DNA from: a virus
Lineage: Duplodnaviria; Caudoviricetes
IMG/VR virus record: IMGVR_UViG_3300029288_000120
Location: 29,209-93,208 of that record
DNA: 64,000 bases
Strand: one strand, 5' to 3'
The notes beneath the pieces are model-generated. The model did not search any database. It was not told the DNA's origin and worked only from the letters and a program-made list of their open reading frames with translations. Shown in pieces: positions 1 through 64,000 of the stretch. The translations under genes were made by a program, and so were the position numbers. Position 1 is the stretch's first letter. The number at the start of each line of letters is the position of its first letter.

Positions 1-2
1 AA

Positions 3-1406
3 GTGGGTGGTCCTATTTGTCCTCCTATAGCAGTTGCACTTGGACGTAGTGGAACAAGTCAAGCTTATGGTGGGTTGGGGGAATACTCTTGGGGAATTAC
101 AGGACTAAAATCCACTAACGGAATACACTATCCTGTATTTGGGCCTTCCACTGACTACAATATATACACCGCTCCAGTAACAGAATGGTCTTCTAGTAGT
201 TGGAGTTCTACTTCCATTACCACTGCTTCTAACTCTAGTGCCAGTGTATCATCCAAAAGCAGCAGTTTTTCTAGCACTTCCAGTAGTACTTCTGCTTCCA
301 GTCATTCTAGCTCAAGTTCAAAATCTGCTTCTTCTTCGCTTTCATCAGAGTCAGAATTGTCGAGCAGTTCAAAGTCTAGTAGTTCCTCTACCAGCTCTAT
401 GTCTTCTGAATCTTCCAGTTCAACCAGTTCTTCTAGTGTACTGCTAGCAAACTTGATTGATGGCAGAAACTTTGAGGTAGTGATAACATACGAACTTGAT
501 TACTACGCCCATGTAGCCAATACTGATTGCATATTCTGTAGATTCATATGGCAAGATCAATACATAGAATACTCAGATGGCTCTACTCTATACATTCCAC
601 CTATGTGGATGTTTAGTGAAATGTCATCCTGCAATCTGGCAGCTAATCCCGATTGCTACGATCAATATCCTTACAACCAATTCTGTGTTTGCAGCGTCAA
701 CTCTCCTCCATTTGATGGCACATATAATGGCCAGACGGTGGATTTTCCTTGCGATCAACAATGTTGGCCTGGAGAAGCTGCTACTATTACGGAGACCTGG
801 ACAATAACACCAGCACATAACCATGAACCTACAATTATAGATGGGGAGTGCTTCTGTGATGATACCCCATTGGAAAGTTCTTACTCAGGATCGTTCTCCA
901 GTATATCTGTTTCCAGTAAATCTAGTACGTCTGATATTTCTAGCCCATCAAGTAAGTCCAGTTTGTCCTCGTCGAGCCCCACTAGTGTTTCTAGTCCATC
1001 AAGTCAATCAGCTTCCAGTCCATCAAGTCAATCAGCTTCTAGTCCTTCCAGTCAAAGTGTTTCCAGTCCCAGCAGTCAATCACTTTCTAGTATCAGCAGT
1101 CCAAGTAGTCCCAGCAGTCAATCACTTTCTAGTATCAGCAGTCCTTCTAGTCCAAGTAGTCCAAGTAGTCCATCAAGTCCAAGTAGTCCATCAAGTATTT
1201 CCAGTAGTCTTAGTAGTGTCAGTTTCAGTAGTCAAAGTCTACAAAGTGAAATATCTGGATGCAATTATTGTTGGTGGTTCATGCAGTTTGAATGGATGCG
1301 AATGGATGCACAATCTGACTGTGATTTTGGTATTTGTGGATGTGATCCACCAGACTATATTGGTGAGGAAGATGAGTGGGCACAGACTCCTTGTGTTCCT
1401 TCCTAA
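3..1406 (+). CDS. Ser-rich/Cys-rich putative virion protein (5' truncated by window)
   Basis: Two long Ser tracts (SSPSSQS units) separated by Cys/aromatic-rich domains; ORF open from the window edge. Confidence 0.6.
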   Translation: MGGPICPPIAVALGRSGTSQAYGGLGEYSWGITGLKSTNGIHYPVFGPSTDYNIYTAPVTEWSSSSWSSTSITTASNSSASVSSKSSSFSSTSSSTSASSHSSSSSKSASSSLSSESELSSSSKSSSSSTSSMSSESSSSTSSSSVLLANLIDGRNFEVVITYELDYYAHVANTDCIFCRFIWQDQYIEYSDGSTLYIPPMWMFSEMSSCNLAANPDCYDQYPYNQFCVCSVNSPPFDGTYNGQTVDFPCDQQCWPGEAATITETWTITPAHNHEPTIIDGECFCDDTPLESSYSGSFSSISVSSKSSTSDISSPSSKSSLSSSSPTSVSSPSSQSASSPSSQSASSPSSQSVSSPSSQSLSSISSPSSPSSQSLSSISSPSSPSSPSSPSSPSSPSSISSSLSSVSFSSQSLQSEISGCNYCWWFMQFEWMRMDAQSDCDFGICGCDPPDYIGEEDEWAQTPCVPS

Positions 1407-1428
1407 AGCAAGAAAGGATAACTAATGT

Positions 1429-1905
1429 ATGCAGTGTAATTGGAAACGATCGAAGTCAAGAAATGTTTCTAATGCTATTGTGTTTGAGTGTGGCGTTTGT
1501 AACTTGCGGATAGGTATATCCCCTCAATTATTAGACAAGAAGTATGGGGGGGATTTGCAGAAGTTTTTAGATTCAAAGCCTGACTGCAAAGGGGCAGAAG
1601 CAAAGGAAGAGAATAAAGAGCGGTTTGAGAAAAAACCATGTAGGGATGAAGATGGGGATGAAGGAATTACCTGGGACAAAACAAAAAGATGGCTCAGTGC
1701 TGTAAAAAAATGGACTCTAGCAGGTTTTCCTATTAGGTCATTAGAAGAGATTGAAGAGGTATACAATAACAAATGTATTGTCTGTGACCATGTAAGTAAA
1801 CAAGGTTCTTGCAAAATATGTGGTTGTAAGATCTCAAAACTCAGGATAGCTCTACTCAATAAGATAAGAATGGCGACAGAGCACTGCCCAATAGAAGAAT
1901 GGTAG
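1429..1905 (+). CDS. Cys-rich zinc-binding hypothetical protein (paralog 1)
   Basis: CxxC motifs; C-terminal CIVC...CKICGC...RMATEHCPIEEW; very similar to the next ORF. Confidence 0.7.
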   Translation: MQCNWKRSKSRNVSNAIVFECGVCNLRIGISPQLLDKKYGGDLQKFLDSKPDCKGAEAKEENKERFEKKPCRDEDGDEGITWDKTKRWLSAVKKWTLAGFPIRSLEEIEEVYNNKCIVCDHVSKQGSCKICGCKISKLRIALLNKIRMATEHCPIEEW

Positions 1906-1928
1906 ATATATGATAATGGTGTTAATAC

Positions 1929-2405
1929 ATGAGTAAGTGTGTTTGGAAAGAACCAGAAAACAAAACAGCAGCATCTGTAATTGTTTTTGAGTGCAGTGTT
2001 TGTAATCGTAGAATAGGGTTATCTCTCGAAGAACTAAACACAGTTTTTCATGGTAATACACAGGAGTTATTTGACAGGCAGCCTGACTGCAAAGGGCCAG
2101 AAGCAAAGGAAGAGTATACAACAAAGTATGAAGATGGTTGTAATGGAAACAAAGAAAAAGGCATTACCTGGGACAAAACAAAAAGATGGCTCAAAGCAGT
2201 CAAAAAATGGACTCTAGCAGGCTTCCCTACTAGATCACTGGAAGAAATAGAAGACATATACAATAACAAATGTATAGTTTGTGATAACATACTAAAACTC
2301 ACAGGATCTTGTAGGCTTTGCGGTTGTAAAATTTCAAAACTAAGGATAGCTTTACTCAATAAGATTAGAATGGGCACGGAACATTGCCCAATAGAAAAAT
2401 GGTAG
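1929..2405 (+). CDS. Cys-rich zinc-binding hypothetical protein (paralog 2)
   Basis: Same length (158 aa) and shared blocks GITWDKTKRWL..VKKWTLAGFP and CGCKISKLRIALLNKIRM. Confidence 0.7.
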   Translation: MSKCVWKEPENKTAASVIVFECSVCNRRIGLSLEELNTVFHGNTQELFDRQPDCKGPEAKEEYTTKYEDGCNGNKEKGITWDKTKRWLKAVKKWTLAGFPTRSLEEIEDIYNNKCIVCDNILKLTGSCRLCGCKISKLRIALLNKIRMGTEHCPIEKW

Positions 2406-2413
2406 GATAAAAC

Positions 2414-3484
2414 ATGGGTAAATGTGTGTATCAAGGAGAAGGCACAGAAACAATTCTTTCGGAATGTTTTCTAAAACAAACATGCAATAGAGAGGAAGAA
2501 GCTGAGTGCAAAGAAAGGCTTGAAATAGGAGATGCTAAGTTTCTTCAAAATTGGAAGGATCCTCTTGTTGTCCTCGATAGAAGTAAAAATCCCACAACAG
2601 CAATCAGAAACTTACTTGCTGGGGGACCAGCCTTCCTTGTAGGGGGAGGGCCATCGACAAAAACACAGCCATTAGAATTACTAAACAACCGGGGTATTTT
2701 TTCTTTGGCAGTAAACAATTCAGCAGCCCATCCGAGATTCCGAGCATCTGCTTTTGTATGTTCAGATCCTCCCTTGAAGTTTTCTAACTCCATATGGTTT
2801 GATCCTCATGTAATGAAGTTTGTGCCCTCCCCCAAAATGTCAGGTAACAGAGAGCGGCTAAGGGAGAAACGAAATGGTATCTTCGAACGCTCAAAGAAAA
2901 AGGTAACAGATAGTCCCAATATATGGGGATTCAAGAGATTGAGCTGGTTATGGCCTGACGAAAGGTTCTTTCTACAGGATGGTGCTTGCTGGGGAAACCA
3001 TGATGTAGGAGTAGTTAAAACCAAGGAATCTAAGACAGTTTGTACCTTACTTTTGGGTTTGAGATTACTATACTTTCTTGGAGCGAGAACTATATTTCTG
3101 GTGGGTGTGGACTTTCTTATGAAACCCGATGGGGTGTACTCCTTTGACCAGAACAAAAGTGTAGGAGGATGTGAGTCAAACAACCGACAATTTGAAGTAG
3201 TAAACGGTTGGCTTTGTAGAATGGAAAGTAATGGGGTATTTGGAAAGTTTGGATTGAAGATTTTCAACTGTTACGAGAATAGTGGTTTGCGTGCATTTCC
3301 ATACGTGCCTTTTGATACTGCTATCGAAATAGCCACAAAGGATGTAGAGCAGAAACCTGACTTATCTGGATGGTATGAAAAAGGAAAATGTGATGCTTGT
3401 GGATCTGAGCATCTAAAATGGGGAGAAGAGGTTGAGTGTTTGGATTGTGGGGAAGTCGTAAAGATTTTCAAGATTATCGACTGA
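2414..3484 (+). CDS. Maf/MptE-like (sialyltransferase-like) glycosyltransferase-fold protein
   Basis: FLVGGGPS, LAVNN, FVCSD and LGARTIFLVGVDF motifs; C-terminal Zn ribbon. Confidence 0.55.
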   Translation: MGKCVYQGEGTETILSECFLKQTCNREEEAECKERLEIGDAKFLQNWKDPLVVLDRSKNPTTAIRNLLAGGPAFLVGGGPSTKTQPLELLNNRGIFSLAVNNSAAHPRFRASAFVCSDPPLKFSNSIWFDPHVMKFVPSPKMSGNRERLREKRNGIFERSKKKVTDSPNIWGFKRLSWLWPDERFFLQDGACWGNHDVGVVKTKESKTVCTLLLGLRLLYFLGARTIFLVGVDFLMKPDGVYSFDQNKSVGGCESNNRQFEVVNGWLCRMESNGVFGKFGLKIFNCYENSGLRAFPYVPFDTAIEIATKDVEQKPDLSGWYEKGKCDACGSEHLKWGEEVECLDCGEVVKIFKIID

Positions 3485-3491
3485 TTGGTGT

Positions 3492-3520
3492 TTGAAGAAA
3501 CACAATCACTCATATATAAT
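3492..3520 (+). promoter_or_regulatory. sigma70-type promoter
   Basis: TTGAAG-N17-TATAAT in the intergenic gap. Confidence 0.55.
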
Positions 3521-3567
3521 AAGAGGGACAGGAGTAAGAGTTTAAGGAAATAAATCTGTTTACAAGG

Positions 3568-4032
3568 ATGAGAAAAATGAAGAACATGCAGAAAGTTGAT
3601 TACCGGCCGTTTGTTGTTAATTGGTTGTCTTGTGAGGAGAAGTTACCTACAGAAGGCAAAACTCTATTCTTTACAGATGGTAAGTATATCTGGTTGGGCA
3701 AAAGATGTGTTGATGACTTCGGTGACAGTATATGGCATCGGTGTGAGCTTGTTCCCATCTGGAGTATAAGAAATGAAGTGTGGGAATCAGAATGTAGTCT
3801 TGCTATAAAGACTCCTACACACTGGGGTGGGTTACCAACAATTCCACAGAAGAGAGAATTTTCAAAACACTCTGCCAAGGCTTTCCAAGTTGCTTTCTTT
3901 GTTTTGCTTCTCTGTGGATTCTTTATACTGGGTTTTCGCAATGTGCTGCACTTGGGAGACATTGTACCGGTAGTTTCCATTGCCATCAGTTCCTTCTTTC
4001 TTGGACATTTATCAGAACATGACAACATTTAG
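3568..4032 (+). CDS. DUF551-like protein with C-terminal transmembrane helices
   Basis: WLSCEEKLP...PTHWGGLP motif pair, then two hydrophobic segments. Confidence 0.5.
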   Translation: MRKMKNMQKVDYRPFVVNWLSCEEKLPTEGKTLFFTDGKYIWLGKRCVDDFGDSIWHRCELVPIWSIRNEVWESECSLAIKTPTHWGGLPTIPQKREFSKHSAKAFQVAFFVLLLCGFFILGFRNVLHLGDIVPVVSIAISSFFLGHLSEHDNI

Positions 4033-4049
4033 CAAGGGAAAGAACTGAT

Positions 4050-4427
4050 ATGCTACCAACGCACAATATACCGCCCATCGGTCCCAGGCAAGGAAAAGTG
4101 TGGGGAAAGACACAGTTAGTATTTGCCCATAATTCTACTGAGACGCATATAATAGAAGCAAAGGCTGGTTACAAGTGCAGTTGTCACAGTCACCAGTATA
4201 AATGGAATCGTTTTGTTGTCATCTCTGGGCGCCTAGCAATCCGCTTGTACCAGGATGAGAACTCAATAGACGAAACAATACTGGGGCCTTGGCAGGTTAC
4301 CGATGTACCACCTGGTACCAAGCATACATTTGAAGCTATGGAGGATACAGTGGCAATTGAAGTCTATTGGGTAACACTTGATGCCCAAGACATAGATCGT
4401 CATGGTACAGTTGGAGGAAAAGTATAA
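4050..4427 (+). CDS. cupin-fold protein (sugar isomerase-like)
   Basis: HSHQYKWNRFVVISG...VPPGTKHTFEA cupin motifs. Confidence 0.7.
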   Translation: MLPTHNIPPIGPRQGKVWGKTQLVFAHNSTETHIIEAKAGYKCSCHSHQYKWNRFVVISGRLAIRLYQDENSIDETILGPWQVTDVPPGTKHTFEAMEDTVAIEVYWVTLDAQDIDRHGTVGGKV

Positions 4428-4544
4428 TGGAACTGAGAGAAGCTTTCTATAAATTCAATTCATACAGTCCTGAAATACAGGAGTCCATAAGCAGAAAGGT
4501 TGTTTCTTTCCAGGTTCCATGAACTATTTGATTGAAAGTGACTG

Positions 4545-5324
4545 ATGTTTACTGACTATACAATTGTCTGTGGTGTTGATAAAAAACACCTAAATCAACT
4601 TCGTTGGGTCTACCCCACCTGGATCAAGAGCAAGCCATCTCTATTGAAGCAACCCATGTTGTTGTTCTACGACCAGAAACAACTAACTTATGGGGAGGTC
4701 AGTCAAGAAATCAACCACCCTGATATAACCATTGTGCCTTGGCCTCCTGGGGAGGTAGTATATGAGGGTATATCTGATGATAAATGGTATGATCCCCAGA
4801 GATACAAAATGCTGGCCGGGTTTGTTCACGTTCCTCACCAACACATAGCTACCAATTACTGGCTGAAGTTAGACACAGATACAGTTGCTACTGGTCAGGA
4901 TGATTGGATTGATGAAAGTTGGTTTGAGAGTGGTCCCGCTATAGTGTCTCAGCCATGGTCATTTACAAAACCAGCTAATCAGATGTTACTGCTTGATGGC
5001 TGGTTGTGTTTACACCCTTCTTTGAAAAACCTAACACCGCTAAATTTGGTTCCAAAAGAAGGTTCTGATAGACTAGGACACAAGAGGATCATAAGTTGGT
5101 GTGGATTTTTTAAGAGGACATTTACCGAGCATTGTTCTCAGTGTGCTATGTTTTTTGGTGAACCAAAACTTCCTGTTCCCTCACAAGATGGGTATATGTG
5201 GTATATGGCACAAGTGATGGGAATGGAAGTTAAAAGAGTACAGATGAAAAGTAGGGGATGGGAGCATTGGACAACTGATTGGAATATACGTTCTGCTGTA
5301 GAAAGGGTTATGTATGGCAAGTAA
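4545..5324 (+). CDS. putative GT-A glycosyltransferase
   Basis: YWLKLDTD DxD motif; located in the glycan cluster. Confidence 0.5.
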   Translation: MFTDYTIVCGVDKKHLNQLRWVYPTWIKSKPSLLKQPMLLFYDQKQLTYGEVSQEINHPDITIVPWPPGEVVYEGISDDKWYDPQRYKMLAGFVHVPHQHIATNYWLKLDTDTVATGQDDWIDESWFESGPAIVSQPWSFTKPANQMLLLDGWLCLHPSLKNLTPLNLVPKEGSDRLGHKRIISWCGFFKRTFTEHCSQCAMFFGEPKLPVPSQDGYMWYMAQVMGMEVKRVQMKSRGWEHWTTDWNIRSAVERVMYGK

Positions 5325-6009
5325 GTTACTAAGGCGTTCAGGTGTAGCCGTTGGTCTTGTTCTGGACCAACTACAATGGATACCAGATTTGGTTGTACAA
5401 GTGGGTATTGGTTTTTTCCATGAGGAATGTGATGTACTTCATCAAGAATGGCCTAATACCAAATTCATCGGTTTTGAAGCTCATCCCGACATTGCTTCCA
5501 AGGTAAAGGATTACCCAGGGCAACTGATTAGCAAGGCTGTTGGTAATAGATGTGGAAGGGCTTTACTTAATTCTAAGTCGAAGCACAAGGATGGCTCCTC
5601 TTTCTACGAGTTCAAAGAAGACATAGATTCTATCAAAGAGATAGAAATAGATGTTATAACACTGGATTCGATCATCAACCATGAAGAGGTTGATAATGTG
5701 CTTCTCTGGTTGGATTGTGAAGGCTCCGAACTGAATGCTTTGTTTGGTGCTTCTTATCTGTTACAAAAGGTAAAAGCAATCAACGTCGAAATGACTGCTA
5801 ATCCTCCTAGTCTTTACTGGCCTAGTACAATAGAAGTACACAACTATTTGAAGGATCTAGGATTCTTTAGGCAATGGATACATACACTTCGTGGGGGGCA
5901 ATATGACGCTATCTACGTTAGAAAGGAAATCTTCAAACCAGAGTATTGTTGTTGTCCTTATACAATAGTAGAGTTCCAAAATAGAAACGGAAGGAAAGCA
6001 CTTTTATGA
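5314..6009 (+). CDS. FkbM-family methyltransferase
   Basis: FIGFEAHP, VITLDS and LWLDCEGSEL motifs. Confidence 0.75.
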   Translation: MASKLLRRSGVAVGLVLDQLQWIPDLVVQVGIGFFHEECDVLHQEWPNTKFIGFEAHPDIASKVKDYPGQLISKAVGNRCGRALLNSKSKHKDGSSFYEFKEDIDSIKEIEIDVITLDSIINHEEVDNVLLWLDCEGSELNALFGASYLLQKVKAINVEMTANPPSLYWPSTIEVHNYLKDLGFFRQWIHTLRGGQYDAIYVRKEIFKPEYCCCPYTIVEFQNRNGRKALL

Positions 6010-6950
6010 GAAGTGAGAGAATCTTTTATCTGATGTCTGGTGCTGCTCATTTACCATATCTTATTTGCTCCTTACATACACTGAGAGATCATTATGATGG
6101 GGAGGTATTTGTGTATGCTTGGTCAGAATCCATTGACATTGTGGAGCAGATAGCCAAGGATCCCAGGTTAAAGATAGAACCCAGGTACAGAGAGCCAGCT
6201 CATAAATTGAAGAATGCCCAGTTCATGGACAAAATACAATTGGCATGGGATCAGCAAGATGCTGTACGTAGAGTACTCTACTTGGATGCTGACACAACCA
6301 TACATGGGAGGCTCGATAGACTGTTCGTAGAGGCGAAGAAGGAAGGATTTGCAGCTACGCAGTTCTGTGATTGGAAAAGCAATCATGGAATTCCCTTGCG
6401 AAGGATAGTGAAGTTGAAAAACTATCGGGGAATTAACCAAGCTGCTGTGGATAGTTGTTGCAATAACCCTTGGCCTAGCGTAAACGGGGGTGTATGGGCA
6501 GCTGATACTTCCAGTGAAGTACTAACACTATGGTACAAGTGGACAAAGGTTGCTCAAAGCGAGTTCATTGCTGATGAAGTAGTACTACACACTCTGGTAC
6601 CCATATTCTTTGAAGATGGAATGTCAATTGTGGGCAGTATGGGTGAATACAACACCAGTCCCAAGTTTCAATGCAAAGACTTGCCAGATGATGAAGTTGT
6701 AGTATATCATTTTCATGGGGACAGTAATGTCAGACCAGACAAGACAGAGAAAGGATTCAACCTGTGGTGGCCTCTCTACAAGCATTGTTTGGAGGCGAAC
6801 ATCGGCAGGATGGCTGATTGGATAGATAAGATTGATAACAAGTGGATGAAACCTTTACAAGAAAGAGACAAAGAAAATGAGAGAAATGGACTTACAGAAC
6901 AGAAGCCAATACCAGTTCACCCGGAATTGGTTCCTGAACAGAAACCTTGA
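6006..6950 (+). CDS. putative GT8-like glycosyltransferase
   Basis: VLYLDADT DxD, VNGGVW, ADE and YHFHG motifs. Confidence 0.6.
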   Translation: MRSERIFYLMSGAAHLPYLICSLHTLRDHYDGEVFVYAWSESIDIVEQIAKDPRLKIEPRYREPAHKLKNAQFMDKIQLAWDQQDAVRRVLYLDADTTIHGRLDRLFVEAKKEGFAATQFCDWKSNHGIPLRRIVKLKNYRGINQAAVDSCCNNPWPSVNGGVWAADTSSEVLTLWYKWTKVAQSEFIADEVVLHTLVPIFFEDGMSIVGSMGEYNTSPKFQCKDLPDDEVVVYHFHGDSNVRPDKTEKGFNLWWPLYKHCLEANIGRMADWIDKIDNKWMKPLQERDKENERNGLTEQKPIPVHPELVPEQKP

Positions 6951-7503
6951 TACATTCAGGAAGTTCATTTATCCAGAATGGCAAGGGAAGCCAATAACAT
7001 ACCTAGAGATAGGTGTGTTTGAAGGTATGAGCTTGACCTGGATGCTACAGCATGTTTTGACCCATGCAGAATCAAAAGCAGTGGGGATTGATCCCTGGCT
7101 TATGACTACAAAACTGGACTCTGATGTTATGACGAAAGTTATGGTCAGGGCCTACCAAAACACATTGCAGTGGCAGCAGGAAAATCGTTGCACTTTAGTA
7201 CAGGGAAATAGTGCTGAAGTTTTGAGAAGGATGGTAGCAAAAGGCCATGTTGGAATCAAGTGTGACAGTGTTGATCTTTGCATGATTGATGGCAACCACA
7301 ACGACTATGCTGCCTATGATGATGCGAAACAGTGTCTTGGCTTGATAAAGCCAGGGGGATGGATGTTGTTTGATGACGTTGAGAATCAAGTCAACAAAAA
7401 GGAACACGTCAAGCAGGGATTGGAAATGTTTGTAAAGGATTATGGTAGTAGGGTTGAGTTCCTTTGGAAAGATAAGTATATGGAGTGTTACAAAGTACTA
7501 TGA
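6877..7503 (+). CDS. class I SAM-dependent methyltransferase (Methyltransf_24-like)
   Basis: YLEIGVFEG, IDGNH and LIKPGGWMLFDD motifs. Confidence 0.8.
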   Translation: MREMDLQNRSQYQFTRNWFLNRNLDTFRKFIYPEWQGKPITYLEIGVFEGMSLTWMLQHVLTHAESKAVGIDPWLMTTKLDSDVMTKVMVRAYQNTLQWQQENRCTLVQGNSAEVLRRMVAKGHVGIKCDSVDLCMIDGNHNDYAAYDDAKQCLGLIKPGGWMLFDDVENQVNKKEHVKQGLEMFVKDYGSRVEFLWKDKYMECYKVL

Positions 7504-8066
7504 TTTGTACCAGCATGTCTCAAAATAGGATTGTATTGAATAAATATAACTTGATGCGAAAGTCGTACCTTGAAATAGTTCATGCAAATATACAAGATCC
7601 TATAAGAGGATGTGAAGTTGGTGTTTTTGATGGTGTCTTATCCAATATGCTACTTAGTAGATTCTCTAATCTACACTTGTACATGGTGGATTGCTATATG
7701 AAGGCATCATATAGGTATACACTTGAGGTTATGTCTGAGGCAATGAAAACAGCCCACTTAAATACTGCTAAGTTTGTCAATAGAGCAACTATGTTGATAG
7801 GTTATTCTCATCAGGTGGTTGGTTTGATACCTGACAGGTCTCTTGATTTTGTATACATAGATGCCAACCATATGAAAAGTCAAGTTGCACGTGATATAAA
7901 ATGTTGGTATCCTAAAGTAAGAAGGGGAGGTCTTGTGAGTGGGCACGATTATGATGTTAAAAGAGGAAAGTATAAAGGTGTTGTACTAGCAGTAGATAAG
8001 TTTGCAAGGGACAATGATTATACTGTACATATCAATGATACCAATTGGTGGTTTACGAAACATTAG
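7485..8066 (+). CDS. class I SAM-dependent methyltransferase (Methyltransf_24-like)
   Basis: GCEVGVFDG, DFVYIDANH and GGLVSGHDY motifs; true start uncertain. Confidence 0.8.
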   Translation: MLQSTMICTSMSQNRIVLNKYNLMRKSYLEIVHANIQDPIRGCEVGVFDGVLSNMLLSRFSNLHLYMVDCYMKASYRYTLEVMSEAMKTAHLNTAKFVNRATMLIGYSHQVVGLIPDRSLDFVYIDANHMKSQVARDIKCWYPKVRRGGLVSGHDYDVKRGKYKGVVLAVDKFARDNDYTVHINDTNWWFTKH

Positions 8067-8101
8067 CAGAATACAGATACATGGGGGTACTGTAAAGTAC
8101 T

Positions 8102-8644
8102 ATGAACAGAACACAGAAAACCCATCTTGTTGTTGAGAATTTGGTTAAAAGCCTCAACAAAAAATGGATACTAGGTTGTGAGGTAGGGGTATGGAAAGGG
8201 GAGTTATCCAAACACCTGCTGGAAAAGTTTCCCCATCTATTACTGTACATGGTGGACTTTTACCAGAAGCATTCTTATGCAGATCAGGAAGAAACTTCCC
8301 AAGCATTACTAGCAGCACAAGCAAACACTTTTCTGTTTGCTGATAGAAGAGCATTGTTAGTAACTACTTCTGCTAAAGCTTCCTCCTTAATACCTGATAG
8401 GTCTCTACACTTTGTTTACATAGACGCCAACCATACCTATAACTATGTTAAACAGGATTTGGAATTGTGGTATCCTAAAATAACAAGGGGAGGCATTTTA
8501 TGTGGGCACGATTATGGTGGAGTGGGAGATAAAAAGGGTTTCTTTGGTGTGAAGAAAGCTGTGGATGAATTTGTAATGGAAAACAAGTTGAAGTTAACCA
8601 TACCAGGGAGTCTAGTATGGTATGTTAGGAGAACAAAAAAGTGA
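8102..8644 (+). CDS. class I SAM-dependent methyltransferase (Methyltransf_24-like), paralog of the previous gene
   Basis: GCEVGVWKG, FVYIDANH and GGILCGHDY motifs. Confidence 0.8.
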   Translation: MNRTQKTHLVVENLVKSLNKKWILGCEVGVWKGELSKHLLEKFPHLLLYMVDFYQKHSYADQEETSQALLAAQANTFLFADRRALLVTTSAKASSLIPDRSLHFVYIDANHTYNYVKQDLELWYPKITRGGILCGHDYGGVGDKKGFFGVKKAVDEFVMENKLKLTIPGSLVWYVRRTKK

Positions 8645-9153
8645 TTGATGTTGAACTTTTTCAATTTGCAGCACCCCAATCTGCTGGGGTGGATTACTAC
8701 CTGAGGGTTTTGAAGGCAGTGGGCTTAGAAGTTGGCTTGCCTTCTGAAGCCCTTGAACCTTGGAAGGAGAAGGAGAAATCTAAGGGTATCTTGAGGGTAT
8801 CATTAGTAAGACATCCATTGGATTTTATGTACAAGGGATGGCAGTTGCAAAAGAAGCAACATCCCATGACTCCCAATTTCTGTGATTGTATGCTTTTATA
8901 CGTTAGGGGAAATTGCTCAGTAAATGTAGCGAAGATTTACGAGTCATATGATGCCAACGTTGTGCAAAGATGGGAAGACTGCCCTTGGGCATTGATTGAG
9001 TTTTTTGATTCCCTAGGAATTCCCAGGTCATTATCAATGAAGGCAAGAAATGTGGAAAAGGAAGTCAGTGTAATTCCTCAATTACCCAAGTACCTGCTGG
9101 AGGAATTCAAACAGTTAGAACAAGAAGTTTACAATAGATACGATTATTGGTAG
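8641..9153 (+). CDS. degenerate sulfotransferase-like protein
   Basis: SLVRHPLD (3'-phosphate-binding-like) and RWED motifs; the 5'-PSB loop is degenerate. Confidence 0.35.
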   Translation: MIDVELFQFAAPQSAGVDYYLRVLKAVGLEVGLPSEALEPWKEKEKSKGILRVSLVRHPLDFMYKGWQLQKKQHPMTPNFCDCMLLYVRGNCSVNVAKIYESYDANVVQRWEDCPWALIEFFDSLGIPRSLSMKARNVEKEVSVIPQLPKYLLEEFKQLEQEVYNRYDYW

Positions 9154-9908
9154 GAAGAACAATTATGAGAGTAGATTTCGTTACACATTGCTATGCAAAG
9201 CAGTTTCCCCACTTTGCTGCTGCCTTGTACTTACAGTTATCGACAATATGCAATCAGGTTTCAACCAAGCACCAAGCAAGTATTACTGTTTTCTATTGTG
9301 AGGAAGATAGACATACTTGCAATGTTTTGAATCTATTTAGTGATAGCAAAAGAACAAAGTCAGCTACTTTGGCTTGTGTTCCTATGAGAGTAGAGAATCT
9401 AGGAAGGAGATCAATAGGAAGAAACTTTGCAGCAGAAAATACCAGTGCTGATTATGTATGGTTTACCGATGTAGATTATTGGTTTGATGCAAATGTAGTC
9501 GATGATTTGTGTACTATGCAGTGGCCGAAAGATGCTGTAATGGTATTCCCTCAAAATATCAATATCAGCAAGACGCACGAACTTGGTGACAAATTACTAA
9601 AGTACTATGCAGGAGTTTATGAAGGTACTACTGGTTCTGTTCCTTACACACCAAATCTACAGGTGAGGGACTATTGTGATAAAACCTACTACAAAGCCAT
9701 TGGTGGCGTACAAATCGTTAAAGGATCATTTGCTACAGAGAATGGTTATGTGCGTGGAGGTAAATGGCAGATACCCTCCACCAAGCCATTCGGGGACTTC
9801 AAGGATGACATAGCATACCGAAATGCTTGTCGTCTGTTAGGAAAAATAGTACCAGTTGAATTGAAAGGTGTCTACCGTATAAGACATACGGAGACAAGTT
9901 ATCAGTGA
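9147..9908 (+). CDS. GT2-like glycosyltransferase
   Basis: RSIGRNFAA...DYVWFTDVDYWF; likely start at MRVDF (9165). Confidence 0.65.
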   Translation: MVGRTIMRVDFVTHCYAKQFPHFAAALYLQLSTICNQVSTKHQASITVFYCEEDRHTCNVLNLFSDSKRTKSATLACVPMRVENLGRRSIGRNFAAENTSADYVWFTDVDYWFDANVVDDLCTMQWPKDAVMVFPQNINISKTHELGDKLLKYYAGVYEGTTGSVPYTPNLQVRDYCDKTYYKAIGGVQIVKGSFATENGYVRGGKWQIPSTKPFGDFKDDIAYRNACRLLGKIVPVELKGVYRIRHTETSYQ

Positions 9909-10579
9909 GATATCTTAGTGAGTCAAAAGCATTGATTCTACATATACCCAGGACAGGGGGAACATGGGTAGAAAAAGCAATACAACTCTGTAATATAGAG
10001 TCTAGTCGATGGGTATCAAAACAACCAAACAACTTACCTAAGAAGCATTGTTTGTTGCCTCACATTGCACGCAGGCATGTTTCTGATATAGATTTTGTTG
10101 CTGCGTTTGTAAGACATCCCATTCCGTATTATGAATCTGTTTGGAAATGGATGAGTAAAACAACTCGAAGTCATATACTGCGAAAGAGATGGACTTGGCA
10201 TCCTCATAAGTGTGCTATTGATGTCTTCAAAAAGAACAAGGATTTCAATGAATGGGTATATAATATGTCTGAGAAACATCCTGGATGGTATTCCAGGATG
10301 GTCAAGATGTATGTAGGACCTCAGGGAGGAGAGTTTTGTGGGTATATTGGTAGAACAGAATCCCTTGTTGATGATTTCTTGGAATTGCTTACTGGTTTGG
10401 GTTATAAACAACATATGGCAATAGAGAATGAAATAAGAGCGATGGCTGTACCCAATTCTATAGAAGCAAAGATAAACTGGTGTGGGGAGTTAAAGGGTAA
10501 AGTATTGGAACAAGAGCATCAAGTTATCGAAAGATTTTATAGAGGGGAAAATTTACATCGAAGATGCTATACACTTTGA
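9905..10579 (+). CDS. sulfotransferase family protein
   Basis: ILHIPRTGGTWV (PAPS 5'-PSB loop), FVRHP and IGRTESL motifs. Confidence 0.75.
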   Translation: MRYLSESKALILHIPRTGGTWVEKAIQLCNIESSRWVSKQPNNLPKKHCLLPHIARRHVSDIDFVAAFVRHPIPYYESVWKWMSKTTRSHILRKRWTWHPHKCAIDVFKKNKDFNEWVYNMSEKHPGWYSRMVKMYVGPQGGEFCGYIGRTESLVDDFLELLTGLGYKQHMAIENEIRAMAVPNSIEAKINWCGELKGKVLEQEHQVIERFYRGENLHRRCYTL

Positions 10580-10594
10580 TATTGGATTGTAAAA

Positions 10595-10867
10595 ATGGGT
10601 GAGCTAACTAGCGTAAAGTACAACAAAATTCTTCTATCTTATGCTGAGTTGCGAAAGGTATTTGGATCTCGTCTTGCTTCAATAAGAAAGAACCGGGGAT
10701 GGACGCAGGAGGTACTGGCATCCAAGTTTGGCACCACCCAAGAAACCATTGCTATATGGGAAGGCAACAAGCAACTCCCCTCACGAAAGAACGTAGACAA
10801 ACTCTGCAAACTCTTGCACATTGACAGGTTCTTTTTCGAACGTGTTGAATCTAATGTGCTTAAATAG
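10595..10867 (+). CDS. XRE-family HTH transcriptional regulator
   Basis: IRKNRGWTQEVLA...TQETIAIWEGNKQLP. Confidence 0.85.
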   Translation: MGELTSVKYNKILLSYAELRKVFGSRLASIRKNRGWTQEVLASKFGTTQETIAIWEGNKQLPSRKNVDKLCKLLHIDRFFFERVESNVLK

Positions 10868-10985
10868 ATAGTATATCTCTAATATACACTATGTGATTTT
10901 CAGGGGATTTCTTAGTTTATAGGAAAATTCCTAGAAAAATTCTTGTTTATTTTGGTTATTTTTGCACCATTTCTCCCTGTTGGTA

Positions 10986-11014
10986 TGGACAGTTATATGG
11001 TTTTGACACATAAT
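10986..11014 (+). promoter_or_regulatory. putative early sigma70-type promoter
   Basis: TGGACA-N17-CATAAT with AT-rich upstream tracts. Confidence 0.45.
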
Positions 11015-11020
11015 GATAAC

Positions 11021-11404
11021 ATCATTGATGTTTGAAATCCTGAAAGGCAGCCGATTGGCAAGGAGTATTTTGCATAGCCCATTTGAGTCCGAGCGGAGTT
11101 AGGGTATGCAAAAGAAAGAACCGGAAATGACCGGGCAAGGGGAAGTTAGTAACGAACGTGAAAACTCCCATTCGCAGTCGATTGGCTCCCAGCCTAACAA
11201 AGCAGGTTTCACCAGGAACCATGAACAATGAGCCTGGTCCCCCTGAGATCAACAGTAGTTGCTAGGGTGAGTTGAAGCTGAGCAGTGGAGGGTTGGTGAC
11301 ACAAGAGTGTCACTTTCAAACAAAGGATAGTTGTGGTCGACTAACACGGGAATGATTCGATCATAATTGAGCACAGTGGGTAAGCAGTAGCAAGAATCGA
11401 AACA
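11021..11404 (+). ncRNA. putative structured non-coding RNA/leader of unknown class
   Basis: No credible ORF; stems TTTTGCATA/TATGCAAAA, ACCAGG/CCTGGT and GTGACAC/GTGTCAC. Confidence 0.4.
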
Positions 11405-11481
11405 GTCGAAACAATCCCAGTCGAACGACAGAGTGGATTGTTCACTGTAACTGGCTATTACAGTGCTGATGAGACAAGCCA
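11405..11481 (+). ncRNA. hammerhead ribozyme, type II, with loop I pseudoknot
   Basis: GAAA 11408-11411; stem III CAATCC/GGATTG; GUU triplet; stem I CACTGTAA/TTACAGTG; CTGATGA 11466-11472; stem II GTC/GAC; loop TGGCT pairs with 3' AGCCA. Confidence 0.85.
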
Positions 11482-11511
11482 AGCAAACTCTTATTTTAGG
11501 AGAGAAGAACA

Positions 11512-12174
11512 ATGTTAGATTTAGTAGTGGGACAAAAAGTCATTTATATTCCACATTATGGTGAAATGCCAAGAATAGCAACGATTACTAAGGTGTTGAA
11601 AACACGTTTCGAAATCAAGGATGAGAATGGCATAATCAAAACAAGATTTGAAGTGAATAGCTGTGGAGTGGATGGGCAAACATTTTACGCATATGGAACT
11701 AGAAAGAGCGGGATGGTTGTTGTTTACACTGAAGAGAACATGAAGAAGTTTACGGAAATGGCCCAACAGGAGATTAGCAGAGAGAAAGAAAAGAAGGAAC
11801 GACAAGAGAAGGCTAGACTTGAACGAGATATCGAACAGAAGAAACAGATTGAGGAAGTAAAAGAACTGTATCTGCCTGATGACTGGAATGAAAGAATTCA
11901 AAATGAGATTCTCCCAGGGGATCAAAAGATGTATGTCATCAATATGCCAATCCATCCACGATATGTGGAAAACAAAGGATCGTGGGAAAGATTAATTGTC
12001 AGAATCAAGAAGGAAGAAAGTTGGAGTTGGCAAAAGGCGGGGATGGCATATATGACGTATACTACTTGGGCAAACGAGAAAAGTCAATCCTTCTCTTCCT
12101 GTACAGGTATCAACTATGAGACAGAGGAGGAGGCATTGTGGGACAGTATTCGTAGATGCTACTTTTCATGGTAA
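11512..12174 (+). CDS. hypothetical early protein
   Basis: AGGAG RBS, 220-aa ORF with central coiled coil. Confidence 0.7.
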   Translation: MLDLVVGQKVIYIPHYGEMPRIATITKVLKTRFEIKDENGIIKTRFEVNSCGVDGQTFYAYGTRKSGMVVVYTEENMKKFTEMAQQEISREKEKKERQEKARLERDIEQKKQIEEVKELYLPDDWNERIQNEILPGDQKMYVINMPIHPRYVENKGSWERLIVRIKKEESWSWQKAGMAYMTYTTWANEKSQSFSSCTGINYETEEEALWDSIRRCYFSW

Positions 12175-12186
12175 AAAAGGAAAGAT

Positions 12187-12363
12187 ATGAGAACAGCTAT
12201 TAGCACAAGACAACCAAAAGTAGCAGTCGAGTATGACTGCTACAATACCAGAGCTACTAAGGAGTTTACAAATCCTTATGAAGCTCGTAGATTTTATGTA
12301 CTTAAACTTAAACAGGGTAAGAACCCAAAAATCAAGAAGGAGAGCGATCATGCAAACGATTAG
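12187..12363 (+). CDS. small hypothetical protein (58 aa, not in the ORF track)
   Basis: AAGGA RBS; MRTAISTRQPKVAVEY...; fills the gap between neighbours. Confidence 0.55.
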   Translation: MRTAISTRQPKVAVEYDCYNTRATKEFTNPYEARRFYVLKLKQGKNPKIKKESDHAND

Positions 12364-12757
12364 TGAGAACATTTACAGACAAATAGGCAGAGCAAACGAG
12401 GTAGCTATGTTTCAGCCACCATTGATGAGAACTGGCGGTGATGGATCAATGATGGAGACATTCACGATAAAACTTGACGGCGTGGATGTTGTTCAAGTAA
12501 CCTTCAACACTGGCCAGACCTTCAAAATGGAGAGGGAAGCAATTTTCTCAACACTCCGGAGAATCGTGAAGTCAAGCAAGGAGAAATACCCAGAGGAGCC
12601 TGTTGTGTTGCAAACCTATCGTGTATGGTTTGGTGACAGTGCCGTTCTGGTAAATGCTGCTAATGAAGGTGAAGCAAAATCAAATGTCTGTAATCTAGCA
12701 GCGGTAAGAAATTACTTACAAGAAGATGGCACTTCTCTAAAAGTAGAGAAGCTATAA
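12350..12757 (+). CDS. hypothetical protein
   Basis: AAGGAG RBS before MQTISEN; start revised from 12233. Confidence 0.6.
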   Translation: MQTISENIYRQIGRANEVAMFQPPLMRTGGDGSMMETFTIKLDGVDVVQVTFNTGQTFKMEREAIFSTLRRIVKSSKEKYPEEPVVLQTYRVWFGDSAVLVNAANEGEAKSNVCNLAAVRNYLQEDGTSLKVEKL

Positions 12758-12776
12758 TAAGAGAAAGGAGAACTAC

Positions 12777-13085
12777 ATGCCTTGTTACGAAGTACGAATG
12801 ATAAGTGTCAAGTTCAAGATAGGAAATGCTTCCTTGCTTGAACAAGCACTCAAGTCACTGGGCTTGATGCACACAGTTTTTCCAAACCGGAAATTGATAA
12901 CGACAGAAGGCATTTCCCTTGACCTGGAATCGGGCAAAGCCATTGTTTTGGATGGTTACCAAGACAGGTTAAACCAAATCAAACAAGCCTATAGCCGCGA
13001 GGCGGTCAAAGTAGCGGCCAAGAAGTTTGCCTGGGCAACAAAAACTCAGGGCAGTAACATCACAGTCAACAAAGTGAGGTGGTAA
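12777..13085 (+). CDS. DUF1257/Ycf35-like protein
   Basis: LLEQALKSLG...LNQIKQAYSREAVKVAAKKFAW pattern; neighbour of the Ycf46-like ATPase. Confidence 0.5.
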   Translation: MPCYEVRMISVKFKIGNASLLEQALKSLGLMHTVFPNRKLITTEGISLDLESGKAIVLDGYQDRLNQIKQAYSREAVKVAAKKFAWATKTQGSNITVNKVRW

Positions 13086-13086
13086 G

Positions 13087-13353
13087 ATGAAAAGCAGACT
13101 ACAATCAGATGATAGGATGAGCAATACTGGCTATCATCAGAATGGGGAACCAAACTGGTGGGCCATGGTAGAAGGGAAGGGAAGCCCCCCTCAGTGGATT
13201 GACATACCCAAAACAAGAGGGGATAAGAGATTGAATTGTGTTGTGGATTTACCCCCTGGTACCAAAGTCTATTGTGGGGCCGGTAAAGGAACACACAAAA
13301 CTGTTCGGTGTCATGTTGTAACTACAGTTTTGGAGGAAGAAAACAATGCCTAA
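13087..13353 (+). CDS. hypothetical protein
   Basis: Tightly packed ORF in the operon. Confidence 0.5.
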   Translation: MKSRLQSDDRMSNTGYHQNGEPNWWAMVEGKGSPPQWIDIPKTRGDKRLNCVVDLPPGTKVYCGAGKGTHKTVRCHVVTTVLEEENNA

Positions 13354-13561
13354 AAATTCTTTCAACATCAATATACTAGAGGATGGTATCCTTAGTATCA
13401 ACACGGATGACTTCAGTCCAGAAGTACACAAGCAGGCAGATGAGTTCATCAAATACCTTGGTGAACTTATGGGGGGAGAAATGGTTGTGAAGGAAAAACA
13501 CACACACTCAAAGCAACACCAACACAGCCACGATCACGGAAAAACTTTTCATACCCATTAA
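13346..13561 (+). CDS. DUF2997-like protein with His-rich tail
   Basis: INILEDGILSINT; C-terminal HTHSKQHQHSHDH; GGAGG RBS. Confidence 0.45.
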   Translation: MPKNSFNINILEDGILSINTDDFSPEVHKQADEFIKYLGELMGGEMVVKEKHTHSKQHQHSHDHGKTFHTH

Positions 13562-13589
13562 CAGACGCTAAGCGTTAGGAGAACAAGAA

Positions 13590-13790
13590 ATGAGACTTAT
13601 GGGCACGGATGAAATCATTGAGAAGGAAATACAGGATGTTGTCGGTGTGTTTGGTTATACCAGAAAGCAGGCTATCGAGTACCTTGTTACAATTGCTGAG
13701 GTACAGGGATTCCGTATTGGTATACCCAAGTCACTGGAGAAAGAAATTCTAACCAAGCTGAAAAAGGAGAAACAAAATGGTGGATTTTAA
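13590..13790 (+). CDS. hypothetical protein
   Basis: AGGAG RBS. Confidence 0.55.
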   Translation: MRLMGTDEIIEKEIQDVVGVFGYTRKQAIEYLVTIAEVQGFRIGIPKSLEKEILTKLKKEKQNGGF

Positions 13791-14424
13791 CCGACAACCA
13801 AAACCAGAGGACATAACAAAGGAAATCCTCAGTGTGTTTGAGTTGATGGAAAAAGAGATGAAGGAAAAGTTTCTACACAGTAGTAGGAGAATACAAGACA
13901 AGTCAGACAGGTTTGACGGCAAAGAGTGTGGGGATGTTGATGTAGTTGCTGCTTACATTGCTGCCTCCCTCACTTCAAAGCATGGGGAGAGTATTGATTT
14001 TGGCAGAATGATGCACAACATATTCGTTTCGTTGTACAAAGCAGGTTACATGGATGGGAAGAAAGATATGTCACCAAGAACTGTGACTGTCAACAAGCTG
14101 AAGATTTACGACAAGTGTTTGACCAAGATGTTGGAAGCTTGGAGAAAGCTCAGTTATATAATCACCAGTGACAAAGTTTGGCATAGTTTACATGAAAAGG
14201 ACATCGAAGAATTCGATGTCGCCAATACCTTGAAGGATCAAGTATCAGATTCCTTTGCCAGTACTTATTTACATGGAACCAAGGCAATCAAAGAACTGGC
14301 AGATCAGCAAGTAGCCCCTCCACGAGAAGTTTTGCAAGCACTGATGCTCCCTGATTACGATCCCCGGGCAGCTAGAGTCAGAGCAGGATTTCCCGAGATA
14401 TTTTACCCCTGGAAAGAAGAATAA
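13777..14424 (+). CDS. hypothetical protein
   Basis: AAGGAG RBS, 215 aa. Confidence 0.65.
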   Translation: MVDFNRQPKPEDITKEILSVFELMEKEMKEKFLHSSRRIQDKSDRFDGKECGDVDVVAAYIAASLTSKHGESIDFGRMMHNIFVSLYKAGYMDGKKDMSPRTVTVNKLKIYDKCLTKMLEAWRKLSYIITSDKVWHSLHEKDIEEFDVANTLKDQVSDSFASTYLHGTKAIKELADQQVAPPREVLQALMLPDYDPRAARVRAGFPEIFYPWKEE

Positions 14425-14452
14425 CACAAACTCAAAATAAGGAGAACAAAAG

Positions 14453-15934
14453 ATGAATCTAATAGAAAGACTTCGACACGCTCGTCAAGCAGGTGTACCA
14501 CTGGTATCAATTGGTACACCTGATGCAGCGGCTACCATACGTCGTGTGGTTAAAGAGCTCAACAACTCACCCATTCTATCATGGGATGTGCAGAGAGGAG
14601 TTCTATCAGCAAACGAATCTGGTCAAACAGCTCTTGGTCAGATAAATAGTGATGATACCAAGGGGAATCCCCTGGGATTGATTGATGAAGCAATCAAGCT
14701 ACCTGAGAAGACCATGCTCTTCATAATGAATGCTCCAAAAGTTGCAGAAGCCACTGGTCTGCCTTGGATTCAGGGAGTATGGAATCTCAGGGACGAGTTC
14801 AAAGCAGACCAAAGGATGGTGATACTCCTGGGTAGGTCTTCAACAGTTCCCCCTGAGCTGGAAGGGGATGTAGTTTGTATGGAGGAGGAATTGCCAACAG
14901 TAACACAACTCACCAGCATAGTCGATTCATTGGATGATGACGCCTCCCTGGCCAGACCCAAAAGAACACCCACACCAGAAGAAGTAATCAATAAGGCAGT
15001 GGATGCCGTTTCGGGGTTGTCAGCTTTCTCAGCAGAACAAGCTGTAGCAATGGCCATCCGAGCAGATGGCATAGATCTGGACCTTCTCTGGGACATCAAG
15101 CGGACAATGATTGAGGAAACCCCTGGGTTATCTTGTTGGAGAGGGGGGGAAAGATTCTCAGATATTGGTGGACTTAAAAACGTCAAAGGGTACTGCCAGT
15201 CGATGGTCAACGGTCGCAAGAAGTATGGGGCTGTGGTATTCATTGACGAGATTGAGAAGCTATTGGCAGGGGCTACAGAGGGCACTGGGGACAGTTCCGG
15301 TGTAAGCCAGGGTTTCTTACAGGTACTCCTTACGTACATGCAAGACCACAATGTAAGTGGGATGATTTTCATCGGGCATCCAGGGGCCGGCAAATCAATG
15401 GTAGCCAAGAGCATAGGAGCCGAAGTTGGTATACCCACAATTGCCTTGGATGTCAATGCGATGAAGAGTAGTTTGGTAGGTTCAAGTGAGCAACGTATAC
15501 GAGAAGCAATGAAAGTTGTTACAGCAGTAAGTAATGACAAGCCTTTATTCGTTGCCACTTGCAACAAAATTGCAAACCTTCCCCCTGAGTTACGGCGACG
15601 ATTTACTGCTGGTACATTTTTCTTTGACCTCCCAGATTCCTCAGAGAGAGATGTCATTTGGACATACTACATGGAAAAGTATGAGTTGGAAGAACAGGAA
15701 GGTCCACTAGACGAAGGATGGACAGGGGCTGAAATTAAAGCCTGCTGTCAAGGAGCATGGGAACGCAACGTGTCACTCTTGGAAGCAGCCAAGTTCATTG
15801 TTCCAGTAGCCAAGGCTGATCCAGCCAGGATAAAGAAGCTACAAGATGAGGCTGTTGGTCGTTACATATCAGCCTCATCTGATGGAACATACAAAACAGT
15901 AAGCACAGAGAAGAAGAGAGTAGTTCGTACTTGA
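14453..15934 (+). CDS. Ycf46-like AAA+ ATPase (Walker B block placed before Walker A)
   Basis: FSDIGGL, VFIDEIEK, GHPGAGKS, VATCN..LPPELRRRF and FFFDLP motifs. Confidence 0.85.
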   Translation: MNLIERLRHARQAGVPLVSIGTPDAAATIRRVVKELNNSPILSWDVQRGVLSANESGQTALGQINSDDTKGNPLGLIDEAIKLPEKTMLFIMNAPKVAEATGLPWIQGVWNLRDEFKADQRMVILLGRSSTVPPELEGDVVCMEEELPTVTQLTSIVDSLDDDASLARPKRTPTPEEVINKAVDAVSGLSAFSAEQAVAMAIRADGIDLDLLWDIKRTMIEETPGLSCWRGGERFSDIGGLKNVKGYCQSMVNGRKKYGAVVFIDEIEKLLAGATEGTGDSSGVSQGFLQVLLTYMQDHNVSGMIFIGHPGAGKSMVAKSIGAEVGIPTIALDVNAMKSSLVGSSEQRIREAMKVVTAVSNDKPLFVATCNKIANLPPELRRRFTAGTFFFDLPDSSERDVIWTYYMEKYELEEQEGPLDEGWTGAEIKACCQGAWERNVSLLEAAKFIVPVAKADPARIKKLQDEAVGRYISASSDGTYKTVSTEKKRVVRT

Positions 15935-15989
15935 TTTTAAGTTTGAGAAAATTGTTATTAGTAACCCCCCTTAATAAGGAAGAACGAAG

Positions 15990-16832
15990 ATGAGTAAGTT
16001 GTTTGAGAAAACCGTATGTCTGTCAGTTACGTTTCATATGGCTGGAGACAGTAGAGTTGGTGATCTTACTAGCATAGAAACCGATGCTGACAGATCGCGA
16101 CTGAACCTGAGCAAGAAGATTTTTCAGTCGAAGAACTACAGGAAGATGAGGCGTTTGCGATGGCTCACGAAGCTGTGGATAATGAATCGAGCAGTTCCCT
16201 CCCCTTTGCGACATGGAACATTCTTGATTCCTCAACCCCTCGTAGAGGAAGTGTTGGGAAAAATCAATGAAGCGGAGGAACAATTCAACAAGCTCGCTGA
16301 TGAGTTCATTGAAGAGTACCCAGTGTTGGTCAAGGAAGCGAAAGACCTTCTCCAATCTCAGTTTCGAAAAGAGAATTACCCAAACCCAAAATCCATGCGG
16401 AGTAAGTTTTGGGTATCTCGAATGTTTGTTAAGTTCGAGAACGTCAAAGGAGTTGACCAAAACAAAGAGATACAAGATGCCATTGAGGATATCAGAGGCA
16501 CTCTTCGTATGGGAATGTTAGAGCTAGTGGAGAAGCTTGGTAAGATGCTTGGTGAAGGAAAGAATGGCAGAAAGAGTGTGGTTCGAAAAGAAGCCATACA
16601 AGCCTTCAATGATTGGATGGAGTTGCTGCCCAAGCGTAATGTTTTGGATGACGAGGAGCTAAAATCCCTTGCTGAGAAGGCCAAGTCATTGATGAAAGGG
16701 AACACCCAAAGTGATCTACGGGATGTGGAGGGCATACGCAACAAGGTTCGCAAGGGTATGGGAGATATCAGTAAGCAGCTAAGAACCATGATTGAAGCTG
16801 CTCCCCGTCGTTCGTTTAGTTTTGAGGAGTAG
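15990..16832 (+). CDS. DUF3150-like protein
   Basis: GTFLIP...FIEEYP...YPNP pattern, helical; follows the Ycf46-like ATPase. Confidence 0.5.
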   Translation: MSKLFEKTVCLSVTFHMAGDSRVGDLTSIETDADRSRLNLSKKIFQSKNYRKMRRLRWLTKLWIMNRAVPSPLRHGTFLIPQPLVEEVLGKINEAEEQFNKLADEFIEEYPVLVKEAKDLLQSQFRKENYPNPKSMRSKFWVSRMFVKFENVKGVDQNKEIQDAIEDIRGTLRMGMLELVEKLGKMLGEGKNGRKSVVRKEAIQAFNDWMELLPKRNVLDDEELKSLAEKAKSLMKGNTQSDLRDVEGIRNKVRKGMGDISKQLRTMIEAAPRRSFSFEE

Positions 16833-16844
16833 TATTTGTCTTTT

Positions 16845-16885
16845 GAGGGATTGGTATGCTGATTTTACCAATCCCTCTTATACAC
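16845..16885 (+). terminator. probable intrinsic terminator hairpin
   Basis: 12-bp stem GAGGGATTGGTA/TACCAATCCCTC; weak T tail. Confidence 0.55.
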
Positions 16886-16937
16886 TTTCAAACAAAAGAT
16901 ACCATAAGAATAATGAGTAAGAAAGGAGGTGATGAAG

Positions 16938-17060
16938 ATGTATGATGACTTGTTTCAACCCAAGAAATTTTGTAGCATGGTTATAGCTACTATCGTGCTT
17001 CTATTGGTCATGTTGTACCTGCCCAAGTTGATTGAAGAATCCATCAGATTTTTTGGCTAA
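16938..17060 (+). CDS. 40-aa single-TM membrane peptide (not in the ORF track)
   Basis: Strong AAGGAGGT RBS; MYDDLFQPKKFCSMVIATIVLLLVMLYLPKLIEESIRFFG. Confidence 0.55.
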   Translation: MYDDLFQPKKFCSMVIATIVLLLVMLYLPKLIEESIRFFG

Positions 17061-17124
17061 TGGGCTTTTTCTTTATAGGTCAAACCATTATAATACACCC
17101 ATAATTCTTTCAAGGAGGCTGGTT

Positions 17125-17298
17125 ATGGAATCTAAGTATCTGGCCCAAGTTATTGTTTACAACGACAGAACATCCGACAAAGTCATTGTAGTTGGTACCA
17201 GAACCAACACAAAGGAAAAAGCACGGAGAGCCATTGTAGACAAAGTCTTTTCCCAGGGTTACTGGATTAGACAATTCAAAACCTTTTCCAAAGTTTAG
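17125..17298 (+). CDS. small hypothetical protein
   Basis: AAGGAGG RBS before MESKYL. Confidence 0.55.
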   Translation: MESKYLAQVIVYNDRTSDKVIVVGTRTNTKEKARRAIVDKVFSQGYWIRQFKTFSKV

Positions 17299-17307
17299 GA
17301 GAACAAA

Positions 17308-17832
17308 ATGGAATCTGTGGTTATTGATGCAAAGAACGAGACCTACTGTGACATAGAGAAGATGCTCTACAAGATGGCTTGGCAAACTACGAAGAAGTTT
17401 GGGGGTGATTTTGAAGAGTATCTTTCAGCAGCAAACGAAGCATTTTCTGACGCCTACCTAACTTATAGGGAGGGCATGAATACATCCTTTAGTACATGGG
17501 TGTATTGGCAAGTTCGTGGCAGACTTCAACGTTCGACATTCAAGAACAAAATGGATAAGCACACAGTCAATACTGGGGAAGACATTGACCTATCTATCTT
17601 TTCTTGTAGAGATAGTTTTGATGTATCTTCATTACTCAACGAGGTCTCCCATGATGCTCGTGTAGCCATAGAACTGATTATAGATAGCGATTTTGTGGAC
17701 TTGAATCTCTCAAGCGAAATGATGTCCTGCATTCGCAGTGGCTTGTTGGTCAAACTACAAGAGATGGGTTGGTCAGTTGCCAGGGCAGTTGATACCTTTT
17801 TTGAGATAAGGGAAGCTCTATGTCAAAGCTAG
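17308..17832 (+). CDS. sigma70 region-2-like protein (phage sigma factor-like)
   Basis: EEYLSAANEAFSDAYLTY...SFSTWVYWQVRGRL resembles regions 2.2-2.4; region 4 not evident. Confidence 0.55.
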   Translation: MESVVIDAKNETYCDIEKMLYKMAWQTTKKFGGDFEEYLSAANEAFSDAYLTYREGMNTSFSTWVYWQVRGRLQRSTFKNKMDKHTVNTGEDIDLSIFSCRDSFDVSSLLNEVSHDARVAIELIIDSDFVDLNLSSEMMSCIRSGLLVKLQEMGWSVARAVDTFFEIREALCQS

Positions 17833-18017
17833 AGGTAAAAAGGTTGGGAAAGTACTGGTGGGTGATTGGTCTCATGGATGGTAAAGAAGAATACGGTCCA
17901 GTTGGCCCATATAATAACAGAAAGGAAGCAGTGGAAGGTAAAAGAGGCATGATAAGTTTTGAACGTAACAAAGATAAACCAGGATACATTACTTCGGAGA
18001 GTCTAAGATATGAATAA
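17820..18017 (+). CDS. hypothetical protein
   Basis: Overlapping operon ORF; GPYNNRKEA motif. Confidence 0.5.
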   Translation: MSKLEVKRLGKYWWVIGLMDGKEEYGPVGPYNNRKEAVEGKRGMISFERNKDKPGYITSESLRYE

Positions 18018-18300
18018 CCAAAACGAAAGAAAGTTACTCAGCAAGCTGTTGGAAGGATCAACTAGCAATGGTCTGACAAGCCAAGATTGCCATGATCTAT
18101 TGAAGTTGGTAATGGATACAACAGATCCTACCAAGCCTCAATTGAATGACAGCTACAACCGTCGTTGTAGGGTGTGTAACATTAGTGTAGTGCATAAGCA
18201 CAGTTCGACAGGTATATGTACTGATTGTGCTATGGCTGCCCGTGCGGATGGCACATACCCACTAATAAGTGGTAGAGAAGTGTGTGATTTGAATATATAG
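18010..18300 (+). CDS. hypothetical zinc-binding protein
   Basis: CRVC...CTDC. Confidence 0.5.
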   Translation: MNNQNERKLLSKLLEGSTSNGLTSQDCHDLLKLVMDTTDPTKPQLNDSYNRRCRVCNISVVHKHSSTGICTDCAMAARADGTYPLISGREVCDLNI

Positions 18301-18304
18301 GAAA

Positions 18305-18751
18305 TTGAAAATGAAAGAAATCATAGAACAATATATCGTGAAAGATAACAAGACAACTGGCACTTGTCATTTTGAATCCGATGGAAAAGACATGGGTGAT
18401 AAATTCACTTTGTTTGCTAGTAGATTCAAACCGGATACTATGGTTCAAGTTACAGTAATAACTTCCGATAAAGTAGTAGCAAGACCCCATGAAGCAACTT
18501 TCATAAGAAGTAACACGTCAAAGGAGGAGACTTGGTTTTTGATTGCTATAAATCCCCTCACGTGTACTTTTGAAGAGATCGGAAAAGTTTGGAAAGACCA
18601 TGAAAAGGGAGGTAATCACTGGAAGTGGGAGTTTCTTAATGGGGATGTACATTGTGAGATCTCTAGGGCACAGTGTTTATTCAGTATGGAAACTCTGGCT
18701 GCTGAACAAAATGTATTTGGTTATGCTTTTACCTATGTTTGGAATGAGTAA
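18305..18751 (+). CDS. hypothetical protein
   Basis: Packed ORF. Confidence 0.55.
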   Translation: MKMKEIIEQYIVKDNKTTGTCHFESDGKDMGDKFTLFASRFKPDTMVQVTVITSDKVVARPHEATFIRSNTSKEETWFLIAINPLTCTFEEIGKVWKDHEKGGNHWKWEFLNGDVHCEISRAQCLFSMETLAAEQNVFGYAFTYVWNE

Positions 18752-18752
18752 A

Positions 18753-18956
18753 ATGGATCATGTATTCGAAGCACTGCGAGCCATGGCTTGGGAGAGGGCC
18801 AAGGGGGAATTGCGATCAATATCACAGATAGGACCAGCTTTTTTCTGTGAGAAAGATGGAATAGTAATGGAGAATGTTAGAAGTAAGGAATTTATGAAGT
18901 TGGTGGATGACTTTATAGAAGCAGTGGAAGATGAAGAACTTTACTCTTACAAATAG
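18753..18956 (+). CDS. hypothetical protein
   Basis: Start revised to MDHVFEAL, directly after the upstream stop. Confidence 0.5.
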   Translation: MDHVFEALRAMAWERAKGELRSISQIGPAFFCEKDGIVMENVRSKEFMKLVDDFIEAVEDEELYSYK

Positions 18957-18983
18957 TCAACAAATTCAATACTGAGAAAAACA

Positions 18984-19262
18984 ATGGTTAGGCGAACTCT
19001 AAAATACATTTGGTTGTTCTTGAGGTTTCTTCCCATACTAAAATGTCCTGTATGCAAGGGAAAGGGAGGATGGTTTGATTATTACCATGAGTGGGATGAG
19101 TGCACTGCCTGCACAACTGATTTTTCAAACAACCAACTTGATAGTTATCTCTGGTTAGTTGATTATTCAGATTCTCGTTTGCTGGGAAGAGTATCGCCTT
19201 GCCAATGGTTTAGAATCAAAAAGCTAGTTGAGAATTACAAAAAGGTAGCAGAAAAGTGGTAG
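18984..19262 (+). CDS. hypothetical protein with CxxCxGxG motif
   Basis: CPVCKGKGG...CTAC. Confidence 0.5.
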   Translation: MVRRTLKYIWLFLRFLPILKCPVCKGKGGWFDYYHEWDECTACTTDFSNNQLDSYLWLVDYSDSRLLGRVSPCQWFRIKKLVENYKKVAEKW

Positions 19263-19292
19263 AGAAGGAAACTAAACCTAAGGAGACTTAAA

Positions 19293-19772
19293 ATGAAAAC
19301 ACAAAGAGATATTGGAACAGCTCGTGTTGTAAAGTTTTGTAACGGACTACACAAAACGCTTTCACCCATCGGTCACGAAGCGGACGATGATGGTTGGGAT
19401 GGGGCACTTGTGGACATTCCAGTAAACACAATAGTCAAACTTTCCATCGAAGAAGAAGTCGAGGAAGCCGAGCCGAAACGCATACTGATCGTGCCGGAAA
19501 ATGTTGTGATTATTCAGGTTGGAACTTACGCTCACATATGTCTGGTTACTGAAAAATTAGGGCTAGCAATTGGTAAGTTTGCCATGGACGGTAGCTGGGA
19601 AGTAAATGGTTTCTCTGGGACGCATCGTGGTAGAGCATTAACAGAATCATCCGCCAAGCAAGCCGCTCTCGAATGTCTTGCAAACATCAACGAGCACGGT
19701 TTCGGCTGGACTGCCGACGGGCAGGTGGACTTGTTGAAGAAGTTGACGAAGGAGGAGGTTAAAAATGGATGA
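19293..19772 (+). CDS. hypothetical protein
   Basis: AAGGAG RBS. Confidence 0.6.
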   Translation: MKTQRDIGTARVVKFCNGLHKTLSPIGHEADDDGWDGALVDIPVNTIVKLSIEEEVEEAEPKRILIVPENVVIIQVGTYAHICLVTEKLGLAIGKFAMDGSWEVNGFSGTHRGRALTESSAKQAALECLANINEHGFGWTADGQVDLLKKLTKEEVKNG

Positions 19773-19974
19773 TAAGAAAACACTCATTATTGCTATCAAT
19801 TACAAAGCAGCGAGAAAATGGGCACGCCGTGAGAAAGTGCATGATTGGGAATTTATCAGCCGACCAGAACAACTAGTTGGGCTATCCTGTAAGGATTTTC
19901 ATTGGGTTGCTATGTATGGCTGGTGGGATAATCCCGCGGCCGAAGAATGGGAAAGGTGGATTGCAAATGGCTGA
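19765..19974 (+). CDS. hypothetical protein
   Basis: GGAGG RBS, overlapping start. Confidence 0.55.
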   Translation: MDDKKTLIIAINYKAARKWARREKVHDWEFISRPEQLVGLSCKDFHWVAMYGWWDNPAAEEWERWIANG

Positions 19975-20155
19975 ACAAAAAGAATGCTGCGGCAAGTGCC
20001 GATTTTGGTTAGAGAAGATTCCAAATTCAACCGATAACTGGCCTGGCACTTGCCGCAGATTTCCACCAGATATGTGGTGCAGTTCTGCGAGTGACGAATG
20101 GTGTGGTGAATATGAGCCGGTGAAGGAAAAGGAAAGCGAGGCAAGCAATGTCTAA
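19967..20155 (+). CDS. small Cys-rich phage protein
   Basis: CGKCRFW...CRRFPP...WCGE motif; start revised from 19877. Confidence 0.6.
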   Translation: MAEQKECCGKCRFWLEKIPNSTDNWPGTCRRFPPDMWCSSASDEWCGEYEPVKEKESEASNV

Positions 20156-20453
20156 GTGTTTGCGATGTGGTGCAGGATCAGACTGGATTGAAGGGAAGGT
20201 GCCTGCAAAACCTAGGGATGACGAGATATTTGACTTACGTAATGAAGTGGAGCGACTGCGAACGATCATTACAGAACTGAGAATTATTCTTGATAATGAT
20301 TGGGATAAACACAATCCAAACAAACCAACTCCAGATTGGGAAATGATTGCTCTATCAGCAGCTGATATTAAGAGTGGAAGATATCAATTACTTGATGAGT
20401 TTATTGGTAAGTTAAAAATTGAAGACTCTGAAGTGTCGAGAAAGGAAGGATAG
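20148..20453 (+). CDS. hypothetical protein
   Basis: Overlapping operon ORF. Confidence 0.55.
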   Translation: MSKCLRCGAGSDWIEGKVPAKPRDDEIFDLRNEVERLRTIITELRIILDNDWDKHNPNKPTPDWEMIALSAADIKSGRYQLLDEFIGKLKIEDSEVSRKEG

Positions 20454-20455
20454 CA

Positions 20456-20908
20456 ATGTCAGTAATTTCTGAGTATACGGTCCAAGAACGGGGAGACCAA
20501 AACTATTTTGTTCCTAATTCAGAATTGGATGGAAACGCCAGAGGTTGTATAGGTATACACTCAGCAAGCGATTTTCCTATTGGAACCAAGATAGTAATCA
20601 CTGCCATCGAGCCGGAAATGCAAATCGTGATGCCAGAGGGAATGCGATGGATAGAAAATGAAAACTGTAATAAGATTTTGTGTACAAAAGATGGTGCAGC
20701 AATTGCTCGTGTGTGTCGTGATGGAAATCCTAATTATAGTGAACCCAGAACATTCCAGTGGAAACTTCTAGAAGAGCAAAATTCACAAGTAGAAGGACAA
20801 CAGGCTATACTAGAGTTGTTTGCAGAAAAAGGTTGGTATGGTGTTCGCCATAAGTATGCGAACAAGAAAGAAAAACAACTTCCCCCCACGATACCAACAA
20901 TTTACTAA
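20456..20908 (+). CDS. hypothetical protein
   Basis: Packed ORF with RBS. Confidence 0.55.
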   Translation: MSVISEYTVQERGDQNYFVPNSELDGNARGCIGIHSASDFPIGTKIVITAIEPEMQIVMPEGMRWIENENCNKILCTKDGAAIARVCRDGNPNYSEPRTFQWKLLEEQNSQVEGQQAILELFAEKGWYGVRHKYANKKEKQLPPTIPTIY

Positions 20909-20927
20909 ACAGAAAGGGAGATCAATA

Positions 20928-21257
20928 ATGTCAGTTTACGTCGATGAACTGCACATTGTTCTTCCTGGAACTAAGCAGAATTTCAAATACCCAGAATCCT
21001 GTCACCTCATGGCAGATTCAGAAAAAGAGTTAGAAGATTTTGCTAAGAAACTTGGTCTGAGAAAGGCTTGGAAACATGAGGACCATTATGATCTCACGCA
21101 AAACAAGAGACAGAAGGCAATCAAGCTTGGAGCTATTGAAACTACATCCAGAGAACTTGCTAAGAAAAGAAGAGTGAAAGCACTAGCAGTTAGTCAGACT
21201 GAAGGATATGTTATTGACTTTAATGCACCTGTTCTCATCAAAAGAATGGGAGAGTGA
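20928..21257 (+). CDS. DUF4031-like protein
   Basis: MSVYVDE...CHLMADSEKELEDFAKKLGL..AW...HYDLT; start revised from 20820. Confidence 0.75.
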   Translation: MSVYVDELHIVLPGTKQNFKYPESCHLMADSEKELEDFAKKLGLRKAWKHEDHYDLTQNKRQKAIKLGAIETTSRELAKKRRVKALAVSQTEGYVIDFNAPVLIKRMGE

Positions 21258-21520
21258 GGCTGAAAATGGGTGATATTAAATGCGTAGAAGACAACATAAC
21301 CACAGTTGGTCAGTTAAGGGAATACCTTAAACAATTTCCAGATGATTTGGCGATTGGTGGCAGTGATGACCAGCAAAGACTTGATTACTGCCATTTAAGT
21401 TTTTACTTATCTGATAGGAGTAAAGATACCATAGAGGAGTTTAATCCTGATGATCCACTACTAAATGAGTGGTGGGAAGGTCCTCCTCCTATTAAAGTGT
21501 TGGTAATAGATACAGAATAA
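21254..21520 (+). CDS. hypothetical protein
   Basis: TVGQLREYLKQFPDDL, a common phage motif. Confidence 0.55.
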   Translation: MRLKMGDIKCVEDNITTVGQLREYLKQFPDDLAIGGSDDQQRLDYCHLSFYLSDRSKDTIEEFNPDDPLLNEWWEGPPPIKVLVIDTE

Positions 21521-21550
21521 CAATCTTTATAATAGCAGGATATAATAGGG

Positions 21551-21919
21551 TTGCCCCTATCAATGCCAGAACAAATAGATTGGAGAATAGAATCAATGTA
21601 CTCTGAAGATTACCTCACTGAATTGAAGGCCGGTGGTGATTTGCTAAAACAACTAAAGGTACTTGCAGCAGAGTATACTGGTCCTTGTTCCCAAAGCATG
21701 CTCGTGATGCAGGCAAATCAAATAAAGAGACAAGCATTACTAGATGCAGTTAGCAAAATTGAGGTACTACAAACTGATTTAACAGAAGCAATAACTTGTC
21801 TTCGCTTGCTTGACCAAGCAGGGGCTATTCCCCAACTAGACTCTTTGCCTAAGAAGACAGTAACAGCCATTGGTGGAGTTACACGAATGACAAGGACATT
21901 GCTTTCTAGATACATATAA
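21551..21919 (+). CDS. hypothetical protein
   Basis: ORF after TATAAT; start uncertain. Confidence 0.5.
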   Translation: MPLSMPEQIDWRIESMYSEDYLTELKAGGDLLKQLKVLAAEYTGPCSQSMLVMQANQIKRQALLDAVSKIEVLQTDLTEAITCLRLLDQAGAIPQLDSLPKKTVTAIGGVTRMTRTLLSRYI

Positions 21920-21926
21920 TAAGAAT

Positions 21927-23297
21927 ATGAGCGATATAAAACCATTCAAGTTCCAAAAAGAATGTATTGAAGAACTAGAAAGGTTTAACGGCAGGGCTTT
22001 GTTAAGTGCAGATATGGGTCTAGGTAAGACCCTAATGTCCCTGTGGTCTCTGCAGAAGAACCTTAGCAGAGCCCTGCCAATCATTGTTGTTTGCCCCGCA
22101 TCCATAAAATATCAGTGGAGAGGAGAAATATGGAGATGCCTTGAAATAAAGGCGTTCGTAGCAGAGGGCAGGAAGGCCACAAGGAAACAAACAAATCCCA
22201 AGGTTATAGTAATCAACTATGACATTCTTAAAGATTGGTTACCTTGGTTAAGATCTAAGAAACCAGGTTCTGTAATACTGGACGAGTGCCAGTTCATTTC
22301 CAATCACAATACTCTACGCACCAAAGCAGTAAAGGCTCTTTGTCTTGGTGTGAATCATATCATTGCCCTTTCTGGCACACCCATGATGAACCGTCCTATG
22401 GAATTGTTTACAGTACTCAATATCTTGAAACCTGTTACTTTTTCCAGTCGTTGGTCTTACGGAATGAAATACTGTGATGGCAAAAAGAATCGCTGGGGAT
22501 GGGAATTCAAAGGAGCAACACGAGTAGAAGAGTTAAATGACTTATTGTTGAAGACCTGTATGGTACGTAGAAGAAAATCAGAAGTATTGAGTGAGTTACC
22601 CAACAAGATGAGGCAAGTGGTACCGTTCAAGTTGGATAATATATCTGAGTACCAAAATGCCGATGATGATTTTATGGGTTGGTTAGAAAAGAGAGATCCA
22701 GAAGCTGTGTATAGAGCAGAACGAGCACAAACACTTGTGAAGGTTGGGTACTTACTACGACTTGCTGCTGAGTTGAAATTGAAGTATACCATTCAATGGA
22801 TAAACGACTTTCTGGAATCCACTGATAGAAAAATAGTAGTATTCACCAAGCATAGAAATATGCTAGCTGAGTTGAGAAGTGGTATTAAGTATGTGTCTGT
22901 TACAGTTGCTGGGGGTATGAATGCTATCAAGAAGAATCAGGCAGCAAAAGCTTTTCAAACAGATGAGAACATCAGAGTGTTCTTGGGAAATATAGAGGCA
23001 GCAGGAATAGGTTTGAATCTAACAGCAGCATCTGATGTTGTCTTTGCTGAAATGGCTTGGCGACCTACAGATCATACACAAGCTGAAGATCGCTGCCATA
23101 GAATAGGGCAGACAGATACAGTATGGGCACATTATTTGATTGCAGAAGATACAATAGAGGAAAAGCTCTGCAAGATCATCCAGGACAAGCAGAGTGTCAT
23201 TTCTGACATACTGGATGGCAGGAAGATGGAAGGAGACCTGGATGTGTTTGATAGATTGATGAGATCAATTACGAAAGGAAAAGGATTGATAAAATGA
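21927..23297 (+). CDS. SNF2-family (HARP/SMARCAL1-like) helicase
   Basis: ADMGLGKT, VCPAS, ILDECQ, LSGTP, GIGLNLT and QAEDRCHRIGQ motifs. Confidence 0.92.
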   Translation: MSDIKPFKFQKECIEELERFNGRALLSADMGLGKTLMSLWSLQKNLSRALPIIVVCPASIKYQWRGEIWRCLEIKAFVAEGRKATRKQTNPKVIVINYDILKDWLPWLRSKKPGSVILDECQFISNHNTLRTKAVKALCLGVNHIIALSGTPMMNRPMELFTVLNILKPVTFSSRWSYGMKYCDGKKNRWGWEFKGATRVEELNDLLLKTCMVRRRKSEVLSELPNKMRQVVPFKLDNISEYQNADDDFMGWLEKRDPEAVYRAERAQTLVKVGYLLRLAAELKLKYTIQWINDFLESTDRKIVVFTKHRNMLAELRSGIKYVSVTVAGGMNAIKKNQAAKAFQTDENIRVFLGNIEAAGIGLNLTAASDVVFAEMAWRPTDHTQAEDRCHRIGQTDTVWAHYLIAEDTIEEKLCKIIQDKQSVISDILDGRKMEGDLDVFDRLMRSITKGKGLIK

Positions 23298-23554
23298 TTC
23301 CAGTAACACAGTTTCTTAGAGCAGATGGAATTAGAAGAAACTTACAGATAAAACTTTCACAGGATTATGAGAAGAAGGCAGCAAAAATAATTGAAGATGG
23401 CTGTTGCTTTGAGTGTGAAGTGTTGAATACACTTGAAGTATCTTTTTCTATATCCGATGGAGAAGGGGATATCTACATCGCAGTAGCAAGAAAACAACCA
23501 AAGGCTCTTGAAGCATTGGAAAAAATAATAGATGACTACTTTGCAGATGAGTAA
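23294..23554 (+). CDS. hypothetical protein
   Basis: ATGA overlap with the helicase gene. Confidence 0.6.
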   Translation: MIPVTQFLRADGIRRNLQIKLSQDYEKKAAKIIEDGCCFECEVLNTLEVSFSISDGEGDIYIAVARKQPKALEALEKIIDDYFADE

Positions 23555-23559
23555 TTGCT

Positions 23560-24438
23560 ATGGACATAACCGAGATTCTTGCAGAGAGTAATATAGAGTA
23601 CAAAGAGGCAGGTGCCCACCATCATACCCGACCGGGATGGGTAAACATTGATTGTCCAATGTGTGGTAGGGGATCAGGTAAATTCCATTTGGGTATAAAC
23701 ATCTCTCATGGTTATGCCAACTGTTGGAAGTGTGGACCTATCTCTCTCTTTACTATACTAAGGGAATTGACCAGTGCTTCTTATGAAGAGATAAAGGAAG
23801 TAACAAGGGGCTATCATGGAAGAGTAGAGAAGGGCAAGAAGAAAACAGGCAAGTTAAAGATTCCTGATAACCTCACACCTTTATCAAAACAAGCTATAGA
23901 GTATCTTGTTAGTAGAAACTTCAATCCCAAAACCATAGAGAGATTGTGGCAGGTAAGATCAACAGGTTGCATAGGTCGTCTGCAATGGAGGATATGGATA
24001 CCCATATACTATCAAGGACAAGTGGTAAGCTGGACAACAAGGGCTATAGGCAATGATTCTACCAGGTATGTTACAGCTAAGCCAGAAGAGGAAAGCATGT
24101 TCCACAAGCACCTGTTGTATGGTGAGGATTATGTGAGGCATTCGATTGTAGTTACTGAGGGACCCCTTGATGTATGGGCCCTCGGCCCCGGGGCTGTTTG
24201 CACGTTTGGGCTAAATTTTTCGATTGAACAGGTGGAAAAGATATCCAAATATGCAGTTCGCACTATATGCTTTGACGCCGACAATGATCCCAAAACGCAG
24301 CAGAGGGCTAGTATGTTGTCAAAACAATTGGAGCCGTTCCCTGGTGTCACAAACGTCGTTAAATTGGAGTCTGGCAAGGATCTGGCTGAGTGTGCAGGGT
24401 GGGAATTGAATGATATTCGCAGATTATATTTAATATAG
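23560..24438 (+). CDS. DNA primase (Zn finger + TOPRIM)
   Basis: CPMC...CWKC; VTEGPLDV; CFDAD; KDLAE. Confidence 0.88.
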   Translation: MDITEILAESNIEYKEAGAHHHTRPGWVNIDCPMCGRGSGKFHLGINISHGYANCWKCGPISLFTILRELTSASYEEIKEVTRGYHGRVEKGKKKTGKLKIPDNLTPLSKQAIEYLVSRNFNPKTIERLWQVRSTGCIGRLQWRIWIPIYYQGQVVSWTTRAIGNDSTRYVTAKPEEESMFHKHLLYGEDYVRHSIVVTEGPLDVWALGPGAVCTFGLNFSIEQVEKISKYAVRTICFDADNDPKTQQRASMLSKQLEPFPGVTNVVKLESGKDLAECAGWELNDIRRLYLI

Positions 24439-24545
24439 AATATTTAATATGTGATATTTAATACATTAAATATTCTAAAAAATCCCTATTTGGACTACTT
24501 TTTATTTGACTATAATAAGAGGAGATTTGAAAAACAAAAGGCGTT

Positions 24546-24680
24546 GTGGCACTCAATGTCTTTCCAAAAACATGAAGCAAGCCAATGCTATTATCTTTTG
24601 AAATTATGATTACTTGCTGGCTGTTTTTGGAAAGCCACTTGACCCACCCCGGTGCCAAAATGGGGTGGGTTTCTTTTTCC
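24546..24680 (+). promoter_or_regulatory. structured leader ending in an intrinsic terminator upstream of the initiator operon
   Basis: TATAAT at 24511; 13-bp stem 24560-24572/24622-24634; ACCCACCCC/GGGGTGGGT hairpin followed by TTCTTTTT. Confidence 0.55.
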
Positions 24681-24689
24681 GTATAGCAT

Positions 24690-25280
24690 ATGGGCATAAA
24701 TATGATAGATGACTACAACTCTTTTACAATTGAAGGATATGGTGTATCTGCCAGGATACACAATCTATTCAAGAATGGTGTTATCAACTCAAAGGAAATG
24801 ATGCTTCTCGCTCTGGTAGATTCCTATACTAGCGAGGATGAAGATGATGAGCGTGAAGAATACTTGTGTATAGATGCTTGCCTACTGGCAGATTTTCTTG
24901 GCATTTCCGAAGCCAGAACACATAAAAGCATACGTCATCTCATAAGGCTACACTTACTACAAGTGTTACAAGATGAGGATGACGATCTCTGCCTCAAGGT
25001 ATTAGATCCCAAGCAGAAGGGAATTGGTTTGTGGATATCTGAGTATGCCATGAGGAGGTTTTATGATGGTGATGTAAATCTAAGGGAGGCTGCAATGCTT
25101 TCAATCATTGAAGACTTTACAATGGAGAACAGAGAATGCCCCATTTCTAACAGTGAGTTTGCTCAAAGACTGAGAGCATCCATCCCCTCAGTACAGGTTA
25201 TGTTACAACACTTGCAAAAGCAGGGTCTAGTTGAGAGAATTAGATATGATGGAAAAATTCGTTATCTAAAAATTTGTTAA
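24690..25280 (+). CDS. tandem winged-HTH protein related to the initiator N-terminus
   Basis: Two copies of the G.IN.KE.MLL...C....A..L..S module. Confidence 0.6.
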   Translation: MGINMIDDYNSFTIEGYGVSARIHNLFKNGVINSKEMMLLALVDSYTSEDEDDEREEYLCIDACLLADFLGISEARTHKSIRHLIRLHLLQVLQDEDDDLCLKVLDPKQKGIGLWISEYAMRRFYDGDVNLREAAMLSIIEDFTMENRECPISNSEFAQRLRASIPSVQVMLQHLQKQGLVERIRYDGKIRYLKIC

Positions 25281-25309
25281 TTTCAAGTTCTAATCAAAAG
25301 GATAAGAAA

Positions 25310-26344
25310 ATGGCTAAAGAAAAAGAATGTGGTATTTGGATCTCACCCACTGTAAGAAAATTGATGAAAATGAAAATCATCAATTGCATGGAAGGTTTGT
25401 TGCTAGCACATATTGAGTACCTAGAAAACGGAGAAGGTTGCTTTGCTTCCAACAGTTACTACTCAGAAGAATTGGGTATTAGCACCACTTGGGTGAGTGT
25501 AACAATTGCTAAATTGAGGAAGAAAAAATTGATAGTACAGACTGGACCAAACAACAAAAAAAGGCACTTGAAAGTGTGTTTTTCTGGGGTGGAATGCTTT
25601 GAAGTACCCTTAAAGGCCCGCTTTGAAGTACCCTTAAAGGCCCGCTTTGAAGTACCCTTAAAGGCCTATAATAATAAAGAGAATGAATATAGAGAAATAA
25701 AAGATAAATTTATTGACATAAATTTATGTCCGGCTGAAAGCCAGACACTTGCTGAAGAAACTTCTGAAATACTTAATGGAGGAGATGATACAGTGAAGAA
25801 ATTAAGTAAGGCCATTTCAAGTAATCAAACTGGTTTTGGTTTAGTTGATAATACCAAAAAGAAGTCATCCACCAAAAAATCAGAATTCCCATTATCTGAG
25901 TTTGATAAAGAGCAAGGAGTTGAGTTAAGAACTATTTTAGTAGAGCAAGGTTCAGATTTGGTCACTACAGGTTATAAAGCATCACCAGGAAAATGTAAGA
26001 AAGGCAGTAAAAGACCAAAAAGAAACTATTCAAAGGCAGTTACCCCAGAGACATTGGCAGAGAACTTTTACTTACTAAGAAAGGAGAGAAATGTTTCTGA
26101 GAAAGAGATAATGGAAGTAATGGAATTCCTTTCCAGAGAATCCAATGGTCAATTTACTCCCAAAGTGTATGCCGCTATGGATCTGTACAATAAGTGGGAA
26201 AGGTTTAGAGATGCTGTGAAGAGATCAGAAGATAGGGAGTTATGTGGAAGTGGAAGTTCCCCAAGAAATAATGCAGTAGGAATGCTTAAGCGGGCTGGAT
26301 TTTCTAGAGAGGAGATACATGAGTATGTCTACGGGAAAAACTAA
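25310..26344 (+). CDS. phage replication initiator (N-terminal wHTH, internal iterons)
   Basis: CFASNSYYSEELGISTTWVSVTIAKLRKKKLI HTH; FEVPLKAR x3; lies upstream of loader and helicase. Confidence 0.7.
   Translation: MAKEKECGIWISPTVRKLMKMKIINCMEGLLLAHIEYLENGEGCFASNSYYSEELGISTTWVSVTIAKLRKKKLIVQTGPNNKKRHLKVCFSGVECFEVPLKARFEVPLKARFEVPLKAYNNKENEYREIKDKFIDINLCPAESQTLAEETSEILNGGDDTVKKLSKAISSNQTGFGLVDNTKKKSSTKKSEFPLSEFDKEQGVELRTILVEQGSDLVTTGYKASPGKCKKGSKRPKRNYSKAVTPETLAENFYLLRKERNVSEKEIMEVMEFLSRESNGQFTPKVYAAMDLYNKWERFRDAVKRSEDRELCGSGSSPRNNAVGMLKRAGFSREEIHEYVYGKN
25596..25666 (+). repeat. 3 x 24-bp tandem repeat (putative origin iterons)
   Basis: GCTTTGAAGTACCCTTAAAGGCCC x3, followed by an AT-rich tract and the palindrome GACATAAATTTATGTC (25715-25730). 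Confidence 0.8.
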
Positions 26345-26690
26345 GAAGAAACTGTTAATTGGTTTGGCTGAGTGTTATGGCAAGAATTTTTCAGAAAATG
26401 CTTTGGAAATAATGCTAGATGCTCTAGATGATGTTAGTGAAGAAGAGTTTCAGATAGCAACAAAAAGAGCACAAAGAAAATCAAAGTGGATGCCAACAGT
26501 AGCACAACTCAGGCAGATAGTAAAGAGGCATAGATTCAATGTGGGAGAAAAGATAATACCTGAGATAAGAAGAAGATTGGAAAAGGTAGGGGAGTATCAG
26601 ATAGGGGAACAAACATGGCAGGAAGATGTGGATAGGGTGTTGGCCGAGATGGGCTACAGTGAAGGTTATGTTGACTCTAATAGGGTGTAG
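26319..26690 (+). CDS. helicase loader/inhibitor-like protein (G39P-like)
   Basis: KWMPTVAQLR motif; lies between initiator and helicase. Confidence 0.5.
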   Translation: MSMSTGKTKKKLLIGLAECYGKNFSENALEIMLDALDDVSEEEFQIATKRAQRKSKWMPTVAQLRQIVKRHRFNVGEKIIPEIRRRLEKVGEYQIGEQTWQEDVDRVLAEMGYSEGYVDSNRV

Positions 26691-26725
26691 TTTCAAGGAT
26701 AAGATAGAGATGCTAGTAGGATATT

Positions 26726-28099
26726 ATGAAAGTCAAGTCATACGAAGGATCGGAGACAAGGAAAATCTTGTCGGCCATGATAACAAACCCTACTGTGTGT
26801 GCAAGGGTAGCAAGTCAGTGGAAAAAAGAAGGGCTGTTCAATTCCAAGTGGGCAGATTTAGTAGGGGGTTGGTGTGTTAAACATTTCAATAAGTATGGGG
26901 AACCACCAAATGGTCAACTCAAGGTTATATTCGATAAATGGGCAGACTCAACCAAGTCAGATGAATCTACCGTTAGACTTGTCTCTAGTTTCCTGGAAGA
27001 GACCTCCAATGAGTATGACCGAGAAAAGGTTCAGGAATCAACAGAGTTTCTCCTTGACCGTGCCGGTGAGTTATTTAATAAGCAAAGAATGCAAAAGGCC
27101 ATCGAGGATGCTGAGTATGAGTTAGGGCAATCCAACACTTCCAAAGCCAGAGACTTTTTAGCAAACGGAATCGAAAAAGTAGAGCTAGGAGAAGGGGCTC
27201 TCATAAAACCGGGTGAAGATTATGAGATATGGAGGGAAGCTTTTGATAAGGAAGAGACAGAACAACTTATAAGATATCCAGGGAAGGCAAATGACTTCAT
27301 TGGATCTGCAATGGTTCGTGACAGTTTGGTTTCCTTTATGGGACCAGATAAAAGTGGTAAAAGTATGTTCCTTTTAGATGCAGCTTGTAGAGCTACAAGA
27401 AACAATAGAAGAGTAGCATACTTTGAAGCAGGGGATATGAGTCAAAACCAAGTCATGCTAAGGCTGGGCCAGAGGGTGTGCAGAATGCCCAAGAAAAAAG
27501 GTAGGGTAAACATCCCCACTGATTTTGAGGATGGTAAGGTATCATGGAAGAGCAAATTGTTTGAAGAGGTGGTTACACCACAGAGAGCATTCAAAGAGTT
27601 TAAGAGATTTAGCAAGAACAAGGATCTTTTCAGGCTGAGTTGTTATCCTAACAGCACAATTGATGTTACCATGATTAACAGTGCAGTATCTGGGTGGGCG
27701 AGGGAGGGCTGGGTGGCTGACGTTGTTATAGTTGATTATGCAGATATACTTGCACCCCCACCCATGGTAAGGGATCCATTGGATCAAATTGACACAACTT
27801 GGAAAATGCTTAGGAGAACTAGTCAGGAATTACATTGTTTGGTACTGACAGCTACACAAGCAAGTGCTAGTGCTTACATGGCTAAGGGGTTACTGGGAAA
27901 GAGACATTTTTCAGGTAGAAAGACAAAGTTAGCTCACGTAAATGGTATGATAGGTATAAATGTCTCCGAGTATGACAAGAAAAAAGGTATTAGTAAGCTT
28001 AACTGGATTGTGAAGCGAGATGGTTTTTACATGGAGAACCGGTACGTAACTGTAGTGGGTAGTTTGAAGATCTGTAACCCTTGCATTGTTAGTGGATAA
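26726..28099 (+). CDS. DnaB-like replicative helicase
   Basis: GPDKSGKS Walker A, VVIVDYADIL and LTATQ motifs. Confidence 0.85.
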   Translation: MKVKSYEGSETRKILSAMITNPTVCARVASQWKKEGLFNSKWADLVGGWCVKHFNKYGEPPNGQLKVIFDKWADSTKSDESTVRLVSSFLEETSNEYDREKVQESTEFLLDRAGELFNKQRMQKAIEDAEYELGQSNTSKARDFLANGIEKVELGEGALIKPGEDYEIWREAFDKEETEQLIRYPGKANDFIGSAMVRDSLVSFMGPDKSGKSMFLLDAACRATRNNRRVAYFEAGDMSQNQVMLRLGQRVCRMPKKKGRVNIPTDFEDGKVSWKSKLFEEVVTPQRAFKEFKRFSKNKDLFRLSCYPNSTIDVTMINSAVSGWAREGWVADVVIVDYADILAPPPMVRDPLDQIDTTWKMLRRTSQELHCLVLTATQASASAYMAKGLLGKRHFSGRKTKLAHVNGMIGINVSEYDKKKGISKLNWIVKRDGFYMENRYVTVVGSLKICNPCIVSG

Positions 28100-28125
28100 A
28101 ATTTACCAAAATTTTTGTACCCCCC

Positions 28126-28154
28126 TTGGTAATTTTGTTTTGGTGGTATATAAT
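28126..28154 (+). promoter_or_regulatory. sigma70-type promoter
   Basis: TTGGTA-N17-TATAAT. Confidence 0.5.
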
Positions 28155-28214
28155 AGGTATGTGAAGAGGGCGTAATGCCCAAGTTTATTAACACTTTTTA
28201 CTTTTAGGAGAACT

Positions 28215-28919
28215 GTGATGAAAGTTGTGCGAAAAGATCTTGTGTCGTTGTGTGTGGCCCTGGGATACAAGGCTGCTGCAAAATGGAACAAAGCCAGGAT
28301 GGAGCGTAAATTGCAGGAGATCGCTGAGTTGGGAAAGGATGCAGATCTCAAGGTGGAGGAAGGAACCGAAGATGAGGAGAAGCTAAACAAGTTGTTGGAA
28401 TCTCTCATCAAGGCCAAGGGGGCGGTGGACATCATTGTGGAAGATGATGATGAGGAAGAAGCTGAAGAAGAGGATAAGGCTCCTGTAAAGGAAGCTGAAG
28501 AAGAAGAAGAAGAAGAAGAGGAAGCTGAAGAAGCTGAGGATGAAGCCCCTGCAAAGGAAAAGAAGGCCAAGAAGGGGAAGAAGGCAAAGAAAGAAGCTGA
28601 GGAGGAAGCTGAGGATGAAGCTGAGGAGGAAGCTGGGGAAGAAGAGGATAAGGTTCCTGTAAAGGCCAAGAAAGAAAAGAAGGTCAAGAAGGAGAAGAAA
28701 GCAAAGAGGGAGGGGCCTTCCAACAAGGAGCAGGTGTACAAGATGTACTTAAAAATCGAGGATCGAAAAGAGCAGTCCCCCAAGAAGTTGGCCGTTGAGT
28801 TCAACAAAGTGGTAACAGGTGTGCAGTTGAATACAATTGCCATTTGGGTGTCGATGTGGAATAAGGGAAAAGGACTCCCTGCTTGTGCTAAGAACAAGGC
28901 CAAGAAGGAAGAAGACTGA
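28215..28919 (+). CDS. highly charged (Glu/Lys-rich) hypothetical protein
   Basis: AGGAG RBS; alternating acidic and basic tracts. Confidence 0.7.
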   Translation: MMKVVRKDLVSLCVALGYKAAAKWNKARMERKLQEIAELGKDADLKVEEGTEDEEKLNKLLESLIKAKGAVDIIVEDDDEEEAEEEDKAPVKEAEEEEEEEEEAEEAEDEAPAKEKKAKKGKKAKKEAEEEAEDEAEEEAGEEEDKVPVKAKKEKKVKKEKKAKREGPSNKEQVYKMYLKIEDRKEQSPKKLAVEFNKVVTGVQLNTIAIWVSMWNKGKGLPACAKNKAKKEED

Positions 28920-28962
28920 CAGACACGTTCATAAGTAAGAACCCAACGGAAGGAATTTAGTT

Positions 28963-29358
28963 ATGAGAGTCACAAAACGGGTTGAGTTTGATTCTGCACA
29001 CAGACTTTATGGATACTCTGGTCCTTGTGCAAGACTTCATGGGCATAGGTATGTTCTTGAAGTCACTCTAACAGGACAAGATTTGGATGACCTGGGAATG
29101 CTAGTGGATTTCAAGGAAGTATCACAGCAAGCCAATGGATGGGTGCAAGAAAAGTGGGATCACAGAACAATCCTTGCTTATAAGGATCCTCTGCGTGAAG
29201 TTGTAGAGGATTGTTACGTGATGCACCTGGGAAGAAATCCAACAGCAGAAAATATGTTGCTGGAGTTTAGTGATGCTTGGAAACCCATAAAGGGAACCAA
29301 GCTTCACAGTCTTAGGCTCTATGAAACCCCTGACTGTTGGGCAGATTTGATCCTGTGA
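28963..29358 (+). CDS. queD: 6-carboxy-5,6,7,8-tetrahydropterin synthase
   Basis: FDSAHRL, CARLHGHRY, GMLVDF, NPTAEN and LYETP motifs. Confidence 0.95.
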   Translation: MRVTKRVEFDSAHRLYGYSGPCARLHGHRYVLEVTLTGQDLDDLGMLVDFKEVSQQANGWVQEKWDHRTILAYKDPLREVVEDCYVMHLGRNPTAENMLLEFSDAWKPIKGTKLHSLRLYETPDCWADLIL

Positions 29359-30002
29359 ACACACAAATACCTGAAAAAATCGACTACGATCCAGAAGGAA
29401 GTTTGGACGTAGTCGATATCTTTTATTCCATTCAAGGAGAAGGCCCCCTTGTAGGAACACCAGCAGTATTTATTAGGCTTGCTGGTTGCAATTTTTGGTG
29501 TAGATTCTGTGATACTGACTACACCACTGGTAGACATAGAATGTCTGTAGAAGATATAGTTGGGGTGGTGAAGAATTTCCCAACTTGTTCTCTAGTAGTA
29601 TTAACTGGAGGGGAGCCTTTTAGGCAAAACGTAGCCCCATTGATTTCCAAGTTAGGATGTATGGTCCAAGTGGAAACCAATGGTACCCTAGATCCACAGG
29701 GAATAGATAAAGACCAGTTTTCTTGGCTAAATATAATTTGCAGTCCCAAAACAGGCAATGAATCCATTTCCGATGTCATAAGAAAAAATGCTTCTGCTAT
29801 CAAGTATGTAATAGATGTGATGAGGATAGATGGGCAAGATGGATTGCCAAGGGGATTGGCAAGGTTTACGGGTATTCCTGTGTTTGTACAACCTATGGAT
29901 AATGAAGACTATAATAGGAATGTACAGGCAGCAGTTGATAGCTGTTTGAAGTTTGGGTACCGTTTATCACTTCAAATGCACAAGATAGTAGGAATAAAAT
30001 GA
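29355..30002 (+). CDS. queE: 7-carboxy-7-deazaguanine synthase (radical SAM)
   Basis: FYSIQGEG, CNFWCRFCDT, LTGGEP, ETNG and LSLQMHK motifs; GTGA overlap with queD. Confidence 0.95.
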   Translation: MNTQIPEKIDYDPEGSLDVVDIFYSIQGEGPLVGTPAVFIRLAGCNFWCRFCDTDYTTGRHRMSVEDIVGVVKNFPTCSLVVLTGGEPFRQNVAPLISKLGCMVQVETNGTLDPQGIDKDQFSWLNIICSPKTGNESISDVIRKNASAIKYVIDVMRIDGQDGLPRGLARFTGIPVFVQPMDNEDYNRNVQAAVDSCLKFGYRLSLQMHKIVGIK

Positions 30003-30904
30003 AAACAGTTGATTTAACATGGTGTGCGTTAAGATCACGTGCAGAAGCTGTAGTAAAGGACATCTTACTCCGTCCCTTCCATGACCATGATAGACTATAT
30101 GCCTACCCGGTTCCTCGGGGGGGTGTTTATGCTGGTCTAATCTTGCAGGAGGTTGGAAAAGTTGTTGGGTTGGATATTGAGTTGGTAGACGATCCAGCAG
30201 TAGCTCATATTTACATAGATGATATCATTGACTCAGGCGAAACTAGAGAAAGATACCAGAAAAAATCATGCAAACGATTTTATGCTTTAATAGATAAGAC
30301 AGCAGATCTTGAAAGTATTTGGTATACATTTCCTTGGGAGAGACTAAGTGGGGAGAATGGTCCACAGGAGAACGTCAGACGGTTGCTGGAGTATATAGGG
30401 GATGATCCCAATAGGGAAGGTCTGAAAGATACTCCAGATAGAGTGATAAGATCTTTTGAAGAACTTTACTCAGGGTACAAGACACAGCCAAGTAACATTT
30501 TGACTGTATTCAAAGATGGCACTTGTAATGAGATGGTTGTTCTGAAAGATATAGAGTTTTACAGTACTTGCGAGCACCACATGCTTCCATTTTTTGGTAA
30601 AGCTCACATTGCCTATATTCCCAACGGTAAGGTTGTTGGCATATCGAAGTTGGCAAGATTGTTAGAAGTATTCAGTAGGAGATTGCAAATACAAGAGAGA
30701 ATCTGTCAGCAAGTAACAGCTTCTCTTGATAAGAATTTGCAACCTATGGGATCTGCTTGTATTCTACAAGCACAACATTTCTGCATGACTAGTCGGGGAG
30801 TGCAGAAGCAGAACTCTATTATGGTGACAAGTTCACTGACTGGGGCATTTCTGGAATCTGATAGGGTTAGGCAGGAATTACTTAGTTTGGTTGGAAAAGG
30901 ATAG
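29999..30904 (+). CDS. folE: GTP cyclohydrolase I with N-terminal type I phosphoribosyltransferase domain
   Basis: REGLKDTPDRV, CEHHMLPF, GISKLAR, LQIQER and HFCMTSRG; N-terminal VPRGG, IDDIIDSGET and FPWE. Confidence 0.92.
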   Translation: MKTVDLTWCALRSRAEAVVKDILLRPFHDHDRLYAYPVPRGGVYAGLILQEVGKVVGLDIELVDDPAVAHIYIDDIIDSGETRERYQKKSCKRFYALIDKTADLESIWYTFPWERLSGENGPQENVRRLLEYIGDDPNREGLKDTPDRVIRSFEELYSGYKTQPSNILTVFKDGTCNEMVVLKDIEFYSTCEHHMLPFFGKAHIAYIPNGKVVGISKLARLLEVFSRRLQIQERICQQVTASLDKNLQPMGSACILQAQHFCMTSRGVQKQNSIMVTSSLTGAFLESDRVRQELLSLVGKG

Positions 30905-30913
30905 GAAGCTTGT

Positions 30914-31879
30914 ATGGATGTAGATCTTTCCCCTTTTAGTGATATCCTGGAAGAAAAAAAGCTGTACAGTCCCGGACCAGTTCCACAAAGAATGGTCATA
31001 GATGTAAGTTATAGTCATAGAAGTATAGAGTTTAAGAATCTCTACAGGGAGATTTTGCGACTTTTACGAGAGAAGTATCAAGTACCATCAGAGTATGGTG
31101 TAGTTCTCATACAAGGTAGTGCTACCAGTGCTATTGAGTCTGTTCTGTACAGTCTTTCACATATCAAGTTTAGATTTCTCTGTACGGGGGTATTTGGGCA
31201 GAGAGCCGAGAAAATCTATACTAGGATAAGTGAGAGACAGAATACCAAGAAAGTGGGAAATGGACTCTACTATGTACAGTTTGAGACCAGTAAAAGTAAA
31301 TACTCTTCTTTAGCATACAATCTGGATGATTATGATTTGGTTGTTGCCGATTGTGTTAGTGGATTTGGTTACTACCCTCTTCCTAAGGTTAATGTAGCTA
31401 TCACATCTTCTGCAAAGATATTGGGTGGCTTGCCAGCCTTGGGAATAGTTATATATGATGAGAAAGCACTTAGTTACTTTAAGGGTGGTATTGACTACTT
31501 GGACATTTTGAAGTATATAGAATTGGGTGTAGATTTTCAGACCCCACATACCCCCATGCTTCCACAGATGATGAGTCTGCAGAAACAACTGGAAGATCCC
31601 ATAAGCAGAAAGCAAATTGAGACAAACAGCAACAGTTTAGTATCAAGTAAGATAGTATTTTGTGGGGAAACCAAATCTCCAGTTTTAACAGTATGTAGTC
31701 CTGGATATTCCAGTGTAAAAGATACTTTTCGGGAACATAATATAGAGGTGTATCATAATTCTGCTTATATGGAAGATCAGTTTCAGGTAAGTATGTACAA
31801 CTACAGGGATGAGAGATACTACTCTCTTCTTCGAATTCTCTTGGAAGGGATTATTGATGAAAATCGTCTGTCAGCTTAG
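30914..31879 (+). CDS. class V PLP-dependent aminotransferase-like protein
   Basis: YSPGPVP, GSATSAIES, VQFETS, VVADCVSGFG, TSSAKILGG (PLP lysine) and QTPHTP motifs. Confidence 0.8.
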   Translation: MDVDLSPFSDILEEKKLYSPGPVPQRMVIDVSYSHRSIEFKNLYREILRLLREKYQVPSEYGVVLIQGSATSAIESVLYSLSHIKFRFLCTGVFGQRAEKIYTRISERQNTKKVGNGLYYVQFETSKSKYSSLAYNLDDYDLVVADCVSGFGYYPLPKVNVAITSSAKILGGLPALGIVIYDEKALSYFKGGIDYLDILKYIELGVDFQTPHTPMLPQMMSLQKQLEDPISRKQIETNSNSLVSSKIVFCGETKSPVLTVCSPGYSSVKDTFREHNIEVYHNSAYMEDQFQVSMYNYRDERYYSLLRILLEGIIDENRLSA

Positions 31880-32507
31880 TGGTGGAGCAGATAGTGCTTT
31901 GGCTCTGATAAAGACCAGAGAGAGATGGCCCGATGCTGAAGTACACACTTTATTTATAGACTACAATCAGGTTTGTAGGGAACAAGAATATAGAGCAGCT
32001 CTTTCTATCTCTAAGAAGTTGGGGATAGAGGAATTGCATTGTTTACGTCTACCCAATCTCTGGAAATCTGGGGGAATGATAGAGGGGGAGTACGCTTCAG
32101 AAGCTAATGTTTATACTCCGTTGCGGAACTTGGTGTTATTGGGGATGTCCCTTGCGTATGCTGAGAGCATTGGAGCGGATACTGTGGTTACTGGAAGCAA
32201 GGGTCACAGTAAGGTAGAGGCAGATCCACATAGTTACTACGACAGTACATTAGCATTCCATACCCTTATGGAAATGGTTTGGTTTTACACCACGGAAAAG
32301 AAAAGAAATGTGCAGATTGTGCCCATTCTATCACAAGGACATAAAAACACCTTATTGAAGGAGGAAGTGTACTCGCAGTTGATACAAAACGGCATAAAAT
32401 ATGAGGACACTTGGAGTTGCTTTAGAGGGGGTGAGTATGAGTGTGGGGAATGTACAAACTGTATAGTGAAAAGAAGATGCTATGAAACAAAAAACAATGC
32501 TGGATAG
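31857..32507 (+). CDS. queC: 7-cyano-7-deazaguanine synthase
   Basis: LSGGADS, DYNQ, PLRN and TWSC...CGECTNC motifs; start revised from 31809. Confidence 0.9.
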   Translation: MKIVCQLSGGADSALALIKTRERWPDAEVHTLFIDYNQVCREQEYRAALSISKKLGIEELHCLRLPNLWKSGGMIEGEYASEANVYTPLRNLVLLGMSLAYAESIGADTVVTGSKGHSKVEADPHSYYDSTLAFHTLMEMVWFYTTEKKRNVQIVPILSQGHKNTLLKEEVYSQLIQNGIKYEDTWSCFRGGEYECGECTNCIVKRRCYETKNNAG

Positions 32508-33495
32508 TGGGGCGTACTCTGTTTACAGATTGGGAATAGAAATTGATCTGGATGAGTATATAGAGTACTGTGCAACCTGTCCACAAGTATCCTATTTTGT
32601 TAATCTAGATGTGATTCCAGGGGTATATGGGAATCCAGCTAGCATAAACGGCACAGAAATAGAAAGATGTAGTCAGGCTTCTTGGAACAACTATAGGAAG
32701 ATGATAAAAACACTACCTATAGAAAAAGTCATACCAGTTTTTCACCAAGGGGATGAAGTAGAATGGTTGAAAAGGTATATCAAGTTTGGAACCCCTTATA
32801 TTGGTCTATCCCCAGATAAGAATCTCTCAATAGCGAAGAGAATGAAGTGGATGAGGGGTTTGCAAGGCATCATCTCAGACAATGGAAAGCCCATAGTAAA
32901 GACCCACATATTTGGAACAACATTTCCATCCTTCTTGTTTGCGTTTGAGTGTTACTCAGTAGATTCAACACTCTGGTTGAGACATGCTGCTTATGGAAAG
33001 CTTCTGGTTCCTAGATCGAAGGGAGGAAAGTATGATTACTCCTTATCCCCTTTTAGCTTGGCTGTATCAAAGCAGTCCCCTGATATAAAGAGGAAAGGGG
33101 CTAGTATAGATAATGTGAGGGGAAAAGAAAGAAAGTACTTCTTGGATTATATAGAATCGTTGGGAGTACCGCTGGGGGAGAGTGATATAGTCAAGGTGAA
33201 AAGCCTTGACTATGAGTTAAAAGACAATGAAGAGTGGCTAAATAAGAAGAAATTGCAGATTCTTCGCAAAAAGGTTTTGGGGCTAACAAACTACTACGTC
33301 AGCAGACACTTGGCAAATGTGCGTTATACCAATGCACTACAGAAAAATAGTTGGGTTCGTCGTATTTATTTTGCAGGAGCTAGTTCTACCAAAGAAGAAG
33401 TGTTAAGAGAGATAAAAAGCTACTTTTACGCTTTTTCAGAGTACAAACAAAAAGGAAATGGTAATGGAAGTAGGAAGAAAAGATCTTCTGGATAA
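32482..33495 (+). CDS. DpdA-like DNA transglycosylase (TGT fold)
   Basis: MLDSGAYS, NLDVIPG, IPVFHQGD, HIFG and YSVDSTLW motifs; ends the preQ0 operon. Confidence 0.75.
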   Translation: MKQKTMLDSGAYSVYRLGIEIDLDEYIEYCATCPQVSYFVNLDVIPGVYGNPASINGTEIERCSQASWNNYRKMIKTLPIEKVIPVFHQGDEVEWLKRYIKFGTPYIGLSPDKNLSIAKRMKWMRGLQGIISDNGKPIVKTHIFGTTFPSFLFAFECYSVDSTLWLRHAAYGKLLVPRSKGGKYDYSLSPFSLAVSKQSPDIKRKGASIDNVRGKERKYFLDYIESLGVPLGESDIVKVKSLDYELKDNEEWLNKKKLQILRKKVLGLTNYYVSRHLANVRYTNALQKNSWVRRIYFAGASSTKEEVLREIKSYFYAFSEYKQKGNGNGSRKKRSSG

Positions 33496-34462
33496 GTTAA
33501 AGAAGTTGTCCTTGGGGTTATCACAGCGAGAAATCATTGAGCAAGCTTCATGTTTCGTTATTAAGGATGGTATGATCCATTCGTTTAATGACGAAATCTC
33601 TTGTCGGTGTCCATGCGAGTTGAAAATGGATGGGGCTTTCAATGCCAATACTCTTTTAGCAATTCTTGGAAGAATGGATGAGAAGAAGATTGATATAGAG
33701 TGCGTGGATGAGAACATTGTGATACAAGGCAAGAAAAAGAAGGTTAGGATTGTTCTTAATAAGGAAGTTTTGCTAGCCATTGACAGTGTAGAAATGCCTA
33801 AGAAGTGGAGGAAACTTCCTGAAGAGTTTGTGAAGGCAATTTCTTTGGCAAGGCAATGTGTTTCTAGGGATGAATCCCAGTTCATAGTAACCTGTGTGCA
33901 TATCCATAAGGATTGGATAGAAGCATGTGATGATTTTCAAGCTATCAGGTATACCATGAGCACTGGATTTGATAGTTCCATTCTAGTTAGAGGTGATTCT
34001 ATCAAGGGAATATTGGATTTGGACATTAAGGAGTTTGGGGAGACAGAACACTGGGTACACTTTAGGGATGGTTCTGGGTTCATTATGAGTTGTAAGAGAT
34101 ACATGGAGAAATACCCAGATACGTCAAAGATATTTGAGATTGAAGGTGTTCCTATGAAGCTTCCGGAGGGTTTAAGCGAGGCGGCCAAAAGGGCACAAGT
34201 TTTTTCTAATGATGGTTCTAATGAGAGTCTATTGACTCTATCATTGAAAGAGGGAAAACTAAAAATTACTGGAAAGGGTGTTACTGGTTGGTATGACGAA
34301 ATAAAGGAAGTAGAGTATGAAGGACAGCCGATTTCTCTTTTCATATCACCTAGCATTTTGATGGATATATTCTCATATGGAAGAAAATGTGAAGTTAGTA
34401 AGGATAGGCTGAAGATAAGAAGAAAAAACTACACCTATGTTGCTGTTGCAAGCAAGGAGTAG
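33458..34462 (+). CDS. DNA polymerase III beta-like sliding clamp
   Basis: 334 aa, threefold alpha/beta pattern, CVSRDESQFIVTCVHI...ACDDFQA and YPDTSKIF resemble DnaN. Confidence 0.7.
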   Translation: MVMEVGRKDLLDKLKKLSLGLSQREIIEQASCFVIKDGMIHSFNDEISCRCPCELKMDGAFNANTLLAILGRMDEKKIDIECVDENIVIQGKKKKVRIVLNKEVLLAIDSVEMPKKWRKLPEEFVKAISLARQCVSRDESQFIVTCVHIHKDWIEACDDFQAIRYTMSTGFDSSILVRGDSIKGILDLDIKEFGETEHWVHFRDGSGFIMSCKRYMEKYPDTSKIFEIEGVPMKLPEGLSEAAKRAQVFSNDGSNESLLTLSLKEGKLKITGKGVTGWYDEIKEVEYEGQPISLFISPSILMDIFSYGRKCEVSKDRLKIRRKNYTYVAVASKE

Positions 34463-34467
34463 GAGGA

Positions 34468-35655
34468 ATGGGTTTCTTTTCATCTGAGTTGCGTGATAGT
34501 TATTCCTTGTTAAGTACTCAGTGTGGTAAATGTAAATTGGATCGTGGCTGCATCACACCCAAAATGCAACCAACAGGAGCAGGTAGGAAGGGTATTCTGA
34601 TAGTTGCGGAAGCCCCTGGAGAAAAGGAGGATAGAGAAGGTATACAGTTAATAGGAAAAGCAGGGCAGTTGTTGAGAAAGTATCTTGGGGAACTCGATAT
34701 TAAACTGGATAGGGATTGTTGGAAAACCAATGCAGTAAACTGTAGACCAAAGGAAAACAGAACTCCAAAACCCAAGGAAATAGAAGCTTGTCGTCCCAGT
34801 TTGATTAAACTAATCAAGGAAAAGAAACCTAAAGTTGTTATTTTGCTGGGTGGTTCTGCTGTTGAATCTTTGATAGGATCGCTGTGGAAGAAGAAAATAG
34901 ATACTATTGGTAGATGGTTGGGATGGAGGATTCCTTGTAGAGAATATAATACTTGGATATGTCCAAACTGGCATCCTTCCTACCTTCTAAGACAAAATAG
35001 TCCTATTCTTAATCTATGGTTCAAAAAATACTTAGAACAGGCATTAGAGTTATCTGGTTATCCATATCCTGGGGAAATTTCAGATCTAACAAAAGATGTT
35101 ACTATAATAAGGGAACATGACAAGGCTGCGAAGTACATACGGAGATTTATCAGCAAAGAAGAACCTGTAGCTTTTGATTATGAAACGAACAGGTTAAAAC
35201 CCGATGATATCAACTCTGCTATTGTTAGCTGTGCCATTTCCGATGGTAAACATACAATTGCTTTTCCCTGGATGGGTGAGGCAATCGGAGCAACTAGCGA
35301 ATTGCTTCAAAGCAAAGTACCTAAGATTGGAGCAAATATCAAGTTTGAGGAAAGATGGACAAAAAGAATCCTCAAGCATGGTGTAAGGAATTGGTTGTGG
35401 GATTGCATGGTAGCTTCTCACACTCTAAATAATACCCCGGGTATAACCTCAGTGAAATTCCAATCGTTTGTTAGGTTTGGGATTAGTGATTATTCAAGCG
35501 ACATTAGTCCCTTCTTTGAAACCTCCAACGGTAATGCTGAGAACAAGATAAGGCAGATAGAACTCTCAAAACTGTTGTTATATAACGGTATGGATGCTCT
35601 CATGGAGTATAAGATAGCTCAAGAACAAATGAAGGAGATGAATTACTATGGGTAG
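34468..35655 (+). CDS. family 4 uracil-DNA glycosylase fused to a 3'-5' exonuclease (N-terminal half of a split PolA)
   Basis: CGKCKL, AEAPGEKED, TNAVNCRP and HPSYLLR; then AFDYET (ExoI), NIKFE (ExoII) and YNGMDA (ExoIII). Confidence 0.85.
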   Translation: MGFFSSELRDSYSLLSTQCGKCKLDRGCITPKMQPTGAGRKGILIVAEAPGEKEDREGIQLIGKAGQLLRKYLGELDIKLDRDCWKTNAVNCRPKENRTPKPKEIEACRPSLIKLIKEKKPKVVILLGGSAVESLIGSLWKKKIDTIGRWLGWRIPCREYNTWICPNWHPSYLLRQNSPILNLWFKKYLEQALELSGYPYPGEISDLTKDVTIIREHDKAAKYIRRFISKEEPVAFDYETNRLKPDDINSAIVSCAISDGKHTIAFPWMGEAIGATSELLQSKVPKIGANIKFEERWTKRILKHGVRNWLWDCMVASHTLNNTPGITSVKFQSFVRFGISDYSSDISPFFETSNGNAENKIRQIELSKLLLYNGMDALMEYKIAQEQMKEMNYYG

Positions 35656-36055
35656 CAAAAGAGAAAGACTTCCAGATACAAGAAACTCAGTAGTACATAA
35701 GTTCAACATCAATGGTCACAAAGGTTATATCATTGTTGGTTTGTATGAAGATGGTAGACCCGGGGAATTGTTTGTAGAGATAGCCAAGGAAGGGTCTACT
35801 GTTGGTGGTATGTGTGATACTATAGGCATCCTTACCAGTATGGCTTTACAACATGGGGTATCACTCGAAACCCTAGCTAGGAAATTTCGAGCAACTTCCT
35901 TTGAGCCTTGTGGGGGAACAACAAATAGTGAGATACCTATAACCAGTAGTTTGGCTGATTACATCTTTACATGGATGGGTTTGCGATTCAGTGAGTCGTT
36001 CAGGAAGGAATATGAAGAAGCAAGGAAGGTAATGGATAAATTACACCAGGAGTAG
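35648..36055 (+). CDS. stand-alone class II ribonucleotide reductase C-terminal (TSCPD-like) domain
   Basis: RERLP...GLYEDGRPGELF..IAKEGST...SMALQHGV...FEP.G...SSLADYIF. Confidence 0.8.
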   Translation: MGSKRERLPDTRNSVVHKFNINGHKGYIIVGLYEDGRPGELFVEIAKEGSTVGGMCDTIGILTSMALQHGVSLETLARKFRATSFEPCGGTTNSEIPITSSLADYIFTWMGLRFSESFRKEYEEARKVMDKLHQE

Positions 36056-36060
36056 CAACT

Positions 36061-36816
36061 ATGAATTTGTCAGTAGTATTGTCAGTGGTTCTTTTAACAC
36101 AAGTGGGTAGCAGGGGTCTTTCAGACAATGCTCTTTTGCAGTCTTTGATAACAAGCAGAAACCAAGAACTGGTGGTTATGCAAAACCACTTGAAAAACCA
36201 CAGTGGTAAAGCTGCTTCACTAAGAGCAAGGATAAAGAAGTTAGAAGATTGGGAGTGTGAAGAAATATGCAAGTCATTGCCATACCTTCATATATCTTCT
36301 ATGAAATGGGGTGATATGGGGTTTGTGGACCCGAGAAGTGAATTTGTAGTACAAGAAGTACTGGGGAGCAATAATTATTTGGTAGTTATCCAATATCAGG
36401 GAATATGCTCACCAGCAAGAACTCCTGCAATGGCACTGGCATTGTCAAGGCTAAAGACAGATTATGGTAACCCATTTCGCATAAAGATGATGGGTGGGTA
36501 TGCTGTAGGATCTAAAGTGAGTATCAGTGGATTGTACTTTGTGGATTGCAATGGTAGTACATTTTCCCTTAAAAGTATTGATCCATTGTATTTGGAATCT
36601 CTGCTAAAAAGGTATAAGAATAGCAATGAATTCAGGCAGAACCAGTATAAAATCTGGGCTGATTCCAAGGGAAGAGCTGTAGTTGCTAGGTTTCGGGGTG
36701 TTGTTGGAGATAAGGTGCAATTGGAAGATGAACAGGGAGTAGGGGTAGTTATACCGTTGAAGAGGTTAAGTAATGAAGATCAAAAAACAGCGAAGAAACT
36801 AAGTAGGGAAAAATGA
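36061..36816 (+). CDS. secreted protein with C-terminal SHD1-like domain
   Basis: N-terminal signal-like segment; WADSKGRAVVARF...VQLEDEQG..VVIPLKRLSNEDQ. Confidence 0.6.
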   Translation: MNLSVVLSVVLLTQVGSRGLSDNALLQSLITSRNQELVVMQNHLKNHSGKAASLRARIKKLEDWECEEICKSLPYLHISSMKWGDMGFVDPRSEFVVQEVLGSNNYLVVIQYQGICSPARTPAMALALSRLKTDYGNPFRIKMMGGYAVGSKVSISGLYFVDCNGSTFSLKSIDPLYLESLLKRYKNSNEFRQNQYKIWADSKGRAVVARFRGVVGDKVQLEDEQGVGVVIPLKRLSNEDQKTAKKLSREK

Positions 36817-37202
36817 TAGCTAAATGTCCCCTTTGCAGAGAGTACAGCGATCATCCTGAGGAGTATATAGATAGAATTGTGACTTGTCCTCGCTGCAAGC
36901 ATACTTTTTATCTAAGATCAGAGTGTAAAATAAACAACAAAGAACAAATGGTAAAGCCCCAGATCAAAGAGTATTCCCAGTTCATTCCTTTTGGTGGAAT
37001 ACTAATGGTTATTGGTATTTGTGTTGTGTCTATTGCTAGTTTCCTGCCAATTACCAGAGTGTTTGAGGGGGAAACTATATACAACATAGGTTTGATACAC
37101 CAGCGTCAGTTTACTCTTGTAGTTGGTAGTTTAATCGTGTTAGTTGGTAGTTTGTTTCTCGGGTTTGGTCATATCTGTGATGCCATTACTAATAGGAAGT
37201 GA
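36813..37202 (+). CDS. Zn-ribbon membrane protein
   Basis: CPLC...CPRCKHTF, then two TM helices. Confidence 0.65.
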   Translation: MIAKCPLCREYSDHPEEYIDRIVTCPRCKHTFYLRSECKINNKEQMVKPQIKEYSQFIPFGGILMVIGICVVSIASFLPITRVFEGETIYNIGLIHQRQFTLVVGSLIVLVGSLFLGFGHICDAITNRK

Positions 37203-37223
37203 GAAATTTACTTTCTGACTGTA

Positions 37224-37229
37224 TATAAT
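37224..37229 (+). promoter_or_regulatory. putative -10 element for the TIGR locus
   Basis: TATAAT about 45 nt before the first unit; the TATAATA(G/A)G context recurs at other intergenic sites (3515, 21543, 24511, 28149). Confidence 0.45.
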
Positions 37230-37274
37230 AGGGATAGAAGGAAAGAGCAAGGTGTACAGAAGTTTGATATTGAA

Positions 37275-37572
37275 AGTTAAGCGAAACAGTATATGAAACC
37301 GAACGCCGTCGTGCTTAACTAAGATAATATGGGTGATGAAAAAAGTGAAATCGATACATAACTTGCCCATAAAAATACAAAGACGATGTACGTAATGAAA
37401 CCGATAAAACCATTATCTTACTAAAACAGAAAAGGCGCTACTACCAATGAACTCGAATTGGCTTTTGCTTAATTGAAACATATGGGCGACCCTCCTTTTG
37501 AAACCGACTGTGGAAGTGCCCATAAAAATACAGGCGAAAATAAAGATGAAACCGAGGTTATTTTTGCTTTGT
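37275..37572 (+). ncRNA. TIGR-like guide RNA array 1 (6 stem-loop units)
   Basis: Units of stem-CGA-N9-TGAAACCGA-N9-TG-stem with covarying stems AGTTAAGC/GCTTAACT and ATGGGC/GCCCAT. Confidence 0.88.
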
Positions 37573-37618
37573 CTATGTAAACTGTTTTTAACAAACCCAA
37601 AAAGAAGGAGATCGTGAA

Positions 37619-45518: not shown

Positions 45519-46356
45519 GATTAGTATATCGAACGATTGGTTGCTTATTGACGTTAGTAACTTGGCTTATAGATCTTTGTATACTATGGGTGGTTTATCA
45601 TATGATGATTTAGCCACGGGGGTTGTCTATGGTATCTTTCGAGATATTTTGTATCTGACAGATAGGTTTGGAACGAACAACATTGCTTTCTGTTTTGACT
45701 GTGGTTCATGGCGTAGGAAAAGATTGTACAGTGGTTATAAATCAGGCAGGCTTAGAAAACTGGGGGAGATGACAGATGAAGAAGCACATGCCAGAACGGA
45801 TCTTCGCAGGCAACTAAACAACCTCAGAAATACCTGGCTCCCAGAGATGGGATTTCGAAATGTCTTCTTTGACGATGGGTATGAAGCAGATGACGTGATA
45901 GCTAGTATTTGTAGAAACCATGAAGAACTGGGAGGAAAGATCATTGTTAGCAGTGACCAAGATCTTTTTCAGTTACTGGATGAAAGCACCATTGTGTTTA
46001 ATCCTGTTAGTAAAGTGATTACAAATAGGAAATCGTTTGAAGAGAAGTTCAAAACGAGACCTGATAGTTGGTCTATGGTTAAAGCAATTGCTGGTTGTTC
46101 CAGTGATGACATTCCAGGGGTAAAAGGAGTGGGGGAGATCACAGCCATCAAGTTTTTGAGAAATGAGCTTAAAGAGGAATCAAAAGCTTTCCAAGCCATA
46201 GTGAATGAGCATAGTAGTATCAGATTGTTTCAGAAGCTAACAGAATTGCCTTTCCCTGGATGCAAAAAGTTTGAGTTGAGGGGTGATTCTGTAACAGCAG
46301 TTAAATGGAACAAAGTAATGCGATCAATGGGAATGGAATCCCTGGTAAGAAAATAG
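45511..46356 (+). CDS. 5'-3' exonuclease/flap endonuclease (PolI N-terminal/T4 RNase H-like)
   Basis: LLID, YEADDVIA, SSDQDLFQL and SDDIPGVKGVGE motifs. Confidence 0.9.
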   Translation: MNEISISNDWLLIDVSNLAYRSLYTMGGLSYDDLATGVVYGIFRDILYLTDRFGTNNIAFCFDCGSWRRKRLYSGYKSGRLRKLGEMTDEEAHARTDLRRQLNNLRNTWLPEMGFRNVFFDDGYEADDVIASICRNHEELGGKIIVSSDQDLFQLLDESTIVFNPVSKVITNRKSFEEKFKTRPDSWSMVKAIAGCSSDDIPGVKGVGEITAIKFLRNELKEESKAFQAIVNEHSSIRLFQKLTELPFPGCKKFELRGDSVTAVKWNKVMRSMGMESLVRK

Positions 46357-46360
46357 CACA

Positions 46361-46894
46361 ATGAAAATTTTAGCACTGGATCCCGCTACAAGTTGTGGAT
46401 GGGCACATTCGGATGGATTTTCTGGTACATGGGATCTTTCTGTACGTAGAGATGAGTCTGGGGGTATGCGTTTAATAAGACTGACATCTAAGTTGGATGA
46501 GGTTGATGATACAATAGGGGTAGACCTTGTGGCATTTGAGGCTGCTCGTCATGGTGCTCCCAATATGCAAGGGGCTTTGGTTGTTCATGCAGAACTGCAA
46601 GCGACTATTAAACTGTGGTGTGAGAAGAGAGGGGTGGACTATAGGGGATACAGTCCTACGGAGATAAAGAAGTTCGCAACAGGAAAAGGTAATGCTGGTA
46701 AGGATTTGATGCTGATAGCAGCGGAGAAGAGTTGGCCTCTGAAGAATTTTGGCACCGGTGATGAAGTTGATGCCTGGTGGTTGCTACTGCTAGCCATGAA
46801 GGAGTTGAGGATTAGTATAGACAACATAAAAAATACCTTTGGAGGTAGGGATGCTGAAGAGTGTAAGGTTAAAAAACTTCCAGTGTCACAGTGA
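46361..46894 (+). CDS. RuvC-like Holliday junction resolvase
   Basis: ILALDPATSCGWA, VAFE, IKKFATGKGNAGK and DEVDA motifs. Confidence 0.85.
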   Translation: MKILALDPATSCGWAHSDGFSGTWDLSVRRDESGGMRLIRLTSKLDEVDDTIGVDLVAFEAARHGAPNMQGALVVHAELQATIKLWCEKRGVDYRGYSPTEIKKFATGKGNAGKDLMLIAAEKSWPLKNFGTGDEVDAWWLLLLAMKELRISIDNIKNTFGGRDAEECKVKKLPVSQ

Positions 46895-47903
46895 CTTCAG
46901 AATTGACTTTGATGAAAAAATTACCGCAATAACTGGTCCCAGTGATGTTGGTAAGTCTTCCATAATACGATCCTTGCGATGGTTGTCCCAAAATAGGCCA
47001 TTAGGATCAGGTATCATAAAGGATGGGGAAGAATGTTCCTCTGTGTTTGTTTCTGTTGATGGGGTAAATCTAAGAAGGGACAGATCAAAGAGCAGAAACT
47101 CCTATTCTGTTAAGAGGGAGGGTGAAGTCAATCGCATGGATGCAGTGGGCACTGATGTTCCAGAAGTCGTTCAGGATATACTAAATCTAGGACCAGAAAA
47201 CTTCCAAGGGCAACATGATTCCCCTTTTTGGTTTTGCTTGTCCGCTGGGGATGTAGCCAAGAACCTCAACCGTATAACAAACCTAGAATTGATAGATCAC
47301 TCTATTGAGTTTCTAAATAATAGAGTAAGAAAATCAAACGCTAAAGTGGAGGTTTGTAGAGATAGAGTACAAGAAGATGAGAAAGTGCTTGTAGAGTTGG
47401 ACTACGTTCCAGACATGGCTGACGATTTTAATATACTGAAGTCTCTGTATGATAGGTTTGCTTTTTTGGAGGAATTGGAATCTGATGTAAGGGTATCCGT
47501 AGAACAGTACAAGGAAGTTCTTGAAACCATTGTGCTACTGAGAAAATTTATAGCAGATGATGAGGATTTTCTTAGAGTGGGAAATGATCTTATAGAGGTA
47601 GCAGAGGAAGAAAAAGCACTGTCCCAACTAACAGATGAAGTAAACAATCTGCAGAATATAATAGAGAGTGAATTTCCTGACATTGGTGACTTGCAAGACA
47701 TTGTGGACAGAATGATGAAACTTGAAAGTGATGGCAAGTCATTGAAGAACGAAATTTCTACAGCCAAGTTCTACAAGCAGAAGTTAAAAGAATCGAGAGT
47801 AAATTTTGGTGATGCTGAGACAGAATTTACTGAGAAACTAGATGGTAAATGTCCTGTATGTGGAGGCAATGTAGATGTCGATAGTTGCTATTCTCTGTGC
47901 TGA
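46851..47903 (+). CDS. SbcC/Rad50-like ATPase, N-terminal half
   Basis: LKNFQCH, GPSDVGKSS, Q-loop FQGQ, coiled coil, terminal CPVCG hook. Confidence 0.85.
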   Translation: MLKSVRLKNFQCHSDFRIDFDEKITAITGPSDVGKSSIIRSLRWLSQNRPLGSGIIKDGEECSSVFVSVDGVNLRRDRSKSRNSYSVKREGEVNRMDAVGTDVPEVVQDILNLGPENFQGQHDSPFWFCLSAGDVAKNLNRITNLELIDHSIEFLNNRVRKSNAKVEVCRDRVQEDEKVLVELDYVPDMADDFNILKSLYDRFAFLEELESDVRVSVEQYKEVLETIVLLRKFIADDEDFLRVGNDLIEVAEEEKALSQLTDEVNNLQNIIESEFPDIGDLQDIVDRMMKLESDGKSLKNEISTAKFYKQKLKESRVNFGDAETEFTEKLDGKCPVCGGNVDVDSCYSLC

Positions 47904-48792
47904 TATTCACTTGAGCCATACCCCTCCAGTTGCCAGGTCAGTGGAACCTGATTGGTACACTGCTCAGGAAAGAATACTGGAGCAGATTGTGATACTGGCA
48001 AGGGATAATAAAGTACCAATTTATGTTGCGGGGGACATTTTTGATAGGTGGAATCCTCCTGTTGAGTTGGTAAATTTTCTAATCGAGTTTATCAAGGAAA
48101 GTGGAGCTACTGTTTATGCAATTCCTGGACAGCATGATTTACCTTACCATGATAAGAATCAGGTATTCAAGTCAGCATATAGAACACCAATACTTGCAGA
48201 GGTTGTGAAGTCATTGACTCTGGGAGTTTTTACCGATGTGATTAGCGTTATGGGGGCTTACTATGATGAGATTCCTAAAATAGGGTTTCAAAAACTCAGT
48301 AAGAAAGGAAGAAGGGCACTAACTGTAGCCGTCTGCCACAAGTATATATGGATGAACTCAGACAACTCCTACCCCGGAGCTCCAGCAGAAGGTAGCGTAA
48401 AAACATTAGCAAAGAAGTTGAAAGGTTTTGACGTTGCTGTGTTTGGTGATAACCATATTGGATTTGATTGTAAGGTAGGAGATATTACAATCTATAACTG
48501 TGGTTGTTTAATACCCAGAAAGATGGATGAGAGAAAGTCAAAGCCATCAGTTGGTTTACTGCATGAGGATGGAACAGTTACACGCGAGTATTTAGATACA
48601 AGTAAGGACTTGTGGATAGATGTTGAAGATGCCATAAATCCTGAAGTTGTGGGAATGCGAGATTTCATTGATGGGTTGAAGAATTTGGAGAGTGATAGTT
48701 TCGACTTTCGTGAGGAGGTTGAGCGTTACATAGCAGATAACAAGGTGGAAAGAAGAGTTGCTGATTTGGTTTTGGAGTCGATGGGAAAGTAA
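47875..48792 (+). CDS. SbcD/Mre11-like metallophosphoesterase nuclease
   Basis: ADIHL, AGDIFD, PGQHD and GDNH motifs. Confidence 0.88.
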   Translation: MSIVAILCADIHLSHTPPVARSVEPDWYTAQERILEQIVILARDNKVPIYVAGDIFDRWNPPVELVNFLIEFIKESGATVYAIPGQHDLPYHDKNQVFKSAYRTPILAEVVKSLTLGVFTDVISVMGAYYDEIPKIGFQKLSKKGRRALTVAVCHKYIWMNSDNSYPGAPAEGSVKTLAKKLKGFDVAVFGDNHIGFDCKVGDITIYNCGCLIPRKMDERKSKPSVGLLHEDGTVTREYLDTSKDLWIDVEDAINPEVVGMRDFIDGLKNLESDSFDFREEVERYIADNKVERRVADLVLESMGK

Positions 48793-48833
48793 CAAGATAG
48801 ACTTGTTGAAGTTGATTAGAAAGGAACTGACGG

Positions 48834-49079
48834 ATGGACTTGCGGGAATTCGAGCAGATAAAAGCAAAGGTTGAAAAAACCAAGAAGGAACTAGCCAAGG
48901 CAGAAGGTGTGTTGTCTGAGCATATGAGAAGACTGAAGGATGAGTTTGGTTGTTCCTCTGTTGAAGAAGCTGAGAAAAAACTAGAACAACTGCAAAACAA
49001 GAAAGTTGTTTTGGAAGAGAAGTATACCAAGAGATTGAAGAAATTCAAAGCTGATTGGTCGGAGAAGTTAAGTGGATAA
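48834..49079 (+). CDS. small coiled-coil protein (possible SbcC middle fragment)
   Basis: Heptad-rich; lies between sbcD and the SbcC C-terminal half. Confidence 0.55.
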   Translation: MDLREFEQIKAKVEKTKKELAKAEGVLSEHMRRLKDEFGCSSVEEAEKKLEQLQNKKVVLEEKYTKRLKKFKADWSEKLSG

Positions 49080-49668
49080 TAGCTTCATAACAAATACTGG
49101 AGATATGGTTTCCAAGCTTCTATACAAGTACAGACAAGCAGAAGACAGCATGGTCCGATCAAAGAAAAGTCTGGATGAAGCTAAGGAAGAACAAGCAGAT
49201 GCTCTGGGAGCAAGGGTTATTGTACAAGAAATATCCAAAGCAGTGCAGCAAAAAGTCCACCAGAAGATTGCTGATATAGTAGACAAGTGTTTATCTGCCG
49301 TGTTTGAAGATTCATATGAGTTCAAGATCAATTTTGAAACCAAGAGAGGGAAAACAGAAGCCAACTTGGTTTTCGTTCGAGATGGTATTGAACTTGATGA
49401 TCCCTTAAACCAAGTTGGTGGGGGTGTTATTGATGTTGCTTCCTTAGCCTTACGCCTTGCTTGTATTCTTTTGGCTAAACCTAGGCGAAGAAAACTGCTG
49501 GTACTGGATGAGCCATTGAAAAATGTACGCGGAAAAGAACACAGAAGAAGGGTTAGGGATTTGCTACAATCTCTGGCAGATGAGTTAGGGGTACAAATAA
49601 TACTCAATGTCGATCTTGATTCCTACCCGGAATTTTCTTTGGGGAAAATTGTGGAGATGGGTATATAA
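49072..49668 (+). CDS. SbcC/Rad50-like ATPase, C-terminal half
   Basis: Signature-like VGGG..DVASLALRLA; Walker B LLVLDEP. Confidence 0.8.
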   Translation: MDNSFITNTGDMVSKLLYKYRQAEDSMVRSKKSLDEAKEEQADALGARVIVQEISKAVQQKVHQKIADIVDKCLSAVFEDSYEFKINFETKRGKTEANLVFVRDGIELDDPLNQVGGGVIDVASLALRLACILLAKPRRRKLLVLDEPLKNVRGKEHRRRVRDLLQSLADELGVQIILNVDLDSYPEFSLGKIVEMGI

Positions 49669-49688
49669 TTTAATGAAAGGGATTTTGT

Positions 49689-49907
49689 ATGTTGGTAATA
49701 AGTCGGAAAATTGGTGAATCTGTACATATAGGGGATACAATCAATGTAGTGGTCATTGATGTAGTGGGAAATAAAGTAAGATTAGGAATTGAAGCACCAA
49801 AGGAAGTCAATATACGTAGAGACGAGGTTAGGGAAAATAAGAACAGAAGCATGGAGATAAAACAATGCCCGTCTGTGAAAAAGCAAAAAAACTCAGAGAA
49901 CTTGTAG
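49689..49907 (+). CDS. csrA: carbon storage regulator CsrA/RsmA
   Basis: MLVISRKIGESVHIGDTI...KVRLGIEAPKEVNIRRDE. Confidence 0.93.
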   Translation: MLVISRKIGESVHIGDTINVVVIDVVGNKVRLGIEAPKEVNIRRDEVRENKNRSMEIKQCPSVKKQKNSENL

Positions 49908-50119
49908 ATGAGCCTGTTGCAGTTCTGGAAGATTATGGACTTGATGTTAGAGTCATAAATCTTTTAGAGGACAGATTAGAAATAGTGTATATGAAAGACC
50001 TTCTCAAACGCACCAAAGTGGAATTGTTAGAAACACCAGAAATTGGAAAGATGATGGTGGAAAACATAGGTAGCTCAATTGAAAACTTCTTGTCATCTAT
50101 AAAACAGGTGCAGAAATGA
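49865..50119 (+). CDS. RNA polymerase alpha-CTD-like protein
   Basis: LDVRVINLLE..I.YMKDLLKRTKVELLETPEIGKMMVENI matches the alpha-CTD HhH pattern. Confidence 0.65.
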   Translation: MPVCEKAKKLRELVDEPVAVLEDYGLDVRVINLLEDRLEIVYMKDLLKRTKVELLETPEIGKMMVENIGSSIENFLSSIKQVQK

Positions 50120-51480
50120 AAATAGCAGTAATTGGTACTGGGTATGTTGGTTTGGTAACAGGATTGTGTTTTGCAACCAAACACCAGGTTGTGTGCATTG
50201 ACAAGGATCCCAACAAGATAAATATGTTGATAAATGGGAGAATACCCATATATGAGGAGGATATTTGTGAGCTTTGGGAGCAAGTCAAATCAAGAGTAGA
50301 ATTCACTACAAATGCTACTGCTATCAAACAGTGTGAAGTTATTTTTATTTGTGTTGGTACCCCAGAAGGAGAAGATGGAAAACCAAATCTAAATCAGGTA
50401 TATGGAGCAATCTGTGACATTGCAGTGCAATCAGAGAGTAACAAGATAATCGTTATGAAGAGTACTGTTCCAGTGGGAACTTGTGCTGATTGTAGTGAGG
50501 TAGTAAATTCTCCCCCCGATTCTGGTTTGAAAAAGTACGAAGGGGTGCACCACGTAATAGTAAGCAATCCGGAGTTTCTTAAAGAGGGTACAGCAATTTT
50601 TGATTTCTTCAATCCAGATAGGGTTGTTATTGGTTGTGATAGAAAAGTAGGGGAAATTTCTGCTTCTAAAGCAGTAGAAAATTTGTATAGATCTGTTTTG
50701 AAATACACTACGTATGTACACACTTCCACCAGGTCAGCTGAATTGATTAAGTATGCTTCCAATTGTTTTTTAGCCACTAAGGTAGCTTTCGTCAATGAGT
50801 TATCGGAGTTGTGTGAATTGTTGGGTGCCGACATTGACCAAGTAAGACAAGGTGTTGTAAGTGATAAAAGAATCGGCACTCAGTTTTTTAAGCCTGGCCC
50901 TGGGTATGGGGGATCTTGTTTTCCAAAAGATGTAAAGGGGTATATCAGTATGGGCAAGACCGTCCAAAAAGATTTGAGGATAGCTAGTGCTGTTGATGAA
51001 AGCAACAAAATAGTTAAGCGTTTTCGTTTGCTGGATAAGTTGGTGAAAGCTGTTGGTTGTGTGAAAGGAAAGAATATAGCAATACTGGGGGTGGCGTTTA
51101 AGCCAGGTACTGATGATATTAGAGAAAGTCCTGCATTGGATTTGATACAGAATATAGTATCGTTGGGAGGTCATTTATTTGTGCATGATTCCTTTGCTAC
51201 AGAGAATGTAGTTAAGTGGTTGTGTGAAAATCAATTGGATAATTCTGTTGTGGTTCGTGATTGCTTAGCTTTACTAACTGATGTAAATCTTGATGCAATA
51301 GTATTGGTTACTGACCATGAAGCGTACAAAACAATAGACTGGAAAAAAGTGGTAAAGAATTGCAAAGTACTAGTTGATGGGCGAAATTTGTATTCTCCGG
51401 AGGAAATGACTAAAATAGGAATGACATACCTCAGTATAGGTAGGAAAGATGTTTTTAGAAAGGAAACTGATGTCCGTTAA
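50116..51480 (+). CDS. ugd: UDP-glucose 6-dehydrogenase
   Basis: GTGYVG, KSTVPVGT, NPEFLKEG, GYGGSCFPKD and FKPGTDDIRESP motifs. Confidence 0.93.
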   Translation: MKIAVIGTGYVGLVTGLCFATKHQVVCIDKDPNKINMLINGRIPIYEEDICELWEQVKSRVEFTTNATAIKQCEVIFICVGTPEGEDGKPNLNQVYGAICDIAVQSESNKIIVMKSTVPVGTCADCSEVVNSPPDSGLKKYEGVHHVIVSNPEFLKEGTAIFDFFNPDRVVIGCDRKVGEISASKAVENLYRSVLKYTTYVHTSTRSAELIKYASNCFLATKVAFVNELSELCELLGADIDQVRQGVVSDKRIGTQFFKPGPGYGGSCFPKDVKGYISMGKTVQKDLRIASAVDESNKIVKRFRLLDKLVKAVGCVKGKNIAILGVAFKPGTDDIRESPALDLIQNIVSLGGHLFVHDSFATENVVKWLCENQLDNSVVVRDCLALLTDVNLDAIVLVTDHEAYKTIDWKKVVKNCKVLVDGRNLYSPEEMTKIGMTYLSIGRKDVFRKETDVR

Positions 51481-51688
51481 AAGATATACCTGTGACTTGT
51501 GCGGGAAGCGTGTTTTGAAAGCCCAAGCAAAGATGTTAGGGGGTGATACTATTGTATGTTTGAAATGCTATGATGGCAGGAAGCCTTCCTTGATAGCAAG
51601 CAAGAACACGCCTAGAAATTCTAAGTGTCCTTGTGGATCGGGGAAAAAGTATAAGAGTTGTTGTATGAGAAGTAGAGTAGGAGGATAG
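51449..51688 (+). CDS. SEC-C motif zinc-binding protein
   Basis: RNSKCPCGSGKKYKSCC; likely start MSVKRY (51470). Confidence 0.75.
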   Translation: MFLERKLMSVKRYTCDLCGKRVLKAQAKMLGGDTIVCLKCYDGRKPSLIASKNTPRNSKCPCGSGKKYKSCCMRSRVGG

Positions 51689-51694
51689 GAAACA

Positions 51695-52363
51695 ATGGCC
51701 TGGAGAACGTCAAGTACTCGTAAAAATGTTGCTGTCATTGTTCGCAGACAAGCAGTACGAAATGATTTGCTAAATGGTTTGACTAATCAAATAGCCCTTG
51801 CTGCAAGATATGGAATATCCCAGCAGTCCATTGGTAATGACATATCTGTCATACTGGGAGATATGCGGGAAGAAAACAAACAAGTGGCCAAGGCTGAACT
51901 TTTAATTGCTCTCAGTAGAATGGAGGACAACTATAAAGAAGCCTCCAAAGCTTGGAGGAAGAGCAAAAGAAACAAAGAGGAGGTTGTAACTGATAGAGTA
52001 AAGAAGGTTTGTGTGGCTTGTAGGGGAACAGGAATGAGGAATGCAGATCCAGATACAGAAGAATGGTGTCCTCTGTGTAATGGAGATGGTTTTATCATTC
52101 AGGAAAAGATAACCAGAAGAGTCACAGGTCAAGCAGGAGATCCATCATTTCTGAAAGAGCGACGTGAGTTGATAAAGTTTAGGTGTTTCTTGTTGGGAAT
52201 CCCAGACAAGTCTCCTGATGAGAAACCTATAATAAATATAAATTTTGCTAACATTAGCAACGATAAGATACTAAAGGCATTGAGCGCCATAGAACAATTA
52301 AGGGAAGAAAAGATCAAGGCAGAGGCGATCAATGTCCAGTTCGAAGCAGGAGCTCCAAGCTAA
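51695..52363 (+). CDS. putative terminase small subunit with DnaJ-type Zn finger
   Basis: N-terminal HTH (QIALAARYGISQQSIGNDI), CVACRGTG...CPLCNGDG; directly upstream of TerL. Confidence 0.6.
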   Translation: MAWRTSSTRKNVAVIVRRQAVRNDLLNGLTNQIALAARYGISQQSIGNDISVILGDMREENKQVAKAELLIALSRMEDNYKEASKAWRKSKRNKEEVVTDRVKKVCVACRGTGMRNADPDTEEWCPLCNGDGFIIQEKITRRVTGQAGDPSFLKERRELIKFRCFLLGIPDKSPDEKPIININFANISNDKILKALSAIEQLREEKIKAEAINVQFEAGAPS

Positions 52364-53885
52364 CGAGTTACCCCTTAGTGAAGATGAAGTAAAAGAGATT
52401 TACATAGAGAAGTCAAAGACAGATTTCCTTCTCTTTATTCAAGGGTTGAAGATACCCAGTGCTACAGGTCCTCGATTATTTGCCAAGTGTATGGTAGATT
52501 TTCAGATGGACTTTTTTGCGGCTGTGGCACCCTCTTTTCATGCTATCCGTGATGGTAGGGATCCCCCCGATAAGAGATTTTGGTTGGAAAGAACCAAAAA
52601 ATCCAGTAAGGATTCCGATTTAGCTGCCGCTCTGCTTTGGTTGATGGCATTCCCGAAAAGACCCTTTAAGTGCCAGGTTGTTGCTTCCAATAGCAAACAA
52701 GCTAGGATCATTGAGGATAGAGCTGTTGAAATACTCTACTACAATCCATGGCTAAATGACTATGTTGAGATAGTAGAGTCATCAATTCGTAACAAAGCAA
52801 GACACAAAGAAGTATGGGTAAGGATTGAGGCCACTTCAAATGCTGGAAGTGCTCAAGGACAAACACCTGATCTACTTGTACTCAATGAATTGGTACACGT
52901 AGAGAAATGGTCTGTCATGCAAGCCCATATGAATAATGCTGCTGGTGTTCCAAGGGGTGTTATCATCATATCTACGAATGCGGGTATTAAGGGAACACCT
53001 GCGGATGGTTGGAGAAAGAATGCTCTGCTTGATAAAAAGAGATGGAAAACTTTTATTTGGAACAAGTTGGCACCATGGATATCACCAGAAGACGTAGCAG
53101 AAGCAAAGAAGCAGGATCCTATTGGTATGGAGTATGCTAGGCTATGGGAGGGGAAATGGATTAGTGGTGTAGGAAGTGCTTTGGATGAAGAGACAATAGA
53201 GAGACGTTTCAATCTGGCTGGTCCCCAATTACGTAGGGAAGAGGGATGGTTTTACTTTGGGGGACTTGACTTGGGTATTAGTCACGACCATGCTGGTTTG
53301 ACTGTACTGGGATCAAATACTTTGGAAAACAAAGTTAGGGTTGTATTCTTTAAGGGATTCAAACCCGAATTTCCTACAGGAAATAAGCTAGAGGTTGATT
53401 TGGATAGGGTGGAAAAAGAATGCTTCAAACTATATCAAAGATATGGCATTAGTTGGTTTGGTTATGATCCTGCTGCTGGGGGATCATTTATGGCACAAAG
53501 GTTGAGGAGCAAGGGGGTGCCTATGGTTGAGTACACTTTTTCCAGCCCTTCCAATAGAACTGTTATGGCAACTACTTTCATACAAGCTATGAGAGATGGT
53601 AAATTAGATTGCTACGATGATGAAGCAGGTACCTTGCGTAGGGATTTTGGAAAGTTCAACATTGAGCACAAGCCCCCGTCTGGTTACAAGTTGAATGCTG
53701 TTAGTGATGAGTTTGGTCATGCTGACGTTGGTACTGCCCTAGTGATAGCATTGACAGAAGCAGTTTCTAGCTTAGAAATGTTTTCGGATGGAGGGGAAGA
53801 GAATTTGGTGTTTGAAGAAAGCAAATTAAGTGACAGAGAAATAAAATCGTTACCAAAAGAATTTCAAGACATCCTAAATATGTGA
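52332..53885 (+). CDS. terminase large subunit
   Basis: ATPase half (VVASNSKQARII, LLVLNELVH, IIISTNAG) plus RNase H-like half (GLDLG..HD, YDP, HADVGTAL). Confidence 0.8.
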   Translation: MSSSKQELQANELPLSEDEVKEIYIEKSKTDFLLFIQGLKIPSATGPRLFAKCMVDFQMDFFAAVAPSFHAIRDGRDPPDKRFWLERTKKSSKDSDLAAALLWLMAFPKRPFKCQVVASNSKQARIIEDRAVEILYYNPWLNDYVEIVESSIRNKARHKEVWVRIEATSNAGSAQGQTPDLLVLNELVHVEKWSVMQAHMNNAAGVPRGVIIISTNAGIKGTPADGWRKNALLDKKRWKTFIWNKLAPWISPEDVAEAKKQDPIGMEYARLWEGKWISGVGSALDEETIERRFNLAGPQLRREEGWFYFGGLDLGISHDHAGLTVLGSNTLENKVRVVFFKGFKPEFPTGNKLEVDLDRVEKECFKLYQRYGISWFGYDPAAGGSFMAQRLRSKGVPMVEYTFSSPSNRTVMATTFIQAMRDGKLDCYDDEAGTLRRDFGKFNIEHKPPSGYKLNAVSDEFGHADVGTALVIALTEAVSSLEMFSDGGEENLVFEESKLSDREIKSLPKEFQDILNM

Positions 53886-53937
53886 TTTGGATCCCTATTG
53901 GGACCAGATCCTCATTTTTTTATAATGGAGTGTAAGG

Positions 53938-54210
53938 ATGAATGATACGGATAAATTAAGTTTAGCAACGCATACTCTAAACAATGAAAAGTCTTTATTT
54001 CCTGAGTCATTCATATCGGCTGTTCGGGAGTGTTTGGATGTTGGCATAACATCAGAGCAACTTACAGCCATAGTCCTTTTGAGTGTTGGTATTTTGAAAA
54101 CGGGGAAATTGGACATTCAGGATTTAATAGGTAGAACTAGAGAAGTATCCAACGTGTTGTTAGGTTTAGAGAAGCATGAAGCTGTTTGTAATAAGAAGAA
54201 ACGGATTTAA
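53938..54210 (+). CDS. hypothetical protein
   Basis: ORF after TATAAT. Confidence 0.5.
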   Translation: MNDTDKLSLATHTLNNEKSLFPESFISAVRECLDVGITSEQLTAIVLLSVGILKTGKLDIQDLIGRTREVSNVLLGLEKHEAVCNKKKRI

Positions 54211-54236
54211 GTATTTTAACCAGTGAGGTAAAGAAG

Positions 54237-54587
54237 ATGTCTGCGAATGAAACGAAGTTGGGTGTGGCTGCTGCATTGAGAGAATTCTTGAACGGCAGTT
54301 CTAATGTTAAGTTGAGTTTGTCTGCTAGTCAGGCAAGACGATTGGGACTTACACGCTGGGATATTTTCCAAGCTGTTCGTAAGTTAAACAAGAGTGGGAT
54401 GCTAGACATCAAAGCACCCACAAGCGAAATTGCTGTGGATGTCCTCAGTGTACTGGCAACTGATTCTAAGTATGCAAGTGCTTGGGAGTCAGTTGGTCCA
54501 AGTTTTGATTGGGAATCAATACTTGCTTTTATCGAAGCAATCCTTCCTTTGATTCTCAAGTTGATCGAGATTTTTTCTTTGATCTAA
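54237..54587 (+). CDS. hypothetical protein with amphipathic C-terminus
   Basis: DWESILAFIEAILPLILKLIEIF. Confidence 0.6.
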   Translation: MSANETKLGVAAALREFLNGSSNVKLSLSASQARRLGLTRWDIFQAVRKLNKSGMLDIKAPTSEIAVDVLSVLATDSKYASAWESVGPSFDWESILAFIEAILPLILKLIEIFSLI

Positions 54588-54620
54588 AACCAGATTTTTG
54601 TACAAGAAAGAGAGAGAAAA

Positions 54621-55118
54621 ATGAAAAAGACTGTATGTGTAGCTATGGGGGCAGCTTTTGTCCTGGGGTTTGTAATCACACTCTATGCTGAGGATTGCAC
54701 TACTTGTCCCAACAAAGGACAATGTTTTACTTCCAAAACAAGGGTACTGGGAAGAGGGGGAGTCTTGGACAATAGGCTTCTCGAAATGATTCCTGAAAAG
54801 AATAAAGTTGAAGTGACTGTTGAAGGTGGGGGCAAGTACATTGCTAAGAAAAGTAGCAAAGAATGGGCCCTCAGTGTACAGACATGCGAAGGAAATGATT
54901 GTCCTTTTCGTTTGGCCCCTACTGTAAAGAGACAAGAACCTCAACCCACCTTAGCAAAGAAGAAAATCCAAAAGAAGGAAGTGGTTAAGGAAGTTACCAA
55001 AGTGAAGAGGTCGCAGAAATGTGGTCGACGTGGTTTTCAAAGATTCTTCACTAGGCCGAGGGTCAGGAATGTAGGATGGCGTATACAGGCACTTCGTTCT
55101 CGTGGATGTTGTAACTAA
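54621..55118 (+). CDS. secreted basic/Cys-containing protein
   Basis: Signal peptide; Arg-rich C-terminus. Confidence 0.55.
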   Translation: MKKTVCVAMGAAFVLGFVITLYAEDCTTCPNKGQCFTSKTRVLGRGGVLDNRLLEMIPEKNKVEVTVEGGGKYIAKKSSKEWALSVQTCEGNDCPFRLAPTVKRQEPQPTLAKKKIQKKEVVKEVTKVKRSQKCGRRGFQRFFTRPRVRNVGWRIQALRSRGCCN

Positions 55119-55151
55119 TAACAGAAGACAACTAATACAAAGGACAGAAAA

Positions 55152-55322
55152 ATGTCACAGCATACTAATGAGACTTTGGCTTTGAAAGCATCTGCATTGG
55201 AGCAAGCCAAAGCTCATTTGAATGTGGTTTTATTGCTTACTTATGATACAGCCAAGAATGAAAATGCCAACTGGGCATTGAAGAATTTTCTTGTAGAATT
55301 TGAAAACATCATAAGGGAGTAA
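55152..55322 (+). CDS. small hypothetical protein (56 aa, not in the ORF track)
   Basis: AAGGA RBS; fills the gap between neighbours. Confidence 0.45.
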   Translation: MSQHTNETLALKASALEQAKAHLNVVLLLTYDTAKNENANWALKNFLVEFENIIRE

Positions 55323-55324
55323 AT

Positions 55325-56053
55325 ATGAAAACCATCAAATTATTTGCAGCAATCTTATTGCTGTTCGTTGTGCTTGTACCAAGAACACAGGCACAGAACC
55401 CCACTCCTAATCCCGATCCCGAACCTTATGGAATAGTGGGACCGTTGATATCTCTCCCGGGAAATCTCTGTGTATTTAAGGCAGAGATTCCCGAAGGTTC
55501 AAAGGCGTCATGGGTGATAGTCCCTGCAAAAGCTATAGAGAATTCCTATGTGGATTCAAGTGGATGTGCTGTAGCCTTTGCTAGTAGAGAAGAGGGAACT
55601 TTTTACATTATCATGGCTACAACTATTGATAGTAAAGTTGTAGTATTCACCCATGAATTGGAGAACAAGAAAGCAGGACCAGATCCTGATCCTGGACCTG
55701 ATCCTGAACCAGATCCTACACCTGTTCCCGGAAAAAAGTATGTACTAACAGTGTTGGAAAAAAAGGATCCCAGTCCCAGTCAAGCCAAGACTTTGACGGG
55801 ACTAAAAAAATACTTAAAGGAAAGTGGACACGAATGGAATATCGAAGACAAAGATCTGAAAGACCCAGATGGAAAGCCTTCGGTTTGGTTGTCCGTTTAT
55901 CTTAGTAAGATGGAAAAGGAAGGTGTGAAGGTTCCTGCTGTTATCATTGGAAGTTTTGAAAAGGATGGCGAAACAGTAAATATACTCAATGTATCCACCT
56001 TACCAGACTCATCAGAAAAAGCCATTGAATTGGTAAAGAAATACGGAGGTTAA
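55325..56053 (+). CDS. secreted protein with Pro-Asp linker
   Basis: Signal peptide ending TQA; PDPDPGPDPEPDPTP linker. Confidence 0.65.
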   Translation: MKTIKLFAAILLLFVVLVPRTQAQNPTPNPDPEPYGIVGPLISLPGNLCVFKAEIPEGSKASWVIVPAKAIENSYVDSSGCAVAFASREEGTFYIIMATTIDSKVVVFTHELENKKAGPDPDPGPDPEPDPTPVPGKKYVLTVLEKKDPSPSQAKTLTGLKKYLKESGHEWNIEDKDLKDPDGKPSVWLSVYLSKMEKEGVKVPAVIIGSFEKDGETVNILNVSTLPDSSEKAIELVKKYGG

Positions 56054-56055
56054 AG

Positions 56056-56895
56056 ATGCCTAATTTTGCAATACCGAAGTTTTTCAAACCTGGTGCTAAG
56101 GACAGATCAATTAGGTTTGGAAAGGTCAAGGGTGTTCCCCCTTACAGAGATACTAATTATGTTGTTCCTGAATCAGAATGGTTGGATCATTTGCGAGATC
56201 CCAACCGTCCTGTTGGATCAAAAAATGTATGGAGTATATTTGACCAAGATGGTGTAGGCTCCTGTGCCAGCGAGTCTGCTGATGGAGCTATGAAATTGTG
56301 TAGGGAAGGGGCAGGCCGCAAGCGAGTGGAATTCAATCCTTGGGGAACCTACGGAAGGGTAAATGGGGGGAGGGATGGGGGAAGTTCACTTGATGCTAAT
56401 GTAGAGTTCAAAAAGAACTACGGAAGTTTTCCACAAGATGTATGGCCGAGATCGAATGGATGGAAAAAGCAACCTACAGATGCTGCTTATGAGGCAGCGT
56501 ACAACTATAGGTTGGATGAAGCTAGGGACATTGACAATACATCGGCTACGCAGTTCTACGCGGAGTTCTTCTCCACATTTATGCTAGAGGATTCCCCTCT
56601 TGTGTATTTTGGATATCCTGGACATGCCATTGTGGCAACGGATATTGTAGAAGAAGAAAAAGCAACTGATGAAATGATACAGTGTGCCAATCTGATGGAT
56701 CAGTATCTGTTGGGGTCTGGGTTGCTTACCAGTTTAGATATGGTTGGAGGTCTTGTGGATACTCTGTTTATAGAGTATCTCAATTCTTGGCATGAGTCCT
56801 GGGGTAATCATGGATTGGGTTACTTGCGGGCAAGTAGAGTGCAAAGGAGCTATGGAGCTTTTGTATTCTTGTCCACAACAAAAGAGAAAGAATAG
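56056..56895 (+). CDS. papain-like (C1) cysteine peptidase
   Basis: DQDGVGSC (Gln/Cys), GHAI (His) and LNSWHESWG..G (Asn). Confidence 0.8.
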   Translation: MPNFAIPKFFKPGAKDRSIRFGKVKGVPPYRDTNYVVPESEWLDHLRDPNRPVGSKNVWSIFDQDGVGSCASESADGAMKLCREGAGRKRVEFNPWGTYGRVNGGRDGGSSLDANVEFKKNYGSFPQDVWPRSNGWKKQPTDAAYEAAYNYRLDEARDIDNTSATQFYAEFFSTFMLEDSPLVYFGYPGHAIVATDIVEEEKATDEMIQCANLMDQYLLGSGLLTSLDMVGGLVDTLFIEYLNSWHESWGNHGLGYLRASRVQRSYGAFVFLSTTKEKE

Positions 56896-56930
56896 TTACA
56901 TAATCAACTCCAAACTTAATGTAGGTTTCT

Positions 56931-57326
56931 TTGATGAAAGAAGAGGACGTTCGTATGACGAATGCTGCTCCGCTGGGATATCTGATATCGGGAGTAACTT
57001 GTTTGTTGCTGGGGCAATCTCCAATACCAGTAGGTGAATCCATTAAGGAGTGGCTAGCTCTAGGTGGTGCAGGTATTTTGGGATTTCTCTTGTATACTGT
57101 GCTTACCAAAACATTACCCGATGTAATGAAGAGCAACAACGAATCTAATAGATTGCTGTCACTGTCAATTGAGAAGGCTGCTGATATACAGAAAGAAGCG
57201 GCTGATACACAAAAAACAACACTAGACAAAATAGGGGATAAAATGGAGGGCTTGGCTATACACTGTGCTGAGAGACATGCTGAGGATAGATTAACAGTGA
57301 AAGAGTTGTCGGATAAGAAAGACTAA
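56931..57326 (+). CDS. holin-like membrane protein
   Basis: Two hydrophobic segments followed by a coiled coil. Confidence 0.4.
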   Translation: MMKEEDVRMTNAAPLGYLISGVTCLLLGQSPIPVGESIKEWLALGGAGILGFLLYTVLTKTLPDVMKSNNESNRLLSLSIEKAADIQKEAADTQKTTLDKIGDKMEGLAIHCAERHAEDRLTVKELSDKKD

Positions 57327-57329
57327 GAC

Positions 57330-58229
57330 ATGCGTAAGGATTTTGACATGCTGCTGCGAAATACCTATTTCATGCCTTGGTCACGGCTTGGCCCGGCCTT
57401 CGATCAGAATGCTACTATTGCTTTCTGCAAGGAAAATAATTTTTCGCATTTCATGTTGGATGAGACGAAGTGGTGTAAGTCGGCGGGCTGGTATGAATCA
57501 GTTATGCCCGGTGGCTACAGTGAGCTAAAACAATTTGTTACCAAGCTACATGATGCGGATATTATTTTCACGTTACATGGCAGAGTCAGCGAGATTAACA
57601 GCAATGATCCGCTGTTCGTACAGCCACGATTGGATGGACTTGTAAACGCCAAGAATCGAGTATTTGTCGATGCGTTTTCTGAACTACAACAGCAAATTTC
57701 CGCGAGGTTTGTCGCCATCGCTGATTTGATTAACGCTGATGGTCTGTATCTCGACTGGAGCGGTGCGTATTCTGATTTGATCGACGATCCGATTCGCAAG
57801 CGTGAAGCAGTGGTTGCGGAGCAAAGCTCTGTTATCAACCAGCTCACGCGGCCGATGATTTTGCAAGCGTCTCAGTCTAGTCCGGAATTACATGAACATT
57901 GGTGCCTGTCTGGTCAACTCGATCACTATCCCAACGTAATTACGAGCGGAAAAATAAAATCGACCAGGGATCAGTGGAATGATACTTATTTTTTGAATGC
58001 ACAACGGGCTTTGAAGCTCAGCTATCCTGCTCAAATTGGCTGGCTTGATTTTGGGCATGGCATCACTTACGAAGGAAAGCCGATAGAAGATCAAAACCCA
58101 GCGTCGTTGACAAAATTGTGCAAGTATGCAAGAGAACATAACCTGCCGATTGTGCTGGAGGCGACCCTAGAAGAAATCAACTCTCATCCGCAAAAGGATG
58201 AGTTGTTGACAATAATCAAAACAGTTTAG
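57330..58229 (+). CDS. glycoside hydrolase-like TIM-barrel protein
   Basis: GGYSELKQFVTKLHDADI..TLH and ADGLYLDW resemble GH36/GH101-type barrels. Confidence 0.45.
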   Translation: MRKDFDMLLRNTYFMPWSRLGPAFDQNATIAFCKENNFSHFMLDETKWCKSAGWYESVMPGGYSELKQFVTKLHDADIIFTLHGRVSEINSNDPLFVQPRLDGLVNAKNRVFVDAFSELQQQISARFVAIADLINADGLYLDWSGAYSDLIDDPIRKREAVVAEQSSVINQLTRPMILQASQSSPELHEHWCLSGQLDHYPNVITSGKIKSTRDQWNDTYFLNAQRALKLSYPAQIGWLDFGHGITYEGKPIEDQNPASLTKLCKYAREHNLPIVLEATLEEINSHPQKDELLTIIKTV

Positions 58230-58240
58230 AGTATTGATAG

Positions 58241-58834
58241 ATGGCGTTTCATGCCCAGATAAACTTTCGACAGACTAATACTTACGTCAGCGATGGCGAA
58301 GGTCAGACTTATTGCCTCGCCGATCAGTATCCTGTCACGCGCGGCGGATTGACGTTCGGATTAGAAGTTTATTACGGCAGCGCCAATTACGGCCGTAACC
58401 GTTCGACGGCTTACGACGTGCGGCTGGCGGGTGTTGTGCAAAAAGCGAACGACGGCAACCAGAACACTTTTCGACTCGATTTGCCCAACGCTGGTCGGTA
58501 TTTGATCGGCCTGGCGATAGGCGATGCCGGCTACGCTCAAGGTTATCAATACGTGCAAGTGCGAGACAATACAACGGAACTATTTACCGTGGCAAAAGCT
58601 GGCGGAACTGCGATTGCTCATTTTTTGGACGGCGCTGCCACGGATCACACGGCCGCGAATTGGCCTGCAAATTGTGCGTTGGTTGTTGCTGATTTTGCCT
58701 CGACTATTTTGCGTGTTGCGTTCGGTTCGCCGTCCGCTCAAACAAACTCATCGACAATCGCCCATTTGTCAGTGCTTGGTGTAGCCGGACCGAAAAAATC
58801 AGCCCACTATGAGAAGTTGAGGGTTGCTACATGA
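58241..58834 (+). CDS. putative virion beta-sandwich protein
   Basis: FRLDLPNAGRYLIGLAIGDA. Confidence 0.5.
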   Translation: MAFHAQINFRQTNTYVSDGEGQTYCLADQYPVTRGGLTFGLEVYYGSANYGRNRSTAYDVRLAGVVQKANDGNQNTFRLDLPNAGRYLIGLAIGDAGYAQGYQYVQVRDNTTELFTVAKAGGTAIAHFLDGAATDHTAANWPANCALVVADFASTILRVAFGSPSAQTNSSTIAHLSVLGVAGPKKSAHYEKLRVAT

Positions 58835-61158
58835 GTAAAGAGCTACGGCAGTCTACGGCGGTAACAGTCAAGTACGGCCCCTTTGTGGATAACGGCGATG
58901 GCTTTACTCCGGAAACCGGTCTGACTATTCAAAAGGCCGACGTGAGGCTGTCGAAAAACGGTGGCAACATGGCGGCGGCTCATGCGGACCAAGGTGAAAG
59001 TGACGCTGGCGCACCGCACGATGAAATCGGCTATTACGATGTCAGCCTTGACACTACAGACACAGATACACTTGGGCGCCTTAAGATTATGACGAGCAAG
59101 ACGGGTGCTTTATCCCATTGGGATGAATACACGGTTTTGCCTGCCAATGTTTTCGATTCGTTGATTGCCGGAAGTGCAAGCCTAAAAATTGATCTGGATA
59201 CGATCAAGACGCGGGCCGTGACGTGTGGTGCTGCGGTAACAATTCACCCGGCCGTGGGCAGCGATTACAAGCTGGGCGTGGATAGTGACGGCTATATTTC
59301 TTCGGCCAGTGACGTTGACGCTCAAATGCTCGAAGAAGCCATCCGCCAAGGCTATCGCGAGGGCATTGATGTTATCGTGCCCTACGCCGCAACCCCGGCA
59401 GATCGAGGTACGGCTCTGCTTGCGGTCTACGCGACGGCCAAGGCCCGCACGCCTTACAGTGCGGCGATATCGGCGACGAATCCCGTCAATATCTATCTGC
59501 CGCCGTGGTGGTACGATGTTGGGGCGTCAAGTCTCACACTCGATACCAGCTTTGTCAACCTAATCGCCCTCTACCCAGAAATGGGCGGACATAGACAGGC
59601 TACGGATAACGACGTAAGCGATGGTTCAACTTCACTTAACGAATTCAGGCCACCGCGAACGGTTATATATTCGGCTACGGCCGATACTACTGTGGTAACT
59701 CAATCGGCACAAGTGGTCGCATGTCGCGGCTTTGCGGTTGCGCAACTCTCGGGCGATGCGACCGGGACATACCACGCATATTATGTTTCGGACGATACCA
59801 ACGCCGGCAGCGTTTACGACCAGATGTATTTCTGGCACAAGGCACCATATTCCGTTTACGAAACCGCGTACCGATATCCCATCGGGTTTGCAAAACACGT
59901 TGCTGGACTGTGGACGCGGTGCATATCCAATAGCCTTGGTTGGCGAATCGGTTACGACGTTGGTAACGCAGGTATCTTTTCCGCGACTATGATCGATATT
60001 GAAACCGGATCGTATTCGATCATCGGTGATTATCCGGACAAGGATACCAAGGGCGATCATTTTGTTATCGGCTGTTATCTGTTGCGAGTGAAGGCTATCG
60101 GCTGCCTGGGTGGTGGCTCATCGGGTTATGCTTCGATCAATGGTTGCGATTATTGGTCTAACGACGTCGCCGACGATTGCTATTTTATCGAATGCGAGAC
60201 TGGAGATCGCGGCTACGGAATCGGATGCGTGAACTACGGCAATTACTTCCGTTGTCGCGGCAAAGACTACTGTTTATCTTCTACCACGCGAAATGTCGGG
60301 GTTGGAGAAGACGCATTTCTTGCGAATTTTGCTGGTTATGCCGAAGATTGCACGTTTGGAAAAGGATCGGCCGGCGGGCGCAAAGCAAACATCGGCGCAT
60401 ATGGCAAGCTAACCGGAAAGCTGGTGAGATGCAAAATAATTGGAAGCGAGTTGCCGCATCGCATTGAAGGGGCAATCATTGAAAACAGCCTCCTCACGGT
60501 AGCGACGAACAACCAGGATTGCATTACCCTGCTCGACTCCAATAGCAAAATATCCAAGTCCACATTGCTTGTTGTGCAAGGTGGAACTGGCATTCCCATC
60601 AACGCAGCGTCGGCACTCAATGTCTGTGCGGTTGGCAATAGCTACAACAACCTTGGTGCCGCTGGACAAACTAATGGGCTGGGGGCGAACGTGACGAACG
60701 TGGGAAATGAAGCAACGACTACCACTACCGCCGACAAATCAGCTACAGCAACCGCCGCAGCAACCGCCATCCTCGCCACGCCCGCCAATAAACTGGTGAC
60801 TGATGCGGCGGGAGCGGTGGACATGTCAAAAATAGGGGGAAGTACAGATTCATTAACCCGTTTCAAAGCAAGTGTTGATGCTCTGACAGTAGCAAATGTT
60901 GTGGATGTTCTTGCTAATGATGAAATTACATTCTATACCAATCTGCCAGCAGAGAGTGATAATTACTATGGTAATAGTAATGCAGGAATGGTGTTGGCTT
61001 TTATTTCTGGAACAACAAATGCTTTTCAAGCAAGAAGAGTTATAGCCAGTACCACTGAAACTGCACTTACAATAATAACTTTAGAAGAAGCTTTAGATGC
61101 TACACCTGCAAGTGGCGATACATTTATACTTTTAGGTCGTATTACGGAGCTGAGCTAG
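58831..61158 (+). CDS. putative tail fibre/spike-like virion protein
   Basis: N-terminal DVRLSKNGG...GYY..LDTTDTDTLG module; Gly/Cys-rich beta-helix-like centre. Confidence 0.6.
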   Translation: MSKELRQSTAVTVKYGPFVDNGDGFTPETGLTIQKADVRLSKNGGNMAAAHADQGESDAGAPHDEIGYYDVSLDTTDTDTLGRLKIMTSKTGALSHWDEYTVLPANVFDSLIAGSASLKIDLDTIKTRAVTCGAAVTIHPAVGSDYKLGVDSDGYISSASDVDAQMLEEAIRQGYREGIDVIVPYAATPADRGTALLAVYATAKARTPYSAAISATNPVNIYLPPWWYDVGASSLTLDTSFVNLIALYPEMGGHRQATDNDVSDGSTSLNEFRPPRTVIYSATADTTVVTQSAQVVACRGFAVAQLSGDATGTYHAYYVSDDTNAGSVYDQMYFWHKAPYSVYETAYRYPIGFAKHVAGLWTRCISNSLGWRIGYDVGNAGIFSATMIDIETGSYSIIGDYPDKDTKGDHFVIGCYLLRVKAIGCLGGGSSGYASINGCDYWSNDVADDCYFIECETGDRGYGIGCVNYGNYFRCRGKDYCLSSTTRNVGVGEDAFLANFAGYAEDCTFGKGSAGGRKANIGAYGKLTGKLVRCKIIGSELPHRIEGAIIENSLLTVATNNQDCITLLDSNSKISKSTLLVVQGGTGIPINAASALNVCAVGNSYNNLGAAGQTNGLGANVTNVGNEATTTTTADKSATATAAATAILATPANKLVTDAAGAVDMSKIGGSTDSLTRFKASVDALTVANVVDVLANDEITFYTNLPAESDNYYGNSNAGMVLAFISGTTNAFQARRVIASTTETALTIITLEEALDATPASGDTFILLGRITELS

Positions 61159-61159
61159 T

Positions 61160-63538
61160 ATGGTTGGATTTTGGCAGTATTATTTTCAAGCTATAAGCAT
61201 TACGCAATCATCCAGCTCTGGTAGTTCTCCTTCTTCTGTTTCTAGTCTGAGTAGTTCAAGTACTTCCAGTCAATCAAGTCTTTCCAGTTTATCCTCAAGT
61301 TCTACTTCCTCCCTATCATCTATTAGCAGCCTATCAAGTAGTTCCACCAGTAGTCCTAGCAGTTTAAGTAGCTTGAGTAGTTCAAGTACATCAAGTCTTT
61401 CTAGTGCATCATCGAGTTCTACTTCATCTGTTAGTAGTGTTAGTAGTCTTTCCAGTAGCTCAACATCAAGTCTAAGTAGTCTTTCTTCATCAAGCACATC
61501 TTCTCCTTCTAGTGTTTCTTCAGTTTCCTCCCTAAGTAGTAGCTCAACTTCAAGTGTAAGTAGTCCTAGTAGTCAATCAAGTGCATCCAGCTCAAGTACT
61601 TCTAGTGTTAGCAGCAAAAGTTCAGTTAGTAGCAGTTCTACTTCCAGTGGTAGTAGTCAATCAAGTCAGTCTTCATCAAGCACTTCCAGTATAAGCAGTG
61701 TATCTAGTCTTTCCAGCCAATCATCCTCTAGTACCTCCAGTGTTTCAAGTACTTCTTCTGTATCGTCCGTTTCTTCTAGTTCTACTTCCTCTCCTTCAAG
61801 TATATCATCCTTATCAAGTTCATCTACTTCTTCCCCTTCGTCTATTAGTAGTCTTTCTAGTAGCTCTACCAGTAGTGTTTCATCGGCTTCTAGTGTTTCA
61901 TCTTCATCCACTAGCAGTCCCAGTAGTGTCAGCAGTTTAAGCAGTATCTCCAGCAGCTCAACGTCGAGTATTTCCAGCATTTCTTCTCTAAGTAGCCAAT
62001 CTTCGTCGAGTACATCAAGTCTTTCCAGTCTATCAAGTAGTTCCACTTCTTCTATATCATCAGTAAGCAGTTTATCAAGCAGTTCAACTAGCAGTATCAG
62101 TAGTTTTTCGTCATTAAGCAGCAGTTCCACAAGTAGCCCAAGTAGTCTGTCGTCATCAAGTACAAGTAGTCCTTCTAGTAAATCCTCGGTTTCTTCTAGT
62201 TCCACCAGCAGTGTATCAAGTTTATCAAGTGTATCAAGTTCATCTTCATCAAGTACTTCCTCAATCAGCAGCCCAAGCAGTCAGTCCTCTTCAAGTACAA
62301 GTAGTATCAGTAGTCCCAGCAGTATTTCCAGTGTTTCCAGTTCAAGTACATCTTCTGTTAGCAGTGTCAGCAGTCCCAGTAGTTTATCCAGCAGTTCTAC
62401 TTCTTCTATATCATCAGTAAGCAGTCTATCTAGTTCTAGCACATCCTCTGTTAGCAGTTTAAGTAGCCAATCTTCTTCAAGTACTTCCAGTGTTTCATCT
62501 CTTTCATCTTTGAGTAGCAGCTCTACAAGTAGCCAATCATCAGTATCCTCAAGTTCTACTTCCTCCCCATCATCTGTTAGCAGTCTTTCAAGTTCAAGTA
62601 CATCTTCTGCTTCTAGTCCATCTTCTATAAGTTCTATTAGTAGTAGTTCTAAAAGCAGTGTTAGTAGTCTTTCAAGTTCAAGTACATCCTCTGCTTCTAG
62701 TCCGAGTAGCGTATCTGGATCAAGTCAAAGCAGTATTTCTAGTTCCAGTAAGAGCAGTGTATCTAGCCTTTCAAGTAGTTCTACCAGCAGTATCAGTAGC
62801 GCTTCATCATTAAGTAGCAGCTCTACTTCCAGCCTAAGTAGCCAATCATCACTGTCAAGTTTGAGTTCCTCTAGTACATCTTCAGTTTCCTCTAGCTCTA
62901 CTTCCAGTCCAAGCAGCCAGTCAAGTGTTTCAAGTTCCAGTACATCCAGCATTTCTTCTCTAAGTAGCCAATCTTCTTCTAGCACAAGCAGTGTTAGTAG
63001 TATTAGCAGTGTCAGCAGTATATCCAGTTCAAGTACTTCCTCTGTTTCCAGTCTAAGTAGTGTATCCAGTGGTTCTAGCTCAAGCACTTCATCAGTAAGT
63101 AGCCCATCAAGCATATCCAGTCTGTCTAGTTCAAGCACTTCCTCGGCAAGTAGTATAAGTAGTACATCGAGCATCTCTAGTTCTAGCACTTCTTCGGTTT
63201 CTAGCATTAGCAGCATCTCTTCAATTTCTTCTTCAAGTGTTTCTTTGCCTTCTGATGTTTCTTCTAGTAGTATATCATCTCTAAGTTCTCTCAGTAGTCT
63301 TTCAAGCAGTTCTGTTAGTAGTGTAAGCTCTTCACAGTCAACAGGAATAATAGATTTTCCAGCAGGAAAAACTGTAACCAATGTTGGTACAGATGATGCT
63401 ACAATTGTTCCTGTGGGCATTGTGGGCAAGACGGTTGGGGATACTGGACCGTCTTATGTTACTATTAACAGTGTAGATATTTCAGGTAAAACATTAACTA
63501 GTGTAGGACCAGATTCTTCAACATTTAGTAATCCATGA
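61160..63538 (+). CDS. extremely Ser-rich (mucin-like) protein
   Basis: About 700 residues of S-rich units (e.g. SSSSTSSVSSL) encoded by mixed TCN/AGY codons, with short non-repetitive termini. Confidence 0.75.
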   Translation: MVGFWQYYFQAISITQSSSSGSSPSSVSSLSSSSTSSQSSLSSLSSSSTSSLSSISSLSSSSTSSPSSLSSLSSSSTSSLSSASSSSTSSVSSVSSLSSSSTSSLSSLSSSSTSSPSSVSSVSSLSSSSTSSVSSPSSQSSASSSSTSSVSSKSSVSSSSTSSGSSQSSQSSSSTSSISSVSSLSSQSSSSTSSVSSTSSVSSVSSSSTSSPSSISSLSSSSTSSPSSISSLSSSSTSSVSSASSVSSSSTSSPSSVSSLSSISSSSTSSISSISSLSSQSSSSTSSLSSLSSSSTSSISSVSSLSSSSTSSISSFSSLSSSSTSSPSSLSSSSTSSPSSKSSVSSSSTSSVSSLSSVSSSSSSSTSSISSPSSQSSSSTSSISSPSSISSVSSSSTSSVSSVSSPSSLSSSSTSSISSVSSLSSSSTSSVSSLSSQSSSSTSSVSSLSSLSSSSTSSQSSVSSSSTSSPSSVSSLSSSSTSSASSPSSISSISSSSKSSVSSLSSSSTSSASSPSSVSGSSQSSISSSSKSSVSSLSSSSTSSISSASSLSSSSTSSLSSQSSLSSLSSSSTSSVSSSSTSSPSSQSSVSSSSTSSISSLSSQSSSSTSSVSSISSVSSISSSSTSSVSSLSSVSSGSSSSTSSVSSPSSISSLSSSSTSSASSISSTSSISSSSTSSVSSISSISSISSSSVSLPSDVSSSSISSLSSLSSLSSSSVSSVSSSQSTGIIDFPAGKTVTNVGTDDATIVPVGIVGKTVGDTGPSYVTINSVDISGKTLTSVGPDSSTFSNP

Positions 63539-63547
63539 GGTAAAAAT

Positions 63548-63883
63548 ATGACACTTATATACGCATACAAAGGCAGAGGTGTAACAAAGGATATTGCTAT
63601 CAATAGTTCTGGTGGTACCATAATTACCCCTGGAACAAATGATCTTGTAAGAATCTCAATAGGGAGAGTTGGGGAAGATGTTCTTTTCACCGTTACAAGT
63701 GGAACACCAACAAGTAATGGCAGTTCTATTACCAAGGGAGCATTAAATAGGTTACGTATAGATGCTTCTGATTTGGAAGACATTGATCCAGGAACTTATA
63801 CTTTGTTTGTGGATTATTTTGATAACGCAGACGCTCAGGAATGGAAGAATGTTGATAGGCAAGTATTTGTTTTGGAGGATTAG
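63548..63883 (+). CDS. putative virion structural protein
   Basis: GAGG RBS; IDPGTYTLFVDY beta-rich pattern. Confidence 0.55.
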   Translation: MTLIYAYKGRGVTKDIAINSSGGTIITPGTNDLVRISIGRVGEDVLFTVTSGTPTSNGSSITKGALNRLRIDASDLEDIDPGTYTLFVDYFDNADAQEWKNVDRQVFVLED

Positions 63884-63886
63884 ACA

Positions 63887-64000
63887 ATGTCTAAACAAAA
63901 TCTGTTAAATGTACTAAAAGAAACGGCACAGGCCTTACGAGGTTTGAAATTCAATCCTTACCACGATCCTACCAGTGGTCGATTTGGTTCAGGGGGAGGT
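63887..64000 (+). CDS. partial ORF (3' truncated) with NPYHDPxxGRF motif
   Basis: GGAGG RBS; MSKQNLL...KFNPYHDPTSGRFGSGGG. Confidence 0.5.
   Translation, partial: MSKQNLLNVLKETAQALRGLKFNPYHDPTSGRFGSGGG

Follow-up and report, generated by a model that had tools for sequence, protein, structure and literature searches.

The stretch of DNA analysed here (hereafter the window, 64,000 nucleotides) comprises bases 29209–93208 of a 93,208-bp viral contig that is rated complete, and nearly all of its long open reading frames (ORFs) lie on the + strand. One of them is a gene for a Cro/CI-type HTH regulator (10595–10867, +), which falls in the transcription-regulator families of PHROG, matches the Pfam families HTH_19 and HTH_3 above their cut-offs and has an orthologue at 54% identity in the related phage L001. 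It is the last gene before a stretch of 644 nt that holds no credible gene and ends at the ATG at 11512. Along this stretch, on the + strand, lie a sigma-70-like promoter candidate, a long leader, a hammerhead ribozyme motif of type II at 11405–11481 and a Shine-Dalgarno sequence (11499–11504 by direct reading, 7 nt before the ATG) that belongs to the gene at 11512–12174. The genes downstream encode an AAA+ ATPase (14453–15934), helicases, a DnaB-like helicase, a DNA polymerase and SSB, with the terminase following later, at 52332.

The promoter candidate (10986–11014, +) was found in a consensus scan; it agrees with the consensus at 10 of 12 positions, has a spacer of 17 nt and, judged on count alone, does not reach significance. 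Promoters close to the sigma-70 consensus occupy the equivalent place, just past the HTH gene, in the sister phages (L001 4104–4133, L115 1529–1556, L003 about 2605–2633 and L116 about 4866–4895), which lends support both to this weaker candidate and to an early operon driven by the host polymerase. The non-coding leader that follows (11021–11404, +, about 385 nt) is the sole long ORF-free stretch nearby and is predicted to be strongly structured, with a minimum free energy of -120.5 kcal/mol and a z-score against shuffled sequences of -3.5 on the + strand versus -1.7 on the - strand, figures with which a repeat of the calculation agreed. Neither it nor any of the leaders of the related phages matches an Rfam family. 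Alignment of the five leaders is poor, with a column identity of 49%, and the z-scores of the sister leaders are mixed (-4.4 in L003, -1.7 in L115 and +0.35 in L116). No terminator was found on the + strand between the promoter candidate and the genes. Given the HTH gene upstream, the promoter candidate, this lack of a terminator and the replication genes downstream, the gene at 11512–12174 can reasonably be regarded as the first of an early/replication operon, and to that extent the sequence-only reading, which had placed the ribozyme in front of the first early gene, was well founded.

The product of this first gene 3' of the ribozyme, which appears in the ORF list as a protein of 220 aa encoded on the + strand, matched no Pfam or PHROG family; back-translated patterns yielded no relatives, and a search of 5.8 billion proteins returned the protein itself and nothing else. 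Its orthologues, in L115 (2535–3293, E 5e-21) and L003 (3266–4117, E 6e-24), surfaced solely through synteny anchored on the ATPase gene. The upstream gene at 9905–10579, when used as the anchor, retrieved the L001 contig alone, and a nucleotide search of the locus against isolated phages gave no match. The C-terminal half of the protein and its orthologues is well conserved, and they share a terminal tryptophan.

Read directly from the sequence between 11200 and 11700, the parts of a type II hammerhead (the core, three helices and a 5-bp pseudoknot) follow one another in the correct order at 11405–11481 on the + strand, and each core element lies where the sequence-only reading had put it. 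We aligned the element to two covariance models, that of Rfam (RF02276, Hammerhead_II) and one of our own, R1, built from a gapless alignment of 26 hammerheads from unrelated viral contigs with the window sequence excluded. The element begins with the 3' strand of stem II (11405–11407, including C11.1), which pairs with the 5' strand at 11473–11475 (including G10.1). Next come G12, A13 and A14 of the core (11408–11410), which by direct reading and in both models fall in invariant columns. Stem III (11411–11441) is a hairpin with a span of 31 nt that consists of 7 bp (11411–11417/11435–11441), an internal loop and an inner hairpin; the inner hairpin had been described as 4 bp long, which would leave a loop of 2 nt, and is in fact a helix of 3 bp (11420–11422/11427–11429) around a loop of 4 nt. 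The nucleotide at the cleavage site, H17, may be any base except G and here is U11442, which both models align to the H17 column, with the predicted cut at 11442/11443. Stem I (11443–11465) is a hairpin of 8 bp (11443–11450/11458–11465) closed by a 7-nt loop (11451–11457), the central 5 nt of which make up one half of the pseudoknot. After stem I come the core heptamer C3 U4 G5 A6 N7 G8 A9 (11466–11472), an exact match to the consensus by direct reading and in the RF02276 and R1 alignments, the 5' strand of stem II, a 1-nt spacer of the kind usual in the family and the 3' tail (11477–11481), which is complementary to loop I at 11452–11456.

Stems I, II and III, of 8, 3 and 7 bp, contain no mismatches, and the pairs that adjoin the core, G11473-C11407 (10.1-11.1), C11443-G11465 (1.1-2.1) and A11411-U11441 (15.1-16.1, the first pair of stem III), are the standard ones; both these pairs and the core positions conform to the rules by which Perreault et al. 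2011 (PMC3088659) accepted hammerheads. [quoted passage not shown] A U at the cleavage site is permitted by the NUH rule (PMC12192606). The assignment to type II on the strength of a short stem II and a loop I pseudoknot, made earlier from the letters alone, thus holds against both the published class (PMC3088659) and the survey of 226 viral examples presented here.

Standard annotation does not recover the element. Run on a local segment of 181 nt, RF02276 aligns it end to end (model positions 1–66) with 32.0 bits and an E value of 4e-5, 5 bits short of the Rfam gathering cut-off of 37 bits. We attribute the low score to the long insert in stem III, the U at position 17 and the A/U-rich stems. 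Because the score lies under the cut-off, Rfam does not report the element in the window at its gathering threshold, and searches of the whole window at E<=1 and of the genome with RF02276 returned nothing because the speed filters dropped it. Routine Rfam annotation overlooks real members of the class in both ways, by its score cut-off and by the speed filters it applies by default. With the filters off, R1 matches 11404–11484 in the 64-kb window with 58.1 bits (E 5e-12), and the runner-up anywhere in the window scores 11.9 bits.

A scan for the loop, core and tail signature gave 108 viral contigs, and a structural descriptor applied to these gave 226 type II hammerheads in 105 contigs, 26 of which supplied the alignment behind R1. 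The descriptor also retrieves the element in the window, with stems of 8, 3 and 7 bp. Hammerhead-like motifs do arise by chance: in its loose form the descriptor finds about 0.46 matches per shuffled genome, and in the real genome two weak matches elsewhere, at window positions 22984–23092 and genome positions 74070–74125, are at this chance level. In its strict form (stem I at least 6 bp, stem II at least 3 bp and stem III at least 5 bp), however, it finds nothing as strong as the element in any of 100 shuffled genomes, and this result, the E value of R1, a loop and tail identical to the family consensus and the presence of an orthologue at the same position in L115 together effectively rule out a chance match, the probability of which we regard as negligible. 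The motif at 11405–11481 lies far beyond chance and its presence is confirmed. There is no second type II copy in the rest of the window by R1 or in the 29 kb of the genome that lie outside it, and the window holds no candidate for a hammerhead of type I or III.

Among the 226 viral examples the loop I and tail motifs of the window recur, and its 7-nt loop I is found in identical form in L006, L008 and L115. Stem II has 3 bp in 162 of the 226. C occupies position 17 in 217 examples, A does so in 5 and U in 4, and the span of stem III is usually 14–18 nt and reaches 41 nt, compared with 31 nt in the window; the element is canonical except for U17 and the long stem III. All four helices covary in the seed alignment, where the pseudoknot shows compensatory changes in 4 of 5 pairs with 98% of cells paired, and since the three stems were demanded by the descriptor that selected the sequences, the covariation of the pseudoknot alone is free of selection.

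The survey also shows where these elements lie with respect to genes. From the end of the tail to the next start codon that has a Shine-Dalgarno sequence ahead of it, the median distance among the 226 is 20 nt (quartiles 16–27), from the previous stop codon to the start of the element it is 2 nt (95th percentile 192), and all copies within any one contig are on a single strand. These positional figures support a role in the punctuation of mRNAs and the definition of their 5' ends, and they fit the proposal of Perreault et al. 2011 that phage transcripts are processed in this way. The element in the window follows the rule on its 3' side, with 29 nt between tail and start codon, and departs far from it on the 5' side, with 537 nt after the last stop codon. 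Multiple copies are frequent, 48 of the 105 loci (viral contigs L004–L111) carrying between 2 and 10 type II hammerheads, and one contig, L087, has five matches to the type I/III core pattern inside about 2 kb.

The related phages, identified through their ATPase genes, show how variable the same locus can be. In L115 (ATPase 73% identical) an HTH gene is followed by a promoter, then by about 460 nt of leader, a type III-like element, a gene of 119 aa and a type II hammerhead (2448–2515), which begins 5 nt past the stop codon of the 119-aa gene and stands directly before the orthologue of the gene at 11512–12174. R1 gives this hammerhead 64 bits and the Rfam model gives it 36.6 bits, and when it is compared with that of the window all three stems have changed on both sides in a compensatory manner while loop I and the tail are identical. 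In L003 (ATPase 70% identical) the promoter is followed by about 410 nt of leader, then by a type III hammerhead (3051–3098), a small ORF and a full-length orthologue of the first gene. The type III elements of L003 (3051–3098) and L115 (about 2024–2070) have a stem II of 1–2 bp and a pseudoknot between loops I and II, with one compensatory change between them, and the copy in L115 was detected neither by Rfam nor by the descriptor, which requires 2 bp in stem II. Each of the two ends the leader of its phage, about 410–460 nt long, just before a ribosome-binding site. Like the element in the window, they belong to the same phage group and operon and stand at the end of the leader just before the ribosome-binding site; unlike it, they have an open stem III and other pseudoknot partners, and they precede a small gene that is absent from the window.

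L116 (ATPase 69% identical, an 89-kb record) carries three hammerheads of type II, each lying between successive early genes, at 5876–5943, 6366–6441 and 9428–9500. All three were found by the covariance model and missed by the exact-core descriptor, and in the copy at 9428 a U replaces A15.1 and the partner base is changed as well. The closest complete relative, L001 (ATPase 81% identical), whose complete genome of 93 kb has terminal repeats, lacks both a type II hammerhead and an orthologue of the downstream gene at 11512–12174, and the absence of the hammerhead there indicates that the element is dispensable in this phage group; a search with R1 found no type II copy in any of L001–L003. 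The nearest cultured phage, Tunturiibacter phage Tunturi_3 (PP885686.1, here L198, ATPase 35% identical), has no match to the type II model and no Rfam match (E<=0.5) within 12 kb of its ATPase gene. Its early region contains an unannotated gap of 1.66 kb (3713–5374) and strikingly regular intergenic gaps of about 60–76 nt.

Across 10 copies in the relatives, pairing holds in 95% of the cells and compensatory changes occur at 15 of 18 pairs, in an alignment that was fitted to the model, so that these counts lean towards structure. The hammerheads of this phage group are real and under selection for structure. They are limited to the first few kb of the early operon, and within it they are readily gained, lost and replaced.

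The element belongs to a described and experimentally validated class of hammerheads that is common in phages and prophages, the pseudoknot-stabilised type II class (PMC3088659, RF02276). It shares with the class its topology, a stem II of 3 bp, the pseudoknot between loop I and tail, the consensus sequence of loop and tail, and a setting in a phage, before a gene and on the coding strand. In contrast to the class it lies 5 bits under the Rfam cut-off, has U17 instead of C and a 31-nt stem III with an inner hairpin, occurs as a single copy, and is preceded by a non-coding stretch of 537 nt instead of beginning 0–13 nt past a stop codon. Self-cleavage has been shown for members of the class both in vitro and in vivo, and they adjoin phage-like and HTH genes (PMC3088659, PMC8782182). 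Among them, the three of Desulfovibrio vulgaris (loc 1-3), analysed by cyPhyRNA-seq, cleave in vivo and during transcription in vitro (PMC8782182). These are of type II like that of the window and adjoin phage-like genes and an HTH gene, although their setting is a bacterial chromosome or prophage; the minimal fragments measure 29–32 nt and 39 nt, and the 5' part of the element in the window is longer owing to its stem III, a comparison that concerns lengths and not the sequences themselves.

Prophage transcripts with several hammerheads have been described in Agrobacterium tumefaciens, in the triple arrangement at ardA, and in Azorhizobium caulinodans, and Perreault et al. 2011 propose that long phage transcripts are cut by them to mRNAs the length of a gene or an operon (PMC3088659). 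There, as in the window, the ribozyme lies immediately upstream of a gene and the proposed role is the same, and the three copies between consecutive genes in L116 resemble these arrays. The window differs from the arrays in having a single ribozyme, at the boundary between a leader and a first gene and not between two genes. A different parallel is found in insulators of the RiboJ type, in which a hammerhead in the 5' UTR strips off variable upstream RNA and leaves a message with a 5'-OH, a leading hairpin and a fixed leader ahead of the ribosome-binding site; they were engineered from a hammerhead of plant satellite RNA and are unrelated by descent to the phage element.

We consider it very probable that 11405–11481 is a functional, pseudoknot-stabilised type II hammerhead in the 5' UTR of the early/replication operon, which would cut between U11442 and C11443 and so take a long leader off the message, a task usual for RNAs of this kind. 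Transcription from the promoter near 10986–11014, or read-through from the upstream genes, would put the ribozyme in the 5' untranslated region of the message, where the three stems would form, together with the pseudoknot that joins loop I to the tail, and bring about self-cleavage between these two nucleotides. The upstream product would be a structured leader of about 420 nt with the stem III hairpin at its end and a 2',3'-cyclic phosphate. The downstream product would be an mRNA with a 5'-hydroxyl and the 8-bp hairpin of stem I flush at its 5' end, followed by the ribosome-binding site of the gene at 11512–12174 within a 5' UTR that, with the predicted cut at 11442/11443, measures 69 nt up to the ATG. 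The likely effect would be to uncouple the message from the upstream RNA and to provide it with a defined 5' end that a hairpin protects, and removal of the strongly folded leader would place the ribosome-binding site in a fixed context. In bacterial mRNA decay, a hairpin at the 5' terminus and a non-phosphorylated 5' end both hinder attack by RNases that depend on the 5' end. The analysis establishes the anatomy of the element, the family to which it belongs, its conservation with compensatory changes and its place with respect to genes; for the window itself we infer the cleavage after U11442, the boundaries of the transcripts and any effect on mRNA stability or translation.

The main doubts about the functional reading concern U17 and a competing hairpin, and the length of stem III, double the usual, and the sub-threshold Rfam score also count against it. 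When the 81-nt element is folded in isolation its minimum-energy structure is the hammerhead fold, at -19.7 kcal/mol with the pseudoknot uncounted. With a few extra bases upstream, an alternative long hairpin of about 11402–11448 is predicted, which covers the cleavage site and half of stem I and, again with the pseudoknot uncounted, is favoured over the hammerhead fold by about 4 kcal/mol. Positions 11397–11412 hold a near-duplicate, just upstream, of the core-like segment. It permits this long hairpin and also creates another hammerhead register, a weaker one with 2 bp in stem II and 6 bp in stem III. The duplicate and the hairpin could be a folding trap, a switch or a product of chance. We also considered whether the duplicate could be the scar of a deleted type III hammerhead and small gene, as found in L115, and rejected this because no other remnant of a type III core lies upstream.

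These features bear on readings other than that of a working mRNA-processing ribozyme. It is improbable, though the doubts just listed lend it some colour, that the element is a decaying or very slow hammerhead, derived from an active one and no longer usefully cleaving. Hammerheads cleave more slowly with U than with C at the site, and the rarity of U17 in the family, the insert in the 31-nt stem III, the predicted competing hairpin, the score under the Rfam cut-off and the patchy presence among relatives would all suit such decay. Against this, the core positions, the core-adjacent pairs, the 5-bp pseudoknot and the 1-nt spacer are all intact, stems of 8 and 7 bp free of mismatches are not expected in a decaying element, U17 obeys the NUH rule (PMC12192606), and the length of stem III is the least constrained feature of the family. 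If the two mutually exclusive folds, of similar predicted energy, were instead states of a switch, with cleavage conditional on a factor or on the speed of transcription that sets the hairpin at 11402–11448 and the duplicate at 11397–11412, then the second register, which uses the upstream copy of the duplicated segment, would find a use, and regulated hammerheads have been raised as a possibility by Perreault et al. (PMC3088659). Yet alternative folds this large are common by chance, no recognisable ligand-binding element or protein site is present, and the alternative fold is not seen to be conserved, L115 having a stop codon 5 nt upstream instead; we regard conditional cleavage as less probable still than decay.

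A larger share of the remaining probability, still well short of an even chance, falls to the view that the main job of the ribozyme lies on its 5' side, where it would generate the 3' terminus of a separate, structured non-coding RNA of about 420 nt (promoter to cut site). This RNA, produced very early during infection, would be the functional product, and the trimming of the mRNA would be secondary. Here the leader of the window, which folds better than shuffled sequences on the + strand only, the unusually good fold of the L003 leader and the gap from stop codon to ribozyme, so far outside the family norm, all point the same way, as does the order of promoter, leader and hammerhead, there of type III, that L003 and L115 share with the window. 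The poor alignment of the five leaders, the lack of an Rfam family for that of the window and the lack of a fold signal in L115 and L116 point the other way; moreover, the leaders of L001 and L116 end without a hammerhead, and the tight spacing to the downstream start codon throughout the family indicates the mRNA side. A broader form of the same view, which we hold to be similarly doubtful, is that in this phage group the hammerhead, of type III in L003 and L115 and of type II here, answers one and the same need as a module for 3'-end formation in a non-coding RNA of about 400 nt that is structured, promoter-proximal and produced at the very outset of the early operon. If this were true, selection would act on the cut at the boundary of leader and mRNA and on the released RNA, and not on a particular ribozyme.

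Thousands of such elements are already known, and for that reason the one in the window adds little to the catalogue. The modest additions made here are the positional statistics, the finding that leaders of sister phages can end at equivalent places in an element of either type II or type III, and the evidence that routine Rfam annotation misses this element. The purpose of bacterial and phage hammerheads is still unproven (PMC3088659), and the locus presents a clean natural test case, with one ribozyme at a defined boundary, where a structured promoter-proximal leader meets the first gene of the replication operon, and with close relatives in which this ribozyme recurs, is replaced by another permutation, is present several times or is absent.
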